Shown here: one piece after another, positions 1 through 64,000 of the stretch
Layout: each line of letters opens with the position of its first letter
Position numbering within the stretch: position 1 is the stretch's first letter
From: Acidimicrobiales bacterium
GTDB lineage: Bacteria > Actinomycetota > Acidimicrobiia > Acidimicrobiales > RAAP-2
Reading direction: 5' to 3'
Length of the DNA: 64,000 bases
Assembly (NCBI GenBank): GCA_049801955.1
Contig: JBARLO010000056.1
Coordinates: forward strand, 6,307 to 70,306
Made by a program: the position numbers and the translations under genes
Notes under the pieces: model-generated
Databases searched by the model: none
The model's input: only the letters and a program-made list of their open reading frames with translations
What the model was told of the DNA's origin: nothing

Positions 1-355
1 ACACGATGCCCAGGCTCTGACTCAGAATCTCTGTTGCGTATCCCTTTCGACGCTCGCCCGGAATTACTCCGTAGCCAATATGACCTCCCTCTCGCGCGAG
101 ATCGAGGTCCATCTCAAAGCGAATTGAAGCGCGCCCGACGATTGCTTCTTCAACTTCGGCAACGAGAAAAGTTGCGGGTAGCCATGGTGCTTCTGGTCCA
201 TATTGATACCGGTCCGCTCGATTCAAGTAGCCCTGCCAGGTATCGGTCCCTCGAAGACCGGTCGCAAAGAAGAAGTTCTCCGACAGCATCTGCCGGTGGG
301 CGGCCATGACTTCAGTTTCGTCTGCGATACGTGGTGAGCGAAGCAGAAGTTCCAT
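1..355 (-). CDS. GNAT family N-acetyltransferase (partial; 3' end runs off the window)
   Basis: Own translation of the minus strand from ATG at 355-353: MELLLRSPRIADETEVMAAHRQMLSENFFFATGL...IVGRASIRFEMDLDLAREGGHIGYGVIPGERRKGYATEIL. The GGHIGY...RRKGYA block resembles the acetyl-CoA-binding motif of GNAT enzymes. It is absent from the ORF track because no stop lies inside the window. Confidence 0.55.
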   Translation of the reverse strand, partial: MELLLRSPRIADETEVMAAHRQMLSENFFFATGLRGTDTWQGYLNRADRYQYGPEAPWLPATFLVAEVEEAIVGRASIRFEMDLDLAREGGHIGYGVIPGERRKGYATEILSQSLGIV

Positions 356-430
356 CCGACAATTCTAAGGAGGCTTCGGAGTTAGAGCGGAGTGTGGTGA
401 GTGAAGTGATAACCGACTTACAAACCACAA

Positions 431-991
431 GTGAGTTACCTTTTACGCGTGAGCGACATAGCTGCTGTAAGGACAGAGTGGGACTTTCCCGAGCTGGTCG
501 TACTTGCCGTTCTCACTAGTTACGTGTGCCTGTTCGCGGACACCCTCATAAAGTTTTGGTTGTTGGGTGCCTTCGTTGGTCAAGGTGTATGGTCGCGTGT
601 GGTGTACCTCGGACAATGGGTTAGTTTTCCGGTCACCGCACTGCTGTTGGCAGCAGTGGGTGTGTGCTGGTGGCGACGCTCCCAGTGGTCCGATGATCGT
701 CCAACTTCACCAAACCACGCCGCAATGCTCGCTCACATTCGTCGCGTGAGGATGCTTTCTCAGTTGTTGAGAGTGGCTACCGGCCTTGCCATAATCTGCG
801 CGCTGGCAATTCTTGCATCAGTGATATCTACGAATCCGCCGCACGCCGGACTTTCCGTTGACATGAGATTGGATGTAAGCGGTTTGCTGGATGCGATCAG
901 TGTGACTGCGTTCGCACTACTTGGTTTCAAAGTTGCGAGTCGGGTCGCGACGGGGGCCTCGGCCCATCCGACTTCTGTCCAGGCGCCTTAA
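431..991 (+). CDS. hypothetical integral membrane protein
   Basis: 186-aa ORF (GTG start) with several hydrophobic segments (LVVLAVLTSYVCLFADTLIKFWLLGAFV, VSFPVTALLLAAVGVCWW, GLAIICALAILASVI, AISVTAFALLGF). No family recognised. It lies in lower-GC sequence (about 47-55% in sampled lines). Confidence 0.4.
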   Translation: MSYLLRVSDIAAVRTEWDFPELVVLAVLTSYVCLFADTLIKFWLLGAFVGQGVWSRVVYLGQWVSFPVTALLLAAVGVCWWRRSQWSDDRPTSPNHAAMLAHIRRVRMLSQLLRVATGLAIICALAILASVISTNPPHAGLSVDMRLDVSGLLDAISVTAFALLGFKVASRVATGASAHPTSVQAP

Positions 992-1311
992 TTCAGATTT
1001 GGCGATCTGACAGTTAATCAATGACAGAAATCCCAGGACCTCCAAGTAGTTGGCGGTATATCTTCCCGACCATCGCGGACGAGATTCCCCGAACAGTTGG
1101 GGTGCAAATTCACGGACTTCCCTTCCAGCCGTTGTCAGTTGGCACCCCGCCTTTGGTAGCAATAACAGGGGCGTCGGGTCTCCGTATCGAGGTCCGCTCA
1201 ACCCGCTAATCGCCAATGCAAGGTTGCAGACTTGTCACGTGGGGTCTCCGACACCGAACCAAGCAGTATCAGTCCGGACTAAGGGATGTGCCGAGGATCA
1301 GAATCTGCGAG

Positions 1312-1704
1312 TCAACTCGGGGAGATAACCGAAATTCCATTCGATCTGGCAGCGTGGGATAGTCGGTCATCGTACGTCACGATCGACTCGATCTCGTCAC
1401 CCAGGCTCAGGGCCGCCGCTAGGTGGATGGCGTCAAGACTTCTCAAGACGGTTGGGTCGAGGCGCCCGGCCTCTTCGAAGATCGTGGTAGTGACTTCGAT
1501 CAGCGTGATTGAATCGAGGACTGCTCGAGCCTGCAAGATACGGTCGGGGGACGCCTGGCGGACTACACGTAGCAGTTCCGTTCGAGCCAGATCGCTGGAG
1601 ACTGCGTTTCGGTCCACTTCGTTGAGCCAGATCCGGAGCGCTTCGGTTTCAACTTCAGCAACCACGAGTTTGACGAGTGCCGAGGTGTCCAGGTAGTTCG
1701 CCAC
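1312..1704 (-). CDS. vapC: type II toxin VapC (PIN-domain ribonuclease)
   Basis: 130 aa with a GTG start. The PIN acidic residues are in their expected order: YLDTSALV (Asp6), TELLRV, SLDAIHLAAAL, VTYDDRL. It starts 2 nt after the upstream antitoxin stop. Confidence 0.85.
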   Translation of the reverse strand: MANYLDTSALVKLVVAEVETEALRIWLNEVDRNAVSSDLARTELLRVVRQASPDRILQARAVLDSITLIEVTTTIFEEAGRLDPTVLRSLDAIHLAAALSLGDEIESIVTYDDRLSHAARSNGISVISPS

Positions 1705-1706
1705 CG

Positions 1707-1970
1707 TTAGTACCGCTCGGCGTCTCTCATCTCTGCCAACACTTGAGACACGTTCACGCCCGCAAGGGGAGCGGGGAGATCTCGCAGGTCACGCTTAGGG
1801 GGCCGAGCGCGCCCGGAGAGCAAAAGACGCTGCAACAGTGACGTCGGGATTGCCGTCATCTGGACAACGGGCCTACCACGATCCGTTATCGTGATCGTCT
1901 CTCCGGCCGCAGCGTGAGCTACGACCTCGGAAGCATTTTGCTTGAGGGCCCTAATTCCAACTTCACTCAT
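1707..1970 (-). CDS. vapB: type II antitoxin, Phd/YefM family
   Basis: MSEVGIRALKQNASEVVAHAAAGETITITDRGRPVVQMTAI is a typical Phd/YefM N-terminus. I chose the start at the second ATG (1970) because a TACAAT box sits 7 nt upstream. The ORF track extends the ORF to 2054. Confidence 0.8.
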   Translation of the reverse strand: MSEVGIRALKQNASEVVAHAAAGETITITDRGRPVVQMTAIPTSLLQRLLLSGRARPPKRDLRDLPAPLAGVNVSQVLAEMRDAERY

Positions 1971-1983
1971 GTTCTTCATTGTA
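1971..1983 (-). promoter_or_regulatory. candidate -10 box (TACAAT) for a leaderless vapBC transcript
   Basis: The minus strand reads TACAAT (plus coordinates 1983-1978), then 7 nt (gaagaac), then ATG at 1970. Confidence 0.3.
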
Positions 1984-2057
1984 GCACATTCCTCTGGTAC
2001 CAGTTCCTGCGCTACTTCACTGTCATCGAGGATCACCCGTTGGCGAGTCGCCAATGA

Positions 2058-2273
2058 TCGGTATCAGAACTGTTCATTCGGGTCCTGGGCGCGAACCTGC
2101 AATATCATCCCTACTTCGGGAGAATCAACCTCAATCATGTGGACGCAGTGGGCGAATGTCCGTACGAATACTGGTTTGGTGGACGTGGTGGACGGTTCTT
2201 ACAGAGCACCCAGATCTACGGAGGGACCAATCAGCTGCAGCGCATCGTCGTGGCGAAACAGCTGCTCAACTAG
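2058..2273 (+). pseudogene. 3'-terminal remnant of an acyl-CoA dehydrogenase gene (no start codon, about 70 codons)
   Basis: Own translation of the frame ending in TAG at 2271-2273 gives ...RFLQSTQIYGGTNQLQRIVVAKQLLN*. This matches the conserved ACAD C-terminus (..QIYEGTNEIQR.VIAR.LL). Only the last 25-30 codons are convincing. An in-frame stop lies at 2055-2057 and no upstream ACAD domains are present. Confidence 0.45.
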
Positions 2274-2296
2274 TGAGTCCTGGATGTGCCTGCTTA

Positions 2297-3421
2297 CTAC
2301 GTGCGGCTCTGCTGGATGCGTCGCACGGTCGCGAAGGCGCATAACACCCCGACGATGAGCACAACCAGCCCCACGACAGCCTGGAGAATCCAGAAATGGT
2401 CGGCCGGCTGATAGGAGACCCAGTAGGTGTGGTGGTGCAACGCAAGCCACCGCAACGCGGCGCTGGTACCTCCCTTCAACGATTCGAAGAGGCTGTTTAC
2501 CTTAATACTGACCCCATTTGCCGCTTTGATGCCCAGCACATGACCGCCCGGACCGGTGTACCACGCGCGAACAAGCCAGCTCCCCGCAGGGCCTTGGCCA
2601 TTGTACGCGCTGAAATTAAGCGGCCCGGAATTCATTCCATTTAGGAGCATTCGTGACGACGCGACCGCGCCGATGCCGAAGATCCGAGGAAGGTACAGAC
2701 CTACAGCGAGGAGGATCCCTCCGACGATGGCCGCGGTGGCCGCTATCGCGGCAACCGTGCGCTTGACGACGGTCCCAACGAACGTTCCTAGCGCCAACGC
2801 AAAAAGCGTCCATATCGGCGTCATCCACCACGTCGTGGTGAACAACCCGGACTGCCAATGGCTCCCGACCGCAATGTTGATCACGGCGTAGGGGTGGATG
2901 TACCAGCCCCCGAGCAAGAATCCAAGCGCGACGGCTACGGGCGTCACGACCAAGGCCAACATCGCGAGTGTCACGAGAAGCAGACGGGTGCGGCCTACTC
3001 CCTGGGTCCAGGCAAAACGATACGTGCCCGACTCCAGCTCTCTTGCGACCAGCGGCGCGCCGACGAAGGCCCCAATCACTAAGGGGAACAAACGAAGCGC
3101 GATGACGAGCGGCGTGAAGCTCGGTATATCTGCAAATTGGTTAGCGGTGTTGGCACACACGCCGAGATTTATCGGGTGAGCAAGCGTGCAGCCGGCCGCG
3201 AGGTAACTCGCGTAACTCGCGCTCACGGCGTCTCGCCCAATGACGATGGCGATGACGAGAGCAATGAACGTCACGAAAATGGTAATCAGTGCCGCACGAT
3301 GTTGGATGAGAGCAACGCGCATAAGTCGAAGCCACGAGACGCGTTGTCCGGACGGACTGTGGTCGAGCGTAGCGACCGAGGAAGAAGCGACCGTCGCTGT
3401 CACCGCATCAACCTCCCTCAC
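2297..3421 (-). CDS. ABC-2 type transporter permease
   Basis: 374-aa polytopic membrane protein. Its start overlaps the stop of the upstream ABC ATPase by 14 nt. Hydrophobic segments run throughout (e.g. ALITIFVTFIALVIAIVIG, LLLVTLAMLALVVTPVAVALGFLLGGW). Confidence 0.7.
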   Translation of the reverse strand: MREVDAVTATVASSSVATLDHSPSGQRVSWLRLMRVALIQHRAALITIFVTFIALVIAIVIGRDAVSASYASYLAAGCTLAHPINLGVCANTANQFADIPSFTPLVIALRLFPLVIGAFVGAPLVARELESGTYRFAWTQGVGRTRLLLVTLAMLALVVTPVAVALGFLLGGWYIHPYAVINIAVGSHWQSGLFTTTWWMTPIWTLFALALGTFVGTVVKRTVAAIAATAAIVGGILLAVGLYLPRIFGIGAVASSRMLLNGMNSGPLNFSAYNGQGPAGSWLVRAWYTGPGGHVLGIKAANGVSIKVNSLFESLKGGTSAALRWLALHHHTYWVSYQPADHFWILQAVVGLVVLIVGVLCAFATVRRIQQSRT

Positions 3422-4313
3422 CGATCGCGGAAACCGCTAGCGGGCCTGACATCGCCACAGCGGACGGTTCACGCAAGTAAGCCAGCACGAGTTCATCGAG
3501 AGAGATGCTCTCGGCCGCCCAGCCCTTCGGGAACTCCGCCGACGCACCGATTCTCGCGACGAACTGAGTCTGTCGCCCCGCGCGCTGGGATTGCACGACA
3601 GTGAACGACTCGGCGACACGCTCCGCACCGTCCGTTGGCCCGCTTAACACGACGTGCTCAGCCAGAAGTTCGTCAATCATTCCCATCATCTGCACGCGAC
3701 CGTGGCTCATCAAGATGAGGTAGTCAGCCACTCGTTCCAGCTCGGACACGACATGCGAGGAGAAGATCACCGACAGTCCCTCCTCGGCCACTGCAGACAT
3801 CACGACGGACATCACCTCATGGCGTGCCAGCGGATCGAGTCTGGCGAGTGGCTCATCAAGCACGAGCAGGTCGGGTCGGCGAGCGAGCGCCAGTGCGAGT
3901 GCGAGTTGAGCCTGTTGGCCGCCGGAGAGCCTGCCGACCCGACGGTTGAGCGGGATGTCGAGGGACGCGAGGCGTGCTTCGGCAAGGTCCTGGTCGAAGT
4001 GCTGGTTCAAGTTGGCCGCCACGGTGAGCATCGCTCGAACCGTGATGTGGCGATAGAGCGGCGCGTCCTGCGCCACGAAGGCGACGTGCTCAAGGGCATT
4101 GGGCGACCCGGCCCCGGTGCCATCGAGCACAGATACGTCGCCTGTCGTCGGGGTGACCAGTCCGACCACGCAGTGGAGCAGAGTTGTCTTGCCCGCACCG
4201 TTCGAGCCGACGAGGGCGACGATATGCCCTTCAGGCACCGCGAGGGTGCAGTCGCGAAGTGCCCAGGTGTCCCGGTAGGACACGCCGAGCCCGAAGCTCT
4301 CAACGACGTTCAT
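3408..4313 (-). CDS. ABC transporter ATP-binding protein
   Basis: Walker A GSNGAGKTT, signature LSGGQQAQ, Walker B LLVLDEP, H-loop SSHV. It overlaps the GntR stop by 4 nt. Confidence 0.9.
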   Translation of the reverse strand: MNVVESFGLGVSYRDTWALRDCTLAVPEGHIVALVGSNGAGKTTLLHCVVGLVTPTTGDVSVLDGTGAGSPNALEHVAFVAQDAPLYRHITVRAMLTVAANLNQHFDQDLAEARLASLDIPLNRRVGRLSGGQQAQLALALALARRPDLLVLDEPLARLDPLARHEVMSVVMSAVAEEGLSVIFSSHVVSELERVADYLILMSHGRVQMMGMIDELLAEHVVLSGPTDGAERVAESFTVVQSQRAGRQTQFVARIGASAEFPKGWAAESISLDELVLAYLREPSAVAMSGPLAVSAIGEGG

Positions 4314-4813
4314 GCTGCTCCCCCCGTCTCGCCGGATGCGACGCGACGCGGACGAGAAGTCGAGCGCTGCTCGACGGGGCGATTACGAAAATCACCTAAC
4401 GCACTCGTGAACAGGGCGACGATCCCGTCCTCATCTAGGCCGGTCGCCGCGGCTTCGCGCAGCCACCCCGTGACGAGATTGCGTCGAAGCGCAGTGAGCT
4501 CGGCGAGTCCCACCGTCTCCGGTGCGGCCTTCACGAAGGTACCGAGACCCGGTTGTCCTCCGATAAGCCCCTTTTGTTCGAGATCTCGATATGCCTTGAG
4601 CACAGTGTTGGGATTGATGGCCAACGAGACGACGACGTCCTTTATTCGAGGGAGTTGGTCCCCCTGCCGTAGATAGCCGAGACGGATTGCATTCTCCACT
4701 TGTTGGACAAGTTGGAGGTAGGTAGGCACACCCGAACGCGAGTCCAGGCGAAAAACGACTGAGGAACCGGATCCAGTTTCTTCGGGTGAGTTACTATGTT
4801 TATCTATCGCCAT
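4310..4813 (-). CDS. GntR family transcriptional regulator (YtrA-like, short C-terminal domain)
   Basis: The winged-HTH region is VPTYLQLVQQVENAIRLGYLRQGDQLPRIKDVVVSLAINPNTVLKAYRDLEQKGLI. It is followed by an ABC ATPase and permease, as in ytrA-type operons. I moved the start to ATG 4813 (MAIDKH...) because of the TATACT box and the palindrome. Confidence 0.85.
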   Translation of the reverse strand: MAIDKHSNSPEETGSGSSVVFRLDSRSGVPTYLQLVQQVENAIRLGYLRQGDQLPRIKDVVVSLAINPNTVLKAYRDLEQKGLIGGQPGLGTFVKAAPETVGLAELTALRRNLVTGWLREAAATGLDEDGIVALFTSALGDFRNRPVEQRSTSRPRRVASGETGGAA

Positions 4814-4826
4814 AGATAAAGTATAT
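4800..4826 (-). promoter_or_regulatory. candidate leaderless promoter plus autoregulatory palindrome of the GntR operon
   Basis: The minus strand reads TATACT (plus 4825-4820), then 6 nt, then ATG (4813). A 20-bp element TTATCTAT-GGCG-ATAGATAA (4800-4819, 8-bp perfect arms) is centred on the start codon. Confidence 0.45.
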
Positions 4827-5275
4827 TGCGTCCGTTCGTGGTTGGCGAGACGCATCACTCGATTTAAAGATCCGGCCTCGGTTCTAGATTGTGGGCTAGC
4901 AACGAAGTGATCCGAAAGGGGGCATATGAGCGATCAAGAGTATCCCATAACCCTCTTCCTCTCTCAACCGCCCGAGGAGGGAGTCGGCGACCATGAGGTA
5001 CAGCAAGAGCCTCAAATCGTGACTCGTAGAAGCCTTCGAGGCCAGCTCCACCACTTCCTTTTCGAAAAGGAACGCAGTGACTACTCCTCCATTGCGCCGC
5101 GTCGATCTGATGGAACGAGAACCAATCTGTTCTTCTTCAATGGCAGCGGCCGCGGCCGCTAGGCGAAGTCCTTCCTAGAAGCCACTCTCGAGTTGCCCGG
5201 TAACGGCGAGTGGGCGAGGACATGACGTGCGAGCGTGGTGCGCTCTACCATGGCGACATCGCCCGAGGAGGCTTC

Positions 5276-5740
5276 ATGAATGAACTATCCGAGTCAGTGG
5301 ACATCAATGCCCCGGCGGAGTCCGCGTTTCGCGCGGTGACGGACCTGCCATCGATGGGTCAGTACTCGCCAGAAAATACGGGCGGTCAATGGCTCGGCAG
5401 CGCAGAGGCTCCCGCACTTGGTGCCAAGTTCAAGGGAACGAACGCCAACGGGACCAAGTCCTGGACCACCACCTCTACCGTCGTGGAATTCACTCCGCCC
5501 AGCGCCTTCGCCTTTGAGGTCACGGTCGGACCGTCCAAGGTCGCGCGATGGTCGTACTCGATCGAGACCACGGCGAGTGGGTGTCGAGTCACGGAGTCGT
5601 GGGTTGACCGTCGCGGAGCGCTGTCACGCTGGGTTGGGGGCAAGGCGAGTGGACGTGTCAATCGCGCGGGCTGGACGGCGGGTTCGATTCGCGAGACCCT
5701 CGCCAATCTCAAGAACAAGCTTGAACAGACTGCTTCGTAG
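5276..5740 (+). CDS. SRPBCC family protein (polyketide cyclase/dehydrase-like fold)
   Basis: MNELSESVDINAPAESAFRAVTDLPSMGQYSPEN...WSYSIETTASGCRVTESW is the typical SRPBCC pattern. A GAGGAGG Shine-Dalgarno sits 5 nt before ATG 5276. Confidence 0.75.
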   Translation: MNELSESVDINAPAESAFRAVTDLPSMGQYSPENTGGQWLGSAEAPALGAKFKGTNANGTKSWTTTSTVVEFTPPSAFAFEVTVGPSKVARWSYSIETTASGCRVTESWVDRRGALSRWVGGKASGRVNRAGWTAGSIRETLANLKNKLEQTAS

Positions 5741-5758
5741 TTCCGGCGAGTTGGGCGA

Positions 5759-6004
5759 ATGACCGCGATCGTCCTCGTCGCTGCGGTCGCTGTCGCGGCG
5801 GCGGTCTTTCACTGGTCGGGGAGATTCGGCGACCGTGATCGCAACTCAGGCACGTCGCTTCGACGAAGTCCTCGATCACACACCACCGCAAAGGGGCAAG
5901 CGAAGAAGGGCTACGACACCCGCGAAGAAGCGGTCGCCCGCGCTGGCGATGGCCTGAGCGCGTACAAGTGTGACAGCTGTGGCAAGTGGCACCTGGGCCA
6001 CTGA
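5759..6004 (+). CDS. small hypothetical protein with an N-terminal hydrophobic anchor and a C-terminal CxxC motif
   Basis: 81 aa: MTAIVLVAAVAVAAAVF..., a basic linker, then ...YKCDSCGKWHLGH. No family recognised. Confidence 0.4.
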   Translation: MTAIVLVAAVAVAAAVFHWSGRFGDRDRNSGTSLRRSPRSHTTAKGQAKKGYDTREEAVARAGDGLSAYKCDSCGKWHLGH

Positions 6005-6013
6005 GAGCGCCGG

Positions 6014-6809
6014 CTACGCGTTGCGCTCGTCGCGCCAGCGCAGCCACGGTGCAAGTGCGTCCAGATCGAAGTCGGGGCTATGTGCAGTGGTAACGAAGAA
6101 CGACACACCCTTGGTGCGGATGGGGTCGGCGCCGTCGAACGGATCAAAGGGGTCGCCCGCGACGAGCACCGAGCGTTCAATCTCGCCAGGGTCGCGTCCA
6201 ATCGCGGCGCAGTGTTCGTCGAGAATGCGATTCTTGCGATCGAATTCGACTCCGTCGGCCGAACGTGTGCCAGATATTGGCGTAGCGCGCCACGAGCGGG
6301 AGCGTTTTCTTCTCGCCGCCTCCGCCAATCAGGGGGGGAACACGGCGAGTTGGCGCTGGGTTGAGTTGATCCATGCGTTCGACGACGCGCGTGAGGGCGT
6401 CACCGAAGCGCGCGACGCGTAGAGCGGGAGTGGCGAAGTCGTACCCATATTCGACGAAGTCGCGTTCCTTGAAGCCGGCGCCAAGTCCGAGGATGAAACG
6501 ACCCGAGCTGATGTGGTCCAGGGTTCGCGCCATGTCGGCGATCAGGTCAGGGTTACGATACGCCGTCGCGCTGACCAACGTTCCGAACTCGATGCGCGAC
6601 GTGGATTCGGCCCAGGCGCCGAGCATGGTCCAGGCTTCGAAACTCTTGGTGTCACTGTCTCGGGGACCAAAGAAGTGGTCCCAGTTGAATACTGCGTCAA
6701 AGCCCACGTCCTCGGCTCGAGCGACGGCGTCACGTAGGGGGCCGTAGTCCGCATCGTACTGAGGTAGCTGGACGCCGACGCGTATCGGTCGAGGACTTGC
6801 GTCAGACAC
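6014..6809 (-). pseudogene. LLM class (luciferase-like) F420-dependent oxidoreductase, interrupted by a 1-nt frameshift
   Basis: ORF 6177..6809 reads ...GLGAGFKERDFVEYGYDF...LIGGGGEKKTLPLVARYANIWHTFG and then becomes junk. ORF 6014..6328 continues in another frame with ADGVEFDRKNRILDEHCAAIGRDPGEIERSV.... The junction on the minus strand is ttcGgccgac (plus about 6257-6260). Removing one g restores HTF-ADGVEF. Confidence 0.7.
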
Positions 6810-6820
6810 GAACTTCGCGG

Positions 6821-7963
6821 CTACGGAGTGGTCGTTGTTGTTGTGGTCGTGGTACTGGTCGTGGTGGTGGTGCTCGACGGTGAGGGGGCAGGAAAGGTGC
6901 CCATCAACGCCCCACTGACCAGGTTCATCTCGGTGAGCGATCCGGTGGACGAGCCGGGCGTGGGGCTGTTGGCGCCATTGCGGCTGGCGACCCAGAGGTC
7001 GTCTCCGGAGACCGCGAGGGCCGAGAGTTCACTGAAGTAGTACGGCCCGTTCGTGTTGCACATATACCAATACGGCGAGCCCGTTGTGGAGTCCACCCGA
7101 GTCACCATCGGACTCGTGCCGTAGGGCGTGGTGATATAGACATCGCCTCCGGCCGCAATCACGGTCGCGGGGTCCCAAAAACCGTATTGGGCCTCGGAGT
7201 CCGTAAACGTTGCGACAATGGCGCCATTGGACGCGTTGATCTCGGTCGCCGAACTCGTCGTGCTGTCCGACACCCACACGCGCCCATCAGTGACCGCGAT
7301 GCCGTCAGGTCCGCTCAGCCCTTGCTCAGAGACCACCCGCACCAGGCGCCCGCTGATCATGTTCACTTCAGTGACCGCGTCGGTGGTCTTGTTGGCGACG
7401 AAGACGTTGGGGCCGTAGGTGGCGAAGGCTGACGTTCCCCGAAAGTCGTACTGCGAGCCTGAAATCACCCTGATGAGGGCCCCATTATGGGCGTTGAACT
7501 CGGTGATCGAACCCGTACTCGTTCCGGCATTGAGTACCAGCACGCGCCCACCCGTCTCGGTAATGGCGACAGGATTCTTAAAGCGGTACTGCTTGCCAAA
7601 GACGATGCGCACGAGTTTGCGGGTGGAGGCCGAGATCTCACTGACCGAGCCGGCCGAATTCGCCACGAAGATGTCGGATCCGTAACTGGTGATGGCCGTG
7701 GGATGTTCGATGCCGTAGGGGCCCGAGGTCAACGAGGCGACCCACGAACCGTCAGCCGGGTTGATTTCGGAGACCGAGTTGCCATTTTGGTTGGCGACCC
7801 AGAGCTTGCCAGCGCTAAAGGCGAGGCCCACGGGATAGTCGAACTCGTGACCTGAGGTGAGACTGGTCGCCCCCGAGACGCTTGGCAGGTACCACGCGCC
7901 CGCGGCGCTCACCAGCGCCACACTCAGCCAGCCAGCGAGATGATGACGCACGCGTGGATTCAC
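6821..7963 (-). CDS. secreted beta-propeller repeat protein (NHL/YVTN-like) with a C-terminal poly-Thr tail
   Basis: N-terminal signal-like segment (LAGWLSVALVSAAGA). About seven blades of roughly 45 aa follow the pattern P.AI...G..V.VAN......V.E.N...G.LV. The protein ends in PSPSSTTTTTSTTTTTTTTTP. Confidence 0.7.
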   Translation of the reverse strand: MNPRVRHHLAGWLSVALVSAAGAWYLPSVSGATSLTSGHEFDYPVGLAFSAGKLWVANQNGNSVSEINPADGSWVASLTSGPYGIEHPTAITSYGSDIFVANSAGSVSEISASTRKLVRIVFGKQYRFKNPVAITETGGRVLVLNAGTSTGSITEFNAHNGALIRVISGSQYDFRGTSAFATYGPNVFVANKTTDAVTEVNMISGRLVRVVSEQGLSGPDGIAVTDGRVWVSDSTTSSATEINASNGAIVATFTDSEAQYGFWDPATVIAAGGDVYITTPYGTSPMVTRVDSTTGSPYWYMCNTNGPYYFSELSALAVSGDDLWVASRNGANSPTPGSSTGSLTEMNLVSGALMGTFPAPSPSSTTTTTSTTTTTTTTTP

Positions 7964-7996
7964 ATCGGTGATTCTAGGGTTGGGGTCGCGTCGTAA

Positions 7997-9565
7997 TTAG
8001 TGCGACGGCGAAGTCGTTGTGGTTGTTGAAGATGTGGTCGTCGAAGCGCCAGCCAATGACGGGATGTCGCAGGTGGTTGAGGTGCCGGTTGCGGGCTTGC
8101 CCTGGCTCATCGCAATGGCGGCCTCCACGACGCACTTCATGATGGGACCAGCCACGATGGCGCCGGTCACGTTGTAGGCCTGGAATGGGACGCTCACGGC
8201 AACTGCGATCACTGGGTCAGTTGCGGGCGCGAATGCGATCATCCAGTCATCGGTGTCATTGGTCAGAACGCTTCCAACTTGCGCGGTACCGGTCTTGGCG
8301 GCGACATCATCTTGGGGCAGAAAATCCACTTGGGCCGCCGTACCTTCGGTGACCACCTTTTCCATCAAGGGAGTGATCTGTGCAGCCTGCTTCTCGGTCA
8401 GTGGCTTCTTCCACGCCGAATCCTTGTAGTGCGTGATGGTCGCACCGTCGGGACCTTGAATTGAGGCCATGAGGTGCGGCGTCATGATCGTGCCCCCATC
8501 GGCGATGCCGGCCGCAACGAGTGCGTTCTGCAGGGCGGTTGCTTCAACGTCCTCTTGGCCGATCGCGGAGTACGCGAGAAAGGGAGGGTTGGCGGCGAGG
8601 TTCGACTCAGTAGGGAAGAACGACGCCACCGCACCGGGCAGGTCAATGGGAGGGATTTGGTTGTAGCCAAAGGCGTTGGCCGTAGCGGTGAGGTCTTGGG
8701 CACCGAGGTCGAGGCCGAGCAAGGCGTACCCCGGGTCACAGGACTGGGGGAGCATCTCTTCCACGGTGCCGCCACAAGCGACATCGCCATCGTTAAACAG
8801 TCGCTTGTTGGAGTCGGGTAGCGCAGTGGAGACCTCATACGGTATGTACTTCGTCAACAGTGAGGGGTTGTATTTCACGATGCCCGCTGTGGTGATCACC
8901 TTGAAAGTAGAACCTGGAAAGATTGTCTGTTGCGTGGCAACGAGGCCGAGTGGTGGGTACCCTTCCTTGTCCTTGGTGTTGTCCCTCTTCCAGGCGGCCT
9001 CCTGAACGGCGGTGGTGATTGAGGTAAAGGGTGTGGGGTTGTAGGTGGGGTTGGAATACATCGCGAGTATGGCCCCCGTCTGGGGGACGATGGCGACCAC
9101 AGATCCGTCGAGTCCTTTGAGCGCGGCTTGGGCAACCTTTTGAAGTTCGGGCTGCAGGGTCAAGGTGATCGAGTCGTCACCTTCAGTGGGTTCGAGGAGT
9201 TGCTCGAAACTCTGTGGTGGAAGTGGGTGGGACTGGAGGTAACTGTTGTACTCCGCCTCAAGGGCCCAGGGGCCATAGACGGTTGAGGTGAAGCCGACCT
9301 CGGCCGAAAAGAGCGAACCTTGAGGATAAATCCGTCGCCACGGATTCGTCGTGCTCGTCGTCGGCACGGACTGGGCGAGCACCTCGCCGTTTGCGGCCAG
9401 GATCTCGCCGCGCGGATACTCCTGGCTCGAGACATCGTTGCGGGGATTGAGCGTGGACGCATCCAGCGCCTTGGCGTGAAAGAACTGCACGTACGCCGAC
9501 TGCCCGACGACCAGGGCGAAGAGGATCATCACCACGATGGCCAGTCGCCAGATGCGACGCGACAC
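7997..9565 (-). CDS. penicillin-binding protein (class B transpeptidase, PbpA/FtsI-like)
   Basis: N-terminal TM anchor (IWRLAIVVMILFALVVG). The active-site motif is GSTFKVITTA (SxxK). A KTG motif (AAKTGTAQV) is present. The C-terminus is Thr-rich (STTTSSTTTTTSPSH). Confidence 0.9.
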   Translation of the reverse strand: MSRRIWRLAIVVMILFALVVGQSAYVQFFHAKALDASTLNPRNDVSSQEYPRGEILAANGEVLAQSVPTTSTTNPWRRIYPQGSLFSAEVGFTSTVYGPWALEAEYNSYLQSHPLPPQSFEQLLEPTEGDDSITLTLQPELQKVAQAALKGLDGSVVAIVPQTGAILAMYSNPTYNPTPFTSITTAVQEAAWKRDNTKDKEGYPPLGLVATQQTIFPGSTFKVITTAGIVKYNPSLLTKYIPYEVSTALPDSNKRLFNDGDVACGGTVEEMLPQSCDPGYALLGLDLGAQDLTATANAFGYNQIPPIDLPGAVASFFPTESNLAANPPFLAYSAIGQEDVEATALQNALVAAGIADGGTIMTPHLMASIQGPDGATITHYKDSAWKKPLTEKQAAQITPLMEKVVTEGTAAQVDFLPQDDVAAKTGTAQVGSVLTNDTDDWMIAFAPATDPVIAVAVSVPFQAYNVTGAIVAGPIMKCVVEAAIAMSQGKPATGTSTTCDIPSLAGASTTTSSTTTTTSPSH

Positions 9566-9812
9566 TTAGAGAGCCCCTTTGGGTGACGTGGTCAGTTCAC
9601 TCCGGTACGGCGTCGACTGTTCCACTGAAAAGATGCTAATTCGCAGGCTCTGTGCGAACGGGCCACGCCGGATAAGAACGCAGTGGTCGCCTGCAATAAT
9701 GGATGGATGACTGTTGCTCGGCACCGTGTTTCTTCGAGCCCGTCGTTTCTCGCCGTCCACGCCGCTCACTCGTAGATCCGTGACTGACGCGACCAGTAAC
9801 GCCCACACCATC

Positions 9813-10790
9813 ATGCGAGCGGCGCTGCTGAAGATAGATTCGGACCACGTGCTCAGCGTCGTGGACACGTTGGATCTTCGCGCGAACGCCAAGGTGAGTC
9901 CGGTCGTGGGCGTGCCGTTGCGTCAACTTCAGCAGCGCCGCGACGTCGAAGCGTTCGCCGCGAGTGCTCCGGTGCCGGCCGTTCGCGGACTGCTCGAAGT
10001 CATCGCGCTCACTCCTCTCGAAAAGATCATCGACCTGCTCGGTGACAACGCCGAGAATCCGAACTTCGATGAACTGGTCGGCGCCATCGACGAGTTTCTG
10101 CGGGACGGCGGCTCGATCGACGACGCGCTCGGCGTGCTGGCCTTTGCCATTGGCGACTCCTTTCCCGCGGCTGTCCACTGTCGACGACTGCTCGCCGAGC
10201 GCGAGGAGTTCGCCCTGCCCGAGATTCCTGATGCGCAGGCCCCGTCAGTTCTGGCGCCGCCCCGCGAGGTGCGACCCGAGGTTCGCGAGCAGCGTAAGCA
10301 GCGTCGTGAAGAAGAGAAGCGTAGGAAGAAATCGCTTAACCCGGGCCGCGTGCCGAGCCGCGCTCACCCGAAGAACTCAACTCCGGTACGCCCCGGCGCC
10401 CCCGCTGCGCCCACTCCGCCCAGTGTGCCCGAGGCGCGCCGCCGCGCAATACTCACGCCGCTGGAGGAGTCGCGATTTGACCCCGACCACGCACTCGTCG
10501 GTTCCGTGATCCTCGTCGACGTGCCCTTTGACGCCGTTGACCCAGTCCAACCCGAAGTTACGTTCAAGGAACGTCCCGCGGTCGTCGTCGCCGCCTCGAG
10601 CGAGGAGTTATTGGTTCGCCCGCTCTACTCCCACGACGCGGTGACGCGATCCGTCTTTTCGCCGTGGCGGCGGGTCGGCCTCGACCACGTGTCCTACATC
10701 GATGACGCGAGGGTGGCCGTGACTCCGGCCAGTGAGTCGGTGCGCCCCCTGGCGCAACTCACCGTCGCCGAGTGGAACTCACTGTTCTAA
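9813..10790 (+). CDS. hypothetical protein: unknown helical N-domain, basic Pro-rich linker, C-terminal PemK/MazF-like domain
   Basis: The C-terminal part, GSVILVDVPFDAVDPVQPEVTFKERPAVVVAAS...VRPLYS...GLDHVSYID...LAQLTVAEW, follows the PemK/MazF pattern (G.i..vdfP...x10-15..RP.vVv...S...gL...S.v). The linker is REQRKQRREEEKRRKK...PGAPAAPTPPSVP. I moved the start to ATG 9813; the ORF track starts at TTG 9714. Confidence 0.55.
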   Translation: MRAALLKIDSDHVLSVVDTLDLRANAKVSPVVGVPLRQLQQRRDVEAFAASAPVPAVRGLLEVIALTPLEKIIDLLGDNAENPNFDELVGAIDEFLRDGGSIDDALGVLAFAIGDSFPAAVHCRRLLAEREEFALPEIPDAQAPSVLAPPREVRPEVREQRKQRREEEKRRKKSLNPGRVPSRAHPKNSTPVRPGAPAAPTPPSVPEARRRAILTPLEESRFDPDHALVGSVILVDVPFDAVDPVQPEVTFKERPAVVVAASSEELLVRPLYSHDAVTRSVFSPWRRVGLDHVSYIDDARVAVTPASESVRPLAQLTVAEWNSLF

Positions 10791-11596
10791 CTTCGCTGAG
10801 TGTCGCCAAGATCGATCGGCTGATCGGAGGCGAGCCTGTGTGATTCTCGCCGTGGCCAGTGCACGATCAGCGTGGCGACACCGGCTGCAGCGAGCACGAG
10901 GCCCGCGACCTGCACGCCGAGTGAGCCACTGTGTGACTCTTGACCGAGCAGGAGGCGTTCGTCCGTGGATCTGACGATTCCCCAGACGATCATGCCGATC
11001 GAGGTGATAAGTCCCAGGACGTTCTTCGCTCTCGTGCGCTCGAGGGCGATGAGGATCAGCCAGAGCAGACCGTCTTCGCATCCTTGAATCAGGGGAACGG
11101 GGACCCGCTTGCCCACTTGGCCGTGATAGTGCAAACCGAACCACTGATGGGTCAGGTGCCCCCCGCCATCGACCATGAACTGGGGTCCCAAGAATCGCCC
11201 CAGGGCCCAGCCAGCGATGAGAGCCGGTACGAGAGCGTCGGTGAAGGCGGTAAGGCGCGTTCCGGGCCAGTACCGCCGCCACAAAATAAGACCCACGACC
11301 AGAGCGAGGCCGATGCCCCCGAAACTCGCGAGTCCTCCCTGCCACACGGCGATCCACCGGCCCGGGTGACCGTCGTAGTAGCCCCAGTTGGTGGCGATAT
11401 TGGCGGCCCGGGCCCCCACGAGTCCACTGACGATGATCCAGAACGTGAAGCGCGCAAAGGGCGCCACCGAGATGCCCCGCTTCTCCAGGCGGCGCCGGGA
11501 ATAGAGGTAGGCAACGTAGGCGGCGATGGCCAGGCCGAAGCCGTAGGTGTGAAAGACCAGTGGGCCGAGATGGAACGAAGTGGGAAAGCCCGTCAC
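10787..11596 (-). CDS. lgt: prolipoprotein diacylglyceryl transferase
   Basis: The N-terminus FHLGPLVFHTYGFGLAIAAYVAYLY, the block HPGRWIAVWQGGLASFGGIGLA and the polytopic profile are typical of Lgt. Confidence 0.9.
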   Translation of the reverse strand: MTGFPTSFHLGPLVFHTYGFGLAIAAYVAYLYSRRRLEKRGISVAPFARFTFWIIVSGLVGARAANIATNWGYYDGHPGRWIAVWQGGLASFGGIGLALVVGLILWRRYWPGTRLTAFTDALVPALIAGWALGRFLGPQFMVDGGGHLTHQWFGLHYHGQVGKRVPVPLIQGCEDGLLWLILIALERTRAKNVLGLITSIGMIVWGIVRSTDERLLLGQESHSGSLGVQVAGLVLAAAGVATLIVHWPRRESHRLASDQPIDLGDTQRS

Positions 11597-12694
11597 CTAG
11601 CGGGGGCGGCCCAGCCCCACGAATCCGCCGTAGAGCCGAATGGGGGTGATGTGCACCACCTGGCCGGTCTCGGGCGCCTCGATCATCTGACCGCCGCCGA
11701 CGTACATCGCAACGTGCTCGTCCCCGCCGGGTCCATAAAAGAGGAGGTCGCCAGGCTCGATGTCGTAAAGAGGCACGCGCTCGGTGTCTTCGTACATTGC
11801 ACCCGAGTAGTGGGGAAAGTCGATGCCCGCGGCTTCGTAGGCAAGCATGATGAGCCCCGAACAGTCCACCCCCGAGCGGCTCGCCCCGCCCCACACGTAC
11901 GGCACGCCCAGGTAACTCTCCGCGGTTTTGATCGCGATCGCCGCCACTGCGGACGAGCCGGGCGGCGGTGCGGGGATGTTGGTGTCCACACTGGTGATCG
12001 AACTTTGCGAGGCCGCCTCCGCGGCGGCCTGGGCCGCGGCGATGTCCGAGGCGATCTGACCCTTGACCTGGGAGAGGCTGTTCTTCAACTGAGCCTGGAT
12101 GACGTTGGCCCTGTTCAGGGAGTGGGCCGCCGAGCGCGTATAGGTGCGCGCATTCGCGTCCTCAGCTCGCAGGAGTCCGCGGTCCTGGAGCAATCGAATC
12201 TTGTCCGTCTTGAGGTTGGCGATCGTCGTATTGATGTTGCCCGCGGCTAACTGGGAGTACACGTTGGTCGCGCTGGCGCGCGACGCGTTCTTGGCGAAGA
12301 GGGGGTTGTTCGATGCGTTGCCGCCGTTGGTGACGTAAGCGAAGACGACGTCGGCTTGGAGCTGACGGTGTCCCTTCTTCTCGTTTGACTCGATGTTGGC
12401 GATGATGTTCTTGGTGTTGGCGATCTGAGCGTTCAAGGTATGTAGCTTGATCAGGGCCTCGTCGTACTTCTGTCCGAGCAGGCTCACTTCGCTGTTCAAT
12501 CGAGTGATCTGACTCAGGAGCACCTTGGCCTTCTGGCGATCATTCGACAGTCCCGAGGCTCCTGCGGGATGGGCCGAGGTGACAACGAGGCTGAGGGTCA
12601 GCGCGCTGAGCGCAAAGCCGACGACCGTGAAGCGAAGCCTCTTCGAATCCCTTGCGGGCCGGGTCAAAGGCACTAGGTACCCGACGTCAGTCAC
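11597..12694 (-). CDS. NlpC/P60 family peptidoglycan endopeptidase with an N-terminal coiled coil (RipA-like)
   Basis: The C-terminal domain reads GVPYVWGGASRSGVDCSGLIMLAYEAAGIDFPHYSGAMY...GDLLFYGPGGDEHVAMYVGGGQMIEAP, with the catalytic Cys in DCSG. The long N-terminal region is helical. Confidence 0.9.
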   Translation of the reverse strand: MTDVGYLVPLTRPARDSKRLRFTVVGFALSALTLSLVVTSAHPAGASGLSNDRQKAKVLLSQITRLNSEVSLLGQKYDEALIKLHTLNAQIANTKNIIANIESNEKKGHRQLQADVVFAYVTNGGNASNNPLFAKNASRASATNVYSQLAAGNINTTIANLKTDKIRLLQDRGLLRAEDANARTYTRSAAHSLNRANVIQAQLKNSLSQVKGQIASDIAAAQAAAEAASQSSITSVDTNIPAPPPGSSAVAAIAIKTAESYLGVPYVWGGASRSGVDCSGLIMLAYEAAGIDFPHYSGAMYEDTERVPLYDIEPGDLLFYGPGGDEHVAMYVGGGQMIEAPETGQVVHITPIRLYGGFVGLGRPR

Positions 12695-12837
12695 CGGACC
12701 AGGCTAGTAGAACGTTCTGCGAGCGTTCACGAAGAACTCACGATGGTCGCGCAATGCACCTGGTCAAGCCGCGCGCCGAAACGACCCTTGTGAATCGCGA
12801 TACGAAATTTGAATTGCTCAGGGCCTAGGCTCGCGCC

Positions 12838-13773
12838 ATGTCGCAGCGATCTCGCCACCTGCCTCGTCGGTCGTGTCTGTCGACTCCCGCCTCGTCGGAG
12901 CGCTTTCTCGCGAAGGCTCCGGTGTCGGTGGCCGACTTTTCTTTTCTCGACCTCGAAGACTCGGTGGCGCCGAGTGAGAAAGTGGACGCACGCGACAAGG
13001 TCGTGCGCGCGATTCGCGATCTGCACTGGGACGAACGGGTGTTGTGCGTACGCGTGAATGGCTGGGAGTCGCCCTGGACTTATGGCGACGTGCTCGAGGT
13101 GGTGGGACACGCCGGTGAGCGCCTCGATGAGGTGATGTTGCCCAAGGTGCGCCGCGCGTCCGACGTGGTGGCCCTCGACCTGTTGCTCTCCCAGGTGGAA
13201 GTCAACGTGGGACTGCCCCCGGGCCACGTGGGTATCGAAGCCCAAGTCGAGACCGCCGAGGGTTTGATCAACGTCGAGGAGATCTGTGGCGCCTCGCCTC
13301 GTCTTGAGTCCATTGTCTTTGGTCCGGCGGACTTCGCCGCGTCCATTGGCATGCCGATCACCACGATTGACGACACCATCCACAACGGTCCTTCGAACCC
13401 CTTTAGCTACGCCTTCGCCAAGATCCTTATGGCCGGACGCGCGCACGGACTCCACGTGATCGACGGCCCGTACCTCAAAGTTCGTGACGTTGAGGGCCTC
13501 AAGCGCGCGGCTTCGATCAGCGCCTCGTACGGCTTCGACGGTAAGTGGGCTTTGACGCCCGATCAAGCCATCATCTTGAACGACGTCTACTCGCCCAGCC
13601 AGGAGCTGTTCGATAAGTCCTACGACATCCTCGAGGCCTACCGGGTCGCCACGCACGAGGCCTCGAGCGGCGCGGTGATGTTCGGCGACGAGATGATCGA
13701 CGAGGCCTCGGCCAAGATCGCTCAGTCCTTCGTCGCGCGCGGGCTTCGCGCGGGCATGACGCGCTCGACTTAG
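12838..13773 (+). CDS. HpcH/HpaI aldolase / citrate lyase beta subunit-like (CitE-type acyl-CoA lyase)
   Basis: RSCLSTPASSERFLAKAPVSVADFSFLDLEDSVAPSEKVDARDKV, then ...VRVNGW and ...GIEAQVETAEGL..., are the CitE/malyl-CoA-lyase family motifs. Confidence 0.85.
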   Translation: MSQRSRHLPRRSCLSTPASSERFLAKAPVSVADFSFLDLEDSVAPSEKVDARDKVVRAIRDLHWDERVLCVRVNGWESPWTYGDVLEVVGHAGERLDEVMLPKVRRASDVVALDLLLSQVEVNVGLPPGHVGIEAQVETAEGLINVEEICGASPRLESIVFGPADFAASIGMPITTIDDTIHNGPSNPFSYAFAKILMAGRAHGLHVIDGPYLKVRDVEGLKRAASISASYGFDGKWALTPDQAIILNDVYSPSQELFDKSYDILEAYRVATHEASSGAVMFGDEMIDEASAKIAQSFVARGLRAGMTRST

Positions 13774-15368
13774 GTCTCGTTGAGTTTTTCGAGCAGTCGC
13801 GGGGCGATGACCCTAAGGCACAGCGTCTCGTCGGACCCCTCGAAAATAGAGAGCACCCGCGCGTCGAGGTAGTAACGACTCACAGCGAACTCTTCGGCGT
13901 ACCCCATGCCGCCGTGGATCTGCATCGCCTCGCGCGTCACCCACTCGGCCGCGCGCGACGTGTAGGCCTTGGCCATCGCTGCCTTCAGTGACGGGTCGTC
14001 CTGACTGCTCTGGCGCGCGACGTCGAGGGTGAACTGACGAGCGCACTGAATCGTGCAGGCCATGGAGGCGAGCTTGACCCGCGTGAGTTCAAAGTCAATG
14101 AGCGCGCGTCCAAACACTTCTCGTTGGCGCGCGTAGGTGATGGCGGTGTCGTAGGCGGCCTGCATCAGACCCAGCGCTCGCGCGGCAGTTTGCAGACGAC
14201 CGGTCTCGAAGCCAGCCATCTGCAGGTAGAAGCCGCGCCCGAGCCCCTCCTCACCGCCCACTAGGCAGTCGTCGCTCACGAACCACTGATCAAAACTCAA
14301 CTCGTAGGAGTGCAGACCGCGATAGCCGATCGTGTCGATGGGCCGTCCCCCTATCCGCCCCGACTCACTTCCGTATTTGGCTATCGCGAAACCTCCGCTA
14401 TCGGATGGTGGCTTCTCGACGAGAAAGAGGGAGAGCCCCCGGTGGGCGAGCGATCGGTCGGGATCAGTTCGGGCCAGCACAGCGAGGACGTTGGCGCGCG
14501 CGGCGAAAGTACACCAGGTCTTCGCGCCGTTGATGAGCCAGCCACCGTCGGTGCGCGTCGCACTCGTCGTTAGGGACGCCACATCCGATCCACAGTCGGG
14601 TTCGGTCACGGCGATCGCGCACAGGGTCTCTCCGCTCGCGATCTTCGGGAGGCAGGTGGCGCGCTGAGTCGGCGTTCCGCCGCGCAGAATCGCGCGAGTG
14701 AGGATCTCGGGTCGCGTGACGAGAGACCCACCGATGGCCAGTGATCCCCACGAGAGTTCCTCGGTCGCGACCACCATGGCGACCTCAGAGGGATGTTCAC
14801 TGGAGGCCGCGCCGCCGAACTCCTCGGGAATCGACAGTCCGAACGCGCCCAGTTCCCGGAGCCCATCGATCACTGACTCGGGGACGTCGGCGTTGTCGCG
14901 ATGGACGTGTTCAGCGTGGGGGCGGATCTCGCGTTCCGCGAAGCGACGAAAGGTGGACGAGAGCATCGCCAACTCGCTCTCTAAATGGCGCTCACCCACC
15001 ACCTCGGCTAGCGGGGCGAGAAACGAGGGAGAGGCGTAGACCTCCACGAACTGGCGCAGCGGCGCGTACCAGTCGGGTCCCACGCCCCAGCTGGACTCGC
15101 GCCCGAGAACGCTCGCGCCGAGATCGCCCAGTGTGCGCGACACGAAGGCGGTCGCGAGATGTGCCTCGTCGTTCCCTCGCTCGGCGTAGTCGATCGCGGA
15201 GTGGGCGACGGCGACTGCGCTCGCCGCGTGAGCGAGGTCGAAGGCGAAGGTCTGATTGCGATCCACTCCGCCTCGCTCGCGCAGTGCGTGCACCGCGGCA
15301 TCGACGATGGTGTCCGCATGAGCCAGAGCGTGCCGCGGCGAGTCGAGATCGATAAGAGAGGTGGGCAC
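13770..15368 (-). CDS. acyl-CoA dehydrogenase family protein with a long N-terminal extension
   Basis: 532 aa. The ACAD core includes ITEPDCGSDVASLTT, GAKTWCTF, and a C-terminal QIHGGMGYAEEFAVSRYYLDARVLSIFEGSDE. Confidence 0.9.
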   Translation of the reverse strand: MPTSLIDLDSPRHALAHADTIVDAAVHALRERGGVDRNQTFAFDLAHAASAVAVAHSAIDYAERGNDEAHLATAFVSRTLGDLGASVLGRESSWGVGPDWYAPLRQFVEVYASPSFLAPLAEVVGERHLESELAMLSSTFRRFAEREIRPHAEHVHRDNADVPESVIDGLRELGAFGLSIPEEFGGAASSEHPSEVAMVVATEELSWGSLAIGGSLVTRPEILTRAILRGGTPTQRATCLPKIASGETLCAIAVTEPDCGSDVASLTTSATRTDGGWLINGAKTWCTFAARANVLAVLARTDPDRSLAHRGLSLFLVEKPPSDSGGFAIAKYGSESGRIGGRPIDTIGYRGLHSYELSFDQWFVSDDCLVGGEEGLGRGFYLQMAGFETGRLQTAARALGLMQAAYDTAITYARQREVFGRALIDFELTRVKLASMACTIQCARQFTLDVARQSSQDDPSLKAAMAKAYTSRAAEWVTREAMQIHGGMGYAEEFAVSRYYLDARVLSIFEGSDETLCLRVIAPRLLEKLNET

Positions 15369-15450
15369 CAGAGAGAATGTATCGGTTGGTCCGTTTCCTC
15401 GGCTTCGATGCGATTCTTGGTCCGCCTAGGCTGTGCGCGTGAACGTGACC

Positions 15451-15894
15451 ATGCTCCTTGCCGACTCGGCTCAGGTCGCCGACGGCAAGCTCTACATCCT
15501 CGGTGGCGGCTGGTCGATCGTGGGGCCTGACCCCATGCCCATGGCGGTCGCCCTCAAGGTGAGCGTCGATACGCACGAATTCAATACGCCGCACCACTGG
15601 GAACTGTTCTTAGAAGATGCTGACGGTCAACAGATCTCCTTCGAGACTCCCGAAGGACCTCACTTTATCGAAGTTCGTGGCGATTTCTCGACGTCAATGC
15701 CGCCCGACGTACCGGCGGGAACTCCGGTGGAAGTTCCCATTGCCGTCAACTTCGGTCCGATTCCGCTCGCCGGGAACGCCCGCTACACGTGGCGGGTAGT
15801 GATCGACGGCGAGACGTTGCCCGGTGCGCTGGTCTCCTTTACCACGCGCCCGGCGCGCGAAGAAGTGGACGAGTCGCCCGACCCGGCGCCGTGA
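15451..15894 (+). CDS. conserved hypothetical protein
   Basis: MLLADSAQVADGKLYILGGGWSIVGP.... Its stop overlaps the MaoC GTG start (GTGA at 15891-15894). No function recognised. Start chosen at ATG 15451. Confidence 0.55.
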   Translation: MLLADSAQVADGKLYILGGGWSIVGPDPMPMAVALKVSVDTHEFNTPHHWELFLEDADGQQISFETPEGPHFIEVRGDFSTSMPPDVPAGTPVEVPIAVNFGPIPLAGNARYTWRVVIDGETLPGALVSFTTRPAREEVDESPDPAP

Positions 15895-16403
15895 CAAGCT
15901 ACGAGCGACCCTTCGGGAGGTATCTCGAGGACTTCGTCGTGGGCGACGTCTATCGGCACTGGCCCGGTAAGACCATCACCGAAGCCGACGACCACCTGTT
16001 CTGCTTGCTGACGATGAATCATCATCCCCTGCACTTAGACGCGTGGTTCGCCGAACACGAGGCGCTGCAGGGTCGCAACGTGGTGGTCGGCAATCTCGTG
16101 TACTCGGTCGTGCTCGGTATGGGCGTGCCCGACGTCTCGGGTTCGGCCATCGCGAACCTCGAAGTGGAGTCGCTGATCCACCGCCATCCCACCTTTCACG
16201 GCGACACCATCTACGCCGAGTCGCGAGTCCTTGACGTGAGCCCGTCGCAGTCGAAGAGCGACCGGGGCGTGGTCACGGTCGAGTCCAAGGGTCTCAACCA
16301 GGATGGTGTCGAGGTCTGCTACTTCCGTCGCAAGGTCATGGTCTGGACCCGCGACGCCGCGCCACCACGTCGGCGCCCCTACGGTGACGACATCTGGTCG
16401 TAG
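15891..16403 (+). CDS. MaoC family dehydratase (enoyl-CoA hydratase 2 hot-dog fold)
   Basis: FVVGDVYRHWPGKTITEADDHLFCLLTMNHHPLHLD...GRNVVVGNLVYS...HPTFHGDTIYAESRVLDV is the typical MaoC pattern. The GTG start overlaps the upstream stop. Confidence 0.85.
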   Translation: MTSYERPFGRYLEDFVVGDVYRHWPGKTITEADDHLFCLLTMNHHPLHLDAWFAEHEALQGRNVVVGNLVYSVVLGMGVPDVSGSAIANLEVESLIHRHPTFHGDTIYAESRVLDVSPSQSKSDRGVVTVESKGLNQDGVEVCYFRRKVMVWTRDAAPPRRRPYGDDIWS

Positions 16404-17280
16404 CGACGTCGTCGCGTTTCGTCGGGCCCTGCGTCGGGCGGCCCCCGGGCTACGACGCGACCTGCCCTGGCTGAACGATCCGCGACCGTGGGCGATTCTG
16501 GTGAGTGAGGTCATGCTCCAGCAGACGTCGACGGCGCGCGTGAAGGAACCGTGGGCGCGATTCCTTGAGCTCTTTCCCACCCCCACTGCGTTGGCGGACG
16601 CAGCGCTCTCGGACGTCCTCGTCGCGTGGAGTGGACTCGGTTATCCGCGTCGGGCCAAGGCTCTCTACGACGCGGCCCGCGTCATCCGCGATGAGTTCGG
16701 GGGAGTAGTCCCCGACACCGTCGACGATCTGCTGGCGCTTCCGGGCGTGGGCGAGTACACCGCCCACGCGGTGGCGAGTTTCGCTTTCGCTGAGCCCGTC
16801 GCGGTCCTTGACACCAATGTGGGGCGCGTGCTGGCTCGAGCCCTTGCGAACGCGCCCCTTCGCAGAGTCGAGGCGCAGCGTCTGGCCGATGAGCTGTTGC
16901 CATCGCGCGAGTCGGCGTCCTTTAACCAAGCGATGCTCGACCTTGGCGCGCAGTACTGCCGCGCGGCGCCGCTCTGTGATGCGTGTCCTGTGCGCCGACA
17001 GTGCGCGTGGCATCTTCGCGGGGGCAGCGATCCCGCTCCCTTGAGCGCGGGCGTCTCGCGCCCCCAAGCACCCTTTCGTGGTTCAAATCGCGAGCAGCGC
17101 GGTCGTGTCATGAGACTGTTGCACGACGGCCCGCGATCGAAGAAACAGTTGGTGAGTCTTCTGGCCATCGAAATCGACCGTGCGAACGACGTCATCGAGA
17201 GCCTCGTGCGCGATGGTCTGGTCGCCAGAACGAGTCGGACCTACTCGCTCAGCGACGGAGGCGATCTCTCTCGAGCGTGA
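16384..17280 (+). CDS. mutY: A/G-specific adenine DNA glycosylase (HhH-GPD, Fe-S cluster loop)
   Basis: LPWLNDPRPWAILVSEVMLQQTSTARV, WSGLGYPRRAKAL, HhH motif LLALPGVGEYTAHAVASFAF, DTNVGRVLARA, and a 4-Cys cluster loop CRAAPLCDACPVRRQC. The start is uncertain (GTG 16384 chosen). Confidence 0.8.
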   Translation: MTTSGRSDVVAFRRALRRAAPGLRRDLPWLNDPRPWAILVSEVMLQQTSTARVKEPWARFLELFPTPTALADAALSDVLVAWSGLGYPRRAKALYDAARVIRDEFGGVVPDTVDDLLALPGVGEYTAHAVASFAFAEPVAVLDTNVGRVLARALANAPLRRVEAQRLADELLPSRESASFNQAMLDLGAQYCRAAPLCDACPVRRQCAWHLRGGSDPAPLSAGVSRPQAPFRGSNREQRGRVMRLLHDGPRSKKQLVSLLAIEIDRANDVIESLVRDGLVARTSRTYSLSDGGDLSRA

Positions 17281-17305
17281 CGACGCTCACCGATAAGGTG
17301 TCGCG

Positions 17306-17782
17306 GTGGCCACGTTTGACAACGCGCACTGCAAGGAAGTGCTGGGTCATTACGTCACCGGCATCGTGATCATCACCGCCAGGACCCCAGAGGGCCCCGC
17401 CGGTTTCACCTGCCAGACCTTCGGGTCGCTCTCGATCGACTCCGCGCTCGTCTTCTTTGCCGCCACCACGACCTCGCCATCCTGGCAGCGCGTTCGACGC
17501 AGTGGCGTAGTGGGCGTCAACATCCTGCGTGACGATCAAGAGGTCCTGGCCCGCGGGTTTGCCGTCAGCGGAGTGGACAAGTTTGAGGGCGTGGCCTGGA
17601 CCGCGGCGCCCAACGGTTCGCCGTTTCTCGATGGCTGTTTGGCGTACCTGGAGGGAACGATTCGCGAGGTGACGAACCACGGCGACCACGACATCGTCGT
17701 GGCGGAGCTGGATTTCGCCTCGACCGAGCCGGGCGGTCCCCTGGCGTACTATCGCGGTGGCTATCGGACTCTCGCGCCGTAG
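17306..17782 (+). CDS. flavin reductase family protein (FMN-binding split barrel)
   Basis: FKEVLGHYVTGIVIITA...GFTCQTFGSLSIDSALVFF...DKFEGVAW...HGDHDIVVAELD matches the flavin reductase domain pattern. Confidence 0.85.
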   Translation: MATFDNAHCKEVLGHYVTGIVIITARTPEGPAGFTCQTFGSLSIDSALVFFAATTTSPSWQRVRRSGVVGVNILRDDQEVLARGFAVSGVDKFEGVAWTAAPNGSPFLDGCLAYLEGTIREVTNHGDHDIVVAELDFASTEPGGPLAYYRGGYRTLAP

Positions 17783-17827
17783 ATCTATTCACTACGCTTC
17801 GGTGGTCAGCAACCTATTGGAGCGAGG

Positions 17828-18643
17828 GTGAAACTGGCGATCGAGATCGTCGTGGTGATCGTCGTGGTGCTACTCGTCGTGGGCTCGGTGTTGCGTCTGC
17901 GCAAGATCCGCCGGGACGAGAAGCGCGAACTCTCGCGTCCCCTCGATCGACGACTGGTCGAGCCCCCACCGTCGCCCTACGCGCCCTCTAAGGGTTTTCG
18001 CGTCCTGGATAGTTCCGACGAGACGCTCGAGCGCTCCGCCCTCGAACGTCCCCGCATTGATCCGGCGCGCCAGTACGTCTTTAACGACCCCGATGAACTC
18101 CCCGTTATTCGGGCTCGACACAACGAGGACTGGTTTCTCTCGCGGTCCGCGCACCGCTCGACGGCCTCCCTCGTGGGCCGGGGGATCGCCGTTGCGGTGG
18201 TGATCGCTCTGGTGATCGTGGTGATCGTCGCGTACTACGTTCATCACGATCCCAGCCCCACGAAGAAGGCGGTGGAGACGACCACCACCACGCACGTCGC
18301 CACCACCACCACGACGACCGCGCCGAATCTGTCGCCCACCTCGACCAGTGGCGATGACGCCTCCTACAGCGTGAGTGCGTCGCGCTATCGCGTGACGGTT
18401 TACGGCGCGCGTGGTGAGACTTGGACGGTCTACAACATGGGACCTGCGAACACCCTGGAGTGGCAGGGCCCGGTGGACCAGGGCAAGGATGAGTCGCTCG
18501 TTATGACCGGCGACTCGCGCATCACCCTGGGATCTCCTTCTAGTGCCCGAGTCACGCTGGACAGCCGTCCTGTTGTCTTTCCGTCGCCGTTACCCGCCAC
18601 GTTGGTGTTGGTCTTTAACGCGAAGGGTTCGACAACTCTGTGA
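17828..18643 (+). CDS. membrane protein with a C-terminal RodZ-like (DUF4115-type) domain
   Basis: Two TM segments and a Thr-rich linker (TTTTTHVATTTTTTAPN). The C-terminal beta-rich domain reads YRVTVYGARGETWTVYNMG...LEWQGPVDQGKDESLVMTGDSRITLGSPSSARVTLDSRPV, resembling the RodZ C-terminus. No HTH is present. Confidence 0.6.
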   Translation: MKLAIEIVVVIVVVLLVVGSVLRLRKIRRDEKRELSRPLDRRLVEPPPSPYAPSKGFRVLDSSDETLERSALERPRIDPARQYVFNDPDELPVIRARHNEDWFLSRSAHRSTASLVGRGIAVAVVIALVIVVIVAYYVHHDPSPTKKAVETTTTTHVATTTTTTAPNLSPTSTSGDDASYSVSASRYRVTVYGARGETWTVYNMGPANTLEWQGPVDQGKDESLVMTGDSRITLGSPSSARVTLDSRPVVFPSPLPATLVLVFNAKGSTTL

Positions 18644-20792
18644 TCTCGCTGAGTACCCACGCCAGGACCTGGGCCTCATCGCGCCACGCGTCGTAGCGTC
18701 CCGACGGGCCGCCGTGTCCCGCCCCCATCTCGGTTTTGAGAATGGCCCGATTCTCGGGGTTGGCGTCTCGTAGTTTGAGCACCCACTTGGCCGGTTCCCA
18801 AAATCCCACGCGCGAATCGTTGAGTCCGCCCGTGGCGTAGAGGTGCGGGTACGCAACAGCAGTGCCGTCGTCGCGCGTGGCGCGCACGTTGTCGTAGGGC
18901 GAGTAGCTCGTCATGGTCCGATAGCTCGTGGCGCTGGCCTCGGGGTTGCCCCACTCCTCCCACTCGCCCACGGTGAGGGGGAGTGAGTCGTCGAGCATCG
19001 TGGTCACCACGTCGACGAAGGGAACTTCAGCCACGATCGCGTGAAAGAGCTCGGGCGCTTGGTTCATGACGGCACCCATCAACAGCCCACCCGCGGAGCC
19101 ACCGCGAGCCGCGAGTCGCTCCGGGCTCGTCCATCCGCGCTCAATGAGCGCGGTCGCCACCGCGATGAAGTCGCTGAAGGTCGTGGGCTTCTGGGCGAGG
19201 CGACCCATCTCGTACCACGAGCGGCCCATCTCGCCCCCGCCGCGGATGTGAGCGATGGCAAAGATGACCCCGCGGTCGAGCAGCGACAAGCGCAGCGACG
19301 AGAAGGCCGGGTCGATCGAGATCTCGTAGCTGCCGTACCCGTAGAGCAGAAAGGGCGAAGGAGCGAGGGTCTCTAGGGTGCCGTCACTCGCGACGCGCAC
19401 GAACTCGCGTTTGGCGACGAGTGAGATGGGAATCTGAAGGTGGTCGCTTGCTTGCACCCAGAGACGCTCGGTCACGTAGTCCGACTCCTCGTAGCCGCCG
19501 CGTACCGTTTGTTGTTTTCGCACGATGACCTCGCCCGTGTCAACGACGACGTCGGCAATGAATCGCGGGGTGGTGAGCGAGGTGATGAGGACGCGCACCT
19601 GGGAGGTGTCGACGTTGGGATTTGCCGACAGCGCGACAGTGTTGGGAAAGGCCCCACCCTCCACCCGAGTTGAACGAGCCAGGAGATCGTCACCGAAGGG
19701 GTCGTCTCCCAAAAGAAGGGGCACCAGTCGCAGTGCGGCGCTCCCGTCCTCGCGCATGCTGAGGGCGAGGAAGCGCGAGAAGGCATCCACGCCGTCGAGC
19801 CGACTACCGGGGCGCTCGGCAATGACTTCTCGCCACTCTTCGCCAGAGATCGGTCGAGCGAGTAGTCGAAAGTCCGTGGCGTCTTCGTTGGTGATCTTGA
19901 GCCACCACGCCACGCCCGTTTCGTCCACGAAGTGCTCGACGCCATATTCGATGCCGTGGCGCCGAGCTGCGAGGACCCGAAGATCAGCGGTGGGATCATC
20001 GGCGGGCACAAAGCGCACTTCGCTCGTCATCGAAGAGTTCAGCATCACGACAATCATCCGATCGTCGCGGCTGCGCCCCACCGAGACGGTGTACTCGGCG
20101 TCGGGCTCCTCATAGACGAGGACGTCCGTGCTCGAGGGCGTGGCGAGTTCGTGTCGCCAGAGTTGCCACGGTCGCATCGCGTCATCGACGCGGGTGTAGA
20201 AGAAGTGGCGTGAGTCACTGGCCCACGCGAAGCCGTAGTAGACGTCATCAAGTTCGTCGCTCACCGGTTCCTGGTTCGCCAGGGGACGGACCGTCACGTG
20301 GTGGCGTTCGTTGCCCTCGAAGTCGGTGCCCACCGCGACCCACGATTCGTCGGGGCTGACGGCGAGAACGCCCACCGAGAGGAAGTCGCTCTCGCCGGCC
20401 TCGACGTTCTCGTCCAAGATGACCTGCTCGCCCGCGAACGTGGTGAGCGGATCGACGTCGGGTGGCGTGAGATCGTCGTCCGCCGCGGGCACGCGAACGC
20501 TGATGGGATAGTTCAAGCCTTCGCGGGTACGTTCGAAGTACCACCAGTGGCCCTTGCGCACGGGCACCGAGATATCGGTCTCTTCGACGCGATTCTTGAT
20601 TTCGATGAAGAGTTCGTCTTCCAGCGCCTTGAGGGGGGCTAGTTCGTGGGCCAGAAAGTCGTTCTCGGAGCGCAGATGTGAGAGAACCTCTTCGTTCTCG
20701 CGGTCCATCAGCCAGTAGTACGGGTCGATTCGGGTATCGCCGTGACGGGTGATCTCAGTGGGGCGTTGGGGTGCGCGGGGGGCGTCAGACAT
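18615..20792 (-). CDS. ptrB: S9 family serine peptidase, oligopeptidase B-like
   Basis: 725 aa. N-terminus HGDTRIDPYYWLMDRENEEVLSHLRSEN. Catalytic Ser in ARGGSAGGLLMG. The C-terminus ends in GAGHGGPSGRY. Confidence 0.9.
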   Translation of the reverse strand: MSDAPRAPQRPTEITRHGDTRIDPYYWLMDRENEEVLSHLRSENDFLAHELAPLKALEDELFIEIKNRVEETDISVPVRKGHWWYFERTREGLNYPISVRVPAADDDLTPPDVDPLTTFAGEQVILDENVEAGESDFLSVGVLAVSPDESWVAVGTDFEGNERHHVTVRPLANQEPVSDELDDVYYGFAWASDSRHFFYTRVDDAMRPWQLWRHELATPSSTDVLVYEEPDAEYTVSVGRSRDDRMIVVMLNSSMTSEVRFVPADDPTADLRVLAARRHGIEYGVEHFVDETGVAWWLKITNEDATDFRLLARPISGEEWREVIAERPGSRLDGVDAFSRFLALSMREDGSAALRLVPLLLGDDPFGDDLLARSTRVEGGAFPNTVALSANPNVDTSQVRVLITSLTTPRFIADVVVDTGEVIVRKQQTVRGGYEESDYVTERLWVQASDHLQIPISLVAKREFVRVASDGTLETLAPSPFLLYGYGSYEISIDPAFSSLRLSLLDRGVIFAIAHIRGGGEMGRSWYEMGRLAQKPTTFSDFIAVATALIERGWTSPERLAARGGSAGGLLMGAVMNQAPELFHAIVAEVPFVDVVTTMLDDSLPLTVGEWEEWGNPEASATSYRTMTSYSPYDNVRATRDDGTAVAYPHLYATGGLNDSRVGFWEPAKWVLKLRDANPENRAILKTEMGAGHGGPSGRYDAWRDEAQVLAWVLSEITELSNPSR

Positions 20793-20873
20793 CCCTCTAC
20801 TCTGTCAGTACTTGGGTCAGAACCATGCAGGCAGTTAGTACTATGTGGATAGGGATTATCCCAAAGGAGCGCA

Positions 20874-22274
20874 ATGGCGATTGACAACTTGGACTTCAGC
20901 CGTTACCAGTTGGGTTGGTCTGACGAGCACTTGTCAGTCTTTAAGCCCAAGAAGGGGCTGAACGAAGAGATCGTTCGCGAGATGTCGTCCATGAAGAGCG
21001 AAGAGCCCTGGATGCTCAAGTTTCGCTTGGACGCGCTCAAGCGCTTCGAGAAGAAGCCCATGCTGCCCTGGTTCGCGACGCGCATGCCCGACCTGGACTT
21101 CAACGACATCTACTACTACGTCAAGCCCACTGACCACCAGGTCAACTCCTGGGAGGACCTGCCCGACGCGATCAAGACGACGTACGAGCGACTCGGCATC
21201 CCCGAGGCCGAGCGCAAGTACTTGGCCGGGGTCACTGCGCAGTACGAGTCCGAAGTGGTCTTTCACCGCAACCGCGAGGACCTAGAGCGCCTAGGTGTCT
21301 TGTTCTGTGACATGGACACCGCCGTGCGCGAATACCCCGACCTCGTGCGCAAGTACTTCGGCACCATCATCCCGCCCAACGACAACAAGTTCGCCGCTCT
21401 CAACTCAGCCGTGTGGAGCGGGGGATCGTTCATTTACGTCCCGCCCGGGGTCAAGGTCGACCAGCCGCTGCAGGCCTACTTTCGCATCAACACCGAGAAC
21501 ATGGGTCAGTTCGAGCGCACCCTGATCATCGCCGATGAGGGTTCCCAGGTTCACTACGTCGAGGGTTGCTCCGCCCCGGTGTACTCAACGGACTCCCTGC
21601 ACTCAGCCGTCGTGGAACTGGTCGCGTTGAAGGGTGCGCGCATTACTTACACGACCATTCAGAACTGGTCGAACAACGTCTACAACCTCGTGACCAAGCG
21701 CGCGCGCGCCGAGACTGAAGCGCACGTGGAGTGGATCGACGGCAACATCGGCTCACGTCTCACGATGAAGTACCCCTCGGTGTACCTCATGGGCCCCAAG
21801 GCGTCGGGTGAAGTGCTCTCAGTCGCCTACGCCGGAGCGGGCCAGGTCCAAGACGCTGGCGCCAAGATGGTGCACTGCGCCCCCGAGACGACCTCGACGA
21901 TCGTGTCGAAGTCGATCTCCAAGGACGGTGGGCTAACCGCGTACCGGGGTCTGGTGAAGGTTGAAGAGGGTGCTACGGGGGCCAAGAGTTTCGTGCGCTG
22001 CGACGCGTTGATTCTCGATGAGATCTCGACCTCGGAGACTCGCCCCTACATGGAGGTGGACGAGCAGGACGCCTCCATTGGTCACGAGGCAACCGTCTCG
22101 AAGATCGGCGACGACCAACTGTTCTACCTCATGAGCCGCGGACTGACCGAGAGTCAGGCGATGGGCATGATCGTCAATGGCTTCATCGAGCCCGTGACGC
22201 GCACCCTGCCGATGGAGTACGCGGTGGAGTGGTCGCGGCTCATTGAACTGCAGATGGAAGGCTCGATCGGCTAG
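20874..22274 (+). CDS. sufB: Fe-S cluster assembly protein SufB
   Basis: 466 aa with hallmark blocks throughout ([61 protein letters not shown]). AAAGGAG Shine-Dalgarno upstream. Confidence 0.95.
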
Positions 22275-22897
22275 TTAGCCGGCTTCCACATCGTGAAGTA
22301 GGGCGGTCCATCGGGCATGGGACGAACGGTGTCGCGCAGTACGAATCCGAAGCGGTTGTAGAAGGCCAGGTTCTCTTCCTTCTGCGTTTCGAGGTACCCC
22401 CCGAGTCTGTCCGCCGTCATCTTCTCAATGCCGTCATTCATGAGTAGCGTGCCCACCCCACGTCGTTGCACCGACGGATCCGTGGCGATGAGGGCGAGGT
22501 ACCAGTGATGTTCTTTGGGGTGCACTTTCAAAATCGCGTTGAGGTAGGTCGCACCCCGGCGAAGGGCTCGCGGATGGCGATACAGCGCGCGCAGGGTCAC
22601 CGGAAGCTGGGCGAGTTGGGTGCCCACCGACGGCGGCCAGTGACCAGGAGCGAACCACACGGCCACCCCGATGATCGTTCGGCGCTCGTCGCGCACGGTG
22701 ACGACACGAGCGTGTTCGCCGCCGTGTCGGACGTGGCTCGAAAAGAGGAGTTCCAAAGCTCGCGTCCTCGTACGCTCGTCGGGCAAAAGGTACGAAAAGT
22801 AGACGTCGTCGAAGAACGCTCGTGCGGACACTTGGGCCGCCGCCTTAGCGTCTTTGGCAGAAAGGGCGCTCGCATCCAGGCGAAAGTCGGTCGTCAC
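22271..22897 (-). CDS. GNAT family N-acetyltransferase
   Basis: [25 protein letters not shown]...[18 protein letters not shown] is the GNAT motif A/B region. Confidence 0.8.
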
Positions 22898-22941
22898 GAG
22901 CGCTAAGCCTACGGTTCACGGGCACGTGAAACAATGTTCCC

Positions 22942-23292
22942 ATGCCCATGCGCGAAGAGTGCAAACACTTTCAGAGTCGAACGTACAAGTCGGGCGAGGT
23001 GGCGCGCTTTTGCGTGCTGGGAAATGCGCCGGACCAGCCGTGGTCGTGTCCGGAGAACTGCCTCACCTACGAGCGACGATTCGTCGACGTCGGCTGGACT
23101 CACGGCACGCTCGTGGACCGACCCGTAGAGCCTCCGCCGCCAGACGTGCCCCTGGAGGAGCGGCGCGATCTACTTGCTCAGGCCAGCGAGATCGTCAACG
23201 CCATCGCCCCCGAACTCATCGAGCAGCGTCGACGTGAAATGGACGAACTCGAAAAAAAGCAGCGCAAGGGCCGCTGGTTCAAGCGGCGCTAG
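22942..23292 (+). CDS. hypothetical small protein with four N-terminal cysteines
   Basis: 116 aa. Cys7, Cys24, Cys36 and Cys40 lie in MPMREECKHF...ARFCVLGNAPDQPWSCPENC. The C-terminal tail is charged and helical. No family recognised. Confidence 0.5.
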   Translation: MPMREECKHFQSRTYKSGEVARFCVLGNAPDQPWSCPENCLTYERRFVDVGWTHGTLVDRPVEPPPPDVPLEERRDLLAQASEIVNAIAPELIEQRRREMDELEKKQRKGRWFKRR

Positions 23293-24116
23293 TCGCCCGT
23301 GAAGTTGGGCGCTCGGTGCTCCAGAAAGGCCGACATCGCTTCGCGCAGGTCGTTGCTGGCCAGATACATCGTGTTCCAGCGCGCCACGAAGTCGAGTCCT
23401 TCGTCCACGCTGCGCCCGTCGTTCGCCGCCAGCACCGCCTTGGTTCCTCGCACCGCGAGGGGCGAATTTGCGGCGATTTCTCGAGCGAGTTCTTTTGCCG
23501 CGGCGTACGCCGCTTCGGCACCGTCGGCGTGTACTGAGTTCACCAGACCCATCGCGAGGGCGCGGTGGGCATCGATGTCCTTTCCGCTAAAGGCCAGTTC
23601 GGCCACGTGCCCGGAACCAATGATGCGCGGCAGCCTCTGCAGCGTGCCGAGGTCCGCCACAATGGCCACCTTGGTTTCGCGCACGGAGAAAACGGCGTCG
23701 CAGGACGCGACGCGAATATCGCACGCGCTGATGAGGTCGACGCCACCGCCGATGCAGTATCCGTGGACGGCCGCGATGACGGGAATGGACAATGCGGCGA
23801 GAGAGGTGACGGAGTCCTGCATGGCGCGCACGTTGGCGTAGGTGCGCGCGTTCGAGTCCGCGCGAGAGTTCGAACTACTGCCCTCGGTGAGTTGAGCTCC
23901 AAACTCCTTGAGGTCGAGGCCGACGCTGAAGTGCGGACCCTGGGCGGCGACAACGAGGACGCGGATGTCACGATCAGCCTCGATCTCAGCCGCCGCGAGG
24001 GGCAGGTCACGCCAAAAGTCGCTACCGAGCGCGTTACGCGCCTCGGGTCGATCGAGCCACAGCGTGGCGACGTGAGCGTCTATCTCGAGGGTGATCACGG
24101 GAGAAGAGAACGCCAC
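23289..24116 (-). CDS. enoyl-CoA hydratase/isomerase (crotonase) family protein
   Basis: ATLWLDRPEARNALG...VLVVAAQGPHFSVGLDLKEF...PVIAAVHGYCIGGGVDLISACDIRVAS. I moved the start to GTG 24116, which is preceded by GAAAGGA. Confidence 0.85.
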   Translation of the reverse strand: MAFSSPVITLEIDAHVATLWLDRPEARNALGSDFWRDLPLAAAEIEADRDIRVLVVAAQGPHFSVGLDLKEFGAQLTEGSSSNSRADSNARTYANVRAMQDSVTSLAALSIPVIAAVHGYCIGGGVDLISACDIRVASCDAVFSVRETKVAIVADLGTLQRLPRIIGSGHVAELAFSGKDIDAHRALAMGLVNSVHADGAEAAYAAAKELAREIAANSPLAVRGTKAVLAANDGRSVDEGLDFVARWNTMYLASNDLREAMSAFLEHRAPNFTGD

Positions 24117-24202
24117 GGGGTCCTTTCGGTCGATGCGCCAGCCTATGTCGGCACGCAGAGATGCCAAGGGGGACAAGTACACTGCCTAAGGCCTCTTTCG
24201 TT

Positions 24203-25444
24203 ATGACATCCTTCGCCGACTCCGCAACTACATACATTTCTGAGCGCCCCGACGCCGGCGAGCGGCGCTCGGCCTGGGAGCGATTCGAGGTCCTGGGCCT
24301 ACCAACCACGAGCGACGAAGTGTGGCGATACGCCCCCCTCAGGGATCTCGACCTGGACCACTTCTTGGTCGCCAGTTCGCCTCGTCACGACGCCGATTCG
24401 CCCTTCGCTACTCAGTTGTGTGAGCGGGCCGGTCTCGTGGTGCGCGTCGCTGACGGTTTTGGAACCAGCGTGAGCGATCTGCCCGCTGGGGTCAGCGTCG
24501 AGTTTGCGGACGCCGCGCCGTCGCTGCACGACGAGAGCTTGATCGTGCGCTACGCCGGCGACAGTTTCGCTCTCTTGAACATCGCGCTCGCGCCCTCGAC
24601 GACTGTTATTCGAGTGGAGGCGCGGACCGAAGTCCGAGATCCGATCGTGGTTCTCAATGAGTCCTCGAGCGCGGCGTCGTTTTCTCGTACCCAGATCGTG
24701 GTCGGTCGCGGGGCGAGCGTGACGGTCGTCGAGTACTTCGAAGGCGGCCGCGACGCGCTCGTGGTCCCGGTGAGCGAGTATCGCGTCGACGACGACGCGT
24801 CGTTACGACTGGTGACCTATCAGCGCCTGGACGCGAGTGCCTGGCACGTCGCGCGCACGACGGGTCGACTCGGTCGCGACGCTCGCCTGCAGCAGGCGGT
24901 CATCGGACTGGGCGGGCACTACGACCGCTCGCGCAACGACGCCGAACTGTTCGGACCAGGCGCGTCGAACGAGTTGCGCACCACTTTTCTCGGCTCGGGT
25001 GACCAGGTGCACGACTTTCGCACTCGCCAGTTTCACGTGGGGGCTCGCACGACCTCGACGTTGCTGTCCAAGGGGGCAGTAGCCGACGAGTCGCGATCCA
25101 TCTACACCGGTCTCATAGAGATCGAAAAGGGCGCGAAACGCACCGACGCGCGACAGACCAATCACAATCTCCTGTTGTCGAAGTCGGCGCACGCGGACAG
25201 CGTGCCGAATCTGGACATCCGAGAGAACGACGTCATGTGCGCGCACGCCTCGAGCGTGGGACCACTCGATGAACTGCAACGCTGGTATCTCGAGTCGCGT
25301 GGGGTGAGCCGCGAGGACGCTCAGCGTCTCATGATTCAAGGCTTCTTCAACGAGATGCTGGCCGCACTGCCGAGCGAACTGGCCGAGTTAGTCGAGCGCG
25401 ACGTGACGTCGGTGCTTTCGGGCGTGGTGGTGGTGGCGACGTGA
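24203..25444 (+). CDS. sufD: Fe-S cluster assembly protein SufD
   Basis: The C-terminal beta-helix blocks are GAVADESRSIYTGLIEIEKGAKRTDARQTNHNLLLS..A.ADSVPNLDIRENDVMCAHASSVGPLDELQRWYLESRG. Start moved to ATG 24203. Confidence 0.85.
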   Translation: MTSFADSATTYISERPDAGERRSAWERFEVLGLPTTSDEVWRYAPLRDLDLDHFLVASSPRHDADSPFATQLCERAGLVVRVADGFGTSVSDLPAGVSVEFADAAPSLHDESLIVRYAGDSFALLNIALAPSTTVIRVEARTEVRDPIVVLNESSSAASFSRTQIVVGRGASVTVVEYFEGGRDALVVPVSEYRVDDDASLRLVTYQRLDASAWHVARTTGRLGRDARLQQAVIGLGGHYDRSRNDAELFGPGASNELRTTFLGSGDQVHDFRTRQFHVGARTTSTLLSKGAVADESRSIYTGLIEIEKGAKRTDARQTNHNLLLSKSAHADSVPNLDIRENDVMCAHASSVGPLDELQRWYLESRGVSREDAQRLMIQGFFNEMLAALPSELAELVERDVTSVLSGVVVVAT

Positions 25445-25755
25445 GTGACGCCGACATCGGAACACTGGCGGACTTCGAAGAGGGTGTCCCTCGTCAACTA
25501 AAGATTGAGGGCCGCACCTTGGTGGCCGTGCGGGTCGATACAGAGGTCTTCGTGCTCGATGACCGATGCAGCCACGAGGAGTTCTTCCTCTCCGACGGCG
25601 AAGTGGACGTCGAGACCAAAGAGATTGAGTGCGAGCGACACGGCTCGATGTTTCGTCTCTGCGACGGGGCGGCGATGACCCTTCCCGCGACTAAGCCGGT
25701 GGCGCACTACGACGTCGTCGAACGAGAGGGTCGCTTGGAGGTCGTGCTGCCGTGA
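25441..25755 (+). CDS. Rieske (2Fe-2S) ferredoxin-like protein
   Basis: The Rieske ligand spacing is CSHEEF...17 residues...CERHGSMF (CxH...CxxH). It has GTGA overlaps with sufD upstream and sufC downstream. Confidence 0.85.
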   Translation: MSDADIGTLADFEEGVPRQLKIEGRTLVAVRVDTEVFVLDDRCSHEEFFLSDGEVDVETKEIECERHGSMFRLCDGAAMTLPATKPVAHYDVVEREGRLEVVLP

Positions 25756-26480
25756 CGTCGACACTGAAGATTGAGAACCTGCACGTGGCGGTGGGCGACA
25801 AAGAGGTCCTGAAGGGCTTCTCGTTGGTCATGCACTCAGGTGAGGTGCACGCGATCATGGGCCCGAACGGTTCGGGCAAGTCGACTCTCGCCCACGCGCT
25901 GAGCGGACACCCTGGATATCGCGTTCTCGACGGTTCGGTGACCATCGACGGGGTGGAGCTCTTGACCCTCACACCGACCGATCGGGCCCGTGCGGGACTC
26001 TTGTTGGTGCTCCAGCATCCCTTCGAGATTCCCGGCGTTCGCGTCTTTGATCTCCTCGAAGCCGCGGGGGCCGACAAGAAGACTCTGCGTCGCCGCCTCG
26101 CCGAAGAGGCGCAGCGCATCGAACTGCGACCCGAGCTACTCGATCGTTTCGTGAACGTGGACCTCTCCGGTGGCGAGCGCAAGCGCGCCGAGATGGTCCA
26201 ACTCGGTGTCCTGCAACCTAAGTTTGCGGTGCTCGACGAAGTTGACTCGGGACTGGACGTGGACGCGTTAGACGCGGTGGCGCGTCGTTTGGTGGCCGCG
26301 ACTACGGAATGGAACTGTGGCGTGCTCGCCATCACGCACTTCCGTCGACTGCTGCTGGAACTACCGCCGACCATGATTCACGTCATGAGCGACGGTCGGA
26401 TCGTCGAAACGGGTGGTCCGGAGCTCGCCGAAACCCTTGAGCGCGACGGCTACGAGCACTTTCGTGGCGCGACGCTGTAA
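25752..26480 (+). CDS. sufC: SufC-like Fe-S assembly ATPase (divergent paralogue 1)
   Basis: Walker A GPNGSGKST, HPGYRV, LSGGERKRAEMVQL, Walker B FAVLDEVDSGLDVDAL. Several normally conserved SufC positions differ from paralogue 2 (LVLQHPFEIPG versus LAFQYPEAIGG). Confidence 0.85.
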   Translation: MTSTLKIENLHVAVGDKEVLKGFSLVMHSGEVHAIMGPNGSGKSTLAHALSGHPGYRVLDGSVTIDGVELLTLTPTDRARAGLLLVLQHPFEIPGVRVFDLLEAAGADKKTLRRRLAEEAQRIELRPELLDRFVNVDLSGGERKRAEMVQLGVLQPKFAVLDEVDSGLDVDALDAVARRLVAATTEWNCGVLAITHFRRLLLELPPTMIHVMSDGRIVETGGPELAETLERDGYEHFRGATL

Positions 26481-26514
26481 TCAATTCGCAAGGCTCCACG
26501 GGTAAACTCGCACG

Positions 26515-27897
26515 ATGGCCAATGGACGTGACGATTCGCCCGGTTCTGGTCGCCACCACTCTCGACGAGATCTCGCCAATCAGGACCGACTGCTCGCTCT
26601 GGGCGACGCCGTCGAGGGTCGAGAGGGCGTCAAGCGTCGCCACAAGTCCAAGCGTCGCGTAGGACGACGCGTCGCGATCGGCTTCGTCGTGCTCGTCGTG
26701 CTGGTTGCCGCCGTCGTGGGCGGCAGCTACCTCTACGCGAACTGGCGCTTCGACAAGATCCACAAGATCACGGTCTCGGGCGAAGTACCGCCGATCTCGG
26801 GTCAGCCCTTCAATATCTTGTTGATCGGTTCGGACTCGCGCGCGGGCCTGACCGGACTCCTCGCGCGCCAGACGGGTGCCACGAGTGACACCGTGGACGG
26901 CCAGCGCAGCGACAGCGTGAAGATCGTTCACGTCGACCCCTCAGCGGGCACGATCAACATGATCTCGATTCCCCGCGACACGATGGTCACCCTGCTCGCG
27001 AACCAGGCGCTGTACGGAAAGTTCAACCGCATCAACGTCAACTTCGGCAACGGCCCCTCACTCCTGGCTCAGACCATCACCGCGAACTTCGGCATCAAGA
27101 TCAATCAGACCGTCGTCGTGAGCTTCGCTGGCCTCATTAACGCCGCCGACGCGGTGGGCGGGGTCTACCTGTACTTTCGCTACCCGTCCTGGGACCCCTA
27201 CTCGGGACTGCGTATCCTGCACCCCGGTTGCCAGATCGTGACGGGCTTTCAAGCCCTGGCGCTGTCGCGCAGCCGCCACTTCTACTACAACGTCGATCAC
27301 GCCAAGGTCTTCCCGCCGGTCATCTGGGGCTCGACGGACTCGGGGGCCGACGATCTCTACAACGCGGGTTGGATGTACGACCCGACGAGCGACTTTGGAC
27401 GCATCGATCGACAAGACGCGTTCTTGCGCGCGTTGATTGCGCGCGCCAAGAAGCTCTACAACCCCTTCACCTTGAACTCGTTCCTCTCGAAGTTGCCCCA
27501 GGGCATTGCTTTGGACCAGAACTTTTCACTCAATGAGCTCATCGGACTCGCCGAGCGCTTCCACGGCATCAACCCCAACTCAGTCCAGACCTGGACCCTG
27601 CCGACGTACGCCGCGGACAACGCCGACTTAGGTGACGTGCTCTACGTCGATCAGCCCGCGACCCAACAGATGCTGGTCGACATCTTTGGTAACACCCTGG
27701 CGGCACCCGCCGACCCACCGCCGAATGAAGCGGGCCAGACCCCACAACCGCCGGTCGTCACGACCACCACGACGCCGTCCGCCACGACCGCAACGACGGC
27801 AAGGTCAGGTAAGCACCATTCGGTCGCCACGACCACCACGACGAACCCGACCTTGGTGTCAGTGCCGAACTACGACCCGGTGCCCTGCAACCCCTGA
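26515..27897 (+). CDS. LCP family protein (LytR-CpsA-Psr glycopolymer transferase)
   Basis: A TM anchor is followed by FNILLIGSDSRAG...QRSDSVKIVHVDPSAGTINMISIPRDTMV. The C-terminus is Thr-rich (VVTTTTTPSATTATT...ATTTTTNPT). Confidence 0.9.
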   Translation: MANGRDDSPGSGRHHSRRDLANQDRLLALGDAVEGREGVKRRHKSKRRVGRRVAIGFVVLVVLVAAVVGGSYLYANWRFDKIHKITVSGEVPPISGQPFNILLIGSDSRAGLTGLLARQTGATSDTVDGQRSDSVKIVHVDPSAGTINMISIPRDTMVTLLANQALYGKFNRINVNFGNGPSLLAQTITANFGIKINQTVVVSFAGLINAADAVGGVYLYFRYPSWDPYSGLRILHPGCQIVTGFQALALSRSRHFYYNVDHAKVFPPVIWGSTDSGADDLYNAGWMYDPTSDFGRIDRQDAFLRALIARAKKLYNPFTLNSFLSKLPQGIALDQNFSLNELIGLAERFHGINPNSVQTWTLPTYAADNADLGDVLYVDQPATQQMLVDIFGNTLAAPADPPPNEAGQTPQPPVVTTTTTPSATTATTARSGKHHSVATTTTTNPTLVSVPNYDPVPCNP

Positions 27898-27910
27898 GTC
27901 GTATCTCGAT

Positions 27911-28369
27911 TTAGGCGGAGATCTCCGAGAGCCCCTGTTGCAAGGTGTTCCAGGCCAGGGTGGCGCACTTGATGCGCACCGGGAACTTCACGACACCGGC
28001 CAGGGCAGCCAACTCACCCAGGGAGCGCAGGTTGTTCTCACTCGACTCGTCCTCGGGCGATGTGTTCGACGCGGTCATGAGTTCCTTGAACTGGGTAATC
28101 GTTGCCTGCACGTCCTCGAGGCCCTTGCCCTTGACGGCCGTGCTCATGAGCGAGGACGAGGACTGAGAGATCGAACAGCCGTGTCCGGTCAGCTTGATGT
28201 CGCGCAGCACGCCGTCCTCTACGTCTAAGTAGACGGTTACTTCATCGCCGCACAATGGATTGAAGCCCTCGACTTTGTGGGCGGGCGGGGTGGCGAGTTC
28301 GCCACGGTTGCGCGGTGAGCGGTAGTGATCGAGGATGATCTCGCGATAGAGGTCTTCGAGATTCGACAC
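27911..28369 (-). CDS. sufU: SUF system Fe-S scaffold/sulfur acceptor SufU (NifU N-terminal-like)
   Basis: LYREIILDHYRSPRNRG...NPLCGDEVTVYL...LTGHGCSISQSSSSLM...FPVRIKCATLAW contains the three conserved Cys. Confidence 0.9.
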   Translation of the reverse strand: MSNLEDLYREIILDHYRSPRNRGELATPPAHKVEGFNPLCGDEVTVYLDVEDGVLRDIKLTGHGCSISQSSSSLMSTAVKGKGLEDVQATITQFKELMTASNTSPEDESSENNLRSLGELAALAGVVKFPVRIKCATLAWNTLQQGLSEISA

Positions 28370-28372
28370 GAC

Positions 28373-29608
28373 TCAGCCAAACATCTTGAGCGCGTGCTCG
28401 AGGGCCTCGATCAGTACCGTCGTGTCGTCACTCAGTGAGTAGGGACCAAAAGAAGCTCGGGCGGTGGCCGCCAGATTGAACCGGCGCATCAGGGGCTTCG
28501 CGCAGTGGTGTCCGGGTCGCACGCAGACCCCGAACTCGTCGAGTACTTGAGCGACATCGTGCGGGTGCACGCCCTCGACGTCGAGGCTGATGACCCCGCC
28601 GCGATCGATCACGGTCGGCGGACCAATCACCCGGATCCGTTCGTCGAAGGTCGATTCAAGTCGTGCGAGCGCGTCCTCGGTGAGGGAGCGCTCGTGAGCG
28701 GCCACGTTGTCCATTCCCAGCCCCTCGAGGTAGCGCACCGCCGCGTGGAGGCCGACGGCTTCGGCAATAGGGGGAGTGCCGGCTTCGAAGCGAGCGACAC
28801 TCGTGGCCGGAGTGAACCCGTCCAGGCGAACGTCGGCGATCATGCCGCCACCGCCCAGGAATGGTCCCATCGTGTCGAGCACGCTCTCACGGGTCCACAG
28901 CACGCCGATGCCCGTTGGACCGAGCATCTTGTGCCCCGAAAAGGCGAGAAAGTCGACGTCGAGGGAATCGACATCAATGGGCCCGTGGGCGACGGACTGC
29001 GCGCCGTCCACGGCTATCAGGGCGCCGACGCCGTGGGCCGCGTTCGCGAGTTCTCGCACGTTGTTCTTGGTCCCCAGCACATTAGACATCCCGGTCACCG
29101 ACAGGAGTTTCACGCCGCGCAGGAGCTCATCGAGGTTGGTGAGATCGAGACGGTAGTCGTCGCCCACCGGGATGAAGCGAACCTCCACGCCGGTCGCTTC
29201 GCGCAATTGGAACCACGGCACGATGTTGGCGTGGTGCTCCATCTCCGTGACGAGCACCACGTCGCCCGGACCCAAGTGGGCGGTTCCCCAGACCCTGGCG
29301 ATGAGGTTGATGGACTCGGTGGTGTTCTTGGTAAAGACGATTTCGTTGGCCGGGGCGGGGGCGCCGATGAATCGTCCCACGGCCGCGCGAGAGTCTTCGT
29401 AGGCCTCAGTGGCTTCGTTGGCCGTCTGGTAGACACCGCGATGCACGTTGGCGTGTCGCAGTCGGTAGTAGGTGCTCATGGCGTCGATCACGGCGCGCGG
29501 TTGCAGCGAACTGGCCCCAGAGTCGAGGTAGGTAATGGTGCGCCCGTGTACCTGGCGCGTCAACTGGGGGATGTCGTTGCGAACGCGCCGGGCGTTAAAG
29601 CTGCTCAC
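28373..29608 (-). CDS. sufS: cysteine desulfurase SufS (class II aminotransferase V)
   Basis: YLDSGASSLQPRAVIDAM, HRGVY, PLP-lysine context FSGHKMLGPTGIGVLW, and catalytic loop RPGHHCAKPL. The ORF track starts at 29626; GTG 29608 gives a GTGA overlap with the sufC stop. Confidence 0.93.
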   Translation of the reverse strand: MSSFNARRVRNDIPQLTRQVHGRTITYLDSGASSLQPRAVIDAMSTYYRLRHANVHRGVYQTANEATEAYEDSRAAVGRFIGAPAPANEIVFTKNTTESINLIARVWGTAHLGPGDVVLVTEMEHHANIVPWFQLREATGVEVRFIPVGDDYRLDLTNLDELLRGVKLLSVTGMSNVLGTKNNVRELANAAHGVGALIAVDGAQSVAHGPIDVDSLDVDFLAFSGHKMLGPTGIGVLWTRESVLDTMGPFLGGGGMIADVRLDGFTPATSVARFEAGTPPIAEAVGLHAAVRYLEGLGMDNVAAHERSLTEDALARLESTFDERIRVIGPPTVIDRGGVISLDVEGVHPHDVAQVLDEFGVCVRPGHHCAKPLMRRFNLAATARASFGPYSLSDDTTVLIEALEHALKMFG

Positions 29609-30363
29609 GCGCTGACCGGTCGCCACGCGTCGTAGCCGTCGTGGTCGATGAGTTGGGCCAAGTCGACGTCGCCGCTGTGCACGATACGTCCGTCCACCAA
29701 AACGTGAACGACGTCGGGTCGGATCTCGTCGAGCAACTTCACGTAATGAGTCACCACGACCGCGCCCATCGTGGGGTGCTGCTCACGAACCGTGCGCACG
29801 CCACGGGCAACGACCCGCAGTGCGTCGATGTCGAGTCCCGAGTCGGTCTCGTCCAGCAGTGCGACCACCGGCTCGAGCAGGGCCATCTGGAGCACTTCGT
29901 TGCGCTTGCGCTCACCGCCCGAGAATCCCTCGTTGAGGTGTCGCTCGGCGAAGGCGCTGTCGATGCCGAGGCGGTCCATCCATTCGGCCAAGTCCAGGCG
30001 GACTTCGAGGATGCTCAACTCCTCGAGGCCCTTGCGCGCGGCAATGGCCTGGCGCAAGAACTGGACGACCGAGACACCGCCAATCGCTTCGGGGTACTGA
30101 AAAGCGAGGAATATGCCCGCGCGCGCCCGCGCGTCGGGGGTCCAAGTGGATATGTTCTCTCCGCGTAGGAGGATTTCACCGGCCGTGACGTGATATCCCG
30201 GGTGTCCCATGATGACGCTCGCGAGTGTTGACTTGCCCGCGCCGTTGGGACCCATGAGGGCGTGCACTTCGCCCTCGTTCACGACCAGGTCGACGCCGCG
30301 CAGAATGACCGAACCCTCAGCCTCGACGTGGAGATTGCGAAGTTCTAGGAGCGTTTTTGGCAC
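29605..30363 (-). CDS. sufC: Fe-S cluster assembly ATPase SufC (canonical paralogue 2)
   Basis: GPNGAGKSTL, HPGYHVTAGEI, FLAFQYPEAIGGV, NEGFSGGERKRNEVLQM, LLDETDSGLDIDAL, VVTHY. Confidence 0.95.
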   Translation of the reverse strand: MPKTLLELRNLHVEAEGSVILRGVDLVVNEGEVHALMGPNGAGKSTLASVIMGHPGYHVTAGEILLRGENISTWTPDARARAGIFLAFQYPEAIGGVSVVQFLRQAIAARKGLEELSILEVRLDLAEWMDRLGIDSAFAERHLNEGFSGGERKRNEVLQMALLEPVVALLDETDSGLDIDALRVVARGVRTVREQHPTMGAVVVTHYVKLLDEIRPDVVHVLVDGRIVHSGDVDLAQLIDHDGYDAWRPVSA

Positions 30364-30405
30364 AACGCGAAGCCTACCGGCCCACTAGGAATCACTGACA
30401 GCTAT

Positions 30406-31023
30406 CTACCAGCCCCGCTCGACCCATTCGTCCAGGTGCGCGCGCTCGGCGCCGATCGTGGAGGGCGCGCCGTGTCCGGGCCAGAACGTCACGGCGTCGT
30501 TGTACGCCCCAAATAGTCGCTCGTCGATTGACGCAATGATGCTCGAGAAGCTGCCGCCCTCGAATGTGGTGTTGCCCGGACCGCCCGGAAACAGGGTGTC
30601 ACCAGTGAAGAGAACGGGAGTGTTCTCGAGCGCGAAGCAGATGCTGCCCGGTGTGTGGCCGGGCGTGTGGATCGTGCGCAGGCGCAGCTGTCCGACTTGG
30701 TGGACGTCGTCGTCCTCCAAGAGATGGTCGTAGCCGGGCAGGAGGTGAGCGTCTTCTTGGCGCACCCACACATCGATGCCGGCTTCACGCACCGCCTCGA
30801 CCGCACCGATGTGATCCCAGTGACCGTGGGTTTCGAGGACCGACGTGACGCCCAGGTGGCGCGCCACCTCTAAGAGCCGATCGTGCTCGTTGGCGGCATC
30901 CAACAGCGCCGCCTCGCCCGTGCGCCGACACCGCACGACGTAGACATTGTTGGCGATCGGACCCACGACGAAGCGGTGAACTTCGCTCAGGGCGTCAGAC
31001 CAGACCAGTTCTACGTTGTCCAC
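30406..31023 (-). CDS. MBL-fold metallo-hydrolase (glyoxalase II-like)
   Basis: The metal motif ETHGHWDHIG, then HTPGHTPGSICF and FTGDTLFPGGPG. The ORF track runs to 31740, but that extension overlaps the divergent ACAD gene and has no homology signal. GTG 31023 chosen. Confidence 0.8.
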   Translation of the reverse strand: MDNVELVWSDALSEVHRFVVGPIANNVYVVRCRRTGEAALLDAANEHDRLLEVARHLGVTSVLETHGHWDHIGAVEAVREAGIDVWVRQEDAHLLPGYDHLLEDDDVHQVGQLRLRTIHTPGHTPGSICFALENTPVLFTGDTLFPGGPGNTTFEGGSFSSIIASIDERLFGAYNDAVTFWPGHGAPSTIGAERAHLDEWVERGW

Positions 31024-31111
31024 GGAACTCAGCCTGCCACGAATAAATGCGAGGTGGCGAGTGAGTAATCTCGATCCTGGTGCAGTGCGCCACGTACGAA
31101 GAGGGGCCGTC

Positions 31112-32227
31112 ATGAACTTTGGTTTCAGCGAAGAACAGGAAGAACTTCGCAAGATGGTGCGACGGTTCTTGGAAGAGAAGTCGCCCGAAGCCGAAGTTCG
31201 CCGTCTCATGGCCACCGAGGAGGGGTACGACCCCGCGGTGTGGGCCCAGATGGCCAACGAACTGGCCCTCCAGGGACTCGGAATTCCCGAGGAGTACGGC
31301 GGGCAGGGATTTGGTCCGGTCGAGTTGTACGTGGTCTTTGAAGAGATGGGCGCCGCCCTATTGTGCTCACCGTATTTCTCGACCGTGGCGTTGGCGGCGA
31401 ATGCTCTTTTGCTCGTGGGTGACGAGGCGGCCAAGTCCACGTACCTGCCGGGCATTGCCTCGGGCGAGACGATCGCGACGGTGGCCCTGACCGATGACGC
31501 GGGCGGATGGGACCTGTCGACCACCACGACGACGGCCGAGCGCGACGGCGACAGTTGGACGCTCTCGGGTGTGCGCAGTTTCGTGACCGACGGTTCCACG
31601 GCCAGTTTGCTCTTGGTCCCGGCCAAGAGCGACAAGGGACTGTCGCTCTTTGCGGTGGACGGAGGTGCCTCGGGCGTGGAAAAGGAGTTCCTGGCGACGA
31701 TGGACCAGACGCGCAAGCAGAGTCGCTTGGTCTTTACCAAGGCCCCGGCGACGCTGGTCGGCGACGACGGAGGCGCACTCGAGGGCCTGGAGGCGGCCGT
31801 GCAGATCGCCGAATCCGCGCTCGCGGCCGAGCAGGTGGGCGGGGCGCAACGAGTCCTCGACGCATCGGTTGACTACGCCAAGAACCGCGTGCAGTTCGGA
31901 CGGCCGATCGGCTCGTTTCAAGCGATCAAGCACAAGTGCGCCGACATGCTCCTCGACGTGGAGTCGGCGAAGTCGGCCGCCTACTACGCCGCCTGGGCGT
32001 CCCAGGAGAGAAACGATGAATTACCGATCGCGGCCAGCTTGGCCAAGTCGTTCTGTTCCGAGGCGTACTTTCACTGTGCGGCGGAGAACATTCAGATTCA
32101 CGGTGGCATCGGATTCACGTGGGAACACCCCGCGCACCTGTACTTCAAGCGCGCCAAGAGTTCAGAACTCTTCCTCGGTGACCCGACCTACCACCGCGAG
32201 CTACTGGCCCAACGCCTAGGCATTTAA
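31112..32227 (+). CDS. acyl-CoA dehydrogenase
   Basis: MNFGFSEEQEELRKMVRRFLEE is the typical ACAD N-terminus. The C-terminus reads ENIQIHGGIGFTWEHPAHLYFKRAKSSELFLG. Confidence 0.9.
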   Translation: MNFGFSEEQEELRKMVRRFLEEKSPEAEVRRLMATEEGYDPAVWAQMANELALQGLGIPEEYGGQGFGPVELYVVFEEMGAALLCSPYFSTVALAANALLLVGDEAAKSTYLPGIASGETIATVALTDDAGGWDLSTTTTTAERDGDSWTLSGVRSFVTDGSTASLLLVPAKSDKGLSLFAVDGGASGVEKEFLATMDQTRKQSRLVFTKAPATLVGDDGGALEGLEAAVQIAESALAAEQVGGAQRVLDASVDYAKNRVQFGRPIGSFQAIKHKCADMLLDVESAKSAAYYAAWASQERNDELPIAASLAKSFCSEAYFHCAAENIQIHGGIGFTWEHPAHLYFKRAKSSELFLGDPTYHRELLAQRLGI

Positions 32228-32232
32228 CTCTC

Positions 32233-32979
32233 GTGCTCGATCATGAGCAACTCACCAGCGGCACGTCGACCCTCGATCTGCGCATTTCGAACTCGAGCGC
32301 CCGACCGGTGGCGGGCCACGTTCTCGTTCTGGTGCACGGTTTGCCTCGACTCATGGGCATGGGTCGCCAAGCGGCCGGTCTCTTGCCCGAGTTGGCCGAG
32401 CACGTCGCGAATGAGTCGGGCTGGCTGGTCGCCACGGGCACGCTCTCGGGGGTGGGGGGAAGTACTGGCACCTTTTCTCCCACCAAGTGGCGAGAGGACC
32501 TGGCCACGATCATGGATCGCGTCGCCGTGGGCGAACCTCGCGTGTCCCTCGCCGGCTTCGGCTTTGGTGGGGCCCTCGCACTTGCGGTGGCGGCGGGTGA
32601 CGAGCGCGTGCGCGGAGTGGCGACCTTCGCGGCACCCGCGCACCTGGCGGCCTGGTGCCGTTCGCCCGAAGAGATTCACCGCGCGGTACAGATCTCGGGC
32701 GTGGTCGGCGACGGTAATGATCTGTTGTCGCCCTCCGACCTGTACCGCGACATTCTCGCGATTGACCCAGTGGGCGCAATAGCCCAACTGCCACCGCGTC
32801 GTCTCTTGATCGGTCACGGCACCGACGACATTGAGGTGCCCGCGTCCGACGCGCGCGACCTCGTCGCGGCGGCCGAGGGTCGAGCGGAACTGCGACTCAT
32901 TCAAGGGGCGGGTCATCAACTGCGCGCCGACCCGCGAATGGTGGCGACCCTCTTAGGTTGGCTCGACCGCCACCGCTAG
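32233..32979 (+). CDS. alpha/beta hydrolase fold protein (nucleophile elbow reads GFGFGG)
   Basis: VLVLVHGL..., LSGVGGSTG, the elbow VSLAGFGFGGALAL, acid LLIGHGTDDIEV, and His IQGAGHQL. Confidence 0.7.
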   Translation: MLDHEQLTSGTSTLDLRISNSSARPVAGHVLVLVHGLPRLMGMGRQAAGLLPELAEHVANESGWLVATGTLSGVGGSTGTFSPTKWREDLATIMDRVAVGEPRVSLAGFGFGGALALAVAAGDERVRGVATFAAPAHLAAWCRSPEEIHRAVQISGVVGDGNDLLSPSDLYRDILAIDPVGAIAQLPPRRLLIGHGTDDIEVPASDARDLVAAAEGRAELRLIQGAGHQLRADPRMVATLLGWLDRHR

Positions 32980-33603
32980 TGCGCCATCGAGCGCACGCCG
33001 TAAGGTTCGCGCCGTTGCGTGCGGGTCCGAGGACTCGGTGAGTGCTCGGACCACGACGAAGTGGCGAAGTCCCAATGCGACGAGGTCGGCGACGTTGTAT
33101 TCGTTCACCCCGCCGGTAATGAAGACCGGACGGTCGCTGCGGCGCTGACTCGTTATCGCGTACTCGAGTCCCGTCCCCTTACGACCCGGCTTGGTGGGCG
33201 TTGCCACAATCGGACCGGCGCTGAAGTAACTGGCGGGGCGGGTCAGAGCGTCGTCGAACTCTACGTCCGAGTGAGTCGACAGACCGACAATCGCCTCGTC
33301 GCCGAGCAGCTCGCGACAACGCTCGACGCTCACGTCGTCTTGACCTACGTGCACGCCGTCGGCGGCGACCTCAAGGGCGAGTTCGGGGGAGTCGTTCACG
33401 ATGAAGGGAACGTCGAACTCGCGACAGATCGGTGCCATCGCGCGTGCGGCCTCTCGCTGGGCGGTCAGACCGAGGCCCTTTTCGCGCAGTTGGACAACGT
33501 CGACGCCTCCACGCAGTACAGCCGAAAGGAAGTCGATCATGTCGTCTCGCACGCCCACGCACAGATAAAGACGCCGCGTAGAGAGGTCGAACACGCCCCT
33601 CAC
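32953..33603 (-). CDS. thiE: thiamine-phosphate synthase
   Basis: LYLCVGVRDD...GGVDVVQLREKGL...FIVNDSPELALEVAADGVHVGQDD...VGLSTH...YFSAGPIVATPTKPG...FITGGV. The start is uncertain (GTG 33603 chosen; the ORF track runs to 33822). Confidence 0.85.
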   Translation of the reverse strand: MRGVFDLSTRRLYLCVGVRDDMIDFLSAVLRGGVDVVQLREKGLGLTAQREAARAMAPICREFDVPFIVNDSPELALEVAADGVHVGQDDVSVERCRELLGDEAIVGLSTHSDVEFDDALTRPASYFSAGPIVATPTKPGRKGTGLEYAITSQRRSDRPVFITGGVNEYNVADLVALGLRHFVVVRALTESSDPHATARTLRRALDGALAVAVEPT

Positions 33604-33661
33604 TCTAGAAGTTTGGGCCCGAGGCGCCCCATTTACACAATGCGTACGGCAGAATGGAACC

Positions 33662-34120
33662 ATGCAGGTTCCCGCCAAGGCCGAATACGCGATTCGCGCA
33701 CTCCTCACCCTGGCGGCGAGTGACATCTCGGTGAGTGCCGAGCATCTGGCGCACGAACAGGACCTGCCCGCCAAGTTCCTCGGCGCGATCCTGAGCGACT
33801 TGCGCCGCGGGGGCCTTGTCACCAGTCAGCGCGGCCCCGAGGGAGGGTTCAAACTGGCTCGGGACCCCGATTCGATCTACATTGCCGACGTATTGCGTGT
33901 GGTGAGCGGTCCGATGGCGGGCGTGCGAGGGATGCGGCCCGAGACTCTCATCTACGAAGGCGAAGCCAAGCATCTGCGTGACGTGTGGGTGGCCGTACGA
34001 GGAGCGCTACGCGAAGTGCTCGAACACGTCACCCTTGGACAAGTGCTGCGCGGGGACCTGCCGCCAGCCGTGACCCGCTTTACAGAGGACCCGGACGCCT
34101 GGATCACGCGCGTCATATGA
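33662..34120 (+). CDS. Rrf2 family transcriptional regulator (contains no cysteine)
   Basis: MQVPAKAEYAIRALLTLAA...SAEHLAHEQDLPAKFLGAILSDLRRGGLVTSQRGPEGGFKLAR is the Rrf2 wHTH. The 152-aa product contains no Cys. Confidence 0.85.
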   Translation: MQVPAKAEYAIRALLTLAASDISVSAEHLAHEQDLPAKFLGAILSDLRRGGLVTSQRGPEGGFKLARDPDSIYIADVLRVVSGPMAGVRGMRPETLIYEGEAKHLRDVWVAVRGALREVLEHVTLGQVLRGDLPPAVTRFTEDPDAWITRVI

Positions 34121-34554
34121 TCCACGTCTATACCGACGGCGCCTGCCGCGGTAACCCGGGACCCGGCGGTTGGGGTTGGGCCAGTGGCTCCGACGACTAC
34201 GGCAGTGGCCCCGATGCCCATACGACGAACCAACGCATGGAGGTCATGGCGGTGATCGAGGCGCTGCGCGCGCATCCCGAGGGGCCAATCGAAATCGTGA
34301 GCGACTCCACGTACGTCGTGAAGTGCTTCCAGGATCGCTGGTATCTGGGGTGGCAACGTCGAAACTGGAAGAACACGGCCGGCAAGCCAGTTGCCAATCG
34401 CGATCTCTGGGAGACACTCATTCCCCTCGTTCTCGAAGGCGGACGACCCGTTACCTTCTCGTGGGTAAAAGGTCACTCCGGGGACCCCATGAACGAGTTC
34501 GTCGACGCCCTCGCTACTGCTGCCGCCGACTCACAGAGCGCCCGACACTCCTAG
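34117..34554 (+). CDS. rnhA: ribonuclease HI
   Basis: IHVYTDGACRGNPGPGGWG...TTNQRMEVMAVIEAL...IVSDSTYV...WVKGHSGDPMNEFVDALA carries the DEDD catalytic pattern. The start has an ATGA overlap with the Rrf2 stop. Confidence 0.9.
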   Translation: MIHVYTDGACRGNPGPGGWGWASGSDDYGSGPDAHTTNQRMEVMAVIEALRAHPEGPIEIVSDSTYVVKCFQDRWYLGWQRRNWKNTAGKPVANRDLWETLIPLVLEGGRPVTFSWVKGHSGDPMNEFVDALATAAADSQSARHS

Positions 34555-34626
34555 AGCCCCGTGAGGGGATAGGTCCACAAACATTAGGATTTTGCGTCGG
34601 GGGATACGGCTGTCCAACCGAAGGGA

Positions 34627-36048
34627 ATGATTGTGGTGAACGAGGTCCAGCAGTTTGACGTAGTCGTCATTGGCGGAGGACCTGGTGGATACGCCGCCGC
34701 CCTCTACGGTGCCGCGGCCGGACTCCACGTCGCCATCGTCGAGCGCGACAAGGTGGGAGGAACTTGCCTGCACCGCGGCTGCGTGCCCGCCAAGGAGTTC
34801 CTCGAGACGGCCCACGTGCGCCGAACGGTGGAGCACTCAAGCGACTTTGGAATCGCCACGACCGGCGTGAGCGTGGACTTTGCGGTCAGCCAGTCCCGCA
34901 AGAACGAGATCGTCGATGGCCTCTTCAAGGGTCTGTCCGGCCTGCTGAAGGGCCGCAAAGTCACCATCTTCGACGGTACGGGGCGTCTGGACGCGAACCT
35001 CATCGTGAACGTGGTCGATGGCGCCGACGCCGGCGTCGTGGCCCAAGGTAAGAACGTGATCCTCGCCGCCGGTTCGGTGCCGCGCACTCTGCCTGGTTTC
35101 GAGGTCGACGGCAAGATCGTCGTGACCTCGGACGAGTTCTTGGACCTCACCGCATTACCCAAGCGCTCGGTCGTCATCGGCGGAGGAGCAATTGGTTGTG
35201 AGTTCGCTTCGCTCCTGTCCGACATGGGTTCCGAAGTCACCATTCTCGAAGCGTTGCCCACTCTGCTCATGGGGTGCGACACCGAGGTCGCGAACGTCGT
35301 GAGCCGTTCCTTTAAGAAGCGCGGCATCGATATTCGCACCGGCGTCAACATCACCGGGCACACGCCGAAGAAGAGCTCCACGACGATTGAGATGGAAGGT
35401 GCGGAGAGCGTCGAGACCGACATGATCGTGATGTCGGTGGGACGTCGGCCCCGTACCGAGGGACTGCTCGGTGAGGGCACCGGGGTCGTGATCAACGATC
35501 GCGGCTTCGTCGAAGCGGACGGCTTCATGCGCACCGCTGCTGCGAACGTCTATGCGGTGGGTGACGTCGTCGCCGGCACCCCCCAGCTCGCCCACGTGGG
35601 CTTCGCCGAAGCGATCGTCGCGATCAAGACGATCTTGGGTGAGCCTGCCGTCCCCGTTGACTACGATCGCGTTCCCTGGGCCATCTACTCCAACCCCGAG
35701 GTTGCCTTCGTGGGTCTCACCGAGGCCGCGGCCAAAGAGAAGGGCTACGAGGTCGTCGTCAAGAAGGACCCCTTCGGCGGCAACTCGCGCGCCAAGATCA
35801 TTGGCGACACCGACGGTGTCGTCAAGATCATCGCCGAAAAGCGCGCCGATGGATCGGGCGGTCAGATCTTGGGCGTGCACATGGCAGGCCCGTGGGTGAC
35901 CGAGCAGTTGGGCGCGGGTTACTACGCCGTCAACTGGGAGGCGACCGCCGAAGAGGCGGCCGTGCTGATTCAGCCGCACCCGTCACTATCGGAGACGTTT
36001 GGCGAAACGCTCATCGCGTTGACGGGGCGAGGGCTGCACCTTGGCTGA
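34627..36048 (+). CDS. lpd: dihydrolipoyl dehydrogenase (E3)
   Basis: FAD motif VVVIGGGPGGYAAA, redox disulfide GGTCLHRGCVPAK, NAD motif VIGGGAIGCEFAS, and C-terminal HPSLSE. Confidence 0.95.
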   Translation: MIVVNEVQQFDVVVIGGGPGGYAAALYGAAAGLHVAIVERDKVGGTCLHRGCVPAKEFLETAHVRRTVEHSSDFGIATTGVSVDFAVSQSRKNEIVDGLFKGLSGLLKGRKVTIFDGTGRLDANLIVNVVDGADAGVVAQGKNVILAAGSVPRTLPGFEVDGKIVVTSDEFLDLTALPKRSVVIGGGAIGCEFASLLSDMGSEVTILEALPTLLMGCDTEVANVVSRSFKKRGIDIRTGVNITGHTPKKSSTTIEMEGAESVETDMIVMSVGRRPRTEGLLGEGTGVVINDRGFVEADGFMRTAAANVYAVGDVVAGTPQLAHVGFAEAIVAIKTILGEPAVPVDYDRVPWAIYSNPEVAFVGLTEAAAKEKGYEVVVKKDPFGGNSRAKIIGDTDGVVKIIAEKRADGSGGQILGVHMAGPWVTEQLGAGYYAVNWEATAEEAAVLIQPHPSLSETFGETLIALTGRGLHLG

Positions 36049-37258
36049 CGTCACCCTTCCCTCGTTGGGTGAGTCGGTCACCGAAGGAATCATCACGCAG
36101 TGGTTCAAGAAGGTGGGCGACGTGGTTGCTCGCGACGAACCGCTCTTTGAGGTATCGACCGACAAGGTTGACTCCGAGATGCCCTCACCGGCTGCCGGAG
36201 TTCTGGTCGAGATCCTTGCGGGTGAGGGCGACACTGTAGAGACCGGTGCGCGCGTTGCGGTTATCCAAGAGTCAGGTGACGCACCGATTACTTCAGCGCC
36301 CCCACCACAGTCGCCCGCCGAAGTCGCCGTTCCCAGTTCGACGGTCGAGCCGGCTCCGGCTCCGACACCGACACCGACGACTCCGGCGCCTTCACCGACG
36401 CCTCCGGCCCCTCTGGAGGAGTCGGCATCGGGTGTTGTCGTCTCGCCCGTCGTGCGTCGCATTCTGAGTGACGGCGGCGTTGAGGCGTCGTCGTTACGTG
36501 GCACCGGTCCCGGTGGAGCGATCACGCGACGCGACGCCGAACGCGCGGTGGCCCAAGGTCCAAGTGAAGAGGTGGTACTGCCACTCAGCAACGGTCAGCG
36601 GCGCATGGGTCAGCACATGTCCGTCTCCAGCCAGAGCACGCCGCACGGATTCGTCGCCGTCGAAGTGGACGGGGCGATCTTCGCAGAACTCGAATCGCTC
36701 GGTCGCGCCACGCGTGACGGCGAGTCGATCAGCGACGAGATGGTTGTGGCCCTGGCGGCAGTACGGGCCCTAGGGGAGTTTGAGTATTTGAACGCGACCT
36801 ACGAGGGCGACCAACTGACGCTGCACCGCACGGTCAACCTCGGACTCGTTCGATCCATCGCGGACGACGGCATGTTGGTGCCCGTCGTGCACGCCGCAGC
36901 CGGGCTGACCTTGCGCGCTCTCGCGCGACGCGTGAATGAACTCGACGCTCGCGTGCTCACGCGACAACTCACGGCCGATGACTTGATGGGCGGGACCTTC
37001 ACCGTGGCGGGCGCGCCCACTCAGAACACGCTGTGGTCAAAGCCCATCATCATTCAACCCGAAGTGGCGATTCTGTCGATGGGGGCGGTACGCGCGGTAC
37101 CGGTGGTGTCTCAGGGCGACTCGAGGATTGAGATTGGTCGTCGCGTGGTGCTCGGCCTCTCCTTTGATCATCGCGTCTGTGAGCCCACTGCTGCGGCCAT
37201 GTACCTCGAGCGGGTCGGTGAGCTGCTCGCGGGACTGGACCTCGAGAGCGATCGCTAG
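36041..37258 (+). CDS. 2-oxoacid dehydrogenase E2 dihydrolipoamide acyltransferase
   Basis: Lipoyl domain LFEVSTDKVDSEMPSPAAG, a Pro/Ala/Thr linker, an E3-binding domain (SPVVRRILSDGGVEASSLRGTGPGGAITRRD), and a catalytic domain ending in LSFDHRVCEP. The TTG start overlaps the lpd stop. Confidence 0.9.
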   Translation: MADVTLPSLGESVTEGIITQWFKKVGDVVARDEPLFEVSTDKVDSEMPSPAAGVLVEILAGEGDTVETGARVAVIQESGDAPITSAPPPQSPAEVAVPSSTVEPAPAPTPTPTTPAPSPTPPAPLEESASGVVVSPVVRRILSDGGVEASSLRGTGPGGAITRRDAERAVAQGPSEEVVLPLSNGQRRMGQHMSVSSQSTPHGFVAVEVDGAIFAELESLGRATRDGESISDEMVVALAAVRALGEFEYLNATYEGDQLTLHRTVNLGLVRSIADDGMLVPVVHAAAGLTLRALARRVNELDARVLTRQLTADDLMGGTFTVAGAPTQNTLWSKPIIIQPEVAILSMGAVRAVPVVSQGDSRIEIGRRVVLGLSFDHRVCEPTAAAMYLERVGELLAGLDLESDR

Positions 37259-38887
37259 ATGCTGCGCCGCCGCCATCTGGGTCGCGTCTCGTTCGCCGAG
37301 GCGAACGATTTTCAGCGGGCGCTGCTCCAGGCGAGCGACGACTACGTCTTATTGTTCGAGCATCCTCCGACCTACACGCGCGGCGTGCGTACGCACGAGG
37401 AGAACTTCCTCATACCGCCGTCTCAGCTGAACGCGGTCGTCATTGACGCCGACCGTGGCGGGGACGTCACCTATCACGCCCCGGGCCAGGTCGTCGCCTG
37501 GGCCATCGTCACGGTGGCCGATGATCCAGCCACTGGCAAGATGCACGTTCGCCACTTAGAGGACGCGGTGATCGCCACGGTCCGTTCTTTCGATCCCGAG
37601 AGACTGCTCGGCGACGTGGGTCGACTGGAGGGCTACCCCGGGGTGTGGGCTCGACTCGACTCGCACCCGGCCAAGATCGCCGCCGTGGGCGTGCGCACTG
37701 AGCGCAATGAGAACGGACTGCGACGCACACTGCACGGCGTGGCGCTCAACGTAGACATCGATCTTTCGGGATTCGCCGCCATCGTGCCGTGTGGCATTCC
37801 CGATAAGCCCGTGGCGTCGATGACGTCGCTCGGGCTTCGGGTGGGTTCGCTTGAGGTGGAAGCCGCACTGGGCGAAGCACTCGATCGCGAGCTTGGCAGT
37901 GTGGCGCGCGTCGCGGCGGTTGACCGCAGCGCCGCGACGACATCCGACGAGCGCCCCCTTCTTCGTCGTCTGCGCAAAGCGGGCGTTGACCCCGATGCGG
38001 GTCTGGCGATCACGACGCGCAAGCCGGAGTGGTTGCGCATCGAAGCTCATATGGGCAGTGAGTATCAGTCCCTGCGTAAATTGACCGAGGACTTGAGGTT
38101 GGTGACGGTCTGTGAAGAGGCCGGGTGCCCCAACATCTTTGAGTGCTGGGCCTCAGGTACCGCGACGTTCATGGTGAATGGCGAGCGATGCACCAGAGCC
38201 TGCGGTTTCTGCCTGGTCGATACTCGTAAGCCTCTCGCGCTCGATCCCACCGAACCCGAACGTGTCGCCGAAGCGGTGGTACGCCTCAAGTTGGCTCACG
38301 CCGTGATCACCTGCGTCGCGCGTGACGATCTCGCCGATGGAGGAGCGGGCGCCATTGCGGCGAGTGTGCGCGCCATTCGCGAGCGCTCACCCGGCACCGA
38401 CGTCGAGGTGTTGACCAGCGACTTGCGCGGCGATCCCGACTCGCTGCGCATCCTCATCGATGAACGACCCGACGTGCTCAATCACAACGTCGAGACCGTC
38501 GCTCGCCTCCAGCGCGCCGTTCGCCCGAGTGCGGGCTACTTGCGCTCACTCACCGTGCTCGCGCGGGGGGCTGAGGCGGGGCTGGTCACCAAGTCCGGAC
38601 TTATGGTCGGGTTGGGTGAGAGTGCCGACGAAGTGGAAGAGACCTTGGCCGACCTGGCCGCAGTGGGCGTACAGATCGTGACCATCGGACAATACCTGCG
38701 CCCGACGGAGCGCCACTTGCCCGTCGCGCGGTACTGGGAGCCCTCGGAGTTCGACGACCTCGCTGAGCGCGGGCGACGCCTCGGTCTTCGCCACGTGCAG
38801 TCCTCGCCACTCACGCGTTCGAGCTACCACGCTCGCGAAGCGCTGAGTAACGCCACACCGGTGGCGGCACCTTCGTTGCGCCGTTAG
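37259..38887 (+). CDS. lipB/lipA: fused octanoyltransferase LipB / lipoyl synthase LipA (single 542-aa ORF)
   Basis: Residues 1 to about 205 are LipB (FEHPPTYTRG, DRGGDVTYHAPGQVV, KIAAVGVR, VPCGI). Residues from about 240 to 542 are LipA (RKPEWLRI, CEEAGCPNIFEC, radical-SAM CTRACGFC, RSSYHA). No stop codon lies between them. Confidence 0.85.
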   Translation: MLRRRHLGRVSFAEANDFQRALLQASDDYVLLFEHPPTYTRGVRTHEENFLIPPSQLNAVVIDADRGGDVTYHAPGQVVAWAIVTVADDPATGKMHVRHLEDAVIATVRSFDPERLLGDVGRLEGYPGVWARLDSHPAKIAAVGVRTERNENGLRRTLHGVALNVDIDLSGFAAIVPCGIPDKPVASMTSLGLRVGSLEVEAALGEALDRELGSVARVAAVDRSAATTSDERPLLRRLRKAGVDPDAGLAITTRKPEWLRIEAHMGSEYQSLRKLTEDLRLVTVCEEAGCPNIFECWASGTATFMVNGERCTRACGFCLVDTRKPLALDPTEPERVAEAVVRLKLAHAVITCVARDDLADGGAGAIAASVRAIRERSPGTDVEVLTSDLRGDPDSLRILIDERPDVLNHNVETVARLQRAVRPSAGYLRSLTVLARGAEAGLVTKSGLMVGLGESADEVEETLADLAAVGVQIVTIGQYLRPTERHLPVARYWEPSEFDDLAERGRRLGLRHVQSSPLTRSSYHAREALSNATPVAAPSLRR

Positions 38888-39306
38888 TTCATATCGGGTT
38901 CCGGCGTCTCGCCGGCCATGATCTTCTCGAGGCGGGTCAAGTAGTACCCCCAGCCGTCTTCGTGATCGCTGACGGCGTCCTCGGGTAGACCGCGGTGAGT
39001 GAGGCGCACCAGCGTGTTCTCACCCTGAGGCGTCAGGCTGATCTCAACTTCGGTTGAACCGGGAGGGATCGGATGTCCCGGCTCACTCCACCCGAAGGTG
39101 AACACGACGCGCTCGTCGCTCACGATGTCGATGAACTCTCCCGCGCCCTCATTCCCGCCACAATTCACTTCAACTATGCCACCGGGCCGCGGATCGAGTT
39201 TCACGGATCGGCCCAGCCACTGGACCATCAGGTCGGGGTCGACGAGGTAGGGGAATACCGTCGCGGGGGAGGCCTCCACCACGATCTCTCTCACTGCTTC
39301 ACTCAT
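38884..39306 (-). CDS. SRPBCC family protein (AHSA1/START-like)
   Basis: VEASPATVFPYLVDPDLMVQWLG...ERVVFTFGW...TLVRLTHRGL. The start has an ATGA overlap with the upstream ArsR stop. Confidence 0.8.
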   Translation of the reverse strand: MSEAVREIVVEASPATVFPYLVDPDLMVQWLGRSVKLDPRPGGIVEVNCGGNEGAGEFIDIVSDERVVFTFGWSEPGHPIPPGSTEVEISLTPQGENTLVRLTHRGLPEDAVSDHEDGWGYYLTRLEKIMAGETPEPDMN

Positions 39307-39620
39307 AACTGTCCTTTCACTTGTTCGCTCGATTCGGCGAGGTCGCGCAACTTCTCGAGACTGTTCGTCCAAAACGAGTCCAGAAAGTCGCGAAGTCGGG
39401 CCACCTCGGTGTGATTGACGCAGTACATCCGTCGCGTCCCCTCGCGTCGCTCGCTCACGAGGCCACTGCGGCGAAGCACGCCCAGGTGTTGGGAGATTGC
39501 CGAGCGCGTGACCGAGGGAAAGTGTGCCGCGATCTCGCTCGCCGTCTTCTCCTCGCTCCACACGAGCCGTACGATCTCGCATCGCTTGGTCTCGCTCAAG
39601 GTCTTCAGTAGCGTCTCCAC
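39303..39620 (-). CDS. ArsR/SmtB family transcriptional regulator
   Basis: RCEIVRLVWSEEKTASEIAAHFPSVTRSAISQHLGVLRRSGLVSERREGTRRMY is the ArsR wHTH. GTG start at 39620. Confidence 0.85.
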   Translation of the reverse strand: METLLKTLSETKRCEIVRLVWSEEKTASEIAAHFPSVTRSAISQHLGVLRRSGLVSERREGTRRMYCVNHTEVARLRDFLDSFWTNSLEKLRDLAESSEQVKGQL

Positions 39621-39622
39621 GT

Positions 39623-39666
39623 CTTTACGTTAGCAAGTCCTTACGTAAGTGTCAACTTACGTAAGG
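39623..39666 (-). promoter_or_regulatory. promoter with three CTTACGTAAG-type palindromic operator boxes upstream of the ArsR gene
   Basis: There are two perfect 10-bp palindromes CTTACGTAAG (39640-39649 and 39656-39665) and one imperfect copy CTTTACGTTAG (39623-39633). The minus strand reads TTGACA (39655-39650), a 17-nt spacer, TAACGT (39632-39627), 6 nt, then GTG 39620. Confidence 0.5.
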
Positions 39667-39776
39667 CGGCGATTTTCGGGAGATTGGCACGAGTTTTGAC
39701 ACAATGGAACGTGCACCCGACGGGTGAGCGCGTTCGACGCCGCGAACTTCTTCACGTGCGTTGGGCCGATGAAAGG

Positions 39777-41270
39777 ATGAAAATGTCTCGCACGGCTCGC
39801 GTCTCGTCCATCAAAGAGGCGCTGGGCGCGCCCACCATCGCGGTACCCGTGGTGATGCGTGACGGCGCCGGTACCATCAGCCCCACCGTCGCCCAGGCGG
39901 GCGTGGACGCGCCCACGTCGCTGAGCGCGCAGTGGTGCCTCGGCCAGGGACTAAAGAACGACCCCGGATCGATCGCCGTGCTGCGATCGCTCGATGGCGC
40001 CAATGTGGCCCTGGTCTCAATCGGTCAAGACGTTCAGTCGGTCGCGGCCTACCGGCTGGCCGGAGCGAGCGCCGCGCGAGCTGCGGGCGAGGGCGGCTTC
40101 GCATTCTTTCTTCCGACTGAGGGCCTCGACCACCCCGGGACGATCGCTCAAGCGGTCGTCGAGGGCGCTCTGCTCGTGTCGTACACCTACAAGACCCGCG
40201 ACGTGACCTCGAGTGTGGAGATCGTTCCCATCGGTAGTCCGCTGCCGCCCGTCTCGGTTCACGACGAAGTCACCCGTGGCGTCGAACGCGGAGCGCGCAT
40301 TGGCGACGGCGTCAACTGGGCGAAGCAGTTGGTGGACACTCCCGCCAGCTCGCTGCCGCCGAGGGTTCTCGCGGCGGAGATTGAGTCACGACTGAGTGCG
40401 GATCCTCACATCGACGTCCGCGTGTGGACGGAGTCGAAGATCCGCGACGAGCGACTGGGGGGACTGCTGGGGGTGGGTCTGGGTTCGGCCCAGCCCACTC
40501 GTCTCGTCTATGTCACCTACGACCCCGAACCAGGCGCCACGATGCCCCACGTCGCGCTCGTGGGTAAGGGTGTGACCTTCGACTCGGGGGGACTGTCGCT
40601 CAAGGCCGCCGAGAGCATGATGACCATGAAGACCGACATGAGCGGAGCGGCCATTGTCATGGGGGCCACGTCGGTCGCCAGTCAGCTCGGTCTGCGCGTT
40701 CGTGTGACCGCGATCGCCCCGCTCACCGAAAACCTGGTGGGTGACAACGCGACCAAGCCCGGCGACGTTCTCACGATTCGAAACGGCATGACCATTGAGG
40801 TTCTCAACACCGACGCCGAAGGCCGTCTGATCCTGGCCGATGGGTTGAGCCTCGCCGCCGAGACCGACGCCGACGCCATCATCGATGTCGCCACGCTGAC
40901 CGCCGCCCAGAAGACCGCACTCGGTGATGAGGTTGGAGCGATCTACGCGACGGACGAAGGCTTGGCCGAACAACTCATCGCCGCGTCGGGTGTCTCCGGC
41001 GAGACGTTGTGGCGACTGCCACTGGTCGACGCGTACGAGGTCCACATTGAGTCCGACGTTGCCGACATGAAGAACATCGGTAAGCCGTTGGTCGGGGGGT
41101 CCATCGTGGCCGCCTTGATACTGCGGAGATTCACCGCGGGCAAGCCGTGGGCGCACCTGGACATCGCCGGGCCGGCTCGCGCGGATGGGCCCCGAGGGTA
41201 TGTCAATAAGGGCGCGACGGCTTTTTCTCTGCGCGCCATCGTCGAGTACTTGAGTGCTCTGTCGAACTAA
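39777..41270 (+). CDS. pepA: leucyl aminopeptidase (M17)
   Basis: VGKGVTFDSGGLSLK and NTDAEGRLILADGL are the M17 signatures. The start is ATG 39777 or 39783, after AAAGGA. Confidence 0.9.
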   Translation: MKMSRTARVSSIKEALGAPTIAVPVVMRDGAGTISPTVAQAGVDAPTSLSAQWCLGQGLKNDPGSIAVLRSLDGANVALVSIGQDVQSVAAYRLAGASAARAAGEGGFAFFLPTEGLDHPGTIAQAVVEGALLVSYTYKTRDVTSSVEIVPIGSPLPPVSVHDEVTRGVERGARIGDGVNWAKQLVDTPASSLPPRVLAAEIESRLSADPHIDVRVWTESKIRDERLGGLLGVGLGSAQPTRLVYVTYDPEPGATMPHVALVGKGVTFDSGGLSLKAAESMMTMKTDMSGAAIVMGATSVASQLGLRVRVTAIAPLTENLVGDNATKPGDVLTIRNGMTIEVLNTDAEGRLILADGLSLAAETDADAIIDVATLTAAQKTALGDEVGAIYATDEGLAEQLIAASGVSGETLWRLPLVDAYEVHIESDVADMKNIGKPLVGGSIVAALILRRFTAGKPWAHLDIAGPARADGPRGYVNKGATAFSLRAIVEYLSALSN

Positions 41271-41917
41271 AAGACGCGGCGCACGCGTTCGGACCGCGAC
41301 GGGACGCCTCGTTCGAGCGAAGCCGAGCGCACATCGTTCGCGTCGGCGCGCCCAATCAGCACGCTCGCAAAGAGCTCTTCGTCGCTGATATCTGCCCAGT
41401 CGCGCACGGCGGCGCCATGACGAAAGTTGCCCCAGATCGTCGCCTGCCAGCCGCTCTCCTCAAGGAGGAGTAAGAGCGCCATTGTCGCCATGGCGGCGTC
41501 GGTGTGCCAGTACGGCAGGGGCCAGGCGTCGCGCTGCGACAGTCCCGAGGGCGACTTGTCCGCCTCGGCGTAGCGCGCGAGATAGTCCTGCGGTCGCGAC
41601 GTGACAAGCACCGCCGCACCCGCTCGCGAGAGTCCCTCGTAGCGCCGAGAGGTCTCGCGCCACTCAGGGTCCGTGGCGACGTCGAGGAACTCCTTCACGT
41701 GCGTCGCGTCAATGAGGTGACATCGCACGCCAGCGGCGTTGCCGGCCGTGGGGGACCACAGCGCCTCGGCGCACAGTTCCCCGAGCCACTCGAGATCGAC
41801 CGGCGTACCGTCAAAGGAGCGGCTCATGCGCCGGGCCGCGAGCAGGCTGCGAAGATCCACGGTCCGAGGTCTACCAGGCGAGTGCCATTGTTGACCTGAC
41901 CAGTAAGATTTCTCCAC
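41267..41917 (-). CDS. nitroreductase family protein
   Basis: LLAARRMSRSFDGTPV is the typical RRS.R.F motif. It is followed by PTAGNAAG... and ...LLLEESGW. The start is uncertain (GTG 41917 or GTG 41860). Confidence 0.75.
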   Translation of the reverse strand: MEKSYWSGQQWHSPGRPRTVDLRSLLAARRMSRSFDGTPVDLEWLGELCAEALWSPTAGNAAGVRCHLIDATHVKEFLDVATDPEWRETSRRYEGLSRAGAAVLVTSRPQDYLARYAEADKSPSGLSQRDAWPLPYWHTDAAMATMALLLLLEESGWQATIWGNFRHGAAVRDWADISDEELFASVLIGRADANDVRSASLERGVPSRSERVRRVF

Positions 41918-41933
41918 CAGTTAAGGAGCGCTG

Positions 41934-43097
41934 ATGTCGTCACCCCGAGACCTGCTGAACGCCGCCAAGTCCGAAATCCGCGAAGTCACCCCCGAAGACG
42001 TCGCCTCGCGACTCGACCAACTCACGATCCTTGACGTGCGCGAACCCGACGAGTACGAGCAGGGCGCTCTGGCGGGCGCGATTCACGTGCCGCGTGGTCA
42101 GCTGGAGTTTTCCATCGAGGGTCGCATCACCGACAAGACGGCCCCGATTGCGGTGTACTGCGCGGGCGGCACTCGCAGCGCCTTTGCCGCCAAAACCCTC
42201 CAGGAGCTGGGCTATCAAGACGTGGTCTCCATGGCCGGGGGCTTTAATAAGTGGAAGGACGAAGGTCGCGCGTGGTCAGCGCCCCAGACCATGAGCGCGA
42301 ACCAGCGACTGCGCTACCAGCGCCACCTCCTTCTGCCGGAGGTCGGCGAAAAGGGGCAGATGAAGCTACTGGACTCCAAGGTCCTCTTGCTCGGCGCCGG
42401 CGGGCTGGGCTCGCCGGCGGCATTATATCTCGCGGCCGCGGGAGTGGGCACGATCGGGATCATCGACATGGACGTGGTGGATGAGTCCAACCTGCAGCGT
42501 CAGATCCTGCACACGATGGATCGCGTCGGTATGCGCAAGGTCGACAGTGCCAAGGTCGCGCTCACCGCAATGAACCCCGACGTCACCGTGATCACCTACG
42601 ACACGCGACTGGGCGCGGACAATATCTTGGACATCATCGACGGCTACGACGTCATCGTCGATGGCACCGACAATTTCCCCACTCGCTATCTACTGAATGA
42701 CGCCTCGCTCATCAAGCGCATTCCCGTCGTGCACGGCTCGATCTTTCGCTTCGACGGTCAGATCACGGTCTTCAACCCCTTCGTGGGTCCCTGTTACCGC
42801 TGCATGATTCCCGAACCGCCACCACCGGAACTGGCACCCAGTTGCGCCGAAGCGGGCGTGCTCGGCGTACTCCCGGGCATTGTCGGTTCTCTTCAGGCGC
42901 TCGAGGCCATCAAACTGCTCTTGAACTTGGGCGATCCGTTGGTTGGTCGACTCCTGACCTTTGACGCTCTGGAACAGTCGTTTCGCACGTTCAAGGTGCG
43001 TCGGGATCCCGCGTGCCCGGTGTGTGGCGAACACGCCGGCGAGATCACCATCGCCGAGTACGACGACCTATGCATGCCACACCCCGTGCGGGTGTAG
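41934..43097 (+). CDS. ThiF/MoeB-type adenylyltransferase with an N-terminal rhodanese domain
   Basis: Residues from about 10 to 115 are rhodanese (ILDVREPDEYEQG..., active-site loop VYCAGGTRS). Next comes ThiF (RYQRHLLLPEVGEKGQ, LLLGAGGLGSPAALYLAAAGVG, DESNLQRQILH) with two CxxC pairs (CYRC, CPVC). AAGGAG Shine-Dalgarno. Confidence 0.9.
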   Translation: MSSPRDLLNAAKSEIREVTPEDVASRLDQLTILDVREPDEYEQGALAGAIHVPRGQLEFSIEGRITDKTAPIAVYCAGGTRSAFAAKTLQELGYQDVVSMAGGFNKWKDEGRAWSAPQTMSANQRLRYQRHLLLPEVGEKGQMKLLDSKVLLLGAGGLGSPAALYLAAAGVGTIGIIDMDVVDESNLQRQILHTMDRVGMRKVDSAKVALTAMNPDVTVITYDTRLGADNILDIIDGYDVIVDGTDNFPTRYLLNDASLIKRIPVVHGSIFRFDGQITVFNPFVGPCYRCMIPEPPPPELAPSCAEAGVLGVLPGIVGSLQALEAIKLLLNLGDPLVGRLLTFDALEQSFRTFKVRRDPACPVCGEHAGEITIAEYDDLCMPHPVRV

Positions 43098-43163
43098 GGC
43101 GAACCGACACAATGCTCCAGTGAGGAGCGAAGGTGAGATGCGGCCTCGTCACCCTGGTGGTAC

Positions 43164-43493
43164 TCACCTACTCCAGTCCGCGCTGCGTTGAAGTTGCCAC
43201 GCCTTCTCTAAGGCACTCTCGATAGCGACGATGTCACCGTGGGCGAAATCGGCCACGATCATCATGTGCTTGACGTATCGAGTCGGCACGCTGAACGTGG
43301 CGGGAAAGTTTTCCAGCAACGACTCGCGAAAATCGAAGTCAGCCCTAATGACCAAAGATTTCGTGTCGAGCTGACGAGCAATCAGCCGGCCCCGGTAGCG
43401 CCACTCGTGCAACTGATCTCGCGACGCTGTCCGGCGTACTCCCTCGAGCCCCTCCACGCAATCGGCAATCTCTTCGATCCTCACGCGTCCCAT
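43164..43493 (-). CDS. hypothetical protein, possibly MmcQ/YjbR-like
   Basis: 109 aa from ATG 43493 (MGRVRIEEIADCVEGLEGV...). The family assignment is only a weak pattern resemblance. The upstream part of the tracked ORF overlaps the ABM gene region. Confidence 0.45.
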   Translation of the reverse strand: MGRVRIEEIADCVEGLEGVRRTASRDQLHEWRYRGRLIARQLDTKSLVIRADFDFRESLLENFPATFSVPTRYVKHMMIVADFAHGDIVAIESALEKAWQLQRSADWSR

Positions 43494-43540
43494 ATTGGGG
43501 CGAAGAGAGAGCTGCGTCAATGTCCGCGAGGACGCGGTAT

Positions 43541-43834
43541 TTAGCGATCGACGGGGTCGTGAAAGTGGGTCACGTTGAGTGCACCGACGTAGAACGGGTG
43601 TGTCAACTCGCGCCAGCGCGCGTACAACTCGGTCTCGCGGAAGGCCATATGGGCGTCCAACGTCGTCCAGCGAACGAGGAGCAGGTAAACCGACGGGTCT
43701 TCTTCCTGGCGACGAAACTCCGCCCCGTGACACCCCGGCGCGGACTCAATGATGGGCAGGGCCTCTCGCGCGGCGTCTTCAAACTCGGCTTCCTCGCCGG
43801 AGCGGACCTGCAGGACCGCGTGCTCAAGCATCAT
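43541..43834 (-). CDS. antibiotic biosynthesis monooxygenase (ABM) domain protein
   Basis: 97 aa in a ferredoxin-like ABM pattern: VLQVRSGEEAEFE...PGCHGAEFRR..EDPSVYLLLVRWTTLDAHM.AFRE. Confidence 0.75.
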   Translation of the reverse strand: MMLEHAVLQVRSGEEAEFEDAAREALPIIESAPGCHGAEFRRQEEDPSVYLLLVRWTTLDAHMAFRETELYARWRELTHPFYVGALNVTHFHDPVDR

Positions 43835-44984
43835 GTGCGGCTCAGCAGACGCTTTCGCAACGCCTCGTCGTGAGCGACCGCAATCACGGTGTTCGCCAAC
43901 GCTACGGCGCCGTCGATGACGGCCTGATCGGCGTCGGGCGTCGCGCTGGCGGTCGTGAACTCGGGCTGGTGATTGATCGCACCGTTCGTAGGGATCATGA
44001 GGAGCGGGTGGATGGAGGGAACCACGAGTGAGACGTTGGCCATGTCGGTTGAGAGCGTGGGTCGAGGGGCCTCTTCGTCGTCGAGGTGAAAGTCGCGACC
44101 GAGAGCTTCGGCCGAGCGGCGATAGTGAAGAAGGATGTCGGGGTCTGACTCCATATGGGAGAACTGGTGTCCGAGTTCGACGATCTCTAGGGACGCGCCG
44201 GTGGCGAGCGCGCCCGCCGCGAAGCAGGCGTCCACTCGTTCACGCAGTTCCCGAAGGCGCCCGGCCGTCGGGGCGCGCACCATGAAGCGTCCCACCGTCC
44301 GGCTGGGAATGATGTTGGCCGCCGACCCGCCCTCCAGCACCACGCCGTGGAACTGATCACCGGGACGCAGCTGCTGGCGCAACAGACCGAGCGCGGTCTG
44401 AGCGATGGTCAGTGCGTCGAGCGCATTGATCCCGAGCCACGGTGCGGCCGAGGCGTGCGCCTCCTTGCCCGTAAAGACCACGTCGAAGTGATCGACCGCG
44501 AGGCAGACCGCGTCGAGACGCTCACTGGGGAAGGGGTGCACCATGAGGGCCATGTGCTCGTCGTTGAAGTATCCGGCGTTAATGAGATCGATCTTGCCGC
44601 CGCCACCCTCCTCCGACGGCGTTCCCAACAGAGTGACGCGCACGTTGAGCTCGTCGGCGACGGCGCTGACACCGAGGAAGGCGCCGAGTGAGGAGGCGGC
44701 GATGATGTTGTGACCACAGGCGTGACCGACATCTGGCAGTGCGTCGTACTCGGCGCAGAACGTGACGTGCAGTTCGCCGCCTCCTGTGCTGGCTCGAAAG
44801 GCGGTGGGAAGTCCCGCGCTGTTGCGTTCGACCTCGAAGCCCCAGGCGTTGAGTTGATCGATCAACGCTGTGCTGGACTCGAACTCCGCGTAGCCGAGTT
44901 CGGGATGCTCGTGAATGAAGTGGCTGAGTGCCACCAGCTCATCGCGAGCACCCTCGATCGCGCTCGTCGAGCGCTCCTCGGGCG

Positions 44985-44988
<4 letters not shown>
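43831..44988 (-). CDS. M20 family amidohydrolase/peptidase
   Basis: HEHPELGYAEFES, ALPDVGHACGHN, GTPSEEGGGGK and HGKEAHASAAPWLGINA are M20D-type motifs. Confidence 0.85.
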
Positions 44989-46739
<1,751 letters not shown>

Positions 46740-46795
46740 GAATCCTCCGACCTGAGCCCGTTATTTTCTAGCATCCTTCACCAAAACCCTAATGT

Positions 46796-47545
46796 TTGAC
46801 CGTGGAACCCACGATCTGGCGCGTCGAGCACTTTGAAGAGATCGATTCGACGAATACCTACCTGAAGGGTCGAGCAGACGAAGCCGAAGGGCTGGTCGCC
46901 TTCGCCGACTTCCAGAGTGCGGGTCGGGGCCGACTCGATCGCTCGTGGGAGTCCCCGGCGCGCTCGTCGTTGCTGTGCTCACTGCTCTTTCGTTCCGCCC
47001 TCGATCCCACCGAACTTCAGCTGGTCGTCGCGCTGGTAGCCCTGAGTGCGCGCAGCGCCATCGAGCGACTGAGCGGACTGCGCGCCAGCCTCAAGTGGCC
47101 GAACGATCTGGTCGTGGGAGAGAACAAGTTGGCCGGGTTGCTGGCTGAAGTGGTGGCCGAGGGCGCCGAACTCGCCGTCGTCGTCGGGATCGGCGTGAAC
47201 CTCACGTACGAAGGTCCACAGGGCGCGCCCGCGACCTCCGTGCGGGCTGAGACGGGCCTCACGATCACCCCGCGGGCCCTGCTCGACATCCTGCTCGAGG
47301 AGATCGACACTCGCCGCTCTTTGCTCGAGAGCAAAAGTGGGCGTGCGGCGCTGCGCGCTGAGTACGTGAACGCGCTCGCCACTCTCGGTCAGTGGGTGCG
47401 CGTGGAGCAATCCGAAGGGGAGGTCTTTGGTCGGGCGCTCGGCGTCGACCCCCAGGGTCGCCTGCAGGTCGAGGTGGAGGGCGACGTGGCGGTCTTTGCC
47501 GTCGGCGACGTCGTACACGTGCGTGCCAGTGAAGTGCCCCAATGA
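46796..47545 (+). CDS. birA: biotin--[acetyl-CoA-carboxylase] ligase (group I, no HTH)
   Basis: QSAGRGRLDRSWESP (GRGRxGRxW motif) and KWPNDLVVGENKLAGLLAE. It is divergent from accA. Confidence 0.85.
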   Translation: MTVEPTIWRVEHFEEIDSTNTYLKGRADEAEGLVAFADFQSAGRGRLDRSWESPARSSLLCSLLFRSALDPTELQLVVALVALSARSAIERLSGLRASLKWPNDLVVGENKLAGLLAEVVAEGAELAVVVGIGVNLTYEGPQGAPATSVRAETGLTITPRALLDILLEEIDTRRSLLESKSGRAALRAEYVNALATLGQWVRVEQSEGEVFGRALGVDPQGRLQVEVEGDVAVFAVGDVVHVRASEVPQ

Positions 47546-48465
47546 GTTCGCCCACCCGCGTCCTGGTCACGGGCGCCGCCGGACAGGTCGGCCTCGACCT
47601 GATGGATGTCCTACGAGGTGCCACACCCGTAGGCGGCGACCCCTCGTTTCAACCCGATAGCCGAAACGTCGTGGCCGGCGAGTTCGAGCCGGTGGGTCTT
47701 TCTCGTGACGACCTTGACGTGAGCGACCGCGACGCGGTCGTGGCGACACTGCGCGAACTGACCCCCGACGTGATTGTGCACCTAGGCGCCTACACCGCGG
47801 TCGATCGCGCGGAGGGTGACTCGGACGCGTGCTTCGCCGTCAACGAACAGGGCACCCTCAACATGACCCTGGGTGCGCACGAGGTGGGCGCGCACCTGAT
47901 CACGATCTCCACCGACTACGTGTTCGACGGAAAGAAGGGGGAGGCCTACCTCGAATACGACGAGGCCCATCCCCTCAACGTCTACGGTGCCTCCAAGTTC
48001 GAAGGGGAGTTGCACTGCGCGAGCGACGACACCATCGTGCGCACCTCGTGGGTGATGGGCGTTCGGGGCAAGAGCGTCATCCACGTCATCGCCGAGCGAG
48101 CCCTCAGCGGTGAGACCGTGCGTTTCGTCGACGACCAGACGGGGACTGTCACGCTGGCGAGTGACCTGGCGCGATCTCTGGTGACGCTCGCGCGAGAGCG
48201 ACCCGGCGGAGTGTGGCACGTGGCCAACCCTGGTGCGACGACGTGGTTCGGTGTCGCGGCGTACGTGGGCGAGATTTTGAGTCGCGGCGAGGACTTTGCC
48301 ACGCCGATCTCGTCGAGTGAGCTCACGGGATCTCAGATCGCGGTTCGTCCCGAGCGAAGTGATCTCAATACGCACAAGTTCGCCTCGTCGTGGACCGCGT
48401 TACCCGCCTGGCGAGAGGGTGTCGCGCGCCTGATCGCCGATCGAAGTAGACCGGAGATCGCGTGA
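47542..48465 (+). CDS. rmlD: dTDP-4-dehydrorhamnose reductase
   Basis: VLVTGAAGQVG, AYTAVDRAE, STDYVFDG, and YGASKFEGE (the YxxxK motif). Confidence 0.9.
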   Translation: MSSPTRVLVTGAAGQVGLDLMDVLRGATPVGGDPSFQPDSRNVVAGEFEPVGLSRDDLDVSDRDAVVATLRELTPDVIVHLGAYTAVDRAEGDSDACFAVNEQGTLNMTLGAHEVGAHLITISTDYVFDGKKGEAYLEYDEAHPLNVYGASKFEGELHCASDDTIVRTSWVMGVRGKSVIHVIAERALSGETVRFVDDQTGTVTLASDLARSLVTLARERPGGVWHVANPGATTWFGVAAYVGEILSRGEDFATPISSSELTGSQIAVRPERSDLNTHKFASSWTALPAWREGVARLIADRSRPEIA

Positions 48466-49301
48466 GCGATGTGGAAAACGACGTGGTCGCGGTCGTGGTC
48501 GACTATCACGCCGATCAGTTTTTGATCGAGTGCGTCGACTCGCTCTTCGATAACGGTGTTTCCCAGGTCGTGGTCGTCGAAAACGGGGAGGTCGGTTCGG
48601 TGCCGGCGGCACTCTTGGACCACGACGTCGTGCTGGTCTCGCCCGGGGTCAATCTGGGCTACGGACGCGGCGTCAATCGGGGCGTGGCCGTCGCGCGTGC
48701 CACTCCTTACGTTCTCGTGTCCAACCCCGACGTCGTGGTCCACGACGGCGCGGTTGAGACACTGGTGTCGTACCTTGACCATCACCGCGAGGTTGCTTTG
48801 GTGGGACCCACCATTCTTCGACCCGACGGAACGGTCTATCCCTCCATGCGTGTATTTCCAAATCCGGTCCTCGCAGGGGTGCACGCGTTACTCGCCCCGG
48901 TGTGGCCCAACAACCCCGCGACGCGCCGTTATCGCTCCGCCCACGCCGACGGGCGCGTGGACTGGGTGTCGGGGGCGTTCTTCTTGGTCCGCCGTTCGGC
49001 CTTTGAAGAAGTGGGCGGATTCGACGAGCGTTACTTCATGTTCGCCGAGGAGATGGCCCTGTGCTGGGCGCTGCGTGAACACGGATACCAGATCGCCGCC
49101 GAAAGCAAGGCCGTGATCACTCACGTCGAAGGGGTGTCGCGCGCCCGGGTGCCGCGCGAGATGGTGATCGCACATCACCGCAGCGCGCTGCGTTTTGAGA
49201 TGCAAACCGCCCGCGGGTGGCGACGCCTCTTAATTCCTCTGGCGGCGGTGGTCTTGAGCCTGCGTCTCGCCCTGGTGCTGGCGACGAGACCGAAAACCTA
49301 A
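48462..49301 (+). CDS. family 2 glycosyltransferase (rhamnosyltransferase-like)
   Basis: VAVVVDYHA..., NLGYGRGVNRG, SNPDVVV, and GAFFLVRRSAFEEVGGFDERYFMFAEEMALCW. It is coupled to rmlD. Confidence 0.85.
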   Translation: MSDVENDVVAVVVDYHADQFLIECVDSLFDNGVSQVVVVENGEVGSVPAALLDHDVVLVSPGVNLGYGRGVNRGVAVARATPYVLVSNPDVVVHDGAVETLVSYLDHHREVALVGPTILRPDGTVYPSMRVFPNPVLAGVHALLAPVWPNNPATRRYRSAHADGRVDWVSGAFFLVRRSAFEEVGGFDERYFMFAEEMALCWALREHGYQIAAESKAVITHVEGVSRARVPREMVIAHHRSALRFEMQTARGWRRLLIPLAAVVLSLRLALVLATRPKT

Positions 49302-49552
49302 GAATTGGTCCTAGAGTGGTCGGTCAGGGCTGCGGGTGGTCTGTGGTTGAAAGTCGATGCCAGTCGCGGGCGAAACGACCCACGTAAGGCGTCCTTTGGG
49401 ACGCTGAGCATGGCGCGGTTTAGAAGTAAGTCCTACGTCTCGCTGGTCGCGGTGACCAGAGAACGAGGCGCAGGCGAGTGTGGGGTCAAAGACCAGGTCA
49501 GCACGCGCAGCCCTCCTAATCACAACCCGGGACCGGTAGGGTAAAGCACGAT

Positions 49553-52237
49553 ATGAGCGTTTTTCAGAAGATGTTGCGGGCGGGCGAGGGCAAGCGCGTA
49601 CGCGAGCTAGCCGGACTGGTCGGGCCGATCAACGACCTGGCTGAAGAGATGGCCGTGCTCAGCGACGAGGAACTCAAGGCCAAGACCCCCGAGTTCCGCG
49701 AACGCCTGGCCGCGGGAGAGACCCTGGACGACCTGCTCATCGAGGCCTTCGCGGTGGTGCGCGAAGCCGCCACGCGCGTACTCGGCCAGCGCCCCTACGA
49801 CGTCCAGCTCATGGGGGGCATGGCCCTGCACTTTGGGTGGATCGCCGAAATGAAGACTGGTGAGGGTAAGACCCTGGTGTCGACCCTGCCCGTGTACCTC
49901 AACGCGCTCGCCGGTGAGGGCGTGCACGTGGTGACCGTGAACGACTACCTGGCCACGCGTGACGCGAGGTGGATGGGCGAACTGCACCGTTGGCTGGGGA
50001 TCACTGTGGGACGGGTCGGGCCCGACCTGCCCGACTTCGAGTCCAAGCGCGAGGCCTACGCCGCCGACGTCACGTACGGCACGAATACCGAGTTCGGCTT
50101 CGACTACTTGCGCGACAACATGGCGCGGCGCAGTGAGCACATGGTCCAGCGCGGTCACCACTACGCCATTGTCGACGAGGTCGACTCGATTCTGATCGAC
50201 GAAGCGCGCACCCCTCTGATCATCTCGGGTCCCGCCTCGGACGTCACCAAGCTCTACTACCAGTTCGCCTCGATCGCTCGCTCACTCACCCGCGACCTCG
50301 ACTACGAGGTGGACGAAGAGAAGAAGACGGTGGTCCCGACCGAGGCCGGTATCGAAAAGGTCGAAAAGCAACTCGGCGTCACCAACCTCTACGACGCGGT
50401 CGCGACGAACTACGTGCATCAGTTGGGCCAGGCGCTGCGCGCCAAGGAGCTCTTCCACCGCGACAAGGACTACCTGGTGGACGCGGGCGAGGTGAAGATC
50501 GTTGATGAGTTCACCGGTCGCACGCTGGAGGGGCGCCGGTGGAGCGACGGACTGCACCAGGCCGTTGAGGCCAAGGAGCGCGTGCGCATCCAAGAGGAGA
50601 ACCACACCTGGGCGACGGTGACCCTGCAGAACTACTTCCGCCTCTATGAGAAGTTGGCCGGCATGACCGGTACGGCCGAGACGGAGGCGGCCGAGTTCGG
50701 CAACACGTACGGGCTGTCGGTGGTGCCGATCCCCACGAATCAGCCGGCCATCCGCGACGACAAGCCCGACATGATCTACAAGACCGAAGAGGCCAAGTTC
50801 GCCGCCATCGTCGAGGACGTGCATGAGCGCCGCGACACTGGTCAGCCGGTTCTGCTAGGTACTGCCTCGGTCGAAAAGTCCGAGTTGCTCTCGCGCGAAC
50901 TCTCCAAGGCCGGCATTGCCCACGAGGTCTTGAACGCCAAGCAGCACTTCCGTGAAGCCGAGATCGTGGCCCAGGCCGGGCGCAAGGGTGCGGTCACCGT
51001 GGCGACCAACATGGCCGGTCGCGGCGTCGACGTCATCCTCGGCGGCAACTTCGAGGGCCTGGCCGCGCGTGACGTGCTGGCCCAGGGCCTCACCCCGGAC
51101 ACCCCGGAGTACGACGAAGCGTACGAGAAGTCCCTCGCCAAGTGGAAGCCGATCACCGAGTCCGAAGGCAACGACGTTCGCGAGGCCGGGGGGCTCTACG
51201 TGCTCGGCACCGAGCGCCACGACTCGCGGCGCATTGACAATCAGTTACGCGGTCGTTCCGGGCGCCAGGGTGACCCCGGAGAGAGTCGTTTCTACCTATC
51301 TCTCGAAGACGAGTTGCTACGTCTCTTCGCCACCGGGGCCGTGTCCTGGGTGATGGATCGCGCCATGCCCGAAGACGAAGCCATCGAGGCCAAGATGGTC
51401 TCGCGCGCGATCGAGCGCGCCCAGAACACCGTCGAGGCCCGCAACGCGGAGATCCGCAAAGACGTGCTCAAGTACGACGAAGTGATGAACGAGCAGCGCA
51501 AGGTCATCTACAAGCGCCGCCAACAGGTGATCGACGGCGAAGACATTCACGATGCGACGATCCAACTGATCGAGGAGCGTATGGCCGACGTCGTGGCCTC
51601 GCACGTGGGCGTGGGCTACGCCGAAGAGTGGGACTTCAACGCACTCGCCCTGGACCTGCAGGCCAACTACCCCTCGGACCTGAGTGTGGAGGTGCTGCGC
51701 GAGTACAGCGACGCCGAGGACATCGGTGCGCTCGTGGTCGATGACGCGGTGGGCAAGTACGAGAAGAAGGCCGAGGACTTCCCGGGTGGCCTCGATACGG
51801 CCAAGGAGATCGAGCGCGACGTGATGCTCCAGATCCTCGACCAGCGCTGGCGCGATCACCTCTCGGAGATGGACTACCTGCGTGACGGCATCCACTTGCG
51901 CCAGACCGCTCAGCAAGACCCTCTCAACGCGTGGCAGAAGGAGGGGTACTTGATGTTCGAGCACCTCCTAGAGGCGGTCGACGCGGACTACGTGCGCTAC
52001 ATCACCCACGTCGAGGCGACCGCGGCGATCGAGGAGAGCGCCGTCGAGGACGAGGGTCTCACGGGTGCTCTCACCAACGCCAACCAAGTTGCTCCGGGCG
52101 CGACGGAACTGCCCGCACACTCCAGTGCCGGTCCGAGCGCGCCGCCCGCGGCGACTCCGCACGAGAAACTCGGCCGCAACGATCCCTGCTGGTGCGGCTC
52201 GAAGCGCAAGTTCAAGCAGTGCCATGGCCGACCCTAA
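49553..52237 (+). CDS. secA: preprotein translocase ATPase SecA
   Basis: 894 aa. Motifs include MKTGEGKTLV, the DEAD-like VDEVDSILIDEARTPLIISG, TNMAGRGVDI, and a C-terminal zinc motif CWCGSKRKFKQCHG. Confidence 0.97.
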   Translation: MSVFQKMLRAGEGKRVRELAGLVGPINDLAEEMAVLSDEELKAKTPEFRERLAAGETLDDLLIEAFAVVREAATRVLGQRPYDVQLMGGMALHFGWIAEMKTGEGKTLVSTLPVYLNALAGEGVHVVTVNDYLATRDARWMGELHRWLGITVGRVGPDLPDFESKREAYAADVTYGTNTEFGFDYLRDNMARRSEHMVQRGHHYAIVDEVDSILIDEARTPLIISGPASDVTKLYYQFASIARSLTRDLDYEVDEEKKTVVPTEAGIEKVEKQLGVTNLYDAVATNYVHQLGQALRAKELFHRDKDYLVDAGEVKIVDEFTGRTLEGRRWSDGLHQAVEAKERVRIQEENHTWATVTLQNYFRLYEKLAGMTGTAETEAAEFGNTYGLSVVPIPTNQPAIRDDKPDMIYKTEEAKFAAIVEDVHERRDTGQPVLLGTASVEKSELLSRELSKAGIAHEVLNAKQHFREAEIVAQAGRKGAVTVATNMAGRGVDVILGGNFEGLAARDVLAQGLTPDTPEYDEAYEKSLAKWKPITESEGNDVREAGGLYVLGTERHDSRRIDNQLRGRSGRQGDPGESRFYLSLEDELLRLFATGAVSWVMDRAMPEDEAIEAKMVSRAIERAQNTVEARNAEIRKDVLKYDEVMNEQRKVIYKRRQQVIDGEDIHDATIQLIEERMADVVASHVGVGYAEEWDFNALALDLQANYPSDLSVEVLREYSDAEDIGALVVDDAVGKYEKKAEDFPGGLDTAKEIERDVMLQILDQRWRDHLSEMDYLRDGIHLRQTAQQDPLNAWQKEGYLMFEHLLEAVDADYVRYITHVEATAAIEESAVEDEGLTGALTNANQVAPGATELPAHSSAGPSAPPAATPHEKLGRNDPCWCGSKRKFKQCHGRP

Positions 52238-53369
52238 GGCAGAAAACGCCCTTCGCCTCGCCCTGGCCGCGATCGACGAACTCGAGTCTCGTTGGGAGGC
52301 GGCGCGCGAGTACCTCAAGATGGACGCGAATCGCGCGCGCCACGCGCTCCTCAGCGAGCTCGCCGCCGATCCCAACCTGTGGGACGACCAAGACCACGCG
52401 CGCGAGGTCACGACCGAGCTGGGTCGACTCGCCAACGACCTCGACTCCTTTGACGCGTTGCGCCGCGAGCTCGACGACGCGGTGGTCTTAGCCGAGTTCG
52501 CTCGCGAGTCGCTCGACGCGGGCGAACCCGATCGCGCGACGTTCGACGAACTCGCCGAGGCCGTCGACGCGCTCCAGCGCGATATCGCAGCCCTCGAGGT
52601 GCAAAGTCTCTTCAGCGGTCCCTACGACGAGAACGCGGCGATCGTCGACCTGCACGCCGGAGCCGGCGGCACCGACGCCCAAGACTGGACCGAGATGCTG
52701 TTGCGTATGTACTCGCGTTGGGCCGAGCGCCGCGGGTTCGGCGTCGAGATCGACGAAGCGACTGAAGGCACCGAGGCGGGACTCCTCTCGGCCACGTTCA
52801 TCGTGACCGGACGATTCGCCTACGGCTGGCTGTCGGCCGAGCGCGGCGTGCATCGACTCGTGCGCATCAGTCCCTTCGACTCCCAGGCACGTCGTCAGAC
52901 GAGCTTCGCGAGCCTGGACGTCACGCCGCTGCTGGACGATAGCGCGGGCGAGGTGGAGATCGATGAGAAGGACCTGCGCATCGATACGTTTCGATCCTCC
53001 GGTGCGGGCGGACAGCACATCAATAAGACCGATTCGGCCATTCGCATCACGCACTTGCCCACCGGCATCGTGGTCTCGTGCCAGAACGAGCGGTCCCAGC
53101 ACCAAAACAAGGCGCGCGCCCTGCAGATTCTCGAGGCCAAACTCTCCGAACGGGCCCGCGCGCAGCGCCAGGCGGAGATGGACGCCCTCAGTGGGGTGCG
53201 TTCGGACAACGCGTGGGGTTCGCAGATCCGCAGTTACGTCCAGGCTCCCTACCAACTCGTCAAGGACCACCGCAGCGACCACGAGACGGGAAACGTCGAC
53301 GCGGTCCTCGATGGCGACCTCGACGCGTTTATGGAGGCTGAACTGCGTCGACAGAGATCAGCGTCGTAA
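52224..53369 (+). CDS. prfB: peptide chain release factor 2
   Basis: SPF tripeptide (RISPFDS) and GGQ motif (SSGAGGQHINK). It is a single uninterrupted ORF from ATG 52224 and overlaps the secA end by 14 nt. Confidence 0.93.
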   Translation: MADPKAENALRLALAAIDELESRWEAAREYLKMDANRARHALLSELAADPNLWDDQDHAREVTTELGRLANDLDSFDALRRELDDAVVLAEFARESLDAGEPDRATFDELAEAVDALQRDIAALEVQSLFSGPYDENAAIVDLHAGAGGTDAQDWTEMLLRMYSRWAERRGFGVEIDEATEGTEAGLLSATFIVTGRFAYGWLSAERGVHRLVRISPFDSQARRQTSFASLDVTPLLDDSAGEVEIDEKDLRIDTFRSSGAGGQHINKTDSAIRITHLPTGIVVSCQNERSQHQNKARALQILEAKLSERARAQRQAEMDALSGVRSDNAWGSQIRSYVQAPYQLVKDHRSDHETGNVDAVLDGDLDAFMEAELRRQRSAS

Positions 53370-53496
53370 AAATCGCTGATCCGTTCAATTACTGGAGAGT
53401 GATGGATCAAGTGGACGAAGTTGCCTCAGTAGAATGAACCTGTCACTGTGCCCGAACAACTGCACAACTCGCCGATGAAACCAAGGGTGTGAAACC

Positions 53497-54195
53497 GTGA
53501 TTCGATTCGAAAACGTCTCTAAGACATACAAGAACGGCACCTCGGCGCTCAAGGACATCTCCCTCGACATCGAAAAGGGTGAGTTCGTTTTTCTCGTCGG
53601 GGCGTCCGGATCCGGTAAGACGACGTTTCTGCGACTCCTACTTCGTGAAGAGCACCCCGACCGGGGCCGTATCCTCGAGGCGGGACGCGACATCGGCGAT
53701 CTGCCGAAATGGCGCGTGCCCTACCTTCGCCGCAACATCGGCTGCATCTTCCAGGACTTTCGCCTCCTCCCGAACAAGACGGTCTTTGAGAACGTGGCCT
53801 TCGCCCTCGAAGTGATTGGCCGCCCGCGCTCCACCGTGGAGTCCCAGGTTCCCCAGATTCTCGAACTCGTCGGTCTCACTGACAAAGCGAAGAACCGCCC
53901 CCACGAACTCTCAGGTGGCGAGCAGCAGCGTGTCGCGGTCGCTCGCGCCTTCGTGAACCGACCGCTCATTCTTCTGGCCGATGAACCAACCGGCAACCTC
54001 GACCCCTCGAACTCCGAATCGATCATGGCCCTGCTCGAGCGGATCAACCGTACGGGCACCACGGTCGTCATGGCGACGCACGACAAGGCGCTGGTTGACC
54101 GCATGCGGCGGCGCGTGATCGAACTCGACCGGGGCGAGATGATTCGCGACCAGGTCCGTGGGGTGTACGGCATCGACGAGAGTGTGGCCATTTAA
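53497..54195 (+). CDS. ftsE: cell division ATP-binding protein FtsE
   Basis: [45 protein letters not shown]. It is followed by ftsX with a TAATG overlap. Confidence 0.93.
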
Positions 54196-55049
54196 TGGGC
54201 GTCTATTTCGTCTACGCCATTCGAGAGACGCTGGGCAATCTGTGGCGCAATCGCATGATGACGATTGCGGCGGTTTTGACCGTGGCGGTGTCGCTCTCCC
54301 TGGTGGGAGGGGCGCTCCTGCTTAAGCAGAGTGCGGCCCAGGCCTCGGTCGACTGGCAAGAAGGCACGCGGGTCACCGTGTGGATTGCGGCTGACTCGAC
54401 GCCGAGTGAGGTCGGCGCGATTGGCACCCAGCTCAAGTCCATGGACATCGTGAAGAACTGCAAGTTCTTCTCCCAAGCCCAGGACTACAAGCAGGCGACG
54501 CAGATTTTGGATCGCGCGATGTCCCAGGTACTCACCGTGAGTTCGGTGCCGTCGTCGTATCAGTGCACGCCGGTGGTGCCGTCGGACACCTATACCGTCG
54601 AGCAGACCTTTACGAACCAGGCTCACATCTATGCGGTCACCGGGCCGAACCAAGAGATTCGCTCGATGAACCACGTGATTCGCGTGTTACAGATCGTGTT
54701 CTTGGCCTTGGCGGCGGTGTTGTTGTTGAGTGCGCTAGTCCTCATCCTCAACACGATCCGTATGGCCATCTTCTCGCGTCGACGCGAGGTGTCCGTCATG
54801 AAACTGGTGGGGGCGACCAACTGGTTCATTCGGGTGCCCTACATCACCGAAGGCTTCATCCAGGGCCTCTTGGGCTCGGCGGTTGCGATCGGCTTGGTGA
54901 GTTTGGCCAAGGTGTTCTATCCGCTGCACAACGAGTTCGCGCTGAACTCGTCGGCACTCCTCGGTACCAACCTCGTCGTCTTGATTGTGGGCGTGCTGAT
55001 CGGCTCGGTGGGATCGGGAATCGCCATCCGCCGCTTCCTCGACGTTTAG
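54195..55049 (+). CDS. ftsX: cell division permease-like protein FtsX
   Basis: The N-terminus is RETLGNLWRNRMMTIAAVLTVAVSL. It has a periplasmic domain and three C-terminal TM segments containing REVSVMKLVGATNWFIRVPYITEG. Confidence 0.85.
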   Translation: MGVYFVYAIRETLGNLWRNRMMTIAAVLTVAVSLSLVGGALLLKQSAAQASVDWQEGTRVTVWIAADSTPSEVGAIGTQLKSMDIVKNCKFFSQAQDYKQATQILDRAMSQVLTVSSVPSSYQCTPVVPSDTYTVEQTFTNQAHIYAVTGPNQEIRSMNHVIRVLQIVFLALAAVLLLSALVLILNTIRMAIFSRRREVSVMKLVGATNWFIRVPYITEGFIQGLLGSAVAIGLVSLAKVFYPLHNEFALNSSALLGTNLVVLIVGVLIGSVGSGIAIRRFLDV

Positions 55050-55444
55050 TCCGGGACCTCGTCGAAGTCGAGGGCGAGGGAGTTCACGCAGTAGCGCAGT
55101 CCGCTCGGGGTCGGTCCGTCGCTAAAGACGTGTCCGAGGTGACCGCCGCACTGGGCGCAAAGGACCTCGGTTCGTTCGCGAAAGAGTGAGCGGTCAGTTC
55201 GCTCGACGATGGTGCCGGGCTCACAGGAGTCAAAACTCGGCCACCCGCACCCCGAGTCGAACTTTTGCGCGCTGGTAAAGAGCACCTGCTGGCATCCGCC
55301 GCAGCGAAAGACGCCCTCGGCGTCCACGTGGAGTAATGAGCCGCTGAATGGCGCCTCCGTGGAGGCCTTGCGCAGCACGGCGTAGCGATCGGGCGAGAGC
55401 TGCTCGCGCCACTCGCCTTCGCTCTTGTCGCCGTCGAAAGTCAC
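55046..55444 (-). CDS. msrB: peptide-methionine (R)-S-oxide reductase
   Basis: Zinc cysteines at CGGCQQ and CAQCGGHLGHVF; catalytic GLRYCVNS. Confidence 0.9.
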   Translation of the reverse strand: MTFDGDKSEGEWREQLSPDRYAVLRKASTEAPFSGSLLHVDAEGVFRCGGCQQVLFTSAQKFDSGCGWPSFDSCEPGTIVERTDRSLFRERTEVLCAQCGGHLGHVFSDGPTPSGLRYCVNSLALDFDEVPD

Positions 55445-55466
55445 CTAGAAAGTGTACGAGTGACGC

Positions 55467-57389
55467 CTAGGAGTAGTTCGGTCGGGGCGTCTCTTTATAG
55501 GCGGGCGGGAACTCCGGCTCGCCATTGAGTAGGCGCGTAAACGCTCCCGCCAGGCCCTCGGGGTCGAGACCGAGCTCGGCCAACAACAAGTCGGGCTTGT
55601 GGTGCTCGAGGTAGGCGCGGGGCACGCCCAGAATGCGCGTCGTGGGGTGCGCGAGGCCGAGTTCTTGGGCTCGCAGGCGAATGGCCGACACCATGGCCGT
55701 GCCCGCCCCGCCGTGGCGGGTGGCGTCTTCGACAGTGATAATGCGCTCGTGGGCGAGGGCGTCGTCGATCATGGCGGGATCGGCGGGCAACACTCGTACG
55801 TCGTACAGCGTTACCTTGGACGCGTCGACTCCCATGCGCTCTAGGGCCGCATACGAGTTCGGCGCCATCTTGCCCACGGCCAGCACGCACAGAGAGCCGT
55901 CACCTTTCGTGACGCGACGAGAGTCGAGTCCTTCGCCCACCCGGCCGTCGAAGGACTGAGAGTCCGTTTTGGGATAACGGATCGCACTCGGTCCGGAAAG
56001 AGACAGCGCGGTCTCGAGCATGATCGGAAGTTCCTCGGCCGTGGACGGCGCGAAGATCGTCATATTAGGAATGGCGAGGCAGAGCACGATGTCCAGGAGC
56101 CCGTGGTGGCTCGGTCCGTCGTCGCCCGTGATGCCCGCGCTCTTGAAGACGAAGACGACCGGCAGATTCAAGAGGCCTACGTCAAGGTGGGCCTGGTCGA
56201 AGGCCCGTGAGAAGAACGTGGCGTACATCGCAATGATCGGCTTGAGCCCTCCCATGGCCATGCCGGCCGCCGCCGTGACGGCGTGCTGCTCGGCGATGCC
56301 GACGTCGAAGAAACGGTCGGGGTAGCGACGTTCGAAGTCGAGCAAACCAGTCGGACCGGCCATGGCCGCGGTGATGGCCACGATGCGATCGTCGGCCGCC
56401 GCTTCTTTGACGAGCGACTCGGAAAAAACTTCGGTGAAGGAGGTCGCCTTGGCGCCAGCGATCTGGGCGGCCGGCAGCTTGTAGTCGTGCATCTTGAGAT
56501 CGTCGGTGACCGCGGGCTGATAGCCACGACCCTTTTGGGTGATGGTGTGCACGACGATGGGCCCGTCCCATGCCTTCGCGCTGTGGAGTGCGGTCTCCAT
56601 CGCTTCAATGTTGTGACCATCGAAGGGACCCACGTACCGAACGCCCAGGTTTTCGAAGAAGGTGTGCGGGGTGACCATTTCTCGCACCACGTTGGTAAAC
56701 CCGTCGATGCCGTAGTAGGCGGCCTTACCCACGCGCGGCAGATGCGGCACGAGACGGCGCAGCCGCTCGCGGAACGTCAGATAGCGACGGTTCATTCGCA
56801 GCGAGGTCAGCGATTCAGAGAGCTTGGAGACGGTGGGAGCGTAACTACGTCCGTTGTCGTTGAGGACGATGACTACGCGCTGGTTGGAGTGGCCGAGGTT
56901 GTTGAGCGCTTCGTAGGCCATGCCGCCGGTGAGCGAACCATCGCCCACGACCGCTACGACGTGGCGAGTGCCACCGTGCCCGGCGAGCTCGCCTCGCTGT
57001 TCGAGGGCGACGGCGAGCCCGTGGGCGTACGAGAGGGCGGTTGAGGCGTGACTCGATTCGATCCAGTCGTGCTGGCTCTCCGAACGATTCGGATAACCCG
57101 ACATGCCGCCGCGCTGGCGCAGGTTCTTAAAGCCGTAGCGGCGACCCGTGAGGAGTTTGTGGACGTAGGCCTGGTGCCCGGTATCCCAGAGCAGGATGTC
57201 GTGGGGCGAGTCGAAGACGCGGTGCAGGGCGATGGTGAGCTCCACGACGCCCAGGTTCGATCCGAGGTGTCCGCCGGTTTTGGTGACGCTCGAGATGATG
57301 AACTCGCGGATCTCGTCGCTGAGTTTGTCGAGTTGGTGATAAGAGAGCGGTCGAAGGTCGGCGGGCGTTTCGATCGACGGCAATATCAC
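55467..57389 (-). CDS. dxs: 1-deoxy-D-xylulose-5-phosphate synthase
   Basis: GGHLGSNLGVVELT, DTGHQAYVHKLLTGR, GDGSLTGGMAYEALN, and DVGIAEQHAVT. The start is placed at GTG 57389 (ILPSIETPADLR...); the ORF track begins at TTG 57419. Confidence 0.95.
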   Translation of the reverse strand: MILPSIETPADLRPLSYHQLDKLSDEIREFIISSVTKTGGHLGSNLGVVELTIALHRVFDSPHDILLWDTGHQAYVHKLLTGRRYGFKNLRQRGGMSGYPNRSESQHDWIESSHASTALSYAHGLAVALEQRGELAGHGGTRHVVAVVGDGSLTGGMAYEALNNLGHSNQRVVIVLNDNGRSYAPTVSKLSESLTSLRMNRRYLTFRERLRRLVPHLPRVGKAAYYGIDGFTNVVREMVTPHTFFENLGVRYVGPFDGHNIEAMETALHSAKAWDGPIVVHTITQKGRGYQPAVTDDLKMHDYKLPAAQIAGAKATSFTEVFSESLVKEAAADDRIVAITAAMAGPTGLLDFERRYPDRFFDVGIAEQHAVTAAAGMAMGGLKPIIAMYATFFSRAFDQAHLDVGLLNLPVVFVFKSAGITGDDGPSHHGLLDIVLCLAIPNMTIFAPSTAEELPIMLETALSLSGPSAIRYPKTDSQSFDGRVGEGLDSRRVTKGDGSLCVLAVGKMAPNSYAALERMGVDASKVTLYDVRVLPADPAMIDDALAHERIITVEDATRHGGAGTAMVSAIRLRAQELGLAHPTTRILGVPRAYLEHHKPDLLLAELGLDPEGLAGAFTRLLNGEPEFPPAYKETPRPNYS

Positions 57390-57492
57390 GGCAGCAAGCC
57401 TACCGTTGCGAATAACCAAGAATCGGCGCTGTTCTCAGCGCCGAGAGGAACGTGGCGAGTTCGCGGCTCTCATCGCGCTCTACGCTCGAAGG

Positions 57493-57879
57493 ATGGCCTC
57501 ACGCGTGGCGAACATTACCTTCGATGCGCGGGATCCCATCGCGCAGGCTCACTGGTGGGCTCAGGTCGTCGACGACTTTCGCCTGGTTCCCGAGGGAGCA
57601 ATGAGCGACGACGATGCCGAATTGCGCGGACCGGGAGGCAGATCTCTGGAGTTCATCAAAGTGGCAGATCCGAAGATCGTCAAGAACCGCATGCACATGT
57701 GTCTTCGACCGGTCGGATCGACCTGTGACGCCGAAGTCGAACGAATCGTGGCCCTCGGGGCCACCATCGCGGACGATCGACGAGGGCTGGCGGACGGTGG
57801 GTGGGTCGTGTTGGCCGACCCGGAGGGCAACGAGTTCTGTGTGCTGAGAACGTCGGCCGAAGACGCGGGGATCGCCTAG
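57493..57879 (+). CDS. VOC (glyoxalase/bleomycin-resistance fold) family protein
   Basis: ANITFDARDPIAQAHWWAQV...NRMHMCL...VLADPEGNEFCVL is the typical actinobacterial VOC pattern. GAAGGA Shine-Dalgarno before ATG 57493. Confidence 0.75.
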   Translation: MASRVANITFDARDPIAQAHWWAQVVDDFRLVPEGAMSDDDAELRGPGGRSLEFIKVADPKIVKNRMHMCLRPVGSTCDAEVERIVALGATIADDRRGLADGGWVVLADPEGNEFCVLRTSAEDAGIA

Positions 57880-57895
57880 CCCGACCGCGGGCGCC

Positions 57896-58222
57896 TTAGT
57901 CCGAGGAGGTCGTCGACGAGCTCGTAGTGCTCGTTGCGGTGCCGCTCGACGTCGATGCCGGCGTGGAAGTGCTCGCCGAGGACGAGACCGAGGCGGTTTC
58001 AGTCTTCGCGGGCGTCTCAGATTTTGCGCGGGTGTCCGACGAGGACTTGCGACTGTCGTTCTTGTAGAACCCACTGCCCTTAAAGACGATGCCGACGGCC
58101 GAGAAGACCTTGCGCAACTCGCCCCCGCAGTGTGGGCACGCCGTCAAAGGAGCGTCGGTGAACTTCTGGACGGCCTCTACGCGCTCGCGACACTGCTGGC
58201 ACTCGTATTCGTAGGTGGGCAT
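57896..58222 (-). CDS. FmdB family zinc-ribbon protein with a Ser/Thr-rich tail
   Basis: MPTYEYECQQCRERVEAVQKFTDAPLTACPHCGGELRKVFS is the FmdB CxxC...CxxC ribbon. The tail reads SSSASTSTPASTSSGTATSTTSSSTTSSD. Confidence 0.8.
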   Translation of the reverse strand: MPTYEYECQQCRERVEAVQKFTDAPLTACPHCGGELRKVFSAVGIVFKGSGFYKNDSRKSSSDTRAKSETPAKTETASVSSSASTSTPASTSSGTATSTTSSSTTSSD

Positions 58223-58303
58223 GACTAACTCCGGTAACGACAGATTGAAAAGCGAGTCTACCGGCCGCCGGTCGTGTGTTAGTCGGTCGCGTAGCATGAC
58301 GCG

Positions 58304-58813
58304 GTGGACGACTTCCACCAACTCAGACGCGGCGGACCAGCGGGAACGCCCTTTCCCCGCGACGTCGGGCCCGGCGAAGTTAGCCAGCGCCGCGCCCTCG
58401 CGCGGGGTCGGGTGAGCATGCTCGCATCCACCACCGAAGCCGTGGCGGCGAACACCCTGAATAAGGGCGACGTTCTGGCGACGGCGCGCGTCGCCGGCAT
58501 TCAGGCCGCCAAGCGGGCGGTGTCCCTGTTGCCGATGGCGCATCCCGTGCTCGTCGGCAACGTCTATGTGAACTTCACGATCGGCGATACGTTCATTGAG
58601 ATCGAAGCGGGTGTGGACACCATTGATCGCACGGGAGTGGAGATGGAGGCCCTCACCGCGGTGACCGTGGCGGCCCTCACCGTCTACGACATGTGCAAGT
58701 CAGCCGACCGCACGATGACGATTGAGCAGATCGCCCTGTGGGAGAAGTCGGGGGGCCGTTCGGGAACGTGGCGTCGCGACGACTCGACGGGTAACGGCCT
58801 CGTGGGGACCTAG
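58304..58813 (+). CDS. moaC: cyclic pyranopterin monophosphate synthase MoaC
   Basis: KGDVLATARVAGIQAAKRAVSLLPMAHPV...TGVEMEALTAVTVAALTVYDMCK. GTG start. Confidence 0.88.
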   Translation: MDDFHQLRRGGPAGTPFPRDVGPGEVSQRRALARGRVSMLASTTEAVAANTLNKGDVLATARVAGIQAAKRAVSLLPMAHPVLVGNVYVNFTIGDTFIEIEAGVDTIDRTGVEMEALTAVTVAALTVYDMCKSADRTMTIEQIALWEKSGGRSGTWRRDDSTGNGLVGT

Positions 58814-58838
58814 CTCGTTCGCCACTACTCTCGTTGCG

Positions 58839-60791
58839 ATGAGTACCATTCGCGGCGGTGTGGAGCAGAGTCGTGAGCGCCTGGTAGCGCTCGTCCTGCT
58901 GCTTCAGCGCGCCTGGCGCTACGGGGCGTTGACCCAAGAGGAGATCCTGCGCGAACTCACCATCGACGAGTATCCGGTGGCGGCCAAGGGTCCGCGCAAG
59001 ATCCGCGCCTACGAGGGCAGCGACTCCACGGTGCGACAGAAGTTCGAGCGCGACAAGGCGCGGATTCGCGAACTGGGCTTCGTGATCGAGACTGTGGTGA
59101 ACGACGACGGTCTGGTGGGCTACAAGATTGACCCGTCGAGCGGCTACGCCCCGCCCATCTACTTCACCCGTGACGAAGAGCGAGTGGTTCGCCTGGCCCT
59201 TCGATTTTGCGGGTTCGGTAAGTCGGGGGCCTTTAGCGTCTTTAATGACGTCGCCGCGAGTGACGGGGGGCTCGAGGCCTCGAACTACTACACCCCCGTG
59301 CTGCGGGCCCTCAATCTGCATCGAGTTCTTTCGTTCGACTATCTCTCGGCGGTCAATAAGACCCGCGAGGTCGAACCGCTGGTCATTGACGTCTTTAACG
59401 GTGCGAGCTATCTCGTGGCCCGAGTGCGCGAGACGCGCGAGATCAAGGGGTATCGCTTCACCCGCATGACCTCGATGCCCGAGGTCCTCGACGAGAAGTT
59501 TGAAGCGACGGAGAACGACGTGGAGGTAGCTCGAGCGTGGCGCCCGGAGTACGCCAAGTCGCTCCTGCCCTTTGACGTGGTTGTCGCCACCAACGAGGAC
59601 TACGCCGATCTCCTCGTGCGCCAGTACCCCCAGGCCGTCGCCACCGCGAAGAAGAACGGTTCGGTCGAGGTTGGCATGACCTTCGAGAACCCGAGGGCGG
59701 CGCTGCGCTTCGTGTTGGACGGGGCCGATCGCGTGCGCCTCCAATCACCCAAGTCGCTCCGGTCCGAACTTGAGGGGTGGTTGGGTGACGTCAACCGCGG
59801 CGACGTGCCACCGGCGTCGCAGCTGGTCTTTGAGTCCGCGCCCGCCAACGACGTCCTCGGCCAGACTCTTCAGCTGCTGCACGCGGTGTACGCGAGCGAC
59901 GACGGCCTGAGCATCAGCGAACTCTCACGGCGTTTTTCCCTGTCGCCCGACCACGTGCGACTCATCATGGACCGACTGGTCTCCCTGGAGCCCATGGCCG
60001 ATTCGGTCGATGGCACGAACCGGTTTCCCGCCCACGTGCTCAAGGAGTGCGACGACTGGGACGACGAGGCGAATGATGACTCGTTGTACCGTGCGGACTT
60101 CTCGGACCTGCCCGAGGGCAGCGACGACCCCTCGGCGTTCATGTGGCGCGACCTGTTCGAACTCAACATCGCTCTGCGCGAGGCGTCGCGCCTCTACACC
60201 GACCCCGCAATCTTTTCGGCGATCGAGAAGATCGAGCGAACCACGAGCGCGCCGGTGCAGGTGGAAACGACGTCCAACGAATCGCTCCTCAAGCAGGTGG
60301 AGGGCGCCATCGAGACCAAGTCGCAGATCAAGATTGTCTACACCTCGAGTGAGAGCGATGAGGCCACGACGCGCGCCATTGAGCCGCGCGAGGTGAAGGT
60401 TCTCAACGGTCACACCTACGTGCGCGCCTACTGCAACTCGCGCGAGGCCTGGCGGACCTTTCGAGTCGATCGGATCAAGGACGTGGTGGCGACGTCACCC
60501 GCACCGTCGCGGCCCGAAGATCCGGTACCAAACTGGCTCACCCAAGTCGGCGAAGAGGGCGACGAGGTGATCGTGATCGTGCACGCCGACAACCGGTGGC
60601 TCTTTGAGCCGCTGCCGGGTGCGGTGTGGCGCACGCTTAACGATGGACGCCACGCCGTGAAGTTTCGCGTGAGCGAGCCGCGCTTTCTCGACTACCTGAT
60701 GCTGCGCGCCGGGCCGGGATCGGTGGTGGCGACCGAGAAGTACGCGCTCGCCGGACACGAGCTGGCGCGCAAGATAGCTGCACAGCTTTAG
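58839..60791 (+). CDS. fused PafB/PafC-type transcriptional regulator (two tandem wHTH-WYL modules)
   Basis: Module 1 reads ERLVALVLLLQRA...LTQEEILREL...RQKFERDKARIRELGFVIE, with a WYL-like beta domain VLSFDYLSAVNKTREVEPLVIDVFNGASYLVARVRETREIKGYRFTRM. Module 2 reads LQLLHAVYASDDGLSISELSRRFSLSPDHVRLIMDRL, with WYL IKIVYTSSESDEATTRAIEPREVKVLNGHTYVRAYCNSREAWRTFRVDRI. Start at ATG 58839. Confidence 0.8.
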   Translation: MSTIRGGVEQSRERLVALVLLLQRAWRYGALTQEEILRELTIDEYPVAAKGPRKIRAYEGSDSTVRQKFERDKARIRELGFVIETVVNDDGLVGYKIDPSSGYAPPIYFTRDEERVVRLALRFCGFGKSGAFSVFNDVAASDGGLEASNYYTPVLRALNLHRVLSFDYLSAVNKTREVEPLVIDVFNGASYLVARVRETREIKGYRFTRMTSMPEVLDEKFEATENDVEVARAWRPEYAKSLLPFDVVVATNEDYADLLVRQYPQAVATAKKNGSVEVGMTFENPRAALRFVLDGADRVRLQSPKSLRSELEGWLGDVNRGDVPPASQLVFESAPANDVLGQTLQLLHAVYASDDGLSISELSRRFSLSPDHVRLIMDRLVSLEPMADSVDGTNRFPAHVLKECDDWDDEANDDSLYRADFSDLPEGSDDPSAFMWRDLFELNIALREASRLYTDPAIFSAIEKIERTTSAPVQVETTSNESLLKQVEGAIETKSQIKIVYTSSESDEATTRAIEPREVKVLNGHTYVRAYCNSREAWRTFRVDRIKDVVATSPAPSRPEDPVPNWLTQVGEEGDEVIVIVHADNRWLFEPLPGAVWRTLNDGRHAVKFRVSEPRFLDYLMLRAGPGSVVATEKYALAGHELARKIAAQL

Positions 60792-60821
60792 GCGACCGTT
60801 GGGCCCCGAAGGGGGTGATCG

Positions 60822-61898
60822 GTGCTTCGTCTCATGGCGCGTCGAACCAACGACGTTACGTACTTCACCAACGACGCCGCGCACGAGCTCGATGGGCTGC
60901 GCCGCGGCGGGCCCGGGTGGTGGCTGCGCGGTGAGGGCGATACGCGCGACCCTTCTGACGTCGCCCGGGTGCTCACGACGAGCGAGCGCTCTCACGTCTG
61001 CGGCTACGACCTCATCGTTGCCGCCCCGCGGCCCTTCTCGGCACTCCTTGCGGTCGATCCCTTCCACGCACGTGGGCTCGTGGACGCCCACCGGGCTTCG
61101 GTGCGGGCGGCCGTTGACTATCTCGAAGATCGAGCGGTCGGGGTACGCGAGCAGCGCCAGGGGGAGGTCAGCGACCGAGCGGCGCGCTGGGAGAGCATCG
61201 TGGCCTTCACCCACGGTGTCAACCGACACGGTGAGCCGCACCTGCACGACCACGTGTTGGTGGGAGCTCGACCCACCGGTGAACGTAACGTCCTGGACGC
61301 GCGGGCGCTGTACGCGCACTCGATGGCGGCGGACGCCCTCTATCGCGCCTCGCTGCGTCACGAACTCGCGACCCGGACTCCTTGGAGCGCGTGGCGTTCC
61401 TTCGAAGGCGTGGAGCGAGTCGTTGACCTCGACGAAGGGTACCGAGCACTCTGGCCCGGACACCACCGCGAGCGAGGAGAGAAACTGTCGTGGTCGAGAG
61501 ATGACACCCTCCGTGCGTGGGCGAGCGATCTCGGGCGCTTTGAGCCACTGGGCGCCGTGGACGCTCCGCCTCGGGGTCGCGCGGTTCTCGATGAACACCG
61601 TTTCTCAGGCGCCTTCGAAGGTCGCTACGACGTCGCGCGCCGACATGTGGTTGCCGCGTGGGCGGACGCGGCAACTTTCGGACAGGATCCTCGCGATCTC
61701 CTGCACCAGATCGACGTGATGTATCCGCGAGCTCGCGAGCGCGCGGGCGTGTACGAGCCCACGATGTCGGTGCGCGATGCTCGCTCACTGGCCGTCGTGT
61801 CCGAGCACGGACCTCGACCGCTCGAGAGCACTCAGTTCCAACTCTGGCGCGAGCGCTCACTGGACACGTCGCGAGTGCGCGACGGTCGCTCCAGGTAG
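60822..61898 (+). CDS. TrwC/TraI-type (MOBF-like) relaxase-domain protein without a helicase domain
   Basis: His-triad block IVAFTHGVNRHGEPHLHDHVLVGA and an N-terminal Tyr (DVTYFTND). GTG start 6 nt after GAAGGGGG, 30 nt downstream of the WYL gene stop. Only 358 aa. Confidence 0.7.
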   Translation: MLRLMARRTNDVTYFTNDAAHELDGLRRGGPGWWLRGEGDTRDPSDVARVLTTSERSHVCGYDLIVAAPRPFSALLAVDPFHARGLVDAHRASVRAAVDYLEDRAVGVREQRQGEVSDRAARWESIVAFTHGVNRHGEPHLHDHVLVGARPTGERNVLDARALYAHSMAADALYRASLRHELATRTPWSAWRSFEGVERVVDLDEGYRALWPGHHRERGEKLSWSRDDTLRAWASDLGRFEPLGAVDAPPRGRAVLDEHRFSGAFEGRYDVARRHVVAAWADAATFGQDPRDLLHQIDVMYPRARERAGVYEPTMSVRDARSLAVVSEHGPRPLESTQFQLWRERSLDTSRVRDGRSR

Positions 61899-63148
61899 CG
61901 CTGAAAGCGCGGCTCGCGAAACGCGGGCGTGAGTTGGATCCACTGCAGCTGATTCTGCGCATTGAGTCCCAGGGCGTGGCCCGTTCGACCTTGGGCAATG
62001 TCGCTCATCGACAGCCGATCGCGCTCGATCCACGTCATTGTGTGCCCCGTGGCGCGACCCTTTGTGTCGCGCTGCACACTCGGGGATGCGACCAGATCTC
62101 GTCCCGCCAGATGACGCAGCGTCTCGAGCGTGGGACGATCGGCGATGCCGCCAAGCACGACGGTGGCGGGAAAGAGCGAGAGAAACCCCTCGGCGGTAGT
62201 GCCCCAACGGGCTCGCGCCTGGGACAGGTCCTGGAGGCAGGCCAGTGTGAGAACGCCTTGCCCGCCGCCCTCGGACACGATTCCGGGCAGTCGCGGCAGG
62301 GGAGCGACGTTGGCGAGTTCGTCCAACGCGAGCAGTAGCCGCGCTCCTTCATGATGGTGGTCGTAGGTGGCGTGAACGATCTCTTCGATGAGCCCAACTA
62401 CCAGGGGAATCGAGACGGCCTGGTGGCGACTGGGCGAGACGATATGCAGTTGGTGGGGCCCGCGCAGGAACTCCTCCACGTCGAGTGGCGCCTCGCGGGC
62501 CGAAGCCCGAGCGGCCTCGGTTCGAACACCCGCGAAGAGTCCCGCGGTGGTTGACCAGATGCTCGATCGCTCCCGCTCTTCGGTTGCGAGTACTCCGCGC
62601 AAGAGTGTCACCGCGGGGTGGTGATCGCCGTGATGTTCAGCGAGTTCGTGAACGAGGTCATCGCCCCGTCGTTCATCCACCCGACTCGCAAGTTCACCCA
62701 ATGACTCCTCGCGTAGAGCACACGCGTGCATCATTGGCGCGACTAATGCGCCCGCTCGCTCACTCCAGTGGTCGTCGCTTCGCTCTCCTCGACCACGTCG
62801 CGCGACGTCCAAAAGACTCCGCGCAGCTAAAACAGCGCCATCCCAACTTGAAGATTGTCTTAGAGGTGAGTATCCGACGCGATACACACCGGGTGGCGTT
62901 TCGACCGTTCCGGATGGATCAAAGAGCAACGTGGTGCCGTTACGACGCGCACGTGACATCATCGATACGACATCATTCTTCGTTGATGTGATGACGCAAG
63001 AATGATTTGTCATCAGGAGATTCGGAATGATGATCGACGTTGTCTTTCCACTACGCGTGGGACCTAAGACGAGTGTCGAACGTTCGTGTCCACTCGTTGC
63101 ATCACCGTGTGCACCTCGACCTAAGTAGATGCCACGCGTCGAACTCAC
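61832..63148 (-). CDS. VirD4/TraG-type type IV coupling protein-like ATPase with no TM anchor
   Basis: Walker A context LVLGPTRSGKTTSIIIPNLL, then LLFDPSG, DDHWSERAGALV, and Walker B LLLALDELANVAPLP...GGGQGVLTLACLQDLSQ. No hydrophobic N-terminal segment. GTG start at 63148. Confidence 0.8.
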   Translation of the reverse strand: MSSTRGIYLGRGAHGDATSGHERSTLVLGPTRSGKTTSIIIPNLLMTNHSCVITSTKNDVVSMMSRARRNGTTLLFDPSGTVETPPGVYRVGYSPLRQSSSWDGAVLAARSLLDVARRGRGERSDDHWSERAGALVAPMMHACALREESLGELASRVDERRGDDLVHELAEHHGDHHPAVTLLRGVLATEERERSSIWSTTAGLFAGVRTEAARASAREAPLDVEEFLRGPHQLHIVSPSRHQAVSIPLVVGLIEEIVHATYDHHHEGARLLLALDELANVAPLPRLPGIVSEGGGQGVLTLACLQDLSQARARWGTTAEGFLSLFPATVVLGGIADRPTLETLRHLAGRDLVASPSVQRDTKGRATGHTMTWIERDRLSMSDIAQGRTGHALGLNAQNQLQWIQLTPAFREPRFQRYLERPSRTRDVSSERSRQSWN

Positions 63149-63437
63149 TCAGACCATCGGTCGTAAAACTTTCGCAAATGCTTGACATTGGTGTGAAGAA
63201 CGACTGAACTTTTAGATGTCCTTCTGCGGAGGAGGTCTACGTTGTCGCTTGCGTTGCGTGCAACGCAGGACGTAGTCATCATCCGCGTGAGGGCCGTGCA
63301 CTGCGATCAGTCGTTGCACAGTCGTGAGACTGGGTGGCACATGAGCGAGTACATGACAGATCAAAACGGTGACTGACTGTTCGGAACAGAGATTCCAAGT
63401 CCCCATTTGATTCAACGTTGAGTCCCAAGGAGGGAAA

Positions 63438-63701
63438 GTGGCACCAGCCGCGAAGAAGAAGGCTCCGGCCAAGAAGGCCCCAGCCAAGAAGAAGGCAGCC
63501 GCCAAGAAGGCTCCGGCCAAGAAGCGTGCCGTAGCGAAGAAGGCTCCCGCCAAGAAGCGTCCGGCCGCCAAGAAGGCTCCCGCCAAGAAGCGTGCGGCCG
63601 CCAAGAAGGCTCCGGCGAAGAAGAAGGCCGTAGCCCGTAAGGCTCCCGCCAAGAAGCGCCCGGCCGCCAAGAAGGCTGTCAAGCGTGCGGTGAAGAAGTA
63701 A
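63438..63701 (+). CDS. Lys/Ala/Pro-rich histone H1-like repetitive protein
   Basis: 87 aa of (A)KKAPAKK(R/K)xA(A/V) repeats. GTG start 7 nt after AAGGAGG. A strong terminator hairpin follows. Confidence 0.7.
   Translation: MAPAAKKKAPAKKAPAKKKAAAKKAPAKKRAVAKKAPAKKRPAAKKAPAKKRAAAKKAPAKKKAVARKAPAKKRPAAKKAVKRAVKK
63447..63680 (+). repeat. in-frame tandem repeat, unit about 33 nt (about 6 copies)
   Basis: GCC AAG AAG GCT CCN GCC AAG AAG CGN NNN GCC recurs with small variations and encodes AKKAPAKKRxA. Confidence 0.8.
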
Positions 63702-63729
63702 CTAGAACGACTCTGTAACTAAGAGTCGT

Positions 63730-63761
63730 CACTCGAGGGGGTCGAAAGACCCCCTCGAGTG
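63730..63761 (+). terminator. stem-loop terminator candidate (14-bp perfect stem, GAAA loop, no T-tract)
   Basis: CACTCGAGGGGGTC-GAAA-GACCCCCTCGAGTG lies 29 nt after the stop of the histone-like gene, between convergent genes. Confidence 0.6.
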
Positions 63762-63787
63762 CTGTGCGGGGGTGGTTCCCTCAGCGG

Positions 63788-64000
63788 TTACTGATCGCCG
63801 CGGTGGACGTCGCCCGGTTCATCGATGTCGAATCGCCAGGGGCTGTCGGTAATGACGCGACAGGCAACACCCAGGCGTGCGGCCTCTCGTTCGTGGGAGA
63901 TCGCCGAGGACTCACCGTAACTGAAGTGAAAGTTGATCCCAGTGGGCACCACCAAGACGTTCGTGCCGCGCCCGTGATGGTCGGTGATGATCGTGACCCC
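63788..64000 (-). CDS. hypothetical protein (partial; 5' end outside the window)
   Basis: Own translation of the minus strand is open to the window edge: GVTIITDHHGRGTNVLVVPTGINFHFSYGESSAISHEREAARLGVACRVITDSPWRFDIDEPGDVHRGDQ*. The stop TAA is at 63790-63788. Family not recognised. Confidence 0.4.
   Translation of the reverse strand, partial: GVTIITDHHGRGTNVLVVPTGINFHFSYGESSAISHEREAARLGVACRVITDSPWRFDIDEPGDVHRGDQ

Follow-up and report, generated by a model that had tools for sequence, protein, structure and literature searches.

A conserved chromosomal trio of PafBC-type regulator, TrwC-type relaxase and soluble coupling-protein-type ATPase in Acidimicrobiales

In Acidimicrobiales, the genes for a PafBC-family regulator, a relaxase and an ATPase of the type IV coupling protein (T4CP) class are kept intact under selection at one fixed chromosomal spot, and the three therefore serve a host function rather than forming a mobile element. 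That this trio is a selected chromosomal host module, neither mobile nor decaying, we hold with high confidence. On balance we lean towards the fuller reading that it is an exapted plasmid-type MOB module, kept together with its PafBC-type regulator, which acts on intracellular single-stranded DNA (ssDNA) and is connected with the damage response of PafBC. Support is good for the evolutionary side of this explanation; the biochemical role rests on inference. We found no published description of the arrangement.

The locus lies in a 64-kb stretch of DNA (the window), the remainder of which carries housekeeping genes. Its features are as follows.

58839..60791, + strand: fused PafBC-family regulator with two wHTH-WYL-WCX modules, 650 aa (ORF list, Pfam, PDB sequence matches)
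60792..60821, + strand: spacer of 30 nt with the Shine-Dalgarno sequence GAAGGGGG, the likely pafBC-trwC operon junction (read from the sequence)
60822..61898, + strand: relaxase-domain-only TrwC/TraI-type HUH trans-esterase, 358 aa, GTG start (Pfam, alignments, AF2/Foldseek)
61832..63148, - strand: soluble T4CP-type (VirD4/TrwB/TraG) P-loop ATPase, 438 aa, without an N-terminal membrane domain (Pfam, NCBIfam)
61832..61898, no strand assigned: antisense overlap of 67 nt between the convergent relaxase and ATPase genes at their 3' ends (ORF coordinates)
63149..63215, no strand assigned: highly conserved, putative divergent promoter region (47-locus alignment; promoter assignment from conservation only)
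63216..63437, + strand: structured RNA leader of the adjacent basic-protein gene (RNAalifold covariation)
63438..63701, + strand: Lys/Ala-repeat basic protein, 87 aa, pI 12, divergent from the ATPase gene (ORF and weak HC2 match)

An initial annotation had described a 650-aa PafBC-type protein with two WYL modules, followed 30 nt downstream, behind a Shine-Dalgarno sequence, by a 358-aa helicase-less relaxase with the TrwC/TraI His triad and an N-terminal Tyr; a convergent, anchor-less 438-aa VirD4/TraG-type ATPase; flanks of dxs and moaC on one side and a histone-like gene on the other; and no visible integrase or mating-pore genes. All of these points were borne out by the analyses given here. 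The coordinates place the relaxase gene 30 nt past the TAG stop of the regulator gene, with GAAGGGGG before its GTG, and ORFs and Pfam matches identify dxs, a glyoxalase-like gene, a Zn-ribbon gene and moaC on one side of the trio and the 87-aa basic protein on the other. Absent from that annotation are the 67 nt over which the ends of the convergent relaxase and ATPase genes overlap in antisense. Of 56 close loci, about 49 show such an overlap, 37-67 nt long; in distant loci it is about 0 nt.

The trio sits in a single housekeeping context (dxs…moaC / trio / basic protein…cofC-rnhB) at more than 70 Acidimicrobiales loci spanning 27-95% identity. The order Zn ribbon-moaC-PafBC-TrwC-<T4CP-basic protein-<cofC-rnhB is shared by about 55 species-level loci with relaxase identities of 44-89%, and about 20 distant loci (27-34%) keep the order and orientation of the trio. 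Every trio locus has the relaxase and T4CP genes side by side in tail-to-tail orientation, and small genomes also retain the module, for example a complete chromosome of 2.6 Mb. On the relatives' contigs, which are up to 1.3-5.5 Mb long, the 8-10 kb on each side contain prfB-ftsEX-msrB-dxs-(tldD/pmbA)-Zn ribbon-moaC and basic protein-cofC-rnhB-opp, respectively, and neither an integrase nor a T4SS. All genomes are metagenome-assembled, all loci fall within Acidimicrobiales, and the distribution beyond that order is unresolved.

Selection has kept the three proteins much as it has kept their neighbours. The dN/dS values of the trio (0.03-0.11 for the regulator, 0.07-0.17 for the relaxase and 0.03-0.10 for the ATPase) are similar to those of the adjacent housekeeping genes dxs and moaC. 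Across 52 loci the median identities were 74.7% for the T4CP, 60.7% for TrwC and 65.8% for the WYL protein, compared with 79.0% for dxs, 72.2% for ftsX, 52.0% for cofC and 55.7% for rnhB.

These data decide between the two readings that the initial annotation had offered, namely a decayed or mobilizable element and a domesticated DNA-nicking/ATPase pair. It had named three observations that would overturn domestication: an integrase, att sites and conjugation genes just outside the window, a lack of synteny in other genomes, and inactivating changes in relatives. All three were examined and none occurred, as the relatives' flanks hold the genes named above, order and orientation are the same in the close and distant loci, and the catalytic residues are invariant with dN/dS of 0.03-0.17. 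The domesticated reading is thus supported. Like integrative mobilizable elements (IMEs) that encode a relaxase and a coupling protein without a mating pore, the locus has a gene content typical of an IME, and its ATPase gene has the lowest GC3 at the locus. A decaying or mobilizable integrated element (IME/ICE remnant) is nevertheless refuted by the synteny and selection data, and we give it next to no credence. No integrase was found in the 64-kb window or within 8-10 kb in relatives, and neither tRNA genes in the window nor flanking direct (att) repeats were detected; in contrast to IMEs, the trio occupies one site in all of the loci, descends vertically and is under strong purifying selection. 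Chromosomal MOB genes have been treated previously (PMC3158045).

The ATPase matched the Pfam families T4SS-DNA_transf (1e-22), TraG-D_C (2.4e-14) and TrwB_AAD_bind (2.9e-6), and an NCBIfam model as well. Its translation contains GPTRSGKTTSIIIPNLL and LALDELANV, and the Walker A (GPxRSGKT) and Walker B (aLDE) motifs were invariant among 63 ATPase sequences. It has in common with the coupling proteins TrwB, VirD4 and TraG/TraD the P-loop domain, Walker A/B, the all-alpha domain and TraG-D_C, and its nearest T4CP relatives are encoded on Mycobacterium/Rhodococcus plasmids of 14-21 kb (35-37% identity). In contrast to these plasmid proteins, it has no genes for a secretion channel within 8-10 kb, is conserved at the level of housekeeping proteins and lacks the N-terminal membrane domain: its nearest homologue on a plasmid, of 608 aa, carries about 165 further residues at the N-terminus, with two hydrophobic segments at 1.8-2.05, whereas no membrane anchor was detected in the locus ATPase, whose maximum Kyte-Doolittle value over 19 residues is 1.41 and internal. 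Its start is consistent among relatives, with stops or unconserved sequence upstream and no conserved coding. A functional analogy, and no more than that, is offered by pairs of a hexameric FtsK/HerA-class translocase and a nuclease, such as archaeal HerA-NurA: their soluble ring ATPase belongs to the superfamily of the locus ATPase and works with a DNA-cutting enzyme to process DNA inside the cell. The nuclease partners are non-homologous, and there is no evidence for end resection at the Acidimicrobiales locus.

For the relaxase, Pfam TrwC was matched at 2e-24 over profile positions 55-203 of 286 only, because the N-terminal region of the window protein is shortened, and the score falls below the NCBIfam MobF cut-off. 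Distant-locus relaxases match the same family at 1e-69 across the full profile. The motif HGEPHLHDH is present in the translation, and alignment to TraI (PDB) brings H131/H142/H144 and D63 into register with TraI H146/H157/H159 and D81. Together with Y14, these residues were invariant in three relaxase alignments (A1, A2 and A4). The AF2 model (pLDDT 88.5, pTM 0.90) retrieved TrwC/TraI relaxase domains as all of its top 27 Foldseek matches, with probability 1.0 and a target-normalised TM-score (TMt) of about 0.6. The match is to the trans-esterase domain alone and covers about 295 of the 358 residues, the rest being a short Arg-rich tail that ends in ...GRSR, with R356 and R358 invariant; no helicase domain was found by Pfam or in the AF2/Foldseek model. 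MOBF relaxases have two catalytic Tyr positions, Y18 and Y26 in TrwC and Y16/17 and Y23/24 in TraI. The locus protein has one invariant N-terminal Tyr (Y14), and eight residues on, where TrwC has Y26, an invariant Glu occupies position 22.

The nearest sequence relatives are MobF proteins of small mycobacterial plasmids (27-36% identity), and the HUH trans-esterase fold, N-terminal Tyr, Asp and His triad are common to the MOBF relaxases TrwC of R388 and TraI of F/pKM101/pCU1. Compared with these, the locus relaxase is chromosomal and vertically inherited and has no T4SS within 8-10 kb. Relative to their mobile kin, the pair has thus lost parts of the conjugation machinery: the relaxase its helicase and second catalytic Tyr, and the ATPase its membrane anchor.

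The third protein belongs, by sequence, to the PafBC family and not to the BrxR/CapW type of WYL regulator. Pfam WYL was matched in two stretches (3.5e-28), along with WCX, and the best PDB sequence matches of the window protein were PafBC of A. aurescens (6sj9, 1.8e-11), mycobacterial PafB (8e-11) and PafC (4e-10). Less derived orthologues from the same locus carry HTH_PafC and two copies each of WYL and WCX; one of them (L066) aligned over its full length with 6sj9 at 6e-36 and with PafC at 2e-34. The likeness to Mycobacterium PafB/PafC and to the naturally fused Arthrobacter aurescens protein lies in the two HTH-WYL-WCX modules, here on one chain of about 650 aa. Mycobacterial PafBC turns on the DNA-damage regulon upon ssDNA binding by its WYL domain. 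The regulon and ligand of the locus protein are undetermined, and the window copy is divergent. Whereas canonical pafBC is located in the Pup-proteasome locus, a location that Müller et al. (2019) took as confirmation of orthology (PMC6789036), the gene described here lies outside it, between moaC and the relaxase gene in all loci.

In about 50 of 56 close loci, the regulator and relaxase genes lie 25-33 nt apart, and the gap includes a Shine-Dalgarno sequence. A second, paralogous and non-syntenic arrangement, unfused pafB-pafC-trwC without a T4CP, is present at no fewer than 10 further Acidimicrobiales loci. Because this ATPase-free arrangement exists in the same order, the relaxase appears to be tied to PafBC rather than to conjugation. 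Both observations speak against the notion that the genes are coincidental neighbours, in which PafBC would be a general damage regulator, the pair would have an unrelated host role and gene order would merely be frozen. We consider that quite unlikely, even though the whole region is strongly syntenic, including the unrelated moaC and cofC, and the ATPase gene lacks a conserved PafBC box: a match to the published promoter box (tGTCgg-N10-tANNNT; PMC8635444) upstream of the window ATPase gene is not conserved in relatives in the 47-locus alignment.

Under the favoured explanation, a MOB module would have become fixed in the chromosome of an Acidimicrobiales ancestor and then been retained as a host function. 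The pafBC and relaxase genes would be transcribed together, which is inferred and has not been shown; regulation of the relaxase/ATPase pair by the WYL protein is likewise unshown. The relaxase may cut ssDNA at a specific site or hairpin by means of Tyr14 and the His-triad metal site and remain joined to the 5' end of the cut strand. This nicking activity is inferred without experiment, and no nic site or oriT-like target has been identified. A hexamer of the soluble ATPase could then engage the relaxase-DNA complex, possibly through the Arg-rich C-terminal tail of the relaxase, and pump the strand within the cytoplasm. The pair would act as an effector of the PafBC response, helping to process or repair DNA that is damaged or stalled; alternatively, it may generate or handle the ssDNA signal of PafBC. 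With neither experiment nor expression data behind it, this specific role, in which ssDNA is processed inside the cell in connection with the PafBC response, is proposed only tentatively and has less than even support.

A different use of the same proteins would be chromosomal DNA export or transfer, in which the relaxase nicks an oriT-like site and the T4CP passes the complex to a channel encoded elsewhere, be it a T4SS, a machine of the FtsK/TraB-like or ESX type, or an unknown partner serving as anchor for the ATPase. Cells would then secrete DNA in a damage-inducible way or transfer their chromosome in an Hfr-like manner. Gram-positive plasmids are known to encode T4CPs that have no anchor of their own and dock on a partner. 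Both hallmark MOB proteins have been retained together throughout, the regions with which the T4CP binds the relaxosome or DNA, all-alpha and TraG-D_C, are still present, and the Arg-rich relaxase tail, with its two invariant arginines, resembles VirD4-dependent export signals. Because of this resemblance, and since export through a channel is the only task that relaxases and T4CPs are known to perform jointly, we do not exclude this possibility. We nonetheless regard it as unlikely. No T4SS or other channel genes were found in the 64-kb window or within 8-10 kb at any locus (the rest of the genomes lay outside the search), and the ATPase has no membrane domain. Mobile relaxases use the helicase and the second Tyr, both missing here, for processive transfer and termination. 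The paralogous arrangement lacking any T4CP and the persistence of the trio in small genomes also count against export.

Among the DNA-damage, defence and DNA-export roles listed in the initial annotation, defence has become the least probable, since the trio is universally present at a fixed site and PADLOC recognises no system there; the list otherwise remains open. In a WYL-regulated defence system directed at plasmids or phages, incoming ssDNA (such as conjugative or replication intermediates) would be the substrate cut by the relaxase, with the assistance of the ATPase. WYL regulators are frequent companions of defence systems (PMC9122601), the generic PADLOC WYL models match the regulator, and a nuclease with an ATPase is a common defence layout. 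However, PADLOC returned no system for the relaxase and only mad8 at E 0.002 for the ATPase. The trio is present throughout the sampled order in its fixed position, with housekeeping-level conservation and neither the patchy distribution nor the fast evolution that is typical of defence islands, and its regulator is of the PafBC rather than the BrxR/CapW kind. We therefore judge a defence role to be improbable.

A bolder proposition is that the whole order uses a domesticated conjugation 'front end', consisting of a single-Tyr HUH relaxase and a soluble coupling ATPase, as a core component of its ssDNA-sensing PafBC pathway or, alternatively, for damage-triggered chromosomal DNA export. We put this forward as a speculation that is rather doubtful as it stands. 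If true, it would amount to a new non-conjugative DNA-damage or DNA-processing mechanism, or to a damage-triggered route of chromosomal DNA export. The occurrence of PafB/C-TrwC pairs in two independent arrangements suggests an old functional unit and possibly a mobile-element origin of PafBC itself.

Between the ATPase gene and the divergent basic-protein gene, the 47-locus alignment contains a candidate + strand promoter, TTGACA (63187-63192)-N18-GAACTT, and a candidate - strand promoter for the ATPase gene, TT(G/C)ACA-N17/18-GAnnnT. Both assignments are inferred, and a consensus promoter scanner called neither candidate. Close to the ATPase gene, the RNA leader of the basic-protein gene has a covariation-supported structure. 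RNAalifold predicted 56 pairs, 35 of them compensatory; 93.5% of cells were paired compared with 33-42% in slid controls, none of 500 shuffles reached the observed values, and 168 G-U cells stood against 23 A-C cells. No match to the leader was found in Rfam. The leader is a syntenic neighbour whose membership in the module is unknown. The basic protein is also a syntenic neighbour, in close and distant loci alike: relatives have small ORFs at the corresponding position, and an AKKAPAR-repeat protein is present at the distant locus L088.

Translation of the window returned the three ORFs of the trio, a fused PafBC-type regulator, a TrwC/TraI-type relaxase and an ATPase of the type IV coupling protein (T4CP) kind, where the initial annotation had placed them:

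58839-60791, + strand, regulator ORF (WYL gene), 650 aa, matching Pfam WYL in two stretches and also WCX
60822-61898, + strand, relaxase ORF (TrwC), 358 aa, with a GTG start
61832-63148, - strand, ATPase ORF (T4CP), 438 aa, with T4SS-DNA_transf, TraG-D_C and TrwB_AAD_bind matches

The regulator stop codon and the GTG start of the relaxase are separated by 30 nt, which include GAAGGGGG, and an operon-like spacer of 25-33 nt is kept in the close group of loci. The relaxase and ATPase genes are convergent with a 67-nt overlap in the window, and the close group likewise maintains an antisense overlap of 37-67 nt.

The window relaxase matched Pfam TrwC at 2e-24, over profile positions 55-203 of 286 only, and its NCBIfam MobF score was under the cut-off. 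Alignment equated D63, H131, H142 and H144 with D81, H146, H157 and H159 of F TraI and placed Y14 at the N-terminal catalytic position; all five residues were invariant across three homologue sets (16 close, 26 diverse, 36 mixed). The position of the second tyrosine of TrwC (Y26) is occupied by an invariant Glu in window-type relaxases. An AlphaFold model (pLDDT 88.5, pTM 0.90) built from a 36-sequence alignment gave 27 significant PDB matches, every one of them to a TrwC/TraI trans-esterase domain. These matches covered ∼295 of the 358 residues, and the modelled protein is therefore a relaxase domain with a short tail and no helicase, as had been proposed from the sequence.

Walker A (GPxRSGKT), Walker B (aLDE) and several more motifs were invariant in 63 ATPase sequences. 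Among plasmid proteins, the ATPase is nearest to T4CPs encoded by small Mycobacterium and Rhodococcus plasmids (35-37% identity). These T4CPs differ in being ∼608 aa long, with ∼165 extra N-terminal residues that carry two hydrophobic helices. These residues are missing from the ATPase, which contains no hydrophobic segment, so that its earlier description as anchor-less holds. The DNA 5' of the start codon in relatives contains stop codons or unconserved sequence. Judged by sequence alone, the ATPase is a soluble T4CP truncated at its N-terminus; its AF2 model, from a shallow alignment, was poor (pLDDT 55). As a separate observation, GC3 at the locus is lowest in the ATPase gene, at 0.64 for the whole gene and 0.48-0.56 for its first 200 codons, compared with 0.80-0.83 for dxs, moaC and the WYL gene in the window. 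This deficit is systematic across loci in nearly all genomes (median 0.69 versus 0.82-0.83), despite vertical inheritance.

Homologues of the relaxase and ATPase are numerous and constant in length, and all those with an organism name come from Acidimicrobiales MAGs. We scanned a genome collection at one genome per species and read synteny by mapping the window proteins onto the best 80 loci. In ∼55 of these the order Zn ribbon-moaC-PafBC-TrwC-<T4CP-...-<cofC-rnhB was maintained at 44-89% relaxase identity, and distant loci at ∼30% identity retained PafBC-TrwC-<T4CP-...-cofC. Four relaxase relatives at 27-34% identity, found by exhaustive search, lie in the context dxs-tldD-pmbA-moaC-PafBC-TrwC-<T4CP. 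The initial annotation had left open whether the trio is syntenic elsewhere; its order and housekeeping context are conserved in both the close and the distant set. Gene calls on relatives' contigs of up to 1.3 Mb gave the same neighbours and, within 8-10 kb, no integrase or T4SS, which answers the earlier concern that an ordinary conjugative element has further genes just outside the window. Within the window we found no tRNA and, around the trio locus, neither att-like direct repeats nor tRNA targets; thirty further large ORFs were all housekeeping (PBP, Lgt, Suf, lipoate, biotin, SecA and others). An inverted repeat at 60673-60698 / 61892-61917 was attributed to chance, reflecting a peptide likeness (EPRFLDYL versus EPRFQRYL) that is not kept in relatives. 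In less-derived lineages the relaxase matched the whole Pfam TrwC profile at 1e-69 and PDB TrwC at 2e-23, and the regulator possesses HTH_PafC and aligned from end to end with PafBC (6sj9) at 6e-36. Since these stronger matches occur in the same context, the window versions are derived representatives of a single ancient locus that has been passed on vertically.

Simple decay had also been considered for the trio. Median identity to the window protein across 52 loci was 79.0% for dxs, 77.7% for moaC, 74.7% for T4CP, 72.2% for ftsX, 65.8% for WYL, 60.7% for TrwC, 55.7% for rnhB and 52.0% for cofC. In ten close pairs, dN/dS (Nei-Gojobori) was 0.03-0.11 for WYL, 0.07-0.17 for TrwC and 0.03-0.10 for T4CP, with dxs at 0.03-0.10 and cofC at 0.12-0.27. 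Low dN/dS in all three genes and invariant catalytic residues exclude decay. Apparent decay at loci L052 and L055 (complete 2.6-Mb chromosome OY969792.1), where tblastn matches to the trio were fragmentary, was dismissed on finding the flanking housekeeping genes equally fragmented. The pattern looks like frameshift-rich long-read assembly and not like a case of trio pseudogenisation.

A PDB sequence search gave the fused PafBC of A. aurescens and mycobacterial PafB/PafC as the best solved relatives of the regulator. In addition to the short spacer that joins regulator and relaxase genes, other Acidimicrobiales loci (L062, L065 at 5748-9101, L070, L074-77 and L081-83) display a second, paralogous arrangement with unfused regulators: a pafB-like gene (WYL+WCX, 322 aa) and a pafC-like gene (HTH_PafC+WYL+WCX, 325 aa; PDB PafC match 1.9e-34), directly followed by a TrwC-domain gene that is helicase-less and matches Pfam over its full length. 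No T4CP was present within 8 kb, and the context differs from that of the trio locus. Because PafB/C and TrwC have thus been paired independently in two settings, we argue that the relaxase functions with the regulator and is more than a mere neighbour.

The canonical location of pafBC is the proteasome locus (PMC6789036), its signal is ssDNA (PMC11804915), and its promoters follow tGTCgg-N10-tANNNT (PMC8635444). An intergenic alignment of relatives contained no conserved box of this type upstream of the ATPase gene. In the window, TGTCAA-N10-AAGTTT at this gene fits the consensus, but the -10 part is lost in relatives, and we prefer to read the conserved ATGTCAAGCATTT as a TTGACA -35 element in reverse, belonging to the divergent promoter of the RNA and basic-protein gene described below. 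A consensus promoter/terminator scan of the locus gave nothing useful.

The retained chemistry would comprise ssDNA cleavage by one tyrosine with covalent attachment, and ATP-driven translocation by a ring ATPase; both activities are inferred. The helicase, second tyrosine and membrane anchor, all lost, are the parts on which processive transfer across a membrane channel relies. Because of this combination of retained chemistry and lost transfer parts, together with the PafBC linkage, we favour an inferred role in ssDNA processing inside the cell, tied to the damage response. The main rival is export through a channel encoded elsewhere, since substrate delivery is the only known joint role of a relaxase and a T4CP; the invariant Arg-rich C-terminal tail of the relaxase, which recalls T4CP-dependent signals, would also suit it. 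A defence function is unlikely, because the locus is fixed, universal and slowly evolving, and PADLOC gave no system match.

The C-terminal tails of relaxase and ATPase are alike within a lineage (window 61884-61898 and 61832-61850; relatives L056-L089): in the close group both proteins end -RSR, and in the distant group the usual ending of both is -(L)GR. In the close group this is partly forced by the antisense overlap, which sets GRSR* opposite YLERP. With an overlap of ∼0 nt in the distant group, the likeness there is unexplained. Relaxases of the second arrangement end -G(L/M/F)G(L/F/I)G.

A 290-nt region separates the ATPase gene from the divergent gene for an 87-aa Lys/Ala-rich basic protein, and in an alignment of relatives it was conserved above many proteins. 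The features of the region, and the gene that follows it, are:

63187-63192, putative promoter element TTGACA
63216-63437, + strand, structured RNA
63438-63701, basic-protein gene

The + strand fold has 56 predicted pairs, 35 of them with compensatory changes, and 93.5% of cells were paired, against 33-42% in slid controls. The great excess of G-U cells over A-C cells (168 versus 23) points to a structured RNA on the + strand and disfavours reading the hairpins as an oriT. No Rfam 15 family was matched at the gathering or E-value threshold. The RNA is probably the 5' leader of the basic-protein gene; in its last helix UCCC pairs with GGGA, part of the Shine-Dalgarno sequence. Directly 3' of this gene lies an inverted repeat (CACTCGAGGGGGTC...GACCCCCTCGAGTG; 63730-63761) whose 14-bp arms match perfectly around a 4-nt loop. 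It is likely a terminator hairpin without a T tract, and has a weak, sub-threshold likeness to DUF3800-XI RNA.

Each part of the trio falls in a known family. The combination appears not to have been described: a core chromosomal module, its specific losses, and an association with PafBC. In full-text searches, no paper linked a relaxase/T4CP pair to PafBC or to WYL regulators of this kind, and none described a conserved chromosomal relaxase in Acidimicrobiia; literature on domesticated or orphan relaxases and on WYL/TrwC/coupling proteins held nothing describing the trio module. Relaxases and coupling proteins are treated as diagnostic of mobile elements, and 'MobF relaxase' and 'conjugative DNA transfer protein' are the names that MOB typing tools and NCBI annotation give to these genes. 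In the Acidimicrobiales, an order abundant in soil, peat and freshwater, they act like core chromosomal genes, as conserved as dxs, and such genes in metagenomes should not be taken to show that conjugative or mobilizable elements are present. The locus is a clear case of exapted conjugation enzymes with testable activities, namely ssDNA cleavage/joining and ATP-driven translocation, physically linked to the regulator of the LexA-independent damage response. ssDNA is both the PafBC signal and the relaxase substrate; a functional link of PafBC to an HUH enzyme, if true, would offer a new angle on how the damage response is triggered or executed outside mycobacteria.

Two features elsewhere in the window were also recorded. 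A raiA RNA motif (RF03072; 49330-49510, + strand), which scored 139 bits where the gathering score is 101.3, lies directly 5' of secA (49553-52237). A 542-aa ORF (37259-38887, + strand) joins an LplA-B_cat lipoyl/octanoyl transferase domain to a radical-SAM lipoyl synthase, an apparent LipB-LipA fusion that adjoins E3/E2 genes.
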